Positions 1 to 37,452 of a DNA stretch of 37,452 bases are shown piece by piece. The notes beneath the pieces are model-generated. The model was not told the DNA's origin. It was given only the letters and a program-made list of their open reading frames with translations, and did no database searches. Made by a program: the position numbers and the translations under genes. Within the stretch, counting starts at the first letter, position 1. Every line of letters begins with the position of its first letter. The stretch comes from a virus, in the IMG/VR virus record IMGVR_UViG_3300021255_000078, positions 1 to 37,452 of that record. One strand, 5' to 3'.

Positions 1-24
1 GTGTACAGCCTGCCGGAAAAAACC
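1..24. repeat. Direct terminal repeat, left copy
   Basis: GTGTACAGCCTGCCGGAAAAAACC is identical to 37429-37452. The window is therefore one circularly closed 37,428-bp unit (assembly overlap or short terminal redundancy). Confidence 0.95.
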
Positions 25-34
25 GTTTTTTCCG
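14..34. repeat. 21-bp perfect palindrome in the HNH-terS intergenic region (candidate cos/terminase-associated or terminator element)
   Basis: CGGAAAAAAC-c-GTTTTTTCCG read directly. It lies between the HNH stop (45) and the terS start (37322, across the circular junction). Confidence 0.6.
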
Positions 35-44
35 ACTGGGGGTA

Positions 45-374
45 TCACCACCGTTCGGGAGTTGTAAAGCCCTGACTTTCGGCATATATCCCTCTTTTAT
101 GTTCCCGTTCGTGACAGTCGTGACATAAAGGCATAAGCTGTATACTGCCGTTGAAAGTCCGTGAATATGCAAGTTCGGGAAAGTCTTTCAATGGCTTGAC
201 ATGATGCACCAGAACCGCCTTTGTATACCGCTTGTTCTGCCTGCACCTGTAACATTCGCCGTGATACTCTTTGATGACCGAACGTGAGAGCCTGCGCCAT
301 TCTCTGGAATTATAGAAGTCTTTTATGTCGCCCGTCCTGATGAGCTGCGTCAACTGTATCGCTGTATATATCAT
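45..374 (-). CDS. HNH endonuclease, terminase-associated
   Basis: 109 aa with the Cys/His box CYRC...HHVKPL...CHDCHEREH. It sits directly upstream (across the junction) of P27-type terS and terL, as in cos-type siphoviruses. Confidence 0.85.
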   Translation of the reverse strand: MIYTAIQLTQLIRTGDIKDFYNSREWRRLSRSVIKEYHGECYRCRQNKRYTKAVLVHHVKPLKDFPELAYSRTFNGSIQLMPLCHDCHEREHKRGIYAESQGFTTPERW

Positions 375-408
375 AAAAAAATAAAGGACAAGTTTTTTAC
401 TTGTCCTT
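375..408 (-). terminator. Rho-independent terminator ending the early/middle operon
   Basis: 10-bp stem AAGGACAAGT/ACTTGTCCTT (384-393/399-408) with a 5-nt loop, followed on the minus strand by TATTTTTTT (383-375). Confidence 0.7.
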
Positions 409-518
409 ATTGTATCATAGATTTTCGTTAAAGTGTATTAACTTTTGGTAATAACTTTCATTGTTTTAGTAAAATTTCAGCAATGACAGACGTTTTAGTT
501 TTTTCCGTGATTGATTGC

Positions 519-818
519 CTATTTCTCGTAATGCTTTGCCAGATAATGCTCAGTAAATCTTATCTCTTTCAGCAGCTCAGAAATTTCTTCCTTGTTTGCG
601 TATTCGATGTACATTTTTCCTTTGTATTTTATGATGACTGTGAAGTCATCACCGTCATCATATATGTCAATGAATAAACCGTAACCGCTTGTAAGTTGCA
701 ACGCATCGCATTTGTGGCGTTCTGTTCCTTTGTAGTAGCGGCTAAAATAATAGCCACTTTCGAGAGCTTCTTCTTCAATTTCCAACTGTGCCGTTGTTAT
801 TATATATTTTTCTTGCAT
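519..818 (-). CDS. Hypothetical protein (99 aa)
   Basis: ATG preceded by GGAGAAAATC. It is the last ORF before the terminator at 375-408. Confidence 0.6.
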   Translation of the reverse strand: MQEKYIITTAQLEIEEEALESGYYFSRYYKGTERHKCDALQLTSGYGLFIDIYDDGDDFTVIIKYKGKMYIEYANKEEISELLKEIRFTEHYLAKHYEK

Positions 819-823
819 GATTT

Positions 824-860
824 TCTCCGTTCTCCCCGTAATCCATAGCCGATAGGACAG
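824..860 (-). promoter_or_regulatory. Conserved leader box, copy 1 of 3
   Basis: Minus-strand CTGTCCTATCGGCTATGGATTACGGGGAGAACGGAGA lies directly upstream of the 818 start. Related boxes are at 18279-18310 and 18671-18702. Confidence 0.6.
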
Positions 861-871
861 CTAAAATATTT

Positions 872-1105
872 TTAATCATCATCAACAAGTAGAATATCTT
901 CCATTCGGCAATTAAGCCGCTTGGATATTGCATAAAGCCTGTGCAGACCGACAACAGGCTTATTTTTATTTCTACTCTGATTGGAAAAGAAAGCACGGTC
1001 ACTCAAATTACATTCACGGCATAACTGCGAAATATTTTTAATTCCTGCTCCTCTCAATCTCTTTTCAATTTCAGGCATATTGAGATAATACTTCAATGTT
1101 ATCAC
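872..1105 (-). CDS. Small helix-turn-helix DNA-binding protein
   Basis: 77 aa. The segment ISQLCRECNLSDRAFFSNQ looks like an HTH. The GTG start overlaps its SD, so the TTG at 1096 is an alternative start. Confidence 0.5.
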   Translation of the reverse strand: MITLKYYLNMPEIEKRLRGAGIKNISQLCRECNLSDRAFFSNQSRNKNKPVVGLHRLYAISKRLNCRMEDILLVDDD

Positions 1106-1302
1106 TCCTTTTGCGGCTCTCTTATTATGTTCCCGTCAGAGTCCATAATCCCGAATTTCTTATCAATCTCAATAGGTGTAAAGTTCTGACGTACTGCAAG
1201 CATATCCGAAAGCCTTTCAATTTCCATGCAAGCCAGTCGGAACGCAAGCACATAGAACTGCTTTTCTCTTTTAAGTCTTTTCATTTTCTGTCTCTGATTC
1301 AT
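1102..1302 (-). CDS. Hypothetical protein (66 aa)
   Basis: ATG with GGAGCAGGAAAA upstream. Its stop overlaps the next gene. Confidence 0.5.
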   Translation of the reverse strand: MNQRQKMKRLKREKQFYVLAFRLACMEIERLSDMLAVRQNFTPIEIDKKFGIMDSDGNIIREPQKE

Positions 1303-1538
1303 TTTTCCTGCTCCTTTCGCAAAGCCTGAAACTGTCCGTAGCTTATACCGATTTTCTTACATTCAGAAACGATTTCATTTATTGAAAGTTTCTTTTCGGT
1401 TGGTTTTTTCGGCTTTTTTCTGACCTTTTCGGGCTTTTTGTTTTTATCATATCCGATTTGATAATATTCGCAGTCATCGGTTGATTTCTCTTTCATATCG
1501 CTGCAAATTGAGATATTCACACATGATGCACATTTCAT
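1299..1538 (-). CDS. Hypothetical protein with N-terminal Cys cluster and C-terminal HTH-like segment
   Basis: 79 aa. SD is AAGGAGGATTCAAA-ATG. Contains CASC...C...C and LSINEIVSECKKIGISYGQFQA. Confidence 0.5.
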   Translation of the reverse strand: MKCASCVNISICSDMKEKSTDDCEYYQIGYDKNKKPEKVRKKPKKPTEKKLSINEIVSECKKIGISYGQFQALRKEQEK

Positions 1539-1789
1539 TTTGAATCCTCCTTATATGCGTCAAAATGTTTTTCAATATTGAGAACATTTTCAACAGCTTT
1601 CTTTCTGTTGTCGGTGAAGTTCATGAGGGTAACTGTTTCGCAGGCTGAACATTCCGCACCGCAGTAATATCCTGCAACGTGTTTCCATAGATAAATGCTT
1701 TTATTTCCGCAGTACGGGCAGTTTATGTTTATGGGTTTGTTCTCACGTTCAAGGAGTCCAATCCCATTTACAAGTTCAAAAATATTCAT
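1535..1789 (-). CDS. Zinc-ribbon protein
   Basis: Contains CPYC...CGAECSAC. The ORF track starts at 1795, but GGAGA abuts that ATG, so the second ATG (1789) has proper spacing. Confidence 0.55.
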   Translation of the reverse strand: MNIFELVNGIGLLERENKPININCPYCGNKSIYLWKHVAGYYCGAECSACETVTLMNFTDNRKKAVENVLNIEKHFDAYKEDSK

Positions 1790-2018
1790 TTTCATTCTCC
1801 TTTTGTTTGTTTTCCGTTTTTAATCCCTCTGCGTTTGCAGCATATCTCCAACAATCACAGCAATAATAATGGGTGTTGCCGTTGTATGGTGGCTTTGAAA
1901 TGTCAAATTCTCTGCCACAATGTTCACATTTTTTGATTGATGTTTCTTTGCTTTCTGTCAGGCTTATATCCTGTTTTCTTTTCATGATTTTTTCAAATGC
2001 ATATGCTTCGTCAATCAT
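1776..2018 (-). CDS. Zinc-ribbon protein
   Basis: 80 aa with CEHCG...CCDC. The start forms an ATGA overlap with the upstream stop. Confidence 0.55.
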   Translation of the reverse strand: MIDEAYAFEKIMKRKQDISLTESKETSIKKCEHCGREFDISKPPYNGNTHYYCCDCWRYAANAEGLKTENKQKENENEYF

Positions 2019-2458
2019 TTTTCATTCTCCTTTTTTAATTTTTTGATTTCGTTTTCCAGTTTCTCCGAACGCTCTTTATAGAAATTATGCCAATAGACTT
2101 CGTTTGCCATAACTTCGTCCTGCATTAACCGACACAGATTATCATAATCAAAAGCCTCACGAAAAAGTATTCCTCTGAGCTTTTCCATTCTGCACGCAAG
2201 CTCCTCGAAATAATCATCATCAAATCCGTTCTTTTCAAGTTCTTCGTTTATTACTGTACTGTTATTGAAGATATAACTGCGGTAATAATCGTCAGACAGT
2301 TTCCAGAGCGTGCTAATCATCTGATTAAGCCTTTTCAGCAAAACAACACATTCAGCAGGCTCATTCACTTCTCCGAGGAGCGGTATTTGTTTGTAATTGT
2401 CTTTTTTTCTTTCGCAGTTGCCGTCCCAACTCGCCTTCTCCATTTTTTCAATATCCAT
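2015..2458 (-). CDS. Hypothetical protein (147 aa)
   Basis: GGAGAATGAAAATG initiation region (track start 2464; second ATG preferred). C-terminal part is coiled-coil. Confidence 0.55.
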   Translation of the reverse strand: MDIEKMEKASWDGNCERKKDNYKQIPLLGEVNEPAECVVLLKRLNQMISTLWKLSDDYYRSYIFNNSTVINEELEKNGFDDDYFEELACRMEKLRGILFREAFDYDNLCRLMQDEVMANEVYWHNFYKERSEKLENEIKKLKKENEK

Positions 2459-2469
2459 TTTCATTCTCC

Positions 2470-2670
2470 TTAAAATTCAATTTCATCATCACAGCACTGA
2501 TATTCGTTTTCTTCCTGAGAAGAATAAACTCTTTCAAGTTCTTCATCATCACAAACATGGTCGAGCGTGAGATATCCGCAAATCAGACAGTGCGAAAAAA
2601 TTCTGTCAAAATCGAAAATATCATCATGCGGAGTTTCACGCTTGCAGCATTCACAATAATCCTTGTACAT
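2470..2670 (-). CDS. Zinc-ribbon protein (66 aa)
   Basis: Contains CECC...CLIC. The track ORF extends to 2745 but overlaps rusA, whereas the internal ATG at 2670 lies 2 nt after the rusA stop. Confidence 0.5.
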   Translation of the reverse strand: MYKDYCECCKRETPHDDIFDFDRIFSHCLICGYLTLDHVCDDEELERVYSSQEENEYQCCDDEIEF

Positions 2671-2674
2671 TAAA

Positions 2675-3094
2675 TCACCTGTTTTCTGTGATGCAGACCT
2701 TAACGCACGGAGAACTGCTGTATTTTTTATGCACTGTAAGTTCAACTATTTGTGAATCGTCATGATATGCAAGCCCGTTGAGAGCATCACAGATTGATTT
2801 TGCGATGTTGTCCGCATCGGGTTTTTTCGTAGGTTTTCTTGTACCATGTTCAATTTCAATCCTTGCATTTCTGCAAAAACTTTCAGGTATGGGAAATTCC
2901 GCACATATAACGACTGACAGCGGAATAACTTTCAGGAACGGCTTAAAATCGGGATATTTCTTTCTGAAAGATAATTTTACAAGCTGTTCGTAATCCGCAG
3001 TTTTTTCGGGAGTGTAAGCGTGACCGTTTTTTGTGAAGCGTGGGCGACCTTTTCCGACAGGTTCGCCGTCAACCGTAAATTCAATGTATGTCAT
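2675..3094 (-). CDS. rusA: RusA-family Holliday junction resolvase
   Basis: Contains GEPVGKGRPRFT...YTP...DADNIAKSICDALNGLAYHDDSQIV, the typical RusA signature. TTG at 3100 or ATG at 3094 could be the start. Confidence 0.85.
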   Translation of the reverse strand: MTYIEFTVDGEPVGKGRPRFTKNGHAYTPEKTADYEQLVKLSFRKKYPDFKPFLKVIPLSVVICAEFPIPESFCRNARIEIEHGTRKPTKKPDADNIAKSICDALNGLAYHDDSQIVELTVHKKYSSSPCVKVCITENR

Positions 3095-3150
3095 TTTCAA
3101 GTCCTTTCAAATTGCTTTTAAATGCCCCTGTAAGCCCCTGAAAGTTTCGG

Positions 3151-3179
3151 AGTATAATTTCACCTGAATTTCTTTTCAA
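3151..3179 (-). promoter_or_regulatory. Sigma-70-type promoter (minus strand) upstream of rusA
   Basis: TTGAAA (3179-3174), 17-nt spacer, TATACT (3156-3151). Confidence 0.55.
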
Positions 3180-3208
3180 GGGCATACGGAGCGATTTCAG
3201 CGTTGTTT

Positions 3209-4678
3209 TCAATCTTCTTCAACCGACAAGATATTATCGTTGAGAATGTCGGAGAGTTCTTCAAGCCTGTGATTGAATTTTTTGAGATTTTTATTTCTCA
3301 AAAAATCGAAAAGCTTGTCCATGCTGTCAATGCAGTTCTGATAATATATCTCAAAAATTGCCGAATTATCGGGGATTTTCTTTGATTCAGACTTTGCCTT
3401 TTCGATTTCGGACTTGAATTTTTGTCGCTCCTGCTCCAACTGGTTTTTAAGTTTCTCGATTTCCTCGGAATTGTCATTCACGGCGACTTCAACGGGACGG
3501 TTTTCGAGTTCTTCAATCTGCTTTTCAAGACTGCTGATTTGCTTTGTGAGTTCCACATTTTCCCTGTTGGTGTCAATCCAGTCCTGACGGTCCTTTTCAA
3601 TTTCTTCAAGCTGTTTTTTGAGTTCGTTTTTCTCCCTCATAAAGTCGGTTTTTTCCTGATTGTGCCTTGTTTTCATGCTGTCGATTTCGCTTGCACTGTC
3701 GGCTTTAAGCTTTTTGATTTCTTCCTTGAGTTCATTAATTTTTGTGGTATCCTCAACAGCGACCTGTTTTGGATTGTTTTCGAGTTCCTGAATCTGTTTT
3801 TCAAGCTGACTGATTTTCTTTACCTGCATTTCCGAATCAGTTTTCAGAACGCTGACTTTTCCCCATGCTTCGGATTCTTTTTTTCTTGAATCTTCGGCAT
3901 TTTTCTCAGCCTGACTTGCTTTTTCGAGAAGTCTGTCATTTGCTTTTTTCAGTTCGGAAATTTTACTTTTGAGTTCCTTGACGGAAGTGCTTTCAAGGTC
4001 GTTATTCTGGATAATTTCCTGTCTTTCGGGTTCATCAAGTTCAGCAAGGAGTGCAAGCTTACTCATTCCAATTTGTGCAGTTGACTGCACAAAATCAACC
4101 GAAAGTTTTTCAGCGACTGCAATATAATTATAGGCTTGTCTGCGCTTGATTCCAAGTTCAGACTGCGTGTAGTCCTCAAAATTCTGATAGCCGAGTTCTT
4201 TGTAAAGCTTACCGTCACGCATTTCTTTCAGCCCTTTGCAGACCTCGAAAAGCGATTCCTGAGCCGCCTGAGCATTGGCACAGATTTTTCTGTGGAGCGA
4301 TACCGCCCTGCTGTAATTTTCGGTGATGATAATTTCCTGATTCTGTGTGATGACCTGATTTTCCATGATATTTTCCTCCTTATTTGAAATCGTCAAATTT
4401 TCCTCGTTGAGCCATTGACATATATATTTTGCCGCCTTGTTCCAAGTCATGAAATACTCGGTTTTTCCGACACTGACGGTCAACTTGTCAAAGAATCCGC
4501 TTGTTATGTAACCACCGTTATTTGTGGCTGAATTGCGGTGATTTTTACGGATAATGTCCGTGAAGTACCCATAAGCCGTTTTCATAGCCTGCTGTTTTTC
4601 CTCCTCGGTAATGAATCCCAGAAGTGCAGGCTTTATCTTTTCGATTTCGGTGATGCCGTCCCATTTGATTTTTTCCAT
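3209..4678 (-). CDS. ParB/KorB-like HTH protein with long coiled-coil tail
   Basis: 489 aa. LGYQNFEDYTQSELGIKRRQAYNYIAVAEKL...GMSKLALLAEL resembles a ParB-type HTH. The C-terminal 250 aa are heptad-rich and contain an internal duplication (LEKQIQELENNPKQVAVED / LEKQIEELENRPVEVAVND). Confidence 0.55.
   Translation of the reverse strand: MEKIKWDGITEIEKIKPALLGFITEEEKQQAMKTAYGYFTDIIRKNHRNSATNNGGYITSGFFDKLTVSVGKTEYFMTWNKAAKYICQWLNEENLTISNKEENIMENQVITQNQEIIITENYSRAVSLHRKICANAQAAQESLFEVCKGLKEMRDGKLYKELGYQNFEDYTQSELGIKRRQAYNYIAVAEKLSVDFVQSTAQIGMSKLALLAELDEPERQEIIQNNDLESTSVKELKSKISELKKANDRLLEKASQAEKNAEDSRKKESEAWGKVSVLKTDSEMQVKKISQLEKQIQELENNPKQVAVEDTTKINELKEEIKKLKADSASEIDSMKTRHNQEKTDFMREKNELKKQLEEIEKDRQDWIDTNRENVELTKQISSLEKQIEELENRPVEVAVNDNSEEIEKLKNQLEQERQKFKSEIEKAKSESKKIPDNSAIFEIYYQNCIDSMDKLFDFLRNKNLKKFNHRLEELSDILNDNILSVEED
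4381..4401 (-). promoter_or_regulatory. 20-nt conserved box, copy inside the 489-aa ORF, preceding an internal SD+ATG (4366)
   Basis: Plus-strand TATTTGAAATCGTCAAATTTT matches the boxes at 33485-33503 and 37334-37354 at 18/20 positions. It is followed by AGGAGG and an in-frame ATG. Confidence 0.6.
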
Positions 4679-4679
4679 T

Positions 4680-5498
4680 TTAAGCCTCCTGTTTTCTGAA
4701 TCTGAAATCCCTTGAATTATCGCTCTGAATGGCTATATTTGTAGATTTTTCCCTGATTCTTCCTGCCGCCGCACCGTCTGACGAATAGTAATCTTTCAGC
4801 GGAATTTCGCTTGAAATTATCGTCTTTTTATCGGCATAATAACGTGCATTGATGATGACATAAGCCTTTTTTACCTCGTTGTATTCCCTGCCGCTGTCCG
4901 AATTTTTGAGAAAGTCGTCAATATAGAGAACGTCAGTGTTTCTGATTTCCTGCAAATAATTTTCATACTCGTCATATCTGAATTTCAGTGCATCGAGTTT
5001 CTGAGAAATATCTGTCCAGAGAAGATATTTCACGTTCCGACCCTGATTCATGAGAGCCTTGCAGACTGCCGTGCAGAGGTGAGTTTTTCCGCAGCCGTGA
5101 ACTCCCGACATATAAAGCCAGCGTTCCGTCACCTGCTGAGTGTAAATAATTGCGGCTTGCTTTGCGGAGGTCTGCCACGGTTCTTCCGCCTTGAAATTTT
5201 CAAAGGATTTTTCAAGGAGATTTCCCAGACCGCTTTTCTGCATGAAAAGGACGGAATTTCTTTTTTTCATGCATTCACATTCCCTTGTGAAGATACTGCC
5301 ATTTTCCTCGTCAAGATACTCAAAACGCCCTCTGTTAAGGCATTTATTGCAGTTTATACCGTCATTTTCATTGAGGTTTCCGACAGTTCGGTTAAACATA
5401 TCGCACTGCCATTTCAGATAGTCATTTCCCGAAAAACTCACATTCGGAACGGGGATATTTTTTTCTCTGAGAATGTCAAAAAACACGCTTGTATTCAT
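4680..5498 (-). CDS. DnaC/IstB-like AAA+ helicase loader
   Basis: Walker A GVHGCGKTH and Walker B VLYIDDF. The ATG at 5498 forms an ATGA overlap with the upstream stop and has a GGGGGAAA SD. Confidence 0.8.
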   Translation of the reverse strand: MNTSVFFDILREKNIPVPNVSFSGNDYLKWQCDMFNRTVGNLNENDGINCNKCLNRGRFEYLDEENGSIFTRECECMKKRNSVLFMQKSGLGNLLEKSFENFKAEEPWQTSAKQAAIIYTQQVTERWLYMSGVHGCGKTHLCTAVCKALMNQGRNVKYLLWTDISQKLDALKFRYDEYENYLQEIRNTDVLYIDDFLKNSDSGREYNEVKKAYVIINARYYADKKTIISSEIPLKDYYSSDGAAAGRIREKSTNIAIQSDNSRDFRFRKQEA

Positions 5499-6214
5499 AT
5501 CATTTTCCCCCACATTTCTTCGTCATAGTAATCGTCTGATGATGTTCCCATGAAATCTTTTTTCGCTGAGTAGTCATCAAGCCAGCACTCCTGAGAAAAC
5601 CACGAAGAACCATGCTTTATGTACTGTGTTTCGGTTCTTTCAGCCTTGATTTTGTTGATATAGGCATTGAGACCGCTGAGAATTGTTTCCTTTGAAGTGC
5701 CGTTTTTTCTTGCCTTGATATAGGCTTTGAGAGCGTTTTTTCTGCCTTCTTTTCTCGGATAGATATTCCAGACTTCCTGAAATTCATCTTCAAAAGCTTT
5801 ATCACTCAGCTTTGCTGAGGAAGAATTATTTGTATTTGTTTTTGTATTTGTATTTGTTTTTGTATTTGCTTCATTTGCTTGATTTTGCTTGTCTTTGCTT
5901 TCGTTTGCTTGATTTTGCTTGTCTTTGCTTTCATTTGCTTGATTTTGCTTTTGCTGACTTATTATACCGCCTTTTCTTCCTGCTTCACGCCTTTTATTGC
6001 TGATTTCCTCATACTTCTCAAAGTTCTGGTCAATACCTTTTTTTAGAATCCTGTACATCAGCTTAATCGGGAAACTGTTTGAATCACTGTCAGTTCCGTA
6101 TGCTGAATAGTGGAGCAATGCACGGAATAATTCACCAAGCTGTTCATTTGTGAAAAGGTCAAGTTCTTCCGCATATTCAAGCGGAACAATGAAATATTTT
6201 CTGTTGTTTTCCAT
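5495..6214 (-). CDS. Replisome organizer / replication initiator-like protein
   Basis: C-terminal FQEVWNIYPRKEGRKNALKAYIKA...GSSWFSQECWLDDY is typical of phage replication-organizer proteins. It lies directly upstream of the DnaC-like gene. The central linker is low-complexity and encoded by tandem repeats. Confidence 0.6.
   Translation of the reverse strand: MENNRKYFIVPLEYAEELDLFTNEQLGELFRALLHYSAYGTDSDSNSFPIKLMYRILKKGIDQNFEKYEEISNKRREAGRKGGIISQQKQNQANESKDKQNQANESKDKQNQANEANTKTNTNTKTNTNNSSSAKLSDKAFEDEFQEVWNIYPRKEGRKNALKAYIKARKNGTSKETILSGLNAYINKIKAERTETQYIKHGSSWFSQECWLDDYSAKKDFMGTSSDDYYDEEMWGKMI
5831..5955. repeat. Tandem repeats / phased iterons inside the organizer gene (candidate ori)
   Basis: 30-bp unit TC(A/G)TTTGCTTGATTTTGCTTGTCTTTGCTT at 5871-5900, 5901-5930 and 5931-5955 (partial). 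TTTGCTT recurs 8 times at exact 10-bp spacing (5874-5950). GTATTTG(T) repeats lie at 5832-5868. Confidence 0.8.
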
Positions 6215-6331
6215 AATGTACTTCCTTTCTGCCCTGTGCAGATAACTAAAATTGTACCTTAAAACTATTTGTACCTAAAAAACCTGCGGGATAAAATCCC
6301 TTTCTGTAAGTGGTTTAAAAAAAGCATTTTC

Positions 6332-6354
6332 TCAATGCAAAACCATTGATTATT
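6332..6354. repeat. 23-nt repeat, copy 1 (TCAATGCAAAACCATTGATTATT)
   Basis: Matches 21760-21782 at 22/23 positions in direct orientation. The core TCAATG-CAAAAC-CATTGA is a 6-6-6 inverted repeat. It lies 50 nt downstream of the 265-aa recombinase stop. Confidence 0.7.
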
Positions 6355-6403
6355 GAAAAATTTTTCTGAAAAAATTACTTCTCATAACTGGGGTTATCCC
6401 TTG

Positions 6404-7201
6404 TTACCAGTTGACAGCTTCATCAACAGCGTTCCTCTGCTGTTCCTGCGACTGCCTGAGATAAATCTGTGTGACCTTCAAATCATTGTGTCCGAGGAGG
6501 TCAGCGAGGAGCGAAATGTTGTTGTTTCGTTTCAGAAACTCGATAGCAAAAAAGTGTCTGAAAGCGTGAGGGTGCATGACCTGTTTCGGAATGTCATATT
6601 TCTTTGAAAATTTTGTCAGCATTCCCGAATATCCCCGTGAAGTCAATGGTTTCCCATAGAAATTCACGGCTATCAAGTCATCATCTTTGAAATTTTCAAG
6701 GTATTCCGAAAGCTCATCACGGAGCGACTTCGGAAAATATACTGTCCTCATATGGGATTTTGTGTACAGGTCAACTCTGCCCGAAATTACGTCTTTTTTA
6801 CGGATTTTCAAAGCTTCTGATATTCTCATTCCCGTCCTTGAAATCAGCAGAATATTATAATACCAGCGCAAATTGTCACGTTTCAGACAGTTCATTAATT
6901 TCTCATACTGCTGAACGCTTATGACATTCTCAATATAGGTCTTTTTCGGCTCTTTTATGGACTTCAATTTCATGGGTATATCTTTATAGTCGCAGTAGCG
7001 GAGCATAGCTGTAATGCGTAAATTGACGGTCTTTGGAGAGAATTTTTCAATCATTTTCTGCTTAAAGTCAATTAAATTTTGTTTTGAAACTCTCTTGTAA
7101 AGTTCGCTGTATTTTTTGACTGCATAAACATATGCATCAATTGTATTTTCTGCGAGTTCTTCTTCACGCAGATACTTCTCAAATCCTTTCAAGTCAATCA
7201 T
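6404..7201 (-). CDS. Tyrosine recombinase, short XerC/D- or invertase-like (265 aa)
   Basis: Contains RISEAL, HPHAFRHF and LGHNDLKVTQIY (R..HxxR..H..Y signature). The ATG at 7201 has an AGGAGA SD. The track extension to 7393 overlaps the upstream gene. Confidence 0.85.
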   Translation of the reverse strand: MIDLKGFEKYLREEELAENTIDAYVYAVKKYSELYKRVSKQNLIDFKQKMIEKFSPKTVNLRITAMLRYCDYKDIPMKLKSIKEPKKTYIENVISVQQYEKLMNCLKRDNLRWYYNILLISRTGMRISEALKIRKKDVISGRVDLYTKSHMRTVYFPKSLRDELSEYLENFKDDDLIAVNFYGKPLTSRGYSGMLTKFSKKYDIPKQVMHPHAFRHFFAIEFLKRNNNISLLADLLGHNDLKVTQIYLRQSQEQQRNAVDEAVNW

Positions 7202-7220
7202 ATTTGTTCTCCTGTTTTTA

Positions 7221-7874
7221 TCAGATAAGCAATCCCATATTTCTGGGAGTGCGGAAAATCCTGCTCCGAGGATAATTGTCTGTATAAGGCTCTGTAAGGG
7301 TGTTTCCCTGCACGACAACAGCATCAATCCCAAGAAGTGACAACTGCACATAGCACATATACACACCCTTCCAGTCCAAATCCTGAGCGACAACCCTCAT
7401 GCACTGCTGATAATTGAATCCCTTGCGTTTCAGAACATCGGCAAAGGCGATAATCATACCGCCGCCGCCGCAGGACGGTTCACTCACAGTAAGCGGATAA
7501 CTGCCGTCATAATCGTTCGGAATTGAAGTTTCCGCAGTCATAAGCGAAACGTTGTAAGGAGTGAAGAACTGCCCTGTATTCTTGTTTCCGCAGCCGCTTT
7601 CCATGTAGATTTCGCCTAAAATATCGGAGATTTTTTCATCAAAGGATTTGACAAGCCATGCAAACATAGTCACAAAATTATGCATATCGTCTTTGCTGTA
7701 TTTTTCGGCAATCCGGATATATCTTTTCTCCCTGTCATGCCATGTTCGGCTATGAATAATACAGAGAGAATTTGCAATCGCCAAAGCCATTAGTTCTATC
7801 CAGTCACAGAAAATATTGTATGGAGACTGACTGCCCGACATTGAATTTATTGTTTTGATTATTTCCTTTTTCAT
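7221..7874 (-). CDS. N6-adenine DNA methyltransferase-like protein lacking the catalytic motif (fragment or SAM-binding-only protein)
   Basis: 217 aa with GQFFTP (motif X), EPSCGGGG (motif I) and AQDLD. It then ends after GNTL+24 aa with no (D/N)PP(Y/F) motif and no target-recognition domain. Confidence 0.6.
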   Translation of the reverse strand: MKKEIIKTINSMSGSQSPYNIFCDWIELMALAIANSLCIIHSRTWHDREKRYIRIAEKYSKDDMHNFVTMFAWLVKSFDEKISDILGEIYMESGCGNKNTGQFFTPYNVSLMTAETSIPNDYDGSYPLTVSEPSCGGGGMIIAFADVLKRKGFNYQQCMRVVAQDLDWKGVYMCYVQLSLLGIDAVVVQGNTLTEPYTDNYPRSRIFRTPRNMGLLI

Positions 7875-7885
7875 GCCCTGCCCCC

Positions 7886-8920
7886 TCAGAAAAACTTATC
7901 ATGCTGATATTTCAAATCACTGTCATCAAGGTCAAGATAAATTTTTGTTGTCTCTATACTTGCATGACCTAACATTCTCTGAACATCAAGCAGCGACATA
8001 CCTTTTTTTATTGCAAACGTTGCCGCTGTTCTGCGAAAACGGTGAGGGTGACAGTTTTTCACTCCTGCGATTTCCCCGATATTTCGAGTTTGTCTTTCTA
8101 TGCTCGACTTTTCCCAACAGTCGTCAAAGGTCTTGCTTTCGTCACCGAGAGGGGAAAAAGCATAAACTTTATCGCCTGTGATTTCCCAGTATTCAAGAAG
8201 TCGCATTTTGGCAGTCGGTGTAATAAATACAGTTCGTTCCTTGCTGCCTTTGCCGAAAACAATTGCAGTCCTCTGTTCGAGGTCAATATCTTCACGTTTC
8301 AGCGTGGAGATTTCCCCTACACGGCAGGCGGTTGACAGCATAAATTCAACCAGTGCAACAGCTCTTTTTCGTTTTTCCTCCCGATGATTTCCGTCAAGCA
8401 CAAAACACGCATCACGGATTTTAGCGCAGTCAGTTTCCGAAAAGGCTTTTTTCTTGCGTTTCGGAGTGCGGACCTTTTTGATTGATGAGCAGATATTTTT
8501 GTCGATGTATCCCTCATCGGAGAGCCACCGAAAGAAAGTATTCAGAATCCTGCGTTCATTGTCCATTGTCGCAGGAGAACACTTTCTCTCAATCTGACGG
8601 TGAGCGAGATAGAAACGGATATCATCGGAAGTCAGAATATTAAGCGGTTTTTGCGTCATTCCGAGGAAACAGTCAATTACTTTTTTGTAATAATAAATGC
8701 TTTGTTCGGCTAATCCCTCAACCTTTTTTGCAACGAAAAACATGGTATAGCCCTTTTTGTCATCATCATAGACGACAAGTTCCGTGTGTTCTGGTTTTGG
8801 CTGAAAATCATACTTTCCGATTTCATAAAATACCGCCTGTTTTATTTGTTCAAGCTGAATGTCATTAAAGCCGTGAAGATTCTCATAAATTCCGCCCCAC
8901 AGCGTTCGCAAATCAACCAT
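7886..8920 (-). CDS. Tyrosine recombinase / phage-type integrase (344 aa)
   Basis: Contains RVGEIS, HPHRFRRTAAT and LGHASIETTKIYL, plus an N-terminal SAM-like core-binding region. SD is GGGGG. Confidence 0.85.
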   Translation of the reverse strand: MVDLRTLWGGIYENLHGFNDIQLEQIKQAVFYEIGKYDFQPKPEHTELVVYDDDKKGYTMFFVAKKVEGLAEQSIYYYKKVIDCFLGMTQKPLNILTSDDIRFYLAHRQIERKCSPATMDNERRILNTFFRWLSDEGYIDKNICSSIKKVRTPKRKKKAFSETDCAKIRDACFVLDGNHREEKRKRAVALVEFMLSTACRVGEISTLKREDIDLEQRTAIVFGKGSKERTVFITPTAKMRLLEYWEITGDKVYAFSPLGDESKTFDDCWEKSSIERQTRNIGEIAGVKNCHPHRFRRTAATFAIKKGMSLLDVQRMLGHASIETTKIYLDLDDSDLKYQHDKFF

Positions 8921-8930
8921 AACTACCCCC

Positions 8931-8959
8931 TTGACAAATCCAAAAATATGTACTATAAT
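8931..8959 (+). promoter_or_regulatory. Perfect consensus sigma-70 promoter on the plus strand
   Basis: TTGACA (8931-8936), 17-nt spacer, TATAAT (8954-8959). It points away from the integrase gene and into the 3' end of 9027..9500. Confidence 0.7.
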
Positions 8960-8965
8960 TAAATT

Positions 8966-9096
8966 GTTGCACAGGGATAAATGATTTAATAACCGTTGTC
9001 AACAGGCGGTTAAGTGAGCGAAGAAATTAATCATTATGCCTGAAAAGACTGCCGATTGAAATGCCTGACCGCTTTTCGTTGGCGGTCTTTTTCTTT
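8966..9096 (+). ncRNA. Candidate ~130-nt antisense small RNA (OOP-like)
   Basis: Runs from the predicted TSS after the 8954-8959 -10 box to the intrinsic terminator at 9067-9096. It has no SD-led ORF. It is antisense to the last ~23 codons of 9027..9500. Confidence 0.45.
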
Positions 9097-9500
9097 GCAA
9101 GATTCTGAATAATTCGTTTGAGTTCCTGAATTTCCTGCTCCTGAGCCTGAACCTTATCGGCAAGAGTTTCACCGTCCAGAGCGTTGACCTGACCGTCAAG
9201 CCTCTGATTGATTTCACGAAGTTTTTTATTTTCCTGAATCAGCAAATCGTTTTTCTGATTCAGGATTTTTTTGTTGCGTCTTGCACGTTTCATTCGTTCC
9301 GCAGTCTGTTTGCCGTCAATGATTTTCTTGCACCTGTCACAATACTTTCTGCGGATTAAAGAATAGAAATCCATGTCATTTTCGCTGCCGATGTACGCAG
9401 AACATTCAATGCAATAAAGATGTTTTACACCGTCCTCGTCCGTCCAGATAGCAGGATTTTTCAGACCCGTTTCAAGATAAGAATGTAACTTTTTATCCAT
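9027..9500 (-). CDS. Zinc-ribbon plus basic/coiled-coil protein (possible regulator or recombination directionality factor)
   Basis: 157 aa with CIEC...CDRC, then the basic stretch AERMKRARRNKK, then a heptad leucine region. It lies directly upstream of the 344-aa recombinase. Confidence 0.5.
   Translation of the reverse strand: MDKKLHSYLETGLKNPAIWTDEDGVKHLYCIECSAYIGSENDMDFYSLIRRKYCDRCKKIIDGKQTAERMKRARRNKKILNQKNDLLIQENKKLREINQRLDGQVNALDGETLADKVQAQEQEIQELKRIIQNLAKKKTANEKRSGISIGSLFRHND
9067..9096 (+). terminator. Rho-independent terminator (plus strand)
   Basis: GACCGC (9067-9072) / GCGGTC (9082-9087) stem with a 9-nt loop, followed by TTTTTCTTT. Confidence 0.6.
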
Positions 9501-9924
9501 TTATTTCACCCCCTTTTTTATCGTTTCCGTAACCGTTTCCGTAACTACGTAAACGTTCAATTTCTTTCAAATCATCAAGCAGGGAACAGCGTAATTTCTC
9601 TTGTTCAATCTTCATTTCCTTAATCAGAAAATTGTCACTGTTTTTAACCTCAAAAGAGTAGTGATTATCTGATTTTGTGCTGTCGTCCCACTGTAAATTG
9701 ACAGTCTGAGTGTTGGTTTCGTCTGCCAGTTCCAAATCAAGAATAAGTCTTTCGATTTGCTTTAATTTGTTCTTTGTGGAGTTCATATTTTCGATTATCT
9801 CACAAAGTTTGAAGAAATCAATGCTTATATCCTCGTCAGAATCGTCCGTGTCAGACCTTGCACCATGACCGTAGAAGAATCCCAATGCAAAGGCGACAAC
9901 TAAGAACATCACATACCACAGCAT
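9493..9924 (-). CDS. Membrane-anchored hypothetical protein (143 aa)
   Basis: N-terminal TM segment LWYVMFLVVAFALGFFY. The C-terminal residues SYGNGYGND are encoded by the inverted repeat at 9522-9555. Confidence 0.5.
   Translation of the reverse strand: MLWYVMFLVVAFALGFFYGHGARSDTDDSDEDISIDFFKLCEIIENMNSTKNKLKQIERLILDLELADETNTQTVNLQWDDSTKSDNHYSFEVKNSDNFLIKEMKIEQEKLRCSLLDDLKEIERLRSYGNGYGNDKKGGEING
9522..9555. repeat. 34-nt inverted repeat, left copy (self-hairpin made of three 10-12-nt units)
   Basis: CGTTTCCGTAACCGTTTCCGTAACTACGTAAACG is the reverse complement of 12097-12130 at 32/34 positions, with a 22-nt perfect core. TTAT lies immediately outside at 9518-9521. Confidence 0.9.
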
Positions 9925-9926
9925 AC

Positions 9927-10196
9927 TTATTTCATTCCAAAAAGTCTTTTTGTTGCCTCGAAAGAATAGACTTTTACAGTGTCGCCCTTTGGAACGAACT
10001 CATTAAACAGACCTGCGTCATAGAATCCGTCAGGTGCTTCGGTATCAATCATCATAAAATATCTGTTCTCGCCCCAGTATTCATTTACGGCAGCGGCGAT
10101 TTCCTCAATGTTGAGAGAACCTTTTGCCTTGCGAATCCAAAGCCCGTCATCTGAATAATCAAATTCAACGCTTATTCCTTTTTTCATTTTTCTCAC
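9927..10196 (-). CDS. Hypothetical protein (89 aa)
   Basis: ORF tightly packed in the operon, with a stop/start overlap to the upstream gene. Confidence 0.5.
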   Translation of the reverse strand: MRKMKKGISVEFDYSDDGLWIRKAKGSLNIEEIAAAVNEYWGENRYFMMIDTEAPDGFYDAGLFNEFVPKGDTVKVYSFEATKRLFGMK

Positions 10197-10516
10197 TCGC
10201 TTTCAATAAACGCCTGACAGTCCCAATTGTCCAGAACAACATATTTGTAGCCGAACATTGAAAGAACCATTTCAAGCCGTTCTGCCTCGTCTTTTGACTG
10301 ACAGTAAAATGTGTGGGTTCTGTTATCATCACCGAGATAATTCACTCTGTAAAGAATAACTTTTTCGTAGTTGTCAGCCCTGAAATCATCAGGTTCAAGA
10401 CCTGTCGCCTCGTAGTCACGGAGCTTGCAAAGTGCGCCGTACATATCAGAAGTACAGTCCTTGAAATCAATTCCTTTAACGTACCATTCGCCGTTTGGCT
10501 TTTTAACCGTAAACAT
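10193..10516 (-). CDS. Hypothetical protein (107 aa)
   Basis: GGAGGAATGAAAATG initiation region (track start 10522; second ATG preferred). Confidence 0.5.
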   Translation of the reverse strand: MFTVKKPNGEWYVKGIDFKDCTSDMYGALCKLRDYEATGLEPDDFRADNYEKVILYRVNYLGDDNRTHTFYCQSKDEAERLEMVLSMFGYKYVVLDNWDCQAFIESE

Positions 10517-10605
10517 TTTCATTCCTCCTTATTTAATCTATATTCAGCCCATGTTCGGGCATGGCAGCGGTACTTTTTTATAGCGAACCGCCGAATCGCT
10601 TACCA

Positions 10606-10626
10606 TTTGTTACAGCAAAGATGATA
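10606..10626. repeat. 21-bp perfect direct repeat, copy 1
   Basis: TTTGTTACAGCAAAGATGATA is identical to 11089-11109. Confidence 0.95.
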
Positions 10627-10628
10627 AT

Positions 10629-11075
10629 TTAATCTTCTTCAATATTTGTTCGTGATGTCGAAAGTCCTAAAAGATAATCTGCTGATACTCCAAAAAATTT
10701 TGCATATTCAACTATAACTTTTATTGGCGGGTCAGCAGAACCATTTTCATAGTGGCTTACACTTTGTTGAGTAACACCAATGTTTTTAGCTAATTCTTCT
10801 TGCGTTAATTTTTTTTCTATTCGTAAACTTGTTAAACGTTCTGCAAAGGTGCTGGGTGGTATTTCCTCACCGTATCCAAGAAGATAATCGGTAGATACGT
10901 TGAGATAATTAGCAATTTCCAATACTTGTTGTGTATTTGGTATTCTCTTATCATGACAGAAATATGAAATTGTATTCGGAACTACGCCCAGAACATTAGC
11001 AATTTCTTTTTGTGATACTCCCTTTTCATTCAAAGCACGTTCAATAAACTTACCAATTTTAATATATTTTGCCAT
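10629..11075 (-). CDS. Tandem XRE-family HTH protein (two HTH domains, 148 aa)
   Basis: Two copies of the ...Q.E.A..LGV....IS..E......P......IA..L.VS.DYLLG pattern. The ATG at 11075 has a GGAGAAA SD. The track extension to 11123 was rejected. Confidence 0.8.
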   Translation of the reverse strand: MAKYIKIGKFIERALNEKGVSQKEIANVLGVVPNTISYFCHDKRIPNTQQVLEIANYLNVSTDYLLGYGEEIPPSTFAERLTSLRIEKKLTQEELAKNIGVTQQSVSHYENGSADPPIKVIVEYAKFFGVSADYLLGLSTSRTNIEED

Positions 11076-11247
11076 TGAAAATTTCTCCTTTGTTACAGCA
11101 AAGATGATAGTACCAGAAGTCAAGCTCTTTCACGTTCTCGCACTTATCAATAATATCCGTTGCCGAAATATTTATCATTGCAATATCATACAGCTTATCA
11201 ACTATGTACATAGCTTTCAGCAGGTCAGAATTGGTGTATGCTTTCAT
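11059..11247 (-). CDS. Hypothetical protein (62 aa) with its 3' end remodelled by the HTH-gene insertion
   Basis: The ATG at 11247 has an AAGGAAA SD. The reading frame runs through repeat copy 2 into the HTH gene start region. Confidence 0.4.
   Translation of the reverse strand: MKAYTNSDLLKAMYIVDKLYDIAMINISATDIIDKCENVKELDFWYYHLCCNKGEIFNGKIY
11089..11109. repeat. 21-bp perfect direct repeat, copy 2
   Basis: Identical to 10606-10626. It sits directly upstream of the SD of the tandem-HTH gene. Confidence 0.95.
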
Positions 11248-11257
11248 GGCAGTTTCC

Positions 11258-11593
11258 TTAATAAGCAAATGCAGTGTCTACAAAAGTATGATAACCAAAT
11301 ACAGGATTTGTTTTGTTATGTTCATCATCAATACGAAACACATGATAATGTGTATGTAAGCCTTTGCCAAATGCACAATATTTTTCAAGTTCACTTTTAA
11401 GATTGGAATCGGTAATAATCATGCTATACAGCATACTTTCTGATAACATTTTTCTTGTTATAAGTTGTTCATCTTCTATGCACATCATTTTTTCAAAAAC
11501 TTTTGCTGAAATCCTCATATTGTTATTGTTATTGTCAAGTTGAAATACAGCAACCAAAATATATTTATATGTCTTAACATTTTGTTTTTCCAC
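11258..11593 (-). CDS. Hypothetical protein (111 aa)
   Basis: ORF in the operon with GGAGAAAAAAGTGG upstream. Confidence 0.5.
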   Translation of the reverse strand: MEKQNVKTYKYILVAVFQLDNNNNNMRISAKVFEKMMCIEDEQLITRKMLSESMLYSMIITDSNLKSELEKYCAFGKGLHTHYHVFRIDDEHNKTNPVFGYHTFVDTAFAY

Positions 11594-11605
11594 TTTTTTC
11601 TCCTT

Positions 11606-11815
11606 TCAGAATACCAGAACACGGTAAATGTCGTGAAGAATCGCAGCGCAGCTATCCCCTGTGATATTAACCTGTTTCCTGTGACCGTTCGTGTAGACAA
11701 TCTGAGCATACTCCTGACCGTTTACTGTTGCATAGCCGATATAATTCACGTTTTCACGGGAGTATTCACGCAGAATATCTCCCAGAGCCTCAATAAATTC
11801 ACGTTTCTTTTCCAT
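11606..11815 (-). CDS. Hypothetical protein (69 aa)
   Basis: ORF in the operon. AGGAGGAAAACA lies upstream of the ATG. Confidence 0.5.
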   Translation of the reverse strand: MEKKREFIEALGDILREYSRENVNYIGYATVNGQEYAQIVYTNGHRKQVNITGDSCAAILHDIYRVLVF

Positions 11816-12077
11816 TGTTTTCCTCCTGTTTTTTATCTTGTCTTATCTTAGAACCAAGTTTTAAAATTGCATAAGCCGCATCAAGTGAAATACCCGTTTC
11901 ATTACATATGTCCTCAATCAAATCTTCTACTTCAGCAAACATATCTCCCAAATCTTTACTTGAAACACCAAAAATTGATTTTTCATCAACATTCGGTGAT
12001 GCTGAACAAACACAGGTATAACCATGTTTATTACAATAAGAGACAAGTTCACGAACCATTTTTTTAACGTTTTTCAT
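11799..12077 (-). CDS. Hypothetical acidic protein (92 aa)
   Basis: AGAGG SD 9 nt upstream of the ATG at 12077 (track TTG start at 12083). Confidence 0.5.
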   Translation of the reverse strand: MKNVKKMVRELVSYCNKHGYTCVCSASPNVDEKSIFGVSSKDLGDMFAEVEDLIEDICNETGISLDAAYAILKLGSKIRQDKKQEENNGKET

Positions 12078-12096
12078 TTTCAAAAACCTCTTTCTG

Positions 12097-12130
12097 CGTT
12101 TGCGTAGTTACGGAAACGGTTACGCAAACG
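12097..12130. repeat. 34-nt inverted repeat, right copy (perfect 10-bp-stem hairpin)
   Basis: CGTTTGCGTA-GTTACGGAAACGGT-TACGCAAACG. It abuts the stop codon of 12131..12340, and TTAT lies immediately outside at 12131-12134. Confidence 0.9.
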
Positions 12131-12340
12131 TTATTCATCTGATGCATTTTCGCAGAGTTTTACAAAGTCAGACCTTATGAGCGTTTCTTTGTATTCATCA
12201 ATAATTTTCGGCATTTCGTGCGTATAAACCGCCCTGCCTACAACCTCCGACACATACTCATAAAAATATTTTAAGTCGTCACCTGTAAGCGTTGTAACGT
12301 CCGTGTATGCCATTATTATGGCGAGTTCACGTTTTGTCAT
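12131..12340 (-). CDS. Hypothetical protein (69 aa)
   Basis: The ATG at 12340 has a GGAGAA SD. The track start at 12391 overlaps the upstream ORF. Confidence 0.5.
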   Translation of the reverse strand: MTKRELAIIMAYTDVTTLTGDDLKYFYEYVSEVVGRAVYTHEMPKIIDEYKETLIRSDFVKLCENASDE

Positions 12341-12515
12341 AACTGTTCTCCGTTTCTTTGATACATCTTTCAATTTTATATGTATTGTCACAAATCAGAG
12401 CTGCAATATCATTTGTGGCAATATTGATACATTCTGCGGAAAGCATTTCAGCTCTGCCGTCCTGCACATTTACAATCATGCTTACGGGTATCGAAATCAT
12501 TCCTTCATCATTCAT
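12327..12515 (-). CDS. Hypothetical protein (62 aa)
   Basis: GGAGGAACAGAA-ATG. The start overlaps the cro-like stop. Confidence 0.5.
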   Translation of the reverse strand: MNDEGMISIPVSMIVNVQDGRAEMLSAECINIATNDIAALICDNTYKIERCIKETENSYDKT

Positions 12516-12718
12516 TTCTGTTCCTCCTGCTCCACGAGCTTTTCAACAGTTGTTCCGAGAATCTTTGCAAGCTGTACGCCCGTAATGATGTTCGGGAGTT
12601 TCATGCCCATTTCATATCTTGCAATTGTGGACTGTACGACTCCGAGTTCATTTGCAAGAACAAGCTGCGACATACCCTTTAATTCACGGTATTTCCTTAC
12701 GTTTTCAGCAAAAGCCAT
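12512..12718 (-). CDS. Cro-like XRE-family HTH regulator (68 aa)
   Basis: MAFAENVRKYRELKGMSQLVLANELGVVQSTIARYEMG is a classic XRE HTH. The ATG at 12718 has an AAGGAG SD. It is divergent from the repressor gene. Confidence 0.8.
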   Translation of the reverse strand: MAFAENVRKYRELKGMSQLVLANELGVVQSTIARYEMGMKLPNIITGVQLAKILGTTVEKLVEQEEQK

Positions 12719-12754
12719 TCTATCACTCCTTTTAAAATTTGTTTTGTCGAATTT

Positions 12755-12767
12755 ATGCCAAGGGCAT
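12755..12767. promoter_or_regulatory. Operator-like palindrome O1
   Basis: ATGCC-AAG-GGCAT, overlapping the -35 box of the plus-strand promoter. Confidence 0.6.
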
Positions 12768-12795
12768 TGACATTTTAAACAAAAAGTGCTATACT
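12767..12795 (+). promoter_or_regulatory. Promoter of the lysogeny (repressor) operon
   Basis: TTGACA (12767-12772), 17-nt spacer, TGC-TATACT extended -10 (12790-12795). Confidence 0.65.
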
Positions 12796-12877
12796 TAAAT
12801 TGCGTATATAAGTAAATAGCACATTTTGTTTGATTGGGGGTTTGCGTTACGGCTATCCGCCGCAGCTCCTCAGCAAT

Positions 12878-12892
12878 TATGCCAATGGCATA
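12878..12892. promoter_or_regulatory. Operator-like palindrome O2
   Basis: TATGCC-AAT-GGCATA, located at about +1 to +13 of the minus-strand promoter. Confidence 0.6.
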
Positions 12893-12897
12893 TTTAT

Positions 12898-12926
12898 ATA
12901 TTATCACGGATTTTCGTAATTGTCAA
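12898..12926 (-). promoter_or_regulatory. Early lytic promoter (minus strand)
   Basis: TTGACA (12926-12921), 17-nt spacer, TGA-TAATAT extended -10 (12903-12898). It is convergent with the 12767 promoter. Confidence 0.6.
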
Positions 12927-12997
12927 CGAAAATTAGACGGAAAATAATAAAACATACTAAAAATCGTTGTTTTTACTAAATTAAAAGAGGTGATTTT

Positions 12998-13393
12998 ATG
13001 TATACCGCACAAATAACAAAAGAAAGAATAAAAGGCTTATGTAAAATCCAGAAAATTTCAATGGAGCAGATGCTTTCAGAACTGAATTTGGGTGTAAACG
13101 CAGTAAGACAGATTACTGATACAAAAGGAATGTCATCTGTAAGTCTTTATAAAATAGCTGATTATTTGAATGTTTCAGTTGACTATCTTCTCGGAAGGAC
13201 TGATAACCCAGAAATAAGTATGAATAACAGCATTAAAATAGGTGATAACAGTGTAAATAACAATGGAGATGTAAATATAAGTACAGCATCAAATTCTGAA
13301 ATAACTGAAATTGCTGATATGATGAAAGGACTTTCTCTTGTTCAGCGTTCCAAAATTGTTGTTATGATTGATGAAATGAAGAAGGAGAATTAA
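12998..13393 (+). CDS. XRE-family repressor (CI-like, 131 aa)
   Basis: N-terminal HTH (SVSLYKIADYLNVSVDYLLGRTD). It is the first gene of the plus-strand operon that ends with the integrase. SD is AAGAGGTG. Confidence 0.75.
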   Translation: MYTAQITKERIKGLCKIQKISMEQMLSELNLGVNAVRQITDTKGMSSVSLYKIADYLNVSVDYLLGRTDNPEISMNNSIKIGDNSVNNNGDVNISTASNSEITEIADMMKGLSLVQRSKIVVMIDEMKKEN

Positions 13394-13395
13394 CT

Positions 13396-14175
13396 ATGAA
13401 AAAATATTTATCAATTATTCTTGTTTCAGCTCTAATAGCAAGTTTAGTCTCATGCGGAGAGAGTACATCAACATCTTCAACCGTTACCGAAGAAAAGACT
13501 GCTCCAACCGAAACAACTGCCGAAGTTATAACGACAACAGAAGTAACTACGGCTGCTGAAACAACAATTACAACGACCATAACCACAACTGCCGCTGAAA
13601 TGACAGAGAATGAAACAGCCAGTACAGAAACAGAGCCTATAACGGAAAAGATTACAGAACTTTCATCTGAAACAAACACTCAACAGCAAAATACATTGGA
13701 AGTTATTGAAGATATAGGGATAGAGAGAAACCCAGATGATGTTACTATAACTATTCCGTCAAATATGATTTCAAACATTGATTCAGCAATCAAAGAGGCT
13801 GAAAATGATGAAAGTGTAACAAGTGTTCAGGAAAATGCAGACGGGTCTATGACTTATATCATGACTGCCGAAGCTTATGAGGAAATTATGCAAAATCTTA
13901 GAAATAATTTTGATGAAGCTATTAATAATATCATATCCTCAGAAAATTATACAACCATAACCAATATCACACGCAATGAAGATTGCTCCGAAATCTATTT
14001 CTACATTACAGATTTTAGTGAATACAAAAAAACTTTTGATTTTATGGCGGAAGCAGGATTTAAAAAATTATCAGAATTGTATCAGCACTTTGATGGTAAA
14101 GAAAATCCTATATTTGTAGTTCATTATCTTGACATTGAAGGCAATGAATTTGACAGTTATACATACAATGAATAA
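13396..14175 (+). CDS. Lipoprotein (259 aa) with a Thr/Glu-rich linker
   Basis: Signal peptide plus lipobox (LIASLVS-C), then a TTTE-rich low-complexity region and a C-terminal globular part. Confidence 0.75.
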   Translation: MKKYLSIILVSALIASLVSCGESTSTSSTVTEEKTAPTETTAEVITTTEVTTAAETTITTTITTTAAEMTENETASTETEPITEKITELSSETNTQQQNTLEVIEDIGIERNPDDVTITIPSNMISNIDSAIKEAENDESVTSVQENADGSMTYIMTAEAYEEIMQNLRNNFDEAINNIISSENYTTITNITRNEDCSEIYFYITDFSEYKKTFDFMAEAGFKKLSELYQHFDGKENPIFVVHYLDIEGNEFDSYTYNE

Positions 14176-14197
14176 AACTTATAAGGAGAGTTTAAAA

Positions 14198-15400
14198 ATG
14201 AGTGAAAATAAAGGTGTGCTGAAAGGAAGAAAAGTCGTCCTCGTTGGTGAGCTGAAACGCATGAACGCTCAGGATTTTCATAAACTTATTTCCGAAAATG
14301 GCGGTGTCAATTTAAACGGTTCGTATGATGTAAGTCATAACCAGACCCCCGATATTATTGTTATGAGTGATACTTACCTTGAAATTGTAAAAAGTAATAA
14401 TGTATATCCTCCAAGTTCAAACAAAACATTCTGGCAGAAATACGTTAAAGATAATCCCGGTATTCCTGTTATGGACGAATCTGTATTCTTTGTTTCTTTA
14501 AGAATGGGAGCTTTCAAAAGAAACAGAAGTGCAGAAATGTCAAAAGGTAAAAGTTTACGCAAAAGCATAAAAGACTATACCGTTATAGACCTCGAAACAA
14601 CAGACCGTTATGCATCTTCTTCTGAAATAATAGAAATGGCTGCTGTAAAAGTAAGAAACGGTCAGATAATCAGTACATACAATACCCTTATAAAGCCCGA
14701 TGAGCCTGTTCCTCTGAAAATAAGAAACATTACGGGCATAACAAATGAAATGCTTGAAAATGCCCCGAAAATTGAAGATAAATTGCAGGAATATCTTGAT
14801 TTTATCGGAAATGATATAGTTGTCGGTCATAACATATCGGCTTTTGATGTCAATATCATCAGAAGATATTGTGAAAAGCTGAATATCGGAAGTTTCACAA
14901 ATGATATGATTGATACGCTGAAATACTCTCATTACTGTGATATTGAAGTAAGCAGTTACAGACTTGCTACTATTGCTGAATATTTCGGGATAGAATATCA
15001 TGCACACAGGGCATTGAACGACTGTACTGCGAATTACAAGGTTTATGAAAAACTCAAAGAAAAATATAATGGAGTTTACAAAGAAAGTGACAATAGCGAA
15101 AATTCATCATCACAGTCATTAAAAATAAAAGATACATATTCAGATATTTCAGGAAAAAACATAGTCCTTACAGGTGATTTCAAGGCAGGCAGCAGAGATG
15201 ATATAACTTCTCAGCTTGAAAAACTTGGTGCAAACGTAAAAACAGGTGTTTCGGGAAAAACAAATTATGTAATCGTTGGTGCTTTAGGAAGTGCGAGTTG
15301 GTCATTTGGCACTTATGGCAGTAAAGTTAGTGATGCTATGGAATTTCAGCAAAAAGGAAAACCTGTTGAGATTGTAAAGGAAGAAGATTTTTTTGAATAA
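14198..15400 (+). CDS. BRCT - DEDDh 3'-5' exonuclease (DnaQ-like) - BRCT protein
   Basis: ExoI VIDLETTD, ExoII VVGHNISAFDVNII, ExoIII HRALNDC. N-terminal LKGRKVVLVGEL... and C-terminal GKNIVLTGDF...GKTNYVIVG are BRCT-like. The ATG at 14198 has an AAGGAGAG SD. Confidence 0.75.
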   Translation: MSENKGVLKGRKVVLVGELKRMNAQDFHKLISENGGVNLNGSYDVSHNQTPDIIVMSDTYLEIVKSNNVYPPSSNKTFWQKYVKDNPGIPVMDESVFFVSLRMGAFKRNRSAEMSKGKSLRKSIKDYTVIDLETTDRYASSSEIIEMAAVKVRNGQIISTYNTLIKPDEPVPLKIRNITGITNEMLENAPKIEDKLQEYLDFIGNDIVVGHNISAFDVNIIRRYCEKLNIGSFTNDMIDTLKYSHYCDIEVSSYRLATIAEYFGIEYHAHRALNDCTANYKVYEKLKEKYNGVYKESDNSENSSSQSLKIKDTYSDISGKNIVLTGDFKAGSRDDITSQLEKLGANVKTGVSGKTNYVIVGALGSASWSFGTYGSKVSDAMEFQQKGKPVEIVKEEDFFE

Positions 15401-15466
15401 AAAACCGCCCCACGCATGAGCGCAGGGCGGAATTTCAGGAGATACAAATATTTGGATTCATCTATC
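15397..15466 (-). ncRNA. Candidate ~70-nt small RNA between the exonuclease and integrase genes
   Basis: Runs from the consensus promoter at 15473-15501 to the terminator at 15399-15430. It has no SD-led ORF and contains the CUCCU stretch GUAUCUCCUGAAAU. Confidence 0.45.
15399..15430 (-). terminator. Intrinsic terminator with its U-run on the minus strand
   Basis: CCGCCC (15405-15410) / GGGCGG (15425-15430) stem plus an inner CGC/GCG. On the minus strand it is followed by TTTTTT (15404-15399). Confidence 0.6.
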
Positions 15467-15472
15467 AAAATT

Positions 15473-15501
15473 ATTATATCACAATATAAAATAAAAGTCA
15501 A
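15473..15501 (-). promoter_or_regulatory. Consensus extended -10 promoter (minus strand)
   Basis: TTGACT (15501-15496), 17-nt spacer, TGA-TATAAT (15478-15473). It overlaps the palindrome TTATAT-CACA-ATATAA (15474-15489). Confidence 0.65.
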
Positions 15502-15539
15502 GAAAAAGCCGCCCGATTTTGCATAAATCAGGCGGCTTT
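15496..15539 (-). terminator. Long hairpin terminator with its U-run on the minus strand
   Basis: AAAGCCGCC...GATTT/AAATC...GGCGGCTTT (15505-15539). On the minus strand it is followed by TTTTTCTT, which overlaps the -35 box of the small-RNA promoter. Confidence 0.55.
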
Positions 15540-15621
15540 CCCGAAAGGAAGTACAATATGTCAATCCAACAGTATAGTAATATTTTATCATAAACCAAAT
15601 AAAAAGTCAAGGAGGAATCTC

Positions 15622-17094
15622 ATGAAAAATGCAGTAATATATGCCCGATTTTCTTCTGATTTACAGCGTGAAGAAAGCATTGATGCACAAGTCAGAGCCT
15701 GCCGTGAATATGCTGCAAAAAAAGGTCTGAAAATTATTGAAGTCTATTCCGATGAGGCGGTCAGCGGCAGGACAGCCAACAGAACGCAGTACCAGAGACT
15801 TCTGCGTGACTGCCAGAAAAAGAATTTTGAAATCATACTCATACACAAATATGACCGTATCGGGCGCAGTCTGGGTGAACACGTTAATCTTTCCGCAAGG
15901 CTTGACAAACTGGGGATTGAACTTATTGCAGTATCTCAGGACTTCGGCAGCTCCGCAGAGGCAAAAATCATGAAAACTCTTGTATGGAGTATGTCAGAAT
16001 ATTATGTTGATAACCTCGCAGCAGAAACAAAAAAAGGGCTTAAAGAAAATGCCCTGAAAGCCCTGCATAACGGAGGAGTTGCACCATTCGGATACGATAT
16101 AGTTGACAAAAAATATGTCATAAATGACTTTGAGGCTGAGTATGTACGAAAAATATTCAGTGCGGCAATTCAGAAAAAAGGATTCACAGAAATTATCCGT
16201 GAACTTTCCGACTGCGGAATCAAGGGAAAGCGTGACAAGCCTATAAAGTACAGTCAGATATATGAAATTCTCAGGAACGAAAAATATACAGGAGTTTATG
16301 TATATTCTGTTGATGAAGAAGAAAAACGTTCAGACCGCCGTGCAAAACCAAATGCCATAAGAATTGAAGGTGCAATTCCTGTAATTATTGACAGGAAAAT
16401 TTTTGAGGAGGTTCAGGAGATTATGAACGAAAGAAAGCAAACAGGAAAAAAAGCTGATTATCTTTGCAGCGGACTTGTATACTGTAAGTGCGGTGCTAAA
16501 ATGCATGGCATGAAGTCTGTCCGCAAAGGTCACACATACCATTATTTCACCTGTTCGGAGCATTGCGGTGCAAGTTCGGTACGCATGGAAGATATTGACA
16601 ATGCAGTAAAAGAGTATCTCTGTAATCTTCTCAGCAAAGAAAATCAGGAGAAAATCAGTCATGCTCTCAGAACCTACAAGTTTGATGAACAGGAACGAAG
16701 CTCAGACTTCAACAAAATACTGAAAAAACGCATAAATGAAAAACAAAAACGCTATGACAATCTGCTTGCAAATCTTTCAACCGATCTGCTGCCTGCTCCT
16801 GTCGTTGCTGATATAGGCAAGGAAATGGAAGAACTTAAATCCGAAATTGAATGTCTTAAAAATACAGAACCGCCAAAGAGCTTCACAGCCGATATTATCT
16901 GTAACTGGCTTGATTCTATAAAAAATTCTCCCAATCCGAGTGCCGTCCGTATGCTTGTTGAACGCATTGACATAAAAGATAAGACCGTCTTTAACATACA
17001 GAGTACATTAAAAACGGTCTTAGGTAAAACTGGTTGCGGCGGTTCGCAACATATTTTACCCAAAATTCTTTTCAAATACATATTCAAAAAATAA
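15622..17094 (+). CDS. Large serine recombinase (phage integrase, 490 aa)
   Basis: N-terminal resolvase domain (VIYARFSSDLQ...YDRIGRS), a recombinase domain, a Cys-rich zinc ribbon (CKCGAKMHG...CSEHCG) and a C-terminal coiled coil. Confidence 0.9.
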   Translation: MKNAVIYARFSSDLQREESIDAQVRACREYAAKKGLKIIEVYSDEAVSGRTANRTQYQRLLRDCQKKNFEIILIHKYDRIGRSLGEHVNLSARLDKLGIELIAVSQDFGSSAEAKIMKTLVWSMSEYYVDNLAAETKKGLKENALKALHNGGVAPFGYDIVDKKYVINDFEAEYVRKIFSAAIQKKGFTEIIRELSDCGIKGKRDKPIKYSQIYEILRNEKYTGVYVYSVDEEEKRSDRRAKPNAIRIEGAIPVIIDRKIFEEVQEIMNERKQTGKKADYLCSGLVYCKCGAKMHGMKSVRKGHTYHYFTCSEHCGASSVRMEDIDNAVKEYLCNLLSKENQEKISHALRTYKFDEQERSSDFNKILKKRINEKQKRYDNLLANLSTDLLPAPVVADIGKEMEELKSEIECLKNTEPPKSFTADIICNWLDSIKNSPNPSAVRMLVERIDIKDKTVFNIQSTLKTVLGKTGCGGSQHILPKILFKYIFKK

Positions 17095-17156
17095 AAACCT
17101 CCGACAGAGAGAACATCTTCCCTGTCGGAGGTTTTCTGTATCACATTAAATTTCTT
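17091..17156. terminator. Bidirectional terminator plus endolysin-3'-end remnant (left copy of the ~64-bp direct repeat)
   Basis: A5-CCTCCGACAG...CTGTCGGAGG-T4, then CTGTATCACATTAAATTTCTT. This is near-identical to 19506-19570 and includes the reverse complement of GAA ATT TAA. Confidence 0.85.
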
Positions 17157-17178
17157 GATTGTTGTTTTTATTAATTGA

Positions 17179-17934
17179 TTAAATCAGCCCTTTCCTTTTT
17201 TCATACCATTCTATAAAATTTCCAAAAATTTCTTTTTCGGCAATTTTCCTTGCGTCTATCGCATCTTGGAGGTTATCAAACCTTCCAAGATTATATTTTT
17301 TGCCTTTAAATCTAAGAGATGCCTGCCATTTTTCACGGGATTTATCCCAGTTTACTCCAACAATTCCCGACTTGTTGGATTTGCTGGGGAGCTTATCCAG
17401 CTTAATTTTTGCTGGCTGTGTCCCGTCTACGAAACCTTTTTCATGCATGGCTATTATCGTAGCTTTTTGGCGGTCACAACCGCAAGAAGTTGCACTGAGA
17501 ACGGAGTCTTCTCTCTTAAGAAACGTTTTTCCGCATACTCCGCACAGGCAGAGATAATAAGTCCTGCCGTTTTTCTTCGTCTTTGTTTTCAAATGGAGAT
17601 TTCCAAAGACTTGCCCAGATAAATCTCTTTCCTTAAGGCAACCACAACTCTTTGTATGTCCAGAGAGTAAGTTGCCTTTGAAAACCTCCGTAACTTGCCC
17701 GCATAACTGACATATGCACTTACATTTTATCTTCATGTTTTCTGATTTAACATCATAAACAAAAAGATTATTATAAGTATTACCTATAATGTCGTTTTTT
17801 TCGGTGTTAATGCATTTGCAAGGGCTTTTTAATTCATCTGCCGATACAACAGCAGTTGCCCCACAAATAATGCACTTGACCTTATATTGCGGTTTGTTAT
17901 TCTCAGTATATTCATAACTATTGATGATATTCAT
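17179..17934 (-). CDS. AP2-domain DNA-binding protein with repeated Cys4 zinc-ribbon modules
   Basis: C-terminal SGIVGVNWDKSREKWQASLRFKGKKYNLGRFDNLQDAIDARK is an AP2/ERF-type fold signature. The N-terminus has three C..CG....SCGC-type modules. Confidence 0.7.
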   Translation of the reverse strand: MNIINSYEYTENNKPQYKVKCIICGATAVVSADELKSPCKCINTEKNDIIGNTYNNLFVYDVKSENMKIKCKCICQLCGQVTEVFKGNLLSGHTKSCGCLKERDLSGQVFGNLHLKTKTKKNGRTYYLCLCGVCGKTFLKREDSVLSATSCGCDRQKATIIAMHEKGFVDGTQPAKIKLDKLPSKSNKSGIVGVNWDKSREKWQASLRFKGKKYNLGRFDNLQDAIDARKIAEKEIFGNFIEWYEKRKGLI

Positions 17935-18268
17935 TTAGTAAGTCCTCTATGTATTTAGACACGGTTTTAGCGCATCTTGCCGCATTTTGTTTTAATTTAA
18001 TATGTATGTCTTTCCTGATAGATATGCATATTTTGATTCTATCAGGATTTTCTTCGTTTCCGAAAACAGAAGCAAATGCTTCTTTCGGAAGATGCTTCTC
18101 TCCCCATTCCTGAGCCTGCGTGTAACTCAGAGGGGTTATTTTTCGGGAATTTTCCTTGTACAGGAAAAATTCACCTGTTTTTTTTTGAAAAAGATGCTCG
18201 CAAGCACCTTTTCCGCAAAATTTTGCGGTTTCGGTATCATATACCTTGTTTCTTATGATTTTCTTCAT
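17918..18268 (-). CDS. Hypothetical protein with a C-terminal ribbon-helix-helix-like segment
   Basis: 116 aa. The C-terminal IKICISIRKDIHIKLKQNAARCAKTVSKYIEDLL has a strand-helix-helix pattern. Confidence 0.45.
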   Translation of the reverse strand: MKKIIRNKVYDTETAKFCGKGACEHLFQKKTGEFFLYKENSRKITPLSYTQAQEWGEKHLPKEAFASVFGNEENPDRIKICISIRKDIHIKLKQNAARCAKTVSKYIEDLLNEYHQ

Positions 18269-18278
18269 TTGATTGGTA

Positions 18279-18310
18279 CTCCATTCTCCCCGTATAGCCG
18301 GATAGGACAG
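18279..18310 (-). promoter_or_regulatory. Conserved leader box, copy 2 of 3
   Basis: Minus-strand CTGTCCTATCCGGCTATACGGGGAGAATGGAG lies upstream of the 18268 start. Confidence 0.6.
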
Positions 18311-18325
18311 CTTCGAGAATTGTTA

Positions 18326-18664
18326 TCAGAAATGTCCGTCCATGATATCTGCATACGCTGAACGATATTCTATGTTTGCGGCATTTATGTCCCAACCGCA
18401 ATCAACTACTCGCCAGAGAGCTTTTTCCGTGAGCGGAGTTTTTCTTTTCATTTCAGGATTCATTTTTTTGAGTTCCTTAAAAGCCGCTTCTTTTCTTTCT
18501 TCTTTTGCGGCTCTCACTTTGAGTTCTTCAACGATTTCCGCTTTATGTGTCTTTATCCACATAAGCTCTTCCATGTTTTTGTTATTCTTTGGTGCTGTTA
18601 CACCTATTTGACTATCACCAATCATTTTGATATTATACTTTCTTATTATTTCCTTGATATCCAT
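18326..18664 (-). CDS. Hypothetical protein (112 aa)
   Basis: The ATG at 18664 follows GGAGAATACT. The track extension to 18709 would translate the conserved leader box and was rejected. Confidence 0.5.
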   Translation of the reverse strand: MDIKEIIRKYNIKMIGDSQIGVTAPKNNKNMEELMWIKTHKAEIVEELKVRAAKEERKEAAFKELKKMNPEMKRKTPLTEKALWRVVDCGWDINAANIEYRSAYADIMDGHF

Positions 18665-18670
18665 AGTATT

Positions 18671-18702
18671 CTCCATTCTCCTCGTATAGCCGATAGGACA
18701 AC
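18671..18702 (-). promoter_or_regulatory. Conserved leader box, copy 3 of 3
   Basis: Minus-strand GTTGTCCTATCGGCTATACGAGGAGAATGGAG lies upstream of the 18664 start. Confidence 0.6.
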
Positions 18703-18709
18703 TTTTCAT

Positions 18710-19084
18710 TTATTTTCGTTCCCATACGGACTTTGTGCTGTTCCACACAAAGCCCTTTTCCTTTATGAGCGGTCCGATTCCGTATGTCGCACCTGATACA
18801 GTTTTTACATTGTCCCAATTGATGCCCACGCTCTCAGGCTTGACTTTGTAATCTTTGTCTGTAATTACGTATGCTTTCGCAACGTTGTATTCCGTGACCG
18901 GATATTTCCTCGAACCGCCTACGACTTTGCCGTAGGTCTCTTTGAGGACTATTTCACCATTGTTTTTAGCTGTTGCTTCAAGCACTTTTGCAACGGATTC
19001 TCTGTCTGTGCCATAGCCGCCTTTTATTGTCAGCGGCTGAATTATCTGGACTGTATTTTCAGCAGTTGTGTATTTTTCTTCCAT
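18710..19084 (-). CDS. Hypothetical protein (124 aa)
   Basis: The ATG at 19084 has an AAGGAGAAAATC SD. The track extension to 19168 overlaps the upstream gene. Confidence 0.5.
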   Translation of the reverse strand: MEEKYTTAENTVQIIQPLTIKGGYGTDRESVAKVLEATAKNNGEIVLKETYGKVVGGSRKYPVTEYNVAKAYVITDKDYKVKPESVGINWDNVKTVSGATYGIGPLIKEKGFVWNSTKSVWERK

Positions 19085-19098
19085 GATTTTCTCCTTTC

Positions 19099-19317
19099 TT
19101 AACCTCTGTAGATGCCTTCCTTTGTTGCGATTTCCCTCGTTGCAGCGTTCCAAAGCTGCACGAAACATTCACCTCCATATCCGTTCTGTCTGCAAACAGT
19201 TTCGCAATGTTTATATGTCTCCGTTCTTTTGTCATAGCTTGTGGGGGCTTCCCACATTTTTTCCTGCTGTGCCTTTATATAGGCAACACATTCTCTTTTG
19301 TTCATTTTTTTATTCAT
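19099..19317 (-). CDS. Hypothetical Cys-containing protein (72 aa), first gene of the cassette
   Basis: AAGGAGGAAACC-ATG, downstream of the cassette promoter. Confidence 0.5.
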   Translation of the reverse strand: MNKKMNKRECVAYIKAQQEKMWEAPTSYDKRTETYKHCETVCRQNGYGGECFVQLWNAATREIATKEGIYRG

Positions 19318-19363
19318 GGTTTCCTCCTTGCCTTTCGGCTGTCGTTTGTTTTATCGTGATTAT

Positions 19364-19392
19364 ATTATAACATAGAGTTTATATAAAGTCAA
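19364..19392 (-). promoter_or_regulatory. Consensus extended -10 promoter of the accessory cassette
   Basis: TTGACT (19392-19387), 17-nt spacer, TGT-TATAAT (19369-19364). Confidence 0.7.
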
Positions 19393-19424
19393 GTGTTTTT
19401 TGCTTGATTTTATATAAACTCTAT
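19372..19424. promoter_or_regulatory. 22-bp-arm inverted repeat (operator-like) overlapping the cassette promoter
   Basis: ATAGAGTTTATATAAAGTCAAG (19372-19393) pairs with CTTGATTTTATATAAACTCTAT (19403-19424) at 21/22 positions, with a 9-nt centre. The left arm covers the spacer and -35 box. Confidence 0.7.
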
Positions 19425-19505
19425 ATTTTTGTATGTTTGCACAAAAGTAATTTTTAATATTTGTGAAACTTGCAACAAAGGAGTGATTAAGTGTATGGTT
19501 GCAAT

Positions 19506-19570
19506 ATAAAAAACCTCCGACAGAGAGAAATTTCCCTGTCGGAGGTTTGCTGTATCACATTAAATTTCTT
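19506..19570. terminator. Endolysin terminator (right copy of the ~64-bp direct repeat)
   Basis: A6-CCTCCGACAG...CTGTCGGAGG-TTT hairpin immediately after the endolysin stop (19560-19562). Confidence 0.85.
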
Positions 19571-20285
19571 CAAAAGTAACTTTATACTTCTTGCCATTGA
19601 GTGAGAGTTCGCCAGTTTTAGGAGCAGGCTTTTCCTGAGTGGGAGCAGGAGCAGGATTTTCAGGCTTTTTAAAGCCATTCAGTCCTGCGTTTTTGATGAT
19701 TGCAGGATAATCCTTGTAAGCTTCATCAAGGTCAACATTTCCGCTTATACCATTGATTCTGCCTGAATCCGATTTCTGCCATATGCCATAAGATTTGACA
19801 ACAACAGGCTTGCTGCCGTAACGGGCGACCCATTTATCGAATTTTGAAAGTCCGGATAAATCAAGCCTGTCATTGAAACCTGAAACATCAGATGCATAGA
19901 TACCGCAGTAATATCCCGCATTTTCCATAGTCTCACAGAATCCGATACAAGCCTCTGTTGTGCCTGATTTTGCATTGGGACTTGTTGCTTCGAGGTCTAT
20001 GTACACTGGATATTCAAAGGTTTTGCCCCTGATGATATCAAGGAATCTATTTGCATCGGCGATACCGTCAGCCTTTGAAGTACAGCCCGAACCGACATAG
20101 TAATAAGCCCCGACAGGCATACCGACCGCCTTTGCGTTCATGTAATTCTTCTCAAAATTCGGGTCTGTATAAAATCCTGAATCCGAGCCTCCTGCCTTGA
20201 GTATTGCAAACTCAATGCCTGAATTTTTTACGGCAGACCAGTCTATCTGTCCCTGCCAGCGTGAAACATCAATACCGTTTTTCAT
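19560..20285 (-). CDS. Endolysin, GH25 muramidase with a short Pro-rich linker and small C-terminal domain
   Basis: GIDVSRWQGQIDW...FAILKAGG...GAYYY...IDLE...WQKSDSGRINGISGNVDLD matches the GH25 lysozyme pattern. Confidence 0.85.
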   Translation of the reverse strand: MKNGIDVSRWQGQIDWSAVKNSGIEFAILKAGGSDSGFYTDPNFEKNYMNAKAVGMPVGAYYYVGSGCTSKADGIADANRFLDIIRGKTFEYPVYIDLEATSPNAKSGTTEACIGFCETMENAGYYCGIYASDVSGFNDRLDLSGLSKFDKWVARYGSKPVVVKSYGIWQKSDSGRINGISGNVDLDEAYKDYPAIIKNAGLNGFKKPENPAPAPTQEKPAPKTGELSLNGKKYKVTFEEI

Positions 20286-20302
20286 AAAAAATCTCCTTTC
20301 AT

Positions 20303-21478
20303 TTATGCGTTTTCGAGGGCTGCTACTTTGTTTTCAAGGGCGATTATTCTCGCAAGAAGGTCTGAAACATCAACACCAGTAGCAGAGTTATTAACATATA
20401 TTTTGCCTTCCCAGTCAACAGCAAAAGCATTTGAACGTGCATCTGGCGATGCACCATTGCCTATTATAAATGCATATTTGCCGTTTGAATCCTCGATATT
20501 ATTTTTCCCTTGAACGTGCTGACAAGCAGACGAAGCAATTGTATTTGCACCTTCTACATGAGAACATCGCCCACTTGCTGCTGTATTATCACCCTCAGCA
20601 TGAGACATATTACCACTTGCTGTTGTATAACTACCTTCTGCATGAGAACGGTCGCCACTTGCTGTCGTACTCCTTCCCTCAGCATGAGCATTATCGTTTA
20701 TTGCTTTTGTGTATCCACCCTCAGCATGAGAACCCCAAGCACTTGCTGTTGCAGTGTCACCCTCAGCATGAGAACGAGCACCGCTTGCTACTGAGTACCG
20801 ACCTTCTGCATGAGAATAAACACCTGATGCTGTTGTATCTCCACCCTCAGAATGGGCGGAAAGAGCTGTCGCTTTTGTATATCCACCCTCAGCGTGGGAG
20901 TTACCACCTAACGCATATGCATGGTTACCCTCTGCGTGAGAATAACCACTTGCTACTATATTGGCTGTATAATTATTAAAAACTTCTGCATTGTTTTCTA
21001 CTGTATATGTTACGCCATCAACAACATAAGTAGTTCCTGCTGGAATAGTTTTACCTGCATTGTAGATTTCTTCTGTCAAGGCATTTGCAATTTTAGTTTT
21101 TTCGGCAGAAGTAACGAATTTGTTATTTTGATTTGTGTCGTCCACCAAATCAGAATTGAGTTTATTTGTTGATGTGATTTCGGACTGTAATCCGTCAACC
21201 AAATCTGCAACGGAAAAGTCAACAGTATTTCCATTTTTCAGCGTGAGAATAACTTTCTTTGTATTATCATCATAGCTTCCGCCAACAACCATTGTTTCAA
21301 GCGGAAGGTCAATTGTCTGAGGTGTTCCGAGAGCTTCGCCGCTTGTGTTTTTAAGAGTTGCAGTCATTACATAAGTCTGTGAATTTATTGAAAGTTCAAG
21401 ACTGTGAGCATATGCAGAACCGTCATCGCCTGAACCGCTGAAATTTGCCGCTTTAAGAATATTATAAAGTTCACCCAT
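20303..21478 (-). CDS. Tail fibre / receptor-binding protein with YadA-head-like repeats
   Basis: 391 aa. The N-terminal fibre-like region contains NKFVTSAEKTKI. Eleven 14-aa (S)HAEG repeats follow. The C-terminus is the coiled coil LLARIIALENKVAALENA. Confidence 0.65.
   Translation of the reverse strand: MGELYNILKAANFSGSGDDGSAYAHSLELSINSQTYVMTATLKNTSGEALGTPQTIDLPLETMVVGGSYDDNTKKVILTLKNGNTVDFSVADLVDGLQSEITSTNKLNSDLVDDTNQNNKFVTSAEKTKIANALTEEIYNAGKTIPAGTTYVVDGVTYTVENNAEVFNNYTANIVASGYSHAEGNHAYALGGNSHAEGGYTKATALSAHSEGGDTTASGVYSHAEGRYSVASGARSHAEGDTATASAWGSHAEGGYTKAINDNAHAEGRSTTASGDRSHAEGSYTTASGNMSHAEGDNTAASGRCSHVEGANTIASSACQHVQGKNNIEDSNGKYAFIIGNGASPDARSNAFAVDWEGKIYVNNSATGVDVSDLLARIIALENKVAALENA
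20507..20950. repeat. Eleven degenerate 42-nt coding repeats (SHAEG units)
   Basis: H(A/S/V)(E/Q)G recurs at residues 181, 196, 209, 223, 237, 251, 265, 279, 293, 307 and 321 of the fibre. Confidence 0.85.
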
Positions 21479-21698
21479 TATTATTACTTCCTTTCTGGAG
21501 AATCCATTCTCCTAAACTTGTCATGCCGTAGAAATTACCTGTTGAAATATCCCATGCAATTGAACCTTGATACAGAATTCTGCCTGAAAAATAGTTTGTT
21601 TCAGGGAGTTCCTCCGCACTGTCAACATCAATTTCCATACGCACAACCGACAGACCGTTTTCATATGCTATGAATTTTTCATTTCTTATTGAAATCAT
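21471..21698 (-). CDS. Hypothetical small tail/fibre-associated protein (75 aa)
   Basis: SD is AAAGGAG. It overlaps the fibre gene start by 8 nt. Confidence 0.5.
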   Translation of the reverse strand: MISIRNEKFIAYENGLSVVRMEIDVDSAEELPETNYFSGRILYQGSIAWDISTGNFYGMTSLGEWILQKGSNNNG

Positions 21699-21759
21699 TT
21701 TTAACTCCTTTCCGCACAGAAATTTCTCTGTACATAAACAGCTTAAAATGGCAGTTTTT

Positions 21760-21782
21760 TCAATACAAAACCATTGATTATT
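21760..21782. repeat. 23-nt repeat, copy 2 (TCAATACAAAACCATTGATTATT)
   Basis: 22/23 identical to 6332-6354, in the same orientation. It lies in the intergenic gap between the holin gene and the 75-aa gene. Confidence 0.7.
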
Positions 21783-21800
21783 TTATGACTTCCAGAAATT

Positions 21801-22163
21801 TTATTTTTTTAACTTTTCAAGAATTTTTTTGACCCATGCGGAAGTATCAGGATTGATTTCTGCATAATTTTCAAATATCGAAATTATCTCCATTATTGCG
21901 ATATAGCCGAAAACGATTATTGCCGTGACTGAACCTGTGATATTCGCAAGCGTCTGACTGTCGTAATATTTTCCGAGGTATCTGATACCGATTTCCAGAC
22001 CGCATGAAACTGTCATCACAATCAGCTCCGTGATTTTATTCAGACCGCCTTTTCTCATTTTGGTACTGTTCAAATCTCCCGAAATATAGGCTTTTATCAG
22101 TCCTGTCACAAAATCCGATGCCGCTAAGCCGAGGATTATTGTTATCATTATGATGTACTGCAC
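21801..22163 (-). CDS. Holin (toxin-secretion/phage-lysis holin family-like), copy B
   Basis: Three hydrophobic segments and the D..TG...A...S.....G..K pattern (AASDFVTGLIKAYISGDLNSTKMRKGGLNK). The GTG at 22163 lies 5 nt after an AGGAGGAA SD. Confidence 0.7.
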   Translation of the reverse strand: MQYIIMITIILGLAASDFVTGLIKAYISGDLNSTKMRKGGLNKITELIVMTVSCGLEIGIRYLGKYYDSQTLANITGSVTAIIVFGYIAIMEIISIFENYAEINPDTSAWVKKILEKLKK

Positions 22164-22164
22164 G

Positions 22165-22407
22165 TTATTCCTCCTTGTTTTCAAGCGCAGTCACACGGGC
22201 ATCAAGTCCGATAATAAGCTGTTCAATTGCAACAAGCCTTGCATTGAGACTTTCATAATTTCCTCTTGCCGTTTCGATTTCCGTCTGAATCTGATGTATT
22301 GTTTCATCAAGAATATCTGAATTGTAATTGAAGTCCGCAACGTTTACCAAGTCCGAATTTTCGGGCTTTTTGAGATGTAAATTTGCAGTTTCAGTCATTG
22401 ATTTCAC
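22165..22407 (-). CDS. Short fibre-like coiled-coil protein (80 aa)
   Basis: The N-terminal ANLHLKKPENSDLVNVADFNYNSDILDE resembles fibre N-termini. The C-terminal coiled coil ends in ALENK, like the 391-aa fibre. Confidence 0.45.
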   Translation of the reverse strand: MKSMTETANLHLKKPENSDLVNVADFNYNSDILDETIHQIQTEIETARGNYESLNARLVAIEQLIIGLDARVTALENKEE

Positions 22408-23827
22408 CCCATTTGTAAATAATTTCCTGCCATGAATATGAGCTGATCCCTGACCAGCGTTTCATTGATTTGAGCGTTGAATTTTTAATTTCCTCCTGCA
22501 AAGCCTGAGCCTGCAAATCGGTCGGAGAATTTCCGCTTGTCGTGATTCCACGGTACGGATTAAATCCGCCTATATACTTTGTGCTGTCGCCGAGTGTGAT
22601 TGAAAGAATTTCAAGGCTGAGTTCGTCACGTTCAATTTCAATAACTTCCTGCACCGTTTCAACATCCAGAGGTTCGCAGTATACAGTTCCCTTGTCACCA
22701 AGCCTGATGTCATGCAGGTTCTGAAAATCTTTATACCGTGGGTCGTCCTTGATGTTTGCCATTTTGATTTTATAAGTATATTTCGGATATGCGACAGAAT
22801 CAAAATAACTTTTCCTGATTTCGTCTGAAAGCGGAGTGTTGAACTTGACTGCTCTGACAACAGGGGACGGAACTGCATAGGTTGTTGTTGTATCATTCCA
22901 TAGCCAGTTTCCGCTCCAGTTGCCATACATATCAATAAATTCAAGTCTTGTCATGAAATCAGTATAGTCAATTGAAAAATCTATTTCCTGCAAATCAAAG
23001 GAATACCGCAGAGAAAAGGCATTTTCACGGGCATTTTCCATTCGCTTGTTTATGCTGAAATAAAAATTATTGCGGTAAAGTTCACCGCCGAAAAGATTCA
23101 CAAAGCACTTGCTGTCACCGATGAGCGCAGCAGTCAGGGTTGTATTTGTGAATCCGTCAAATTCATTTGTGTTATCGTCCGAAAGGTCCGTGCTGTACTC
23201 AAAATCATAGATATTAAATGCCTTATAAGCTTCGGGATTTGCGGCTCTTTCCGAGGTGATTACACCGTTTGTCATAATCCAGCGCAAAAGTTTCTGCGGA
23301 TACCAGCCACCTCTGTTTTCTTCGGGAATTTCTTTCAGCAGGATAATATCACGGGATAAGTCGTAAAAAAGCTGATTTGCGGTCACAGTTATGGTTCGTT
23401 CGGAAGAGTTAATTTTCGGCTGTTCCATGTCGATTCTGAAAAGCTGACCGTTAGACTTTATGATGTTCTGCGGTATGAGATACCGCCATTTTCCCCAGTC
23501 ATCAAGAGGGTGAACGAGCGTAATATCCCACCGCCCATTTTCAGCCTGAAACGAATGGCATGAAATCGGGTCAAGAACTGCAAGTCCGTTGTGCTGAAAT
23601 CCGTCCTGTTTTTCCCACATGGAGTAGACTTTGATTTTCCGTTCGGGCGGCATCGCCCACATATCAATTCCCTGAATATTCGGGAGAAGTTCATGCCACG
23701 GAAAACCGCTGTTCATGATTCTGTCAATCCGCCATAAAGCTTTCGGAAACGGTCTTTCCATGTATTTTTCGGGAATATCTGGGAAAAGGTCATTCATCGG
23801 GAACTCATCTGACATATACCAAGCCAT
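22391..23827 (-). CDS. Tail-associated hub protein (Tal / phage minor structural protein)
   Basis: 478 aa. Position and the pattern KVYSMWEKQDGFQHNGLAVLDPISCHSFQAENGRWDITL...LFRID...VTANQLFYDL resemble prophage-tail (Tal) N-terminal domains. Confidence 0.6.
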   Translation of the reverse strand: MAWYMSDEFPMNDLFPDIPEKYMERPFPKALWRIDRIMNSGFPWHELLPNIQGIDMWAMPPERKIKVYSMWEKQDGFQHNGLAVLDPISCHSFQAENGRWDITLVHPLDDWGKWRYLIPQNIIKSNGQLFRIDMEQPKINSSERTITVTANQLFYDLSRDIILLKEIPEENRGGWYPQKLLRWIMTNGVITSERAANPEAYKAFNIYDFEYSTDLSDDNTNEFDGFTNTTLTAALIGDSKCFVNLFGGELYRNNFYFSINKRMENARENAFSLRYSFDLQEIDFSIDYTDFMTRLEFIDMYGNWSGNWLWNDTTTTYAVPSPVVRAVKFNTPLSDEIRKSYFDSVAYPKYTYKIKMANIKDDPRYKDFQNLHDIRLGDKGTVYCEPLDVETVQEVIEIERDELSLEILSITLGDSTKYIGGFNPYRGITTSGNSPTDLQAQALQEEIKNSTLKSMKRWSGISSYSWQEIIYKWGEIND

Positions 23828-23829
23828 AT

Positions 23830-24756
23830 CTACACCCCTATCGGAAACCCTATCGAGCTGAGATATTCAGCATTTTTTAATTGTGTGGTCGATACATAAT
23901 TTATCGTACTAAAAAATTCTTTTTCACTATTTCCGTCACTTGCATGAACGTTACAGTTTTCTATTTTATCAGAATTAATTAAATTGCAGCCTTTGTCGCT
24001 TGTTTCTATAATATAAATTTCACTGCCCTCACATACTTTGATATTAAAAATATTGTTTGTATAAACATTATTTACGGTAAACCGCAAATTTGTTGTATTT
24101 TTTAATTCTCCTGCAATATAGCAATTGCAGAATCTGCAACTTGATGAAGCATCATAATAATAGCCGCTGCTTGTATAATAGTTATTAAAAAATTTTTCGG
24201 TATTATTTTCTCCGATTATGTTAAAATGTGAATTTACGGCATCAAATCCGGTGCCAAATGATAAATAATTATTGCCCGTAAGTTTTACATTGATTCCACA
24301 GCGTTCCAGATAAAAAAATCTGTACATATCATGGTTTGACTGAAAAATTTGCCTGTTAAATATACCTGTTACAACAGTATCATATATCTGAAATTGTTTG
24401 TTCGCCTCCTTGTAAGAACCGTTATGAGCATCAAATAAAACTCCGTCACATCGGCAATTAAAAAAATTAAATCCCTTGATAATCTTTTTGCCGTATCCGC
24501 CATTACCTTTGAAAAAACAATTGTCATACGGCAGATACAGGTCATTGATGACAACACCGTTTCCGTCAATATTCAGCGTTGCAGGGTCGCCTGCGCTGAT
24601 TGTCAGTGTCGGACAGCCGGCTGGTTCAAGTTCATTCATATTCCAGATTGTGCCGTCTGCTATCTTTATACATACGCCTACTTCGGAAACGTGTGCCTTA
24701 AATTCTTCCCACGTTTCAACGATATAGGGGTCATTTTCCGTTCCTGAGCCTGTCAT
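23830..24756 (-). CDS. Right-handed beta-helix-like protein (candidate depolymerase / receptor-binding accessory)
   Basis: The N-terminal GSGTENDPYIVETWEEF is typical of beta-helix proteins, and the rest is Asn/Gly-rich and repetitive. The ATG at 24756 follows a GAGGTG SD. Confidence 0.5.
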   Translation of the reverse strand: MTGSGTENDPYIVETWEEFKAHVSEVGVCIKIADGTIWNMNELEPAGCPTLTISAGDPATLNIDGNGVVINDLYLPYDNCFFKGNGGYGKKIIKGFNFFNCRCDGVLFDAHNGSYKEANKQFQIYDTVVTGIFNRQIFQSNHDMYRFFYLERCGINVKLTGNNYLSFGTGFDAVNSHFNIIGENNTEKFFNNYYTSSGYYYDASSSCRFCNCYIAGELKNTTNLRFTVNNVYTNNIFNIKVCEGSEIYIIETSDKGCNLINSDKIENCNVHASDGNSEKEFFSTINYVSTTQLKNAEYLSSIGFPIGV

Positions 24757-24766
24757 AAAAATCACC

Positions 24767-25129
24767 TCATTTTTTCAGCTTTTCAATAATTTTTCTGACC
24801 CATGCGGAAGTATCGGGATTGATTTCGGCATAGTTTTCAAAAATTGAAATTATCTCCATTATTGCGATATAGCCGAAAACGATTATTGCCGTGACTGAGC
24901 CTGTAATATTTGCAAGCGTCTGACTGTCGTAATATTTTCCAAGATACCTGATACCGATTTCAAGACCGCACGAAACTGTCATTACAATCATTTCAGTGAG
25001 CTTGTTCAGACCGCCTTTTCTCATTTTGGTGCTGTTCAAATCTCCCGAAATATAGGCTTTTATCAGACCTGTCACAAAATCCGATGCCGCTAAGCCGAGG
25101 ATTATTGTTATCATTATGATGTACTGCAA
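24767..25129 (-). CDS. Holin-like paralogue, copy A (start uncertain: TTG 25129 or ATG 25171)
   Basis: Identical to copy B at 115 of 119 aligned residues and about 92% identical at the nucleotide level. It is located between Dit and the beta-helix gene. Confidence 0.65.
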   Translation of the reverse strand: MQYIIMITIILGLAASDFVTGLIKAYISGDLNSTKMRKGGLNKLTEMIVMTVSCGLEIGIRYLGKYYDSQTLANITGSVTAIIVFGYIAIMEIISIFENYAEINPDTSAWVRKIIEKLKK

Positions 25130-25148
25130 TTTTTTGAAATTCCCCTTT

Positions 25149-25877
25149 TTAAACAAATCTTTCCCGCACATTGATTTCAGCGTTCTGTGCGTTGCCGTTG
25201 TGCGATATGTAATTCAGACCCGTGTGAAGTCGTGGATAATCGTTGAAAGTATGGTCGTTAATCGCCCATTTTGCGCCTGTATAGCCTATAAAATAGGTGA
25301 TATGCACTTCGCTGTCGATTACAACAGTTCTGTTGCCGATAATTCCGCCGCCGTCAATTGATGCAAGCCCTTTCAGAATAAAATCCGCACCGTTCACCGT
25401 GACAATAACTTCATCATCAGTCGGAACGAAACTGATTTCGGGATATGAAAAAATCGTCCCGTTATTCGGAACTTCAACAGTTTCAGCCGAAAATTCAACC
25501 ACTGTCGGCATGACTGCATAGGCGAAAGGCTGACAGATAAAAGTGATTTCCAGTTCGCCGAACCGAGGAGAAAGATAATTCGAGGAAACTGTTATGTTCT
25601 GCACATAATAGCATTTATCAGGTTCGGAGCTGAAAGAAAGTGAGCCGCTTGTATTATCGAGCCATGCATAAATCTGACGGATATTTTCACGAGATTTAAG
25701 ACCGAGAGTTACAGTTATCTGGATTTCATCACGATTATTTACATCCGGATAAAACTTCACGGGAGAATCGGGAACGGTAACAGGAGAAAGATTTTTTTGT
25801 GATTTATTTACAAAAGGCGGACGTTTCAGAAGTCCGAAAGTTCGTGAATCAATACTATTATAAATAAAATAACTCAT
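25149..25877 (-). CDS. Distal tail protein (Dit)
   Basis: 242 aa, immediately downstream of and overlapping the tape measure gene stop. This is the siphovirus tail-family position and size. Confidence 0.65.
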   Translation of the reverse strand: MSYFIYNSIDSRTFGLLKRPPFVNKSQKNLSPVTVPDSPVKFYPDVNNRDEIQITVTLGLKSRENIRQIYAWLDNTSGSLSFSSEPDKCYYVQNITVSSNYLSPRFGELEITFICQPFAYAVMPTVVEFSAETVEVPNNGTIFSYPEISFVPTDDEVIVTVNGADFILKGLASIDGGGIIGNRTVVIDSEVHITYFIGYTGAKWAINDHTFNDYPRLHTGLNYISHNGNAQNAEINVRERFV

Positions 25878-28800
25878 TCTTCATAAACTCCTATTCCTGC
25901 AAGATTTTTCTGAGTTTCTCTTGCTATGCCCTGAGCGATAGTGCGGATATCAGTATCATTATTGATATTTGCATTGATACTGACATTTACGGGTGCATAA
26001 ACAGTTCTGTTATCATAGTTGCTTGTGTTGTAATTGTTCTGACTGCTGCGGAAAATTTCACCTGCCTGCATAAACGGCAAACTCATATCCTGAGCAGGGA
26101 TTTCGGGGAGTTCCTGAAAAATACCTTTGATTTTTGCAGTTATTTCAGGAATTTCAGGGGGCTGAATTTTTTCAAAAGCCGTTTTTATTTTTGCCGTAAT
26201 ATCGGGAATTTCGGGAGTTTCAAGCTTGTCGGAAACAGTTTTGATTTTCCTTGTAAGGTCAGGGATTTCGGGAAGTTCAACCTTTTCCGCAGAGATACTT
26301 ATTTCCGCCTTTAAATCGTCCTGTAAGCCTTCAAAACTGATTTCAGGTGTAATTATACTGTTGTCATTCAGACCGCCTATAATTTCGGCTGTATCGCTGA
26401 TTGTGTGCTGTAACTCGGACTGTTTTGAAGTTATGCCGTGAATGAGGTTGTCCATCATATCGGGCATCCACTTGTCATCATCTTTCAGCAGACCCTTTTC
26501 AGGTGTAGAGTGATGCAGCAGGTCATAAATAAATCCGCCGAACTCCTCCCAAGTGTCCGTCCATTCGTCCCACTTTGATTTCAAGCCACCAATAAAGTTG
26601 TCAATTATATCCGTACCCCAGTTCCAAGCAATATCAATGAGACCTGAAAATGTATTTTTGATATTTTCGATTCCGTCAAGCCATTCATTGACCTTATCGG
26701 AAAAGTAATTTACTGCGGTATTTACAGCAGTTTTTATGATTTCAAATCCAAGCGTAAACTTATTTTTAAGGCTTTCAAAGTCATCTTTAACGATTCTGAA
26801 ACAGTCAGATAAAAAGGCTTTAAAATTCTCAAATTTTTCATTTGTTTCATTAATTTTATTTTTTACAGCGGCAACGACATCAGCAACAGTTTCTCCTACA
26901 CCCTGCCAGAAATTATTCCACGATTCGCCAAATTCGGAGGTATTGAAGAAGTCATTAATATCTTCTTCGGCATTTAAAAGGCTGTCGCTTATATCCTCTG
27001 CACCCGAAATCCAGTTATCACCGAAATTCTCAAAATCAAGCCAGTAACCGTCCCAGTCAACACCGCTGAAAGTATCTGACAATCCCTGAAAAGCCCCTGA
27101 AATCAGGTCAATTGTGCCTGCAACAATGTCTCCCGTATAGCCAAGCAAAGGCTGTAAAAATTCTTCCCAGACCGCAAGAGCAGGAGTTTTGAGAAAATCC
27201 AATGCACCGCTTAAAAGGTCAACTGCTGCGGCTAATCCGTCAAAAAGGTTCGGGAGAATTTCATTTCCTGCCCATTCAATAAACGGAGCGAGGACATTTT
27301 CTGAAAGCCATTCAAACAGACCGCCTATTTTTTCGATTATCGGGGTAAGACTGTCAAGAATATTGCCGAAAGATTCTGATAATCTGCTTAGATTAATATT
27401 TTCAAATGCTCCGAAAATATTTGAAAAGCCTTTTGTGATATTCGCAGTAACAGTTTTAAATGCCGAATTATCGCCTGAAAATCCGCTTGCAAGATTGATG
27501 ATAAATTCTTTTCCGACATTTTTGAAACGCTGAATATTTTCCTTTGAAGTGAGAGTCTTTATAAATCCTGAAATAATCTGCGGAATTTTCGGGATAAGCT
27601 GACCTGCGGCAACTGCGAGGGCTTCACCGATATTTGCGAAAAATTCAAGCGATTTATCGAACATTCGTGGGGCATTCAGCATAAGCTTTTCAGAAAAATT
27701 ACCTATTATAACAGGTAAATATTTTATAAGCTTTTCAGTGACTTCATTTAAACCGTCAAAAATGCCATTGAATAAAGTTACTGCACCGAATGTAAGTTGA
27801 GCTGAAAATTTCGGCAGCATATCCACAAAATCAAGGACAAGCGTTTTCGTGCCTGTAATCAGTGCAGGAATAATTTTCTGCGTAATTAATGGCATAGCAG
27901 AAACAAGCATTTCCGCACCTGTCACGATGATTTTATTGAACGTTCCGAAAATCTGCGGAGCGATTCTTGAAAAATTCTTTTCGATTTCGGTAATATTTTT
28001 ATTGAAAATTTCCTTGAACTTATCGAGAGCTGACATAATGCCGTGTTCGTTGAAAGCATCAATAATTTTGTTGCCGTCCTGCACTATACCTCTCAGATTA
28101 ACAGAAATTTCGTCATAAATTTTCTTTCCTGCACCTTCGAGAGCCGATTTGAAAAGCGTAATATCGCCTGCTAAATTGTCAAGGCGGATTTTTGACATTT
28201 CTTCCGCTGCACCGTCACAGTCATGTATAGCCTCTGTCAATTTCATGAAATCTTCATCGGAGGAATTGACAATTGCAAGCAGTCCCGACATACCTCGCTG
28301 CCCTGCGATAGTGCTTGCATACTGCGCCTTTTCGACCTCGGAAAGATTTGCGAAACCTGCACGCATACTGTCAAGAGTTTCCCTGAAAGACTTCATAGTG
28401 CCGTCCTCATTTGTGAGAGCGATACCGAGAGTTTCCATAGCTTCTGCGACATCATCTGTCGGAGTTGCAAGGTTTGTGATGATGTTTCGGAGCGCAGTAC
28501 CCGACATTGAGCCTTTTATGCCTGCATTTGCCATAAGTCCGATAGCTGCGGACATATCTTCAATCGAATATCCGAGCGCACCGGCAAGAGGAGCGACATA
28601 CTGAAACGTTTCGCCCATCATGCCGACATTTGTATTTGCATTGGAGGCTGTTTTTGCGAGGACGTTTGCGAAATATTCCGACTGATCGGCAGACATTCCG
28701 AAAGCGGTCATTGAATCCGTGACAATATCCGAAACTGTCGCAAGTTCCTCTCCGCTTGCCTGAGCGAGATACACAATTCCCTGCAAGCCGTTTTCCATGT

Positions 28801-29698
28801 CCTGAGTTTTCCAGCCTGCCATAGCCATATATTCAAGGGCTTTAGCGGATTCTGTTGCTGAAAATGAAGTAGTTGCGCCCATTTCCGAGGCTTTTGCGGA
28901 CAGTCTTTCGAGTTCCTCACCTGTTGCGCCTGAAATTGATGCAACCGTAGACATCTGAGCCTCAAAGTCAGAGCCTACTGAAAAGGCGAATTTTCCGACA
29001 GTTTCAGCGGCTTTTGTGAATGTTTTTGCATACGTTTCAACGGCTTTCAGACCTGCTTTAAAGCCTGTTTCAGTGACTTCAACAAAAGCCTTTGCAGATG
29101 TTTCAGCGGCTTTAAAACTTAATTCAGCGGCTTTTTTCGTCAGATTTCCAATTTGTTCACCAAGAGACTTAAAAGCATCACCAAGTTTTTGTAAAGCACC
29201 TATTTCTCCGTTCTGAGTACGTTCAAAGCGTTCAAGAGCCTGATTGCTTGATACGAGTGCGGATTCAGCATATGCAAGCTGTTTTCTGTAATCGTCATAC
29301 TGATTTCCTGCGGATTTTACGGCATTTTCAGCCTTTCGCATTTCCTTTTCGGCTTCTTTTGCGGCATCAGAATTTTTACCTTGTGCAGCGGCTGTTTCCT
29401 CGTATTTCCTCTGAGCCTCAGCAAGTTTTTGTTTTGCGGCTTCAAAGGTTTCATTGGACTTTTCGACAGCATCTTTCAGCCCGTCAGCTTTACTTTGATT
29501 TGCGGCAACCTGAGCAGCAAGATTTTCATGCAGTTTTGTGATAGTTTCAATGCTTTTATCACCTGCATCAAAGGCTGTCATAAGGGTTTTATATTCCGAT
29601 TTCAGGACGGACAATTCGCTGTTTACAGCCCTTAAACCTTGTTTGAACTGCTTTTCACCGTCAAGGGATAAACGTGTTTTTAATACTCGTTCCGACAT
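25874..29698 (-). CDS. Tail tape measure protein
   Basis: 1274 aa with an Ala/Lys/Glu-rich helical N-terminus and Gly/Ala-rich membrane-like core segments. It lies downstream of the G/GT chaperone pair. Confidence 0.9.
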   Translation of the reverse strand: MSERVLKTRLSLDGEKQFKQGLRAVNSELSVLKSEYKTLMTAFDAGDKSIETITKLHENLAAQVAANQSKADGLKDAVEKSNETFEAAKQKLAEAQRKYEETAAAQGKNSDAAKEAEKEMRKAENAVKSAGNQYDDYRKQLAYAESALVSSNQALERFERTQNGEIGALQKLGDAFKSLGEQIGNLTKKAAELSFKAAETSAKAFVEVTETGFKAGLKAVETYAKTFTKAAETVGKFAFSVGSDFEAQMSTVASISGATGEELERLSAKASEMGATTSFSATESAKALEYMAMAGWKTQDMENGLQGIVYLAQASGEELATVSDIVTDSMTAFGMSADQSEYFANVLAKTASNANTNVGMMGETFQYVAPLAGALGYSIEDMSAAIGLMANAGIKGSMSGTALRNIITNLATPTDDVAEAMETLGIALTNEDGTMKSFRETLDSMRAGFANLSEVEKAQYASTIAGQRGMSGLLAIVNSSDEDFMKLTEAIHDCDGAAEEMSKIRLDNLAGDITLFKSALEGAGKKIYDEISVNLRGIVQDGNKIIDAFNEHGIMSALDKFKEIFNKNITEIEKNFSRIAPQIFGTFNKIIVTGAEMLVSAMPLITQKIIPALITGTKTLVLDFVDMLPKFSAQLTFGAVTLFNGIFDGLNEVTEKLIKYLPVIIGNFSEKLMLNAPRMFDKSLEFFANIGEALAVAAGQLIPKIPQIISGFIKTLTSKENIQRFKNVGKEFIINLASGFSGDNSAFKTVTANITKGFSNIFGAFENINLSRLSESFGNILDSLTPIIEKIGGLFEWLSENVLAPFIEWAGNEILPNLFDGLAAAVDLLSGALDFLKTPALAVWEEFLQPLLGYTGDIVAGTIDLISGAFQGLSDTFSGVDWDGYWLDFENFGDNWISGAEDISDSLLNAEEDINDFFNTSEFGESWNNFWQGVGETVADVVAAVKNKINETNEKFENFKAFLSDCFRIVKDDFESLKNKFTLGFEIIKTAVNTAVNYFSDKVNEWLDGIENIKNTFSGLIDIAWNWGTDIIDNFIGGLKSKWDEWTDTWEEFGGFIYDLLHHSTPEKGLLKDDDKWMPDMMDNLIHGITSKQSELQHTISDTAEIIGGLNDNSIITPEISFEGLQDDLKAEISISAEKVELPEIPDLTRKIKTVSDKLETPEIPDITAKIKTAFEKIQPPEIPEITAKIKGIFQELPEIPAQDMSLPFMQAGEIFRSSQNNYNTSNYDNRTVYAPVNVSINANINNDTDIRTIAQGIARETQKNLAGIGVYEE
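26098..26282. repeat. ~57-nt coding repeats near the tape measure C-terminus
   Basis: Protein repeats (L/T/P)PEIP(D/E)(L/I)T(R/A)KIK..., 3 full copies plus a terminal partial LPEIP. Confidence 0.75.
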
Positions 29699-29727
29699 TT
29701 TTTCACCGTCCTAAAATATAGATGCAA

Positions 29728-30275
29728 TTATTTTTTTGATTTTCTGTAATTCTGCAAAACCCACATATCCATGATTTCGCCGTAGGTATGCAGGAGGATT
29801 TCCTTGTAGTTCATACCGACGGCAAAACCGCAGGACTTTATTTCAGACAAAAGATTCCGTTCTTTCAGTCTTTTTTTTCGCTTTCAGTTTCGAGTAAGTC
29901 GGGGTCAGTTTCTTCACCGTCAGGGGCTTTAAAGCTTATACTTTCATTGATGCACTTAAAAACGTTTTCGGCTGCTTTAAGTGCTTCCGCAGGAGTGATA
30001 ATGCACATAAGGTCCTCATATTCAATAGACGGCTTTTTCTCGCCATTTGCAAGACCGAGGACAATTTCTGCATTATGCCTGAAAACTGCACCATTAATCA
30101 GAATCGTGATGACGTTGCAGAGTTTTTTGAATTTTTCGCTGTCGGTTTTGGAATCGTTAAGCCATTCACCGATATTTGAAAGATTGTCGCAGATTTTTTC
30201 GAGTTCGGTCATTGCTTTTGTATTGTAGCAGATTTCAAACTCATTTCCACTGATTTCAACAGTATATTTTTTCAC
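29728..30275 (-). CDS. Tail assembly chaperone frameshift product (gpGT-like)
   Basis: A -1 slip on G-AAA-AAA-AG (29871-29878) opens a 47-codon extension (RLKERNLLSEIKSCGFAVGMNYKEILLHTYGEIMDMWVLQNYRKSKK) that ends at the TAA at 29728-29730. Confidence 0.65.
29865..30275 (-). CDS. Tail assembly chaperone (gpG-like)
   Basis: 136 aa from the GTG at 30275 (AGGAGG 9 nt upstream). It lies between the major tail and tape measure genes and ends at an A8 slippery run. Confidence 0.75.
   Translation of the reverse strand: MKKYTVEISGNEFEICYNTKAMTELEKICDNLSNIGEWLNDSKTDSEKFKKLCNVITILINGAVFRHNAEIVLGLANGEKKPSIEYEDLMCIITPAEALKAAENVFKCINESISFKAPDGEETDPDLLETESEKKD
29871..29878 (-). promoter_or_regulatory. 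Slippery A8 run for programmed -1 frameshifting
   Basis: Plus-strand TTTTTTTT at 29871-29878, two codons before the chaperone stop. Confidence 0.65.
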
Positions 30276-30280
30276 GGAAA

Positions 30281-30904
30281 TCAACCTCCTGCACTTGAAT
30301 TTTCTGTGTAATTGAGTTTCCCGAAAAGCCATGTACGGCAGGCGGATTCGGTGCTGAAAATAGCTGTTTCCTCATAATTTCCGTCAAAATCGGGAAGTGC
30401 CATAATACGACCTGTAATTGAAGGTGTCTGCCACTCGATATTTTCGCCTTTGGTGTTGGAATTTTCAGACGGTAGCTGAAACTGTATCTTGTAAAAGAGC
30501 GTAGCTTCGTACATAAGCACACCGTTTAATTTTTTGGTCTTATAATATCCAAGACCGAGATAAGGAGCGACATCGCCTGATTTTTTACGCAGAACCTTTA
30601 TAGTATTCGGACTTTCACCCTCCTCGATGATAGTATGACCGAGCAGCGATGCCTGAATTTCAAGGCTGTCGGTGCTGTCCGTTCCGAAATCGGTGACATT
30701 GAGTTCCAAAGTGCCGTTTGAAAAACTTGTATCCATTTCGGCAATAGCGTCATCACCGTAAAGGGGATTATCGTTTGAAGTGATATTCTTGTTTGCGGCA
30801 ACAGCACGACCGATTATAAAACCTGTGCCATATGTAGGAGCTGCGCCCGAATTTTCCGCTGTAATGGGAGCGGCAACGGGGCATTTAAGACCGATTTTTG
30901 CCAT
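30281..30904 (-). CDS. Major tail protein
   Basis: 207 aa at the canonical position. The N-terminal MAKIGLKCPVAAPIT...GTGFIIGRAV resembles phi13-type major tail proteins. Confidence 0.7.
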   Translation of the reverse strand: MAKIGLKCPVAAPITAENSGAAPTYGTGFIIGRAVAANKNITSNDNPLYGDDAIAEMDTSFSNGTLELNVTDFGTDSTDSLEIQASLLGHTIIEEGESPNTIKVLRKKSGDVAPYLGLGYYKTKKLNGVLMYEATLFYKIQFQLPSENSNTKGENIEWQTPSITGRIMALPDFDGNYEETAIFSTESACRTWLFGKLNYTENSSAGG

Positions 30905-30907
30905 AGT

Positions 30908-31333
30908 TTAAAGACCTCTTTTCTTTAATTCTTCGTCATAGACTTTCATTTCTGCTTCATATACCTTTGAATCCATATCTTCATAAATTTTCGAGATGAA
31001 GTCATCACCTGCGATTTTTTCCGTTTTGCTTGTGCCGTAATTCAGAATATAGGCTTTATGAGCATTTCTCACACCGTTTTTATCTTTGCCCTGCGGATAA
31101 ATTTCACGGGCGAGGGGATTTTTATTTTTTGGAAGTTTTGCGGCAACGCTGTCATGCATTGAGCCTGTTTCAATGTGTCCTGCATCTGTGATAGCCTTTT
31201 TCCATTCATCAACGGCAACCTCAGCACCTGCATCAAGCATACCCTGAATCAAACTTCCATTCTCGTCCATGCTTTCAGCGAGGTTATACAAATCATCAAA
31301 AAGCTTATCAAATCCGCTTGTTTCTACTTTCAA
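30908..31333 (-). CDS. HK97 gp10-like head-tail joining / tail completion protein
   Basis: 141 aa with GAEVAVDEWKKAITDAGHIETGSMHDSV...YILNYGTSK. TTG start 8 nt after a GAGGTG SD. Confidence 0.6.
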   Translation of the reverse strand: MKVETSGFDKLFDDLYNLAESMDENGSLIQGMLDAGAEVAVDEWKKAITDAGHIETGSMHDSVAAKLPKNKNPLAREIYPQGKDKNGVRNAHKAYILNYGTSKTEKIAGDDFISKIYEDMDSKVYEAEMKVYDEELKKRGL

Positions 31334-31335
31334 AT

Positions 31336-31650
31336 CTAAATCACCTCACACAAAATTGAAGTATGAAAATATTCCGTATCGGGTTCGTAGTCAAGATTTA
31401 CGTCACAGACAGCGATTTCATCATTACAACTGAGAATATTTATGATATTATCGGGAATTTCTGAAAATTCTGTCTTTGTGAAGAAATCAATTTTTATGTA
31501 AACACCTTTTTGAATGACCTGATTATCAGCGTGAAAGCATTTCATGCCGACTTCCTTCCAAACGACATACTCAGACTGTTTTGAAGATTCTGCGTGATAC
31601 ACATACTGATGAACGGTCAGGAGAATATCACGGAACTGCTGTACTGTCAT
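31336..31650 (-). CDS. Neck / tail-terminator-like protein (104 aa)
   Basis: Called from its position between the head-closure and gp10-like genes. No clear motif. Confidence 0.4.
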   Translation of the reverse strand: MTVQQFRDILLTVHQYVYHAESSKQSEYVVWKEVGMKCFHADNQVIQKGVYIKIDFFTKTEFSEIPDNIINILSCNDEIAVCDVNLDYEPDTEYFHTSILCEVI

Positions 31651-31662
31651 ATACTCCTCCTG

Positions 31663-32025
31663 TCAGGTAAAATTTTCCTGAATTTTTGATAAGCTGAAAC
31701 GGCTTGCAGGCGGTTTCGTGTCGGAAACGTGCTGAACCTGTTCAATTCTGTACAAAATATCATTAATAACTGCAATATCCTGCGTGGATACAGAACGAAT
31801 CAGGGGCGTGATGATAAGTTCATCAAGTTTTATATCCGCCTGCAAAGCCGTATAAAAGCGGTTTATTCCGAGGGTTTCATAATCAAATCTCATACGGGCG
31901 ATAAGCTGACGGTCATAAAGGGGCTTATTGCCTGCCTGAGCGACATTTACAAGCCTGTAAAAGCTGACAACACCGCTGTTAAAGGTCAGAAACTTGTCTT
32001 TCGTGGATTTATCTAACTTATTCAA
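31663..32025 (-). CDS. Head closure / head-tail adaptor protein
   Basis: 120 aa, called from pattern and position. The TTG start forms a TTGA overlap with the upstream stop. Confidence 0.55.
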   Translation of the reverse strand: MNKLDKSTKDKFLTFNSGVVSFYRLVNVAQAGNKPLYDRQLIARMRFDYETLGINRFYTALQADIKLDELIITPLIRSVSTQDIAVINDILYRIEQVQHVSDTKPPASRFSLSKIQENFT

Positions 32026-32306
32026 GAATCATCACTGCTTTCTGTTTCTGCTTTATACCTCGCTCTGAGAGCGATTAAATCGCCCCTGAAATTGACTTTA
32101 AAATCCTCCAATGAATTACAATAAATATACCTGCAAAGGTCAAATAAAAGCTGTTTTGCGGACAAATCCGTTTCAAAGTCGATTTCTGTACCTGCATATT
32201 TACTTATCATATTTTCCGCACGGGACAGAATACCGCCGATTTTTGAATCAATTACGGGGTCTGTCCACGTGATAGCGAGATAATTTTTCAGTTCGTCAAG
32301 CATCAT
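32022..32306 (-). CDS. gp6-like head-tail connector protein
   Basis: 94 aa. LDELKNYLAITWTDPVIDSKIGGILSRAENMISKY is typical of the connector (DNA-packaging QLRG-like) family. It lies directly after the capsid gene. Confidence 0.65.
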   Translation of the reverse strand: MMLDELKNYLAITWTDPVIDSKIGGILSRAENMISKYAGTEIDFETDLSAKQLLFDLCRYIYCNSLEDFKVNFRGDLIALRARYKAETESSDDS

Positions 32307-33472
32307 TCGCCTGTATCAACGATAAAACTGTTTGCAAGCGGAGCGAGATTTGAAATGTCAAGATAAAGGAAAGAATTAATATCTTTCGGTCTGCCGTTGC
32401 CGTAAAGTCTTATTGTGTAAGTCCTCAAATCTTCAAGGAATTTGTATTCGTCCGAATATTCAAGTTTTCCGCCTCTTGATGTACCAAGACCCATGAAATA
32501 ATTCTTTGCGATACCGAGAACTGCATGACCTGACGGAACTGCAACGGACTGGACAATATCAGTCGGGAAAGGAAGTACATTTGAAACGTACTGACCGCCT
32601 GTTGTGAGAAGTGTTGTTGCAGGAACGATTTTGGTAAAATAGTCCGCAGGATTGCAAACCAGAATAACACGGCTAACGGTACGGGGATTATTATTTTTAT
32701 CTTTCGCAAGATTTGCGAGAAGTGCGCCATAACTTGCAGGAGTGAAAGAAGTGACAGCAGTTGCAGTTTTACGGGCATAGCCTGTTGTCGGGTTGAAACT
32801 TCCTGCAAAGTTTCTTGTCATTCCGACAGGTTTTTTCACACCGTCACCGTCAACAAGACCATTTTCAAGACCAATGCTGAGAGAATCCGAGAGAGTTGTG
32901 CGGCAGTATGCATCAACCCACTGCGGACCGAGTTCAAGCATATCCTTTGTGACATACATATAAGCCGTGAGTTTGCAGAAAGTCAGGTCAATAACTTCAA
33001 CTGCGCCTGTGAGCTTGTTTGTAATTTCTGTGTTGAGTTCGTCCCATGTAGCCGACTGTGATGCCTGATTATTCAGCACCCACTTGATAGCAGCAGAAGT
33101 ATTTGTGAAGTCAATGAAATCAAGCAGGGGGTGGTCTTTACGCATATCGTCCATAGTTGCATCAATTACGGTTTCGGGGAGCGCAGAGGTTATATTAGTG
33201 ATAACTCCCTCATTACGGGCATTAGCGATAAACTCGTTATAGAACTTTATCTCTTTGCTTGTAAGCTGTCGCCTGCCACGACCTGCGAGGATAGCACGGT
33301 CAACATTTTCAATATTGCCTTTGACCTGCTCCATGATAGAATCGCTGATGAAGTTCTGATAGTCGCTTGTAGCCTTTTCGATACTCTTTTCATCGCCGTT
33401 CTGGAAAGCTTCAGCCATAGCGTTTATAAGCAGAAGTTTCTTTGCTTTGAGTTCGTCAAGATTTTTTATCAT
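32303..33472 (-). CDS. Major capsid protein, HK97 fold
   Basis: 389 aa with an N-terminal coiled-coil delta domain. It lies downstream of the ClpP-type prohead protease. SD is AGGAGGAATTAAA-ATG. Confidence 0.85.
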   Translation of the reverse strand: MIKNLDELKAKKLLLINAMAEAFQNGDEKSIEKATSDYQNFISDSIMEQVKGNIENVDRAILAGRGRRQLTSKEIKFYNEFIANARNEGVITNITSALPETVIDATMDDMRKDHPLLDFIDFTNTSAAIKWVLNNQASQSATWDELNTEITNKLTGAVEVIDLTFCKLTAYMYVTKDMLELGPQWVDAYCRTTLSDSLSIGLENGLVDGDGVKKPVGMTRNFAGSFNPTTGYARKTATAVTSFTPASYGALLANLAKDKNNNPRTVSRVILVCNPADYFTKIVPATTLLTTGGQYVSNVLPFPTDIVQSVAVPSGHAVLGIAKNYFMGLGTSRGGKLEYSDEYKFLEDLRTYTIRLYGNGRPKDINSFLYLDISNLAPLANSFIVDTGE

Positions 33473-33484
33473 TTTAATTCCTCC

Positions 33485-33503
33485 TATTTAAAATCGTCAA
33501 ATT
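33485..33503 (-). promoter_or_regulatory. 20-nt conserved box upstream of the capsid gene SD
   Basis: Plus-strand (C)TATTTAAAATCGTCAAATT is identical to 37333-37352. It lies between the protease stop and the capsid SD. Confidence 0.65.
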
Positions 33504-33505
33504 AT

Positions 33506-34207
33506 TCAGATGTTAAACATCTTTTTAAACGTTCCGGATTTGTCCTGTTTTTGTGGTTTTTCAGCCATAGCGTATATTTTTTCAATGCTGTTTCTGTAAG
33601 CAAGCATTTCAGCATGATTTTCAACGGAATTTTCAACTTTTGAACTAATTTCATCGCAAAAGCCATATTTCACGCAGTCCTCAGCAGAAAGATAAGTTTC
33701 ATTGTCGAGCATTTCCGTCAGTTCTTCATTGGTGATTTTGCCGTCCGATTTGACGAGATAAGCGGCTTTATTAGCCTTATTGATAACGTCCAAATCATCA
33801 GCGATTTTGCGGAGCTGTGCGGAGTTTCCTGCGGCAACAGCCCACGCATTATGAATCATCATCACGGCATTTTCGGACATTATGACTTTATCGCCTGCCA
33901 TAGCGATAACGCTTGCAATCGAACAGGCGAACCCGTCAATATAGACTGTAACTTTCGCATTATGACGCTTTAACTGCGAATAAATTGCAGAGCCTTCAAA
34001 CACACTGCCGCCCGTGGAATTGATGTACAAATTTATGAATTTTGCATTTTTATGCTTTTCGAGTTCTTCACGGAAATGCTGTGCAGAGGTCTGTGATTTT
34101 TTGACATTACCAAAAAAATCTTCACCGTCACCGTCAACAGTTGAATAAATGTACAGGTCAAGTGTTTCGGCATTATCCGAATCCGCACGGACTTTAAAAA
34201 TATTAAT
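33506..34207 (-). CDS. ClpP-family prohead (head maturation) protease, with a non-canonical start
   Basis: Contains INSTGGSVFEG...ACSIASVIAMAGD...MIHNAW. The frame stays open 64 codons upstream of the TTG at 34030 with no ATG/GTG/TTG, and encodes the family-typical AETLDLYIYS... segment. The ATT at 34207 overlaps the portal stop. Confidence 0.7.
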   Translation of the reverse strand: MNIFKVRADSDNAETLDLYIYSTVDGDGEDFFGNVKKSQTSAQHFREELEKHKNAKFINLYINSTGGSVFEGSAIYSQLKRHNAKVTVYIDGFACSIASVIAMAGDKVIMSENAVMMIHNAWAVAAGNSAQLRKIADDLDVINKANKAAYLVKSDGKITNEELTEMLDNETYLSAEDCVKYGFCDEISSKVENSVENHAEMLAYRNSIEKIYAMAEKPQKQDKSGTFKKMFNI

Positions 34208-35342
34208 GCTTTTCAGAGTTATCTATCCTTTCATAATTTTTTGTGATATAGTGTTCCTGCGACCATTTTTCATTGATAACGGGCATACCTGCCTTGTCAC
34301 GGACTTCATCAATATTCGCAAATCCGCAGGAAATCAGCTTGTCCACGTTTGCCGAAATATCGAAAATATCAATATGTTTGATACATGAAGTATCAGCGAC
34401 AATGCGAGAGCCTTTGCAAATTTGGTCTGCGGTGAACTGCTTGCCTGTCAGTTCCTCGGAAATCATATCCGCCAAGGGGTCAATGCAGTTCGTGAGCATG
34501 ATGTCATATGCATCTTTCAGCCCTGCAACATCACCCTTGATGAGTGCAGGCGGAATCTTGAAAGCCTGAGCGGAACGTGCAAGAGCTTCGTCCATGAGGA
34601 CTTTTATATCTGAGATTTCGTTGCTGTACTTCTTAGCCGAATCAGATGTTGACGGAGTATATTTATAGCCGTCAAACAGCGGAAGGACAGCATTTGAACT
34701 GTCAAAATATGACTTGAAATAATCGTTCATGAGCTTGCTGAAATTTTCTGCGAATTTTCTGTCACCCTGAGCGAGTGCCGAAATTTCAAGGATACCCTTT
34801 TCACCGCCTGACTTTTTATATTTTCCGTTTGCGGATTCAATGAGCTGAGAGTACATATTGAAAATATTGTCGATAATCGCAGATGTTTCAAAATTCGAGT
34901 ATTTCAGGTAATAGACCTGTGATATTCTGAAAACATCACGGAAAACATAATCCCCTCTTGAAATGTTTGTGAAAACGGTTTCGGTCACGGCTTTTTCGTC
35001 TTTCTGGAAGTCATCAGCGATAATTTTCTGACCGTTTATCGGGATAATCAGGACTTCTTTCTGATAGAGGAGTTTACAAAAAGCCTCCTGCCAGAACTGC
35101 GTTGAATTTTGGTTTAAATTCGGGCGGAAGTTGAGGTTATGCCATTCAAGCCCTCTGATTTCCTTGTTATCCTGAAAAGTTTTGAACTCACATTTTGCGA
35201 GAAGTCCTGCGATTAATTCAATTGTTGTGATGAGTGCAAAGGCTTCGAGGGCGATTGATGTTTCAGTATTTCGGTAAGTTTCGATATTTATTGTACCTGA
35301 TTTTTTTGCAAAAATATTTCTGAACCAGTCAACGATTTTAAT
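34203..35342 (-). CDS. Portal protein (HK97-family-like), with a non-canonical start
   Basis: The track ORF (GTG at 34988, 261 aa) is too short for a portal. The frame is open for 128 more codons without ATG/GTG/TTG and encodes KIVDWFRNIFAKK...FRPNLNQNSTQFWQ. The ATT at 35342 overlaps the terL stop, with GGGGGTG 9 nt upstream. Confidence 0.7.
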   Translation of the reverse strand: MKIVDWFRNIFAKKSGTINIETYRNTETSIALEAFALITTIELIAGLLAKCEFKTFQDNKEIRGLEWHNLNFRPNLNQNSTQFWQEAFCKLLYQKEVLIIPINGQKIIADDFQKDEKAVTETVFTNISRGDYVFRDVFRISQVYYLKYSNFETSAIIDNIFNMYSQLIESANGKYKKSGGEKGILEISALAQGDRKFAENFSKLMNDYFKSYFDSSNAVLPLFDGYKYTPSTSDSAKKYSNEISDIKVLMDEALARSAQAFKIPPALIKGDVAGLKDAYDIMLTNCIDPLADMISEELTGKQFTADQICKGSRIVADTSCIKHIDIFDISANVDKLISCGFANIDEVRDKAGMPVINEKWSQEHYITKNYERIDNSEKH

Positions 35343-36957
35343 AAATAAACACCCCCAAGTCTGAAATATTATTTATTGGTGCGCTGTACGCATCAAGAAT
35401 ATCGGATACACATTCAGCAGCGACAAAAGCCTTGAAAGTATCGGTTTTACGGGATTTCGGCTCAATCTTGCCATAAGTCATATTGCCGTGTGAAGAAGTT
35501 TCAATTTTTGAGTTGTTGCAGCACCACCGCATCATAGGAGAATCGCCCCAGATGAACTTATGATTTGCAAAGCCACTTGTAATTGTGGGAATCCTGAGCA
35601 TTTCGTCAGACGGGCGAATCAGTTTCACGTTGTCAAAGCCCTTGTCAGCCGAGAAATTTATGCTCAATAGGGCTTTTCTCAAAAGCTGATAGCGATAGCT
35701 GTCTATTCCAATTTTCAGGATTTGTGAATTGCGCTTTCGTGCCTCGTTTTCAAGCCATATGCAGGGCAGTTCGGGAGGTATTTCGGCAGCGTCCACAAAA
35801 GTGCAGATACCGAGAGATTCCCATAACCTCAAATCGGGCTTAATGCGTTTCAAATCGGGACATTTCGCACAAATCCAAGTGTGAGAAATCCAATAATCAA
35901 AACCATTTACACGGAAAAGCAAGCCTGCTCCGAGGAAGTCGGTAGTTTTCATATAGTCGATACCGCCCACGCAGTAAACCCCGTTTATAGCGTTTTCATC
36001 AATCGGGACATTCGTTGCCTTAATTTCCTCCCATTTAGCGACAGCACCTTCGGGCTGTTTCGGAGGGCTGTTCATTCGTTTAATCATAAAAGCCTGATTT
36101 GCAACGGGATTTTGCAGATAATCAGAGTATTCAATATCCATTTCCTGCTGTAAATCGGGCAGATACGGAAGTGACGGATTCGGTTTTGTCCAGTTCTTCT
36201 TATTGTGAACTTCATCTTCATCATCAAGGCGGCAGACAAACGGCAGCGTTCCGTTGTCAAGAATTTCTCCCGAAAGGATATTAAGAGATTTTTCGAGCAT
36301 ATCGTCAAGAGGTCCGCCCCGAACATCTCCGTCAGTCGTGACGATTGTTCGGCGAGGAAATCTGACTTTACCTGTACCTGTTGTGGCGACAGTGATTAAT
36401 TTATAATTTTCGTAAGCATGATATTCGTCAAAATCGACTTTTCCCTGTCTGCCTCCGTCTTTGGTTTTCGGATTGGAAGTGCAGAAGTGAAACTCCGAAT
36501 TTGTATCGAGGTTTTTTATTTCTTCCTTTGTCCAGTGGAAATGGCTTTTCATTTTTGTTTTATTGGCTTCGAGAATGTCATAAACGTCCTGCCAAGAAGT
36601 TTTAGCCTGTTTTTCGGCAGTTGCAAAAATGTCAATATCGTAGTTCCTTACACCGTTTGTCGGTGTCAGAAGGCAGAAGTCCTCAAACGAAAGATAGCCG
36701 TTTTTGCCTGCTCCACGACCGACATATATAAACAGAATCGGAAATCTTAAAGTCCCGTTCTCACGGTATACGGAGTTATGGAGCGCAAAGCAGAATTTTT
36801 CCCATTCAAACAATTCAAACGGAAAATATTTCTGATACGAAAGATATTTTTCAAGCTGATTCTGATTGATAAAGAGTTTTTCAGTGCGGAAAACATTCTC
36901 GATAAAATCACAAAGCTGAAACTGTTCCTTACAGCAGGCATATTTCCCCGAACGCAC
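35338..36957 (-). CDS. terL: Terminase large subunit
   Basis: 539 aa with Walker A-like VGRGAGKNG and a C-terminal nuclease region. GTG start. It lies downstream of P27-type terS. Confidence 0.85.
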   Translation of the reverse strand: MRSGKYACCKEQFQLCDFIENVFRTEKLFINQNQLEKYLSYQKYFPFELFEWEKFCFALHNSVYRENGTLRFPILFIYVGRGAGKNGYLSFEDFCLLTPTNGVRNYDIDIFATAEKQAKTSWQDVYDILEANKTKMKSHFHWTKEEIKNLDTNSEFHFCTSNPKTKDGGRQGKVDFDEYHAYENYKLITVATTGTGKVRFPRRTIVTTDGDVRGGPLDDMLEKSLNILSGEILDNGTLPFVCRLDDEDEVHNKKNWTKPNPSLPYLPDLQQEMDIEYSDYLQNPVANQAFMIKRMNSPPKQPEGAVAKWEEIKATNVPIDENAINGVYCVGGIDYMKTTDFLGAGLLFRVNGFDYWISHTWICAKCPDLKRIKPDLRLWESLGICTFVDAAEIPPELPCIWLENEARKRNSQILKIGIDSYRYQLLRKALLSINFSADKGFDNVKLIRPSDEMLRIPTITSGFANHKFIWGDSPMMRWCCNNSKIETSSHGNMTYGKIEPKSRKTDTFKAFVAAECVSDILDAYSAPINNISDLGVFIY

Positions 36958-36995
36958 AAGATTTATATAATCCGTGATTTCACGGCAGTTAATTT

Positions 36996-37322
36996 TTACA
37001 ATTCATCATCGTCCTCCAAAATAACATTACTTATAGACAAATCAAGCTGTTTCAGGATAGCTAACATTGACTTGTTTGTGTCACGCAGTTCCTTTATTGC
37101 AGGGTTAATTTTCCTGACTTCACAGCCTGCGGAATTTTTTTCTTTCAGGATTTCGCCCTGTTCGGCAATATCGGCTTTAAGGTTTTCGGAAATTTCAAAA
37201 AGTGAGATATAGTCGTCAATCAGATACACAAAAAGGTCAATATCCGCACCATGCCTTTCAAGCTGACTGACAAAGGATTCTCTCAGAGCCTCAGCCTTTT
37301 CGATAACTTTTTTAACGTCCAT
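36996..37322 (-). CDS. terS: Terminase small subunit, P27 family-like
   Basis: 108 aa from the ATG at 37322 (GAGGTG SD). It is helical and lies adjacent to HNH and terL. Confidence 0.7.
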   Translation of the reverse strand: MDVKKVIEKAEALRESFVSQLERHGADIDLFVYLIDDYISLFEISENLKADIAEQGEILKEKNSAGCEVRKINPAIKELRDTNKSMLAILKQLDLSISNVILEDDDEL

Positions 37323-37333
37323 GTTCTCACCTC

Positions 37334-37354
37334 TATTTAAAATCGTCAAATTTT
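37334..37354 (-). promoter_or_regulatory. 20-nt conserved box upstream of the terS SD
   Basis: Plus-strand TATTTAAAATCGTCAAATTTT, directly adjacent to the GAGGTG SD of terS. Confidence 0.65.
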
Positions 37355-37428
37355 GCCTTTTGAGCCTTATTGTTTTTTATTAAAAACCTCATGTGCGAGA
37401 AAATCTCTTTTGTCGAGAATTGCGCTCG

Positions 37429-37452
37429 GTGTACAGCCTGCCGGAAAAAACC
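37429..37452. repeat. Direct terminal repeat, right copy
   Basis: Identical 24-mer to positions 1-24. Confidence 0.95.

Follow-up and report, generated by a model that had tools for sequence, protein, structure and literature searches.

Why should a phage that already encodes a large serine recombinase also carry two tyrosine recombinases, with a methyltransferase-like gene lodged between them that stops short of its catalytic motif? This question is raised by a 37,452-nt stretch of virus DNA from a phage of a gut bacterium (IMG/VR record IMGVR_UViG_3300021255_000078, positions 1-37,452), which was analysed as a whole and is called the window hereafter; a search of a phage collection found no relative of it at the DNA level. 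The block consists of three open reading frames on the minus strand, namely a 344-aa tyrosine recombinase (7886..8920, IntA), a 217-aa methyltransferase-like ORF (7221..7874, half-HsdM) and a 265-aa tyrosine recombinase (6404..7201, IntB), and its position is that of the lytic early (replication) operon. The first-pass annotation, made from the letters alone, had placed the three ORFs at the same coordinates and had assigned lysogeny to a separate large serine integrase, keeping the recombinase pair apart from it. Both points hold. The plus-strand gene at 15622..17094 encodes Resolvase, Recombinase and Zn_ribbon_recom domains (Pfam) in a lysogeny module; it is likely the lysogeny integrase and stands outside the trio, and neither tyrosine recombinase has that role. 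Homologues of the serine recombinase also occur together with half-HsdM/IntA pairs at loci L012, L015 and L057.

On the upstream side of the block, a conserved boundary (8921..9026, no strand assigned) extends into the opening codons (ATGATTGATTT). All five related phages share it, irrespective of an IntA or an IntB-type gene coming first, and it also holds a perfect sigma-70 consensus promoter on the plus strand (8931-8959) that is directed away from IntA. The downstream boundary (6215..6403, no strand assigned) is likewise conserved in the five phages, starting ~55 nt beyond the IntB stop. It precedes the replication-initiator gene and contains a palindromic 11-6-11 motif (6332-6360) and a weak hairpin that carries a T-run (6288-6300).

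The central ORF is a complete half-HsdM, an intact rather than a truncated gene. Its match to Pfam N6_Mtase is restricted to profile positions 21-121 of 311, and its match to phrog_5696 runs from end to end (E 3.6e-69). Homologues fall into at least 2,305 clusters (90% identity) of near-constant length, ~217-220 aa, and no fused or longer form was found among close relatives; a 418-aa "fusion" in L086 is the product of an in-frame deletion joining the half-HsdM and IntA genes. The protein is 33-42% identical to half-HsdMs from plasmids and phages, and the family profile detects full HsdMs with E 1e-7 to 1e-11. Since kinship to full HsdMs is only distant, half-HsdM represents an old family of conserved length and not a recent truncation. 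Its AlphaFold2 model is compact (pLDDT 92.6, pTM 0.91), with an N-terminal helical bundle followed by four strands (128-132, 159-165, 184-189 and 206-208) and an end at residue 217, and a Foldseek search with this model returned HsdM and PacII M subunits only. The ORF had initially been called truncated and taken for either a remnant or a SAM/DNA-binding decoy. It is indeed shorter than HsdM, but phrog_5696 and the same-length clusters show a gene that is whole; the conserved family and the confident fold dismiss the remnant, and a SAM-binding decoy is still plausible. The search for full-length homologues and the structure prediction that had been suggested at that stage thus uncovered a complete, length-conserved family, whose kin is HsdM and not a non-MTase family.

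The motifs first noticed in this ORF (motif X GQFFTP, motif I EPSCGGGG and AQDLD) were all recovered, together with GNTL. Across 44 half-HsdM sequences, no variation is seen at G101, Q102, F104, P106, G136, G138, D165 and D167, and very little in GNTL. The SAM-binding motifs X, I, II (with the acidic D165) and III that define gamma-class N6-adenine MTases/HsdM are retained, and the protein is probably able to bind SAM. Motif IV is degenerate in the whole family: in the alignment to EcoR124I HsdM, which spans residues 164-300 of the latter, a conserved R-T-P stands where NPPF/Y is expected, and the chain ends ~8 residues further, after strand β4. The absence of (D/N)PP(Y/F) and of a target-recognition domain, previously reported for the vicinity of the ORF, extends to the entire genome. 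Indeed, (D/N/S)PP(Y/F/W) is absent from every open frame of at least 60 aa across the 37.5 kb, the phage has neither hsdS nor hsdR (no HsdS domain in a PF01420 search with E up to 1), and no phage-encoded partner supplying motif IV or a target-recognition domain was found in the window.

Compared with HsdM (PF02384; EcoR124I 7bst, PacII M 7vru/7vs4, 3lkd, 2okc), half-HsdM has the same N-terminal helical region, strands β1-β4 of the gamma-class Rossmann fold and motifs X (GQFFTP), I (EPxxGxGG), II and III, GNTL being identical to that of EcoR124I. HsdM has in addition strands β5-β7, a target-adenine pocket, C-terminal HsdS-binding helices and a motif IV of the NPPF/Y type, whereas half-HsdM has none of the former and R-T-P in place of the latter; both the AlphaFold2 model and the Pfam coverage lack the complete seven-stranded catalytic domain and the C-terminal HsdS-binding region. 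With neither a catalytic motif IV nor a substrate-binding half, half-HsdM, as judged from its sequence, cannot methylate.

Both recombinases are predicted to be catalytically intact, and the R..HxxR..H..Y signature initially read in the two ORFs is confirmed by Pfam and by alignments. Phage_integrase (PF00589) and a SAM-like N-terminal domain are found in IntA and IntB (E 1.6e-25 and 1.7e-24; PF13495 is also assigned to IntA). The IntA-type catalytic residues R200, K224/K227, H293, R296, H319 and Y328 are invariant in 28 aligned sequences; the Arg, HxxR, His and Tyr of IntB align with these positions and its hairpin Lys is present one column off, completing the catalytic set of the tyrosine recombinase superfamily in both proteins. 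The two are only 25% identical, and their NCBIfam scores are far under the XerC, XerD and FimB/E cut-offs. For IntB, homologues support the ATG start at 7201, a longer TTG-started frame reaching 7393.

Where do these enzymes come from? The best chromosomal relatives of IntA (37-41% identity, E 1e-50 to 1e-57) are located inside HsdM-HsdS-recombinase-hsdS' loci. In a maximum-likelihood tree, IntA groups with the inverton invertases in a single clade (support 98/96), and the window IntA falls in a subclade (99/97) with all seven verified inverton invertases, which places it in the hsdS-inverton invertase clade; the sampled inverton invertases nest within the phage-linked IntA-type diversity, a topology that does not fix the direction of recruitment. 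IntB-type enzymes constitute a separate clade (100/100). Tree membership with inverton invertases is that of IntA, and the inverton kinship of IntB is drawn from its nearest chromosomal relatives, three of the best six (40-42% identity) being flanked by HsdS-like ORFs of mixed orientation. By homology, the nearest cellular counterparts of all three genes are phase-variable type I restriction-modification loci. The inverton kinship of the two recombinases had no place in the first-pass annotation. Host-associated bacteria commonly have type I systems whose specificity genes can invert, presumably a means of broader resistance to phages. The invertases of such epigenetic invertons have been divided into clades, PsrA/CreX and others (Huang et al., NAR 2020, PMC7672463).

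These hsdS shufflons resemble the phage block in several respects: the Lachnospiraceae inverton invertases share clade, length and catalytic residues with IntA, and inverton invertases are among the best chromosomal relatives of IntB-type enzymes. However, inverton invertases sit among hsdS repeats, whereas the window contains neither hsdS genes with inverted repeats around the recombinases nor repeat cores. In Lachnospiraceae, the inverton core pairs are TAAACAATAATTTAG, in hsdS context. The IntA-clade core TAAAYNATMATTTAG has one match at two mismatches in the phage versus 2.75 expected, the IntB-clade core has none, and the inverton core is absent from every MT-linked locus. The identity to inverton invertases (~40%) does not allow the DNA specificity of IntA or IntB to be predicted.

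Could the block then be what is left of a type I inverton (HsdM-HsdS-invertase-hsdS') once carried by phages, decaying and without function after the loss of hsdS and the 3' half of hsdM? Complete invertons with IntA-clade invertases do exist on viral contigs (L152, L172, L173, L187, L188 and L190), the order half-HsdM then IntA mirrors hsdM-(hsdS)-invertase, and the L086 deletion has fused both genes. Yet half-HsdM belongs to an old family of conserved length that is distant from full HsdMs, the recombinases show no change in their catalytic residues, and the invariant motif columns of half-HsdM speak against relaxed selection. We regard this relic as the least probable of the explanations considered here.

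Like IntA and IntB, FimB/FimE and Xer are short tyrosine recombinases without an arm-binding domain, two different ones being encoded close together. The first-pass annotation had pictured a fimB/fimE-like pair flipping the segment between inverted repeats at 9522/12097, or recombining sites at 6332/21760, next to a remnant MTase-like ORF. The elements themselves are real. The 37-nt inverted repeat (about 9519/12097) is 92% complementary, with its copies 2.5 kb apart; the 11-6-11 palindrome TCAATG-N6-CATTGA has dif-like geometry, is located just 3' of IntB in each of the five relatives and recurs in direct orientation at ~21757-21785, 15.4 kb from the first copy. Nevertheless, each arm of the inverted repeat is itself near-palindromic and the right arm is intergenic. 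The repeat is present in one relative with the trio (L110) and one with IntB only (L112), and absent from another of each kind (L111 and L113), so that, across the five related phages, its presence does not track recombinase content, and it was rejected as a switch substrate. No inverted configuration between its arms was seen among the relatives, whose genes keep one orientation, and no FimB/FimE-type segment co-occurs with the recombinases in both orientations. As for TCAATG-N6-CATTGA, a gene block starts at each copy, both overlap a -35-like TTGA(A/G)A, and the 21760 copy is retained in phage fragments without a nearby recombinase (L212, L213). An operator is the better reading of this motif, which is a possible but unsupported candidate for the IntB site. 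In contrast to FimB/FimE and Xer/dif, IntA and IntB could be linked to no invertible element and no unique dif-like site. As the 217-aa ORF is no remnant either, we consider the fimB/fimE-like switch very improbable.

Comparison with other loci discloses the architecture of the block. Of the 65 gut Clostridia phage loci in which half-HsdM reaches at least 44% identity, 48 (74%) have a same-strand IntA-type neighbour, versus 3 of 44 more distant loci. Reciprocally, 42 of 80 viral IntA-type loci have, on the same strand and within ~1.1 kb, a half-size MTase-like ORF, and motif IV is absent from all 42. Overlaps of 4 nt are found in 22 of 51 half-HsdM/IntA pairs; the commonest order is half-HsdM then IntA, and the reverse one appears in at least five separate sequence groups. 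Half-HsdM and an IntA-type enzyme are a widespread two-gene module of gut Clostridia phages, often translationally coupled, for which the literature searched yielded no specific description, either of the pair or of the half-size family. Within prophages, such as those of Waltera intestinalis and Schaedlerella (L060 and L041), the pair occupies an interior position, with replication genes on one side and terminase on the other, and is therefore not the integrase. HsdS is absent from two of five sampled Lachnospiraceae genomes carrying half-HsdM (G001 and G094), and the module thus needs no type I system in its lysogen.

The synteny comparison did not bear out a common fixed trio. Two sister phages have the trio (L110, L111); in two others (L112, L113), an IntB-type gene (48% identity) occupies the same slot alone. 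The trio is therefore composite: a widespread half-HsdM/IntA pair set before a resident IntB slot, and no single fixed module. RIT ("recombinase in trio") elements, which consist of three recombinases in fixed order, share with it a tight one-strand cluster of tyrosine recombinase genes; unlike them, the trio comprises two recombinases of distant clades that are separated by a non-recombinase, in an order that varies among loci. A circular permutation of the gene orders through a circular intermediate was discarded: both cyclic orders (A-M-B and B-M-A) occur, and no junction leaves room for an att site.

The recombinases could also serve phage DNA itself (dimer or concatemer resolution, circularisation or an undiscovered switch), half-HsdM then being an independent early anti-restriction or accessory gene in a shared hotspot. 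The solitary IntB-type gene lies beside the replication initiator in L112 and L113, the palindrome is conserved just 3' of the IntB slot in all five relatives, distant phages and plasmids have half-HsdM with no accompanying recombinase, and the co-divergence of the partners is weak at depth (Mantel r 0.29 for divergent pairs). On the other hand, the adjacency in close loci, the reciprocal association, the 4-nt overlaps and a linkage in both orders are hard to obtain from a hotspot alone; the palindrome exists as two direct copies at gene-block starts and persists where no recombinase is near; and no shared palindrome (perfect arms of at least 8, spacer 4-10) was found within 400 nt of the 51 pairs. 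We hold this service to phage DNA to be possible, though doubtful.

Alternatively, pair or trio could be a selfish mobile cassette, moved as a block between phage genomes by its recombinase with half-HsdM as anti-restriction cargo. Many unrelated phage contexts harbour the block, with either gene order, near-identical pairs are co-inherited (Mantel r 0.71), and sister phages differ in the block within conserved flanks. Its boundaries are, however, devoid of direct repeats and att-like sites, the junctions (from overlap to 12 nt, in both gene orders) leave too little room for one, and the exchange looks like homologous cassette replacement in which the IntB allele changes as well. A mobile cassette is in our opinion unlikely.

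For a putative anti-restriction role of half-HsdM, the evidence is positional. Standalone relatives are present on 2,006 plasmid records, 1,398 of them conjugative, and in phage early regions. The IncF leading region has the order ssb, parB-like, psiB, psiA ... half-HsdM ... traM, and on an Enterococcus plasmid half-HsdM adjoins ssb, a location shared with the leading-region anti-defence genes of conjugative plasmids. The 'orphan' and 'putative' methyltransferases of leading regions have been treated as protective methylases (Samuel et al., Nature 2024, PMC11541004), whereas the half-HsdM family has no catalytic motif and should therefore act by other means than methylation.

We tentatively favour, at somewhat less than even chances, an accessory, composite block in the early operon that would interfere with host type I restriction-modification. 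Half-HsdM may be a non-catalytic, SAM-bound decoy or poison subunit acting early after DNA entry, as the presence of standalone relatives in plasmid leading regions suggests. One or both recombinases would target sites outside the phage, most simply the host hsdS shufflon repeats, or else phage sites so far not recognised; IntB is the resident gene of the slot in this phage lineage, and IntA a member of the hsdS-inverton invertase clade. Half-HsdM is devoid of the C-terminal helices through which HsdM is joined to HsdS; because these are missing, how it would join a type I complex is not obvious.

Alternatively, the HsdM-like protein could act in prophage defence, sensing anti-restriction proteins of superinfecting phages by a Ronin-like logic, with a recombinase as effector or regulator. 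Prophages often carry defence genes between replication and packaging modules, which is compatible with such a defensive decoy. But PADLOC gave no defence-system match and, as NCBIfam, only weak type I MTase hits for half-HsdM, the genes of the window stand in a lytic early operon, and the standalone relatives in plasmid leading regions favour counter-defence. We consider this defensive role decidedly unlikely.

A bolder version of the interference that we favour is rather unlikely as well: phages of gut Clostridia would be equipped with a mechanism dedicated to countering phase-variable type I restriction, in which a SAM-bound half-HsdM disables or hijacks the host enzyme and phage-borne copies of the host hsdS-shufflon invertases work in trans. 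These invertase copies would scramble or switch the host specificity locus during infection or lysogeny and, if so, progeny DNA or the methylome of the lysogen would no longer be locked to one specificity.

To conclude, a half-methylase encoded between inverton-type recombinases hints at a possible way for phages to tamper with type I defence. Besides, the half-HsdM family is among the "methylases" that have gone unexamined in plasmid leading regions; ~2,000 sequenced plasmids have it there, many of them from clinical Enterobacterales. Its database label "N-6 DNA methylase", the only one (and an automatic one) in the ESM Atlas, is tacitly read as a protective methylase, which its predicted lack of catalysis says half-HsdM cannot be. 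The enterobacterial plasmid homologues make the family readily testable against well-studied type I enzymes in laboratory E. coli. A conserved phage module made of a non-catalytic half of HsdM and an invertase of the matching class would represent a new kind of counter-defence or host-epigenome manipulation.

The 37,452-bp window is a complete viral record with direct terminal repeats, and three of its ORFs lie exactly where the first-pass annotation had placed them. On the minus strand, two tyrosine recombinases, IntA (344 aa; 7886-8920) and IntB (265 aa; 6404-7201), each matching Pfam Phage_integrase with a SAM-like N-terminal domain, flank a 217-aa N6_Mtase-like ORF (7221-7874). The latter, which covers only positions 21-121 of the 311-position Pfam N6_Mtase profile, is hereafter named half-HsdM, after the methyltransferase subunit of type I restriction-modification (R-M) systems. 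The three genes are co-directional, separated by gaps of 11 and 19 nt, and have an early lytic operon as their expression context. A large serine recombinase was also confirmed as an ORF of its own outside the trio (15622-17094, plus strand); just upstream of it in the lysogeny module, an RNase_T-type exonuclease is fused to a BRCT domain (14129-15400, plus strand). The otherwise silent plus strand bears, immediately upstream of IntA, a perfect sigma-70 consensus promoter (TTGACA, 17 nt, TATAAT; 8931-8959) that is directed away from the gene and belongs to a block kept in all five related phages. About 105 nt past this promoter, a GC-rich hairpin with a T-run (9067-9087, plus strand) is antisense to the 3' end of a 157-aa ORF.

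Half-HsdM had initially been regarded as a catalytically truncated ORF and a possible remnant, but its 217 residues make up a complete protein. The match to phrog_5696, a family of unknown function, spans the full length (E 3.6e-69), homologues of the protein form at least 2,305 clusters of nearly uniform length (almost all about 217-220 aa), and 526 relatives occur in species-representative prokaryote genomes. Its AlphaFold2 model is confident and compact (pLDDT 92.6, pTM 0.91), consisting of a helical bundle and four strands, and its Foldseek matches, besides other short phage "methylases", are restricted to the N-terminal part of type I HsdM and PacII M subunits, in keeping with an HsdM-like fold. 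Motif X (GQFFTP) is invariant in a set of 44 diverse members, as are motif I (G136, G138) and motif II (D165, D167), and almost the same holds for GNTL (motif III) and a C-terminal R-x-F-R-T-P. A PDB profile search aligns the family to residues 164-300 of EcoR124I HsdM and lays its conserved "ERVF-RTP" onto β4 and motif IV ("DAIV-SNPPY"), so that half-HsdM reaches a degenerate motif IV and ends some eight residues beyond. The reported lack of a genuine motif IV, with no remainder nearby, holds genome-wide, since (D/N/S)PP(Y/F/W) occurs in no open frame of at least 60 aa; no HsdS domain was found in the phage genome either. In class I methyltransferases, β1-β4 and motifs X and I-III together form the entire SAM pocket, and the target base is the province of motif IV and later strands. 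Half-HsdM is thus a probable SAM binder that, judging from its sequence, is non-catalytic and unable to methylate.

Members of this family occur on phages and plasmids. In Faecalibacterium and Vibrio phages, distant ones (typically of 240-350 aa, with identity below about 44%) are standalone genes of the early or replication region. The family is also present on 2,006 PLSDB plasmids, of which 1,398 are conjugative. One member lies within the leading region of a Klebsiella IncFIB/IncFII plasmid (gene order ssb, parB-like, psiB, psiA ... "N-6 DNA methylase" ... DUF932, SLT, traM), and another comes after ssb on a plasmid from Enterococcus. Leading-region methyltransferases have been classed as protective methylases, among which the motif-IV-less half-HsdM family is not singled out (PMC11541004).

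Closer relatives are associated with a recombinase. Among 109 loci with a family member, split at 44% identity to the window's protein, an IntA-type recombinase is adjacent on the same strand in 48 of 65 loci at or above this threshold versus 3 of 44 more distant ones. Half-HsdM precedes IntA in 36 of these 51 pairs and follows it in 15, the reversed order recurring in five or more distinct sequence groups, and the two genes overlap by 4 nt in 22. In the converse survey of 80 IntA-type loci on viral contigs, a half-size, motif-IV-less methyltransferase-like ORF is encoded no more than about 1.1 kb away and on the same strand in 42; it is a clear family member in 29 of these and more divergent in 13. 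A further seven loci have an NPPF methylase of full length at a distance of about 2 kb, and the remaining 31 have neither. Pairwise distances of the two proteins are correlated (Mantel r 0.71; none of 2,000 permutations as high), although r drops to 0.29 when divergent pairs are taken alone. This tight and recurrent linkage identifies the half-HsdM/IntA pair as a real module. Prophages of Waltera intestinalis and Schaedlerella carry the pair between replication genes and the late activator/terminase, away from the prophage edge, and several pair-bearing phages, the window included, also encode a serine integrase; the IntA-type enzyme is therefore not the lysogeny integrase. In a Lachnospiraceae MAG, a 418-aa ORF (L086:4992-6248) fuses residues 1-157 of a half-HsdM, up to and including motif I, in frame with the C-terminal ~260 residues of an IntA-type recombinase, and is a deletion derivative of the pair.

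By comparison with the pair, the complete trio is composite. In two sister phages (L112, L113) whose flanking genes are 76-92% identical to the window's, the sole gene between orf157 and the DnaD-like initiator is an IntB-type gene (48% identical to IntB), while two other relatives (L110, L111) carry the full trio in this slot. In all five phages, the upstream boundary of the cassette is kept through the first codons and the downstream one starting ~55 nt beyond the IntB stop, with no att-like direct repeats at either. As an IntB-type gene is near half-HsdM in nine loci only, in four arrangements (IntA-half-HsdM-IntB, IntB-half-HsdM-IntA, half-HsdM-IntB-IntA and IntB-IntA-half-HsdM), the three-gene form is a recurrent minority variant.

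The kinship of both recombinases points to type I R-M invertons, i.e. loci with invertible hsdS genes and their own invertase (PMC7672463). In 101 Lachnospiraceae genomes, IntA's best chromosomal relatives (E 1e-50 to 1e-57, 37-41% identity, 322-337 aa) are found amid hsdS genes that point in both directions. Of ten such loci inspected, eight are invertons, combining a full HsdM bearing NPPF, a full hsdS, the recombinase and partial hsdS genes whose orientation is mixed; most also have a ~1,000-aa ORF, about as long as HsdR would be, and several show short recurring inverted cores such as TAAACAATAATTTAG. In a maximum-likelihood tree of 67 recombinases, IntA-type enzymes and inverton invertases form one clade (UFBoot/SH-aLRT 98/96), the window's IntA falling in a 16-member subclade (99/97) that contains all inverton invertases; none of 200 bootstrap trees makes the enzymes adjoining half-HsdM monophyletic on their own. 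A separate clade (100/100) comprises the IntB-type enzymes, and of their top six chromosomal relatives, three (40-42% identity) have HsdS-like ORFs of mixed orientation on both sides. On sequence grounds, IntA and IntB are intact recombinases of two clades that include hsdS-inverton invertases. IntA-clade invertases also occur in complete invertons on viral contigs: L152, L172, L173, L187, L188 and L190, classed as viral in IMG/VR, carry type I-like ones (HsdM with NPPF, HsdS, invertase, inverted partial hsdS), with the 15-nt core TAAAYNATMATTTAG as inverted pairs in L152, L187 and L188. These may be phage-borne phase-variable methylases or, for some, host flanks of predicted proviruses. Same-strand tandem pairs of IntB-type genes were seen in two Lachnospiraceae genomes (G050:C37:59596-61251, G090:C247:2-1660 and G090:C182:6840-8427), neither having a listed HsdS match in the PF01420 search.

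A switch within the phage itself had been envisaged at two places. The inverted repeat proposed at 9522/12097 is real (37 nt; 9519-9555 and 12097-12133, arms 92% complementary), but its presence does not track the recombinases, as L110 (trio) and L112 (IntB only) have it while L111 (trio) and L113 (IntB only) lack it, and an inverted order of the intervening genes was never seen in related phages. Each arm is near-palindromic, the left inside the 3' end of a 143-aa ORF and the right intergenic, and the spacing differs in L110 and L112 (1.6-2.5 kb). The other candidate, at 6332/21760, does show a palindromic motif of dif-like geometry, AATAATCAATG-GTTTTG-CATTGA (6332-6360, minus strand), always located after the IntB slot in this lineage, with a second direct copy 15.4 kb away (about 21757-21785, minus strand). 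Yet the copies precede gene blocks (the replication-initiator gene and late-region genes), both overlap a -35-like hexamer, related viral contigs keep both positions, and the second retains the motif in phage fragments lacking a nearby recombinase. An operator reading is more likely, the motif probably being an operator or promoter element. The replication-initiator gene (5495-6214) includes a stretch at 5870-5959 in which a 30-nt unit recurs seven times in overlapping copies spaced 10 nt apart; this stretch encodes a KQNQANESKD-type repeat and could be an iteron-like origin. Elsewhere, a 300-nt direct repeat (91% identity; 21803-22102 and 24769-25068) in the tail/late region reflects two paralogous minus-strand ORFs (127 and 134 aa) about 3 kb apart, and seven tandem 42-nt units (61-72% identity to the reference copy) lie at 20497-20899 within a 391-aa ORF (20303-21478).

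Neither inverton core, of the IntA or the IntB clade, has a copy in the window; the IntA-clade core is absent from every locus where such an enzyme adjoins half-HsdM, and the 51 pairs have no shared flanking palindrome. The main rival explanation, under which the recombinases would work on DNA of the phage itself and half-HsdM would be a separate gene for anti-restriction, appears rather improbable to us. We lean tentatively, at somewhat short of even confidence, towards a block acting on host type I R-M, beside which stands the absence of phage-borne hsdS, motif IV and inverton core. Half-HsdM would serve as a decoy or poison subunit of the host system, and the recombinases would work on sites outside the phage genome. 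Counting against this host-directed action are the missing HsdS-binding tail of half-HsdM, lysogens devoid of HsdS and the weak deep co-divergence of the pair (Mantel r 0.29). Our literature searches yielded no paper on either the half-size HsdM family or its combination with recombinases of the inverton type. An anti-restriction accessory gene and an inverton invertase would each be of a known kind, and it is the mechanism of their combination that is proposed here.
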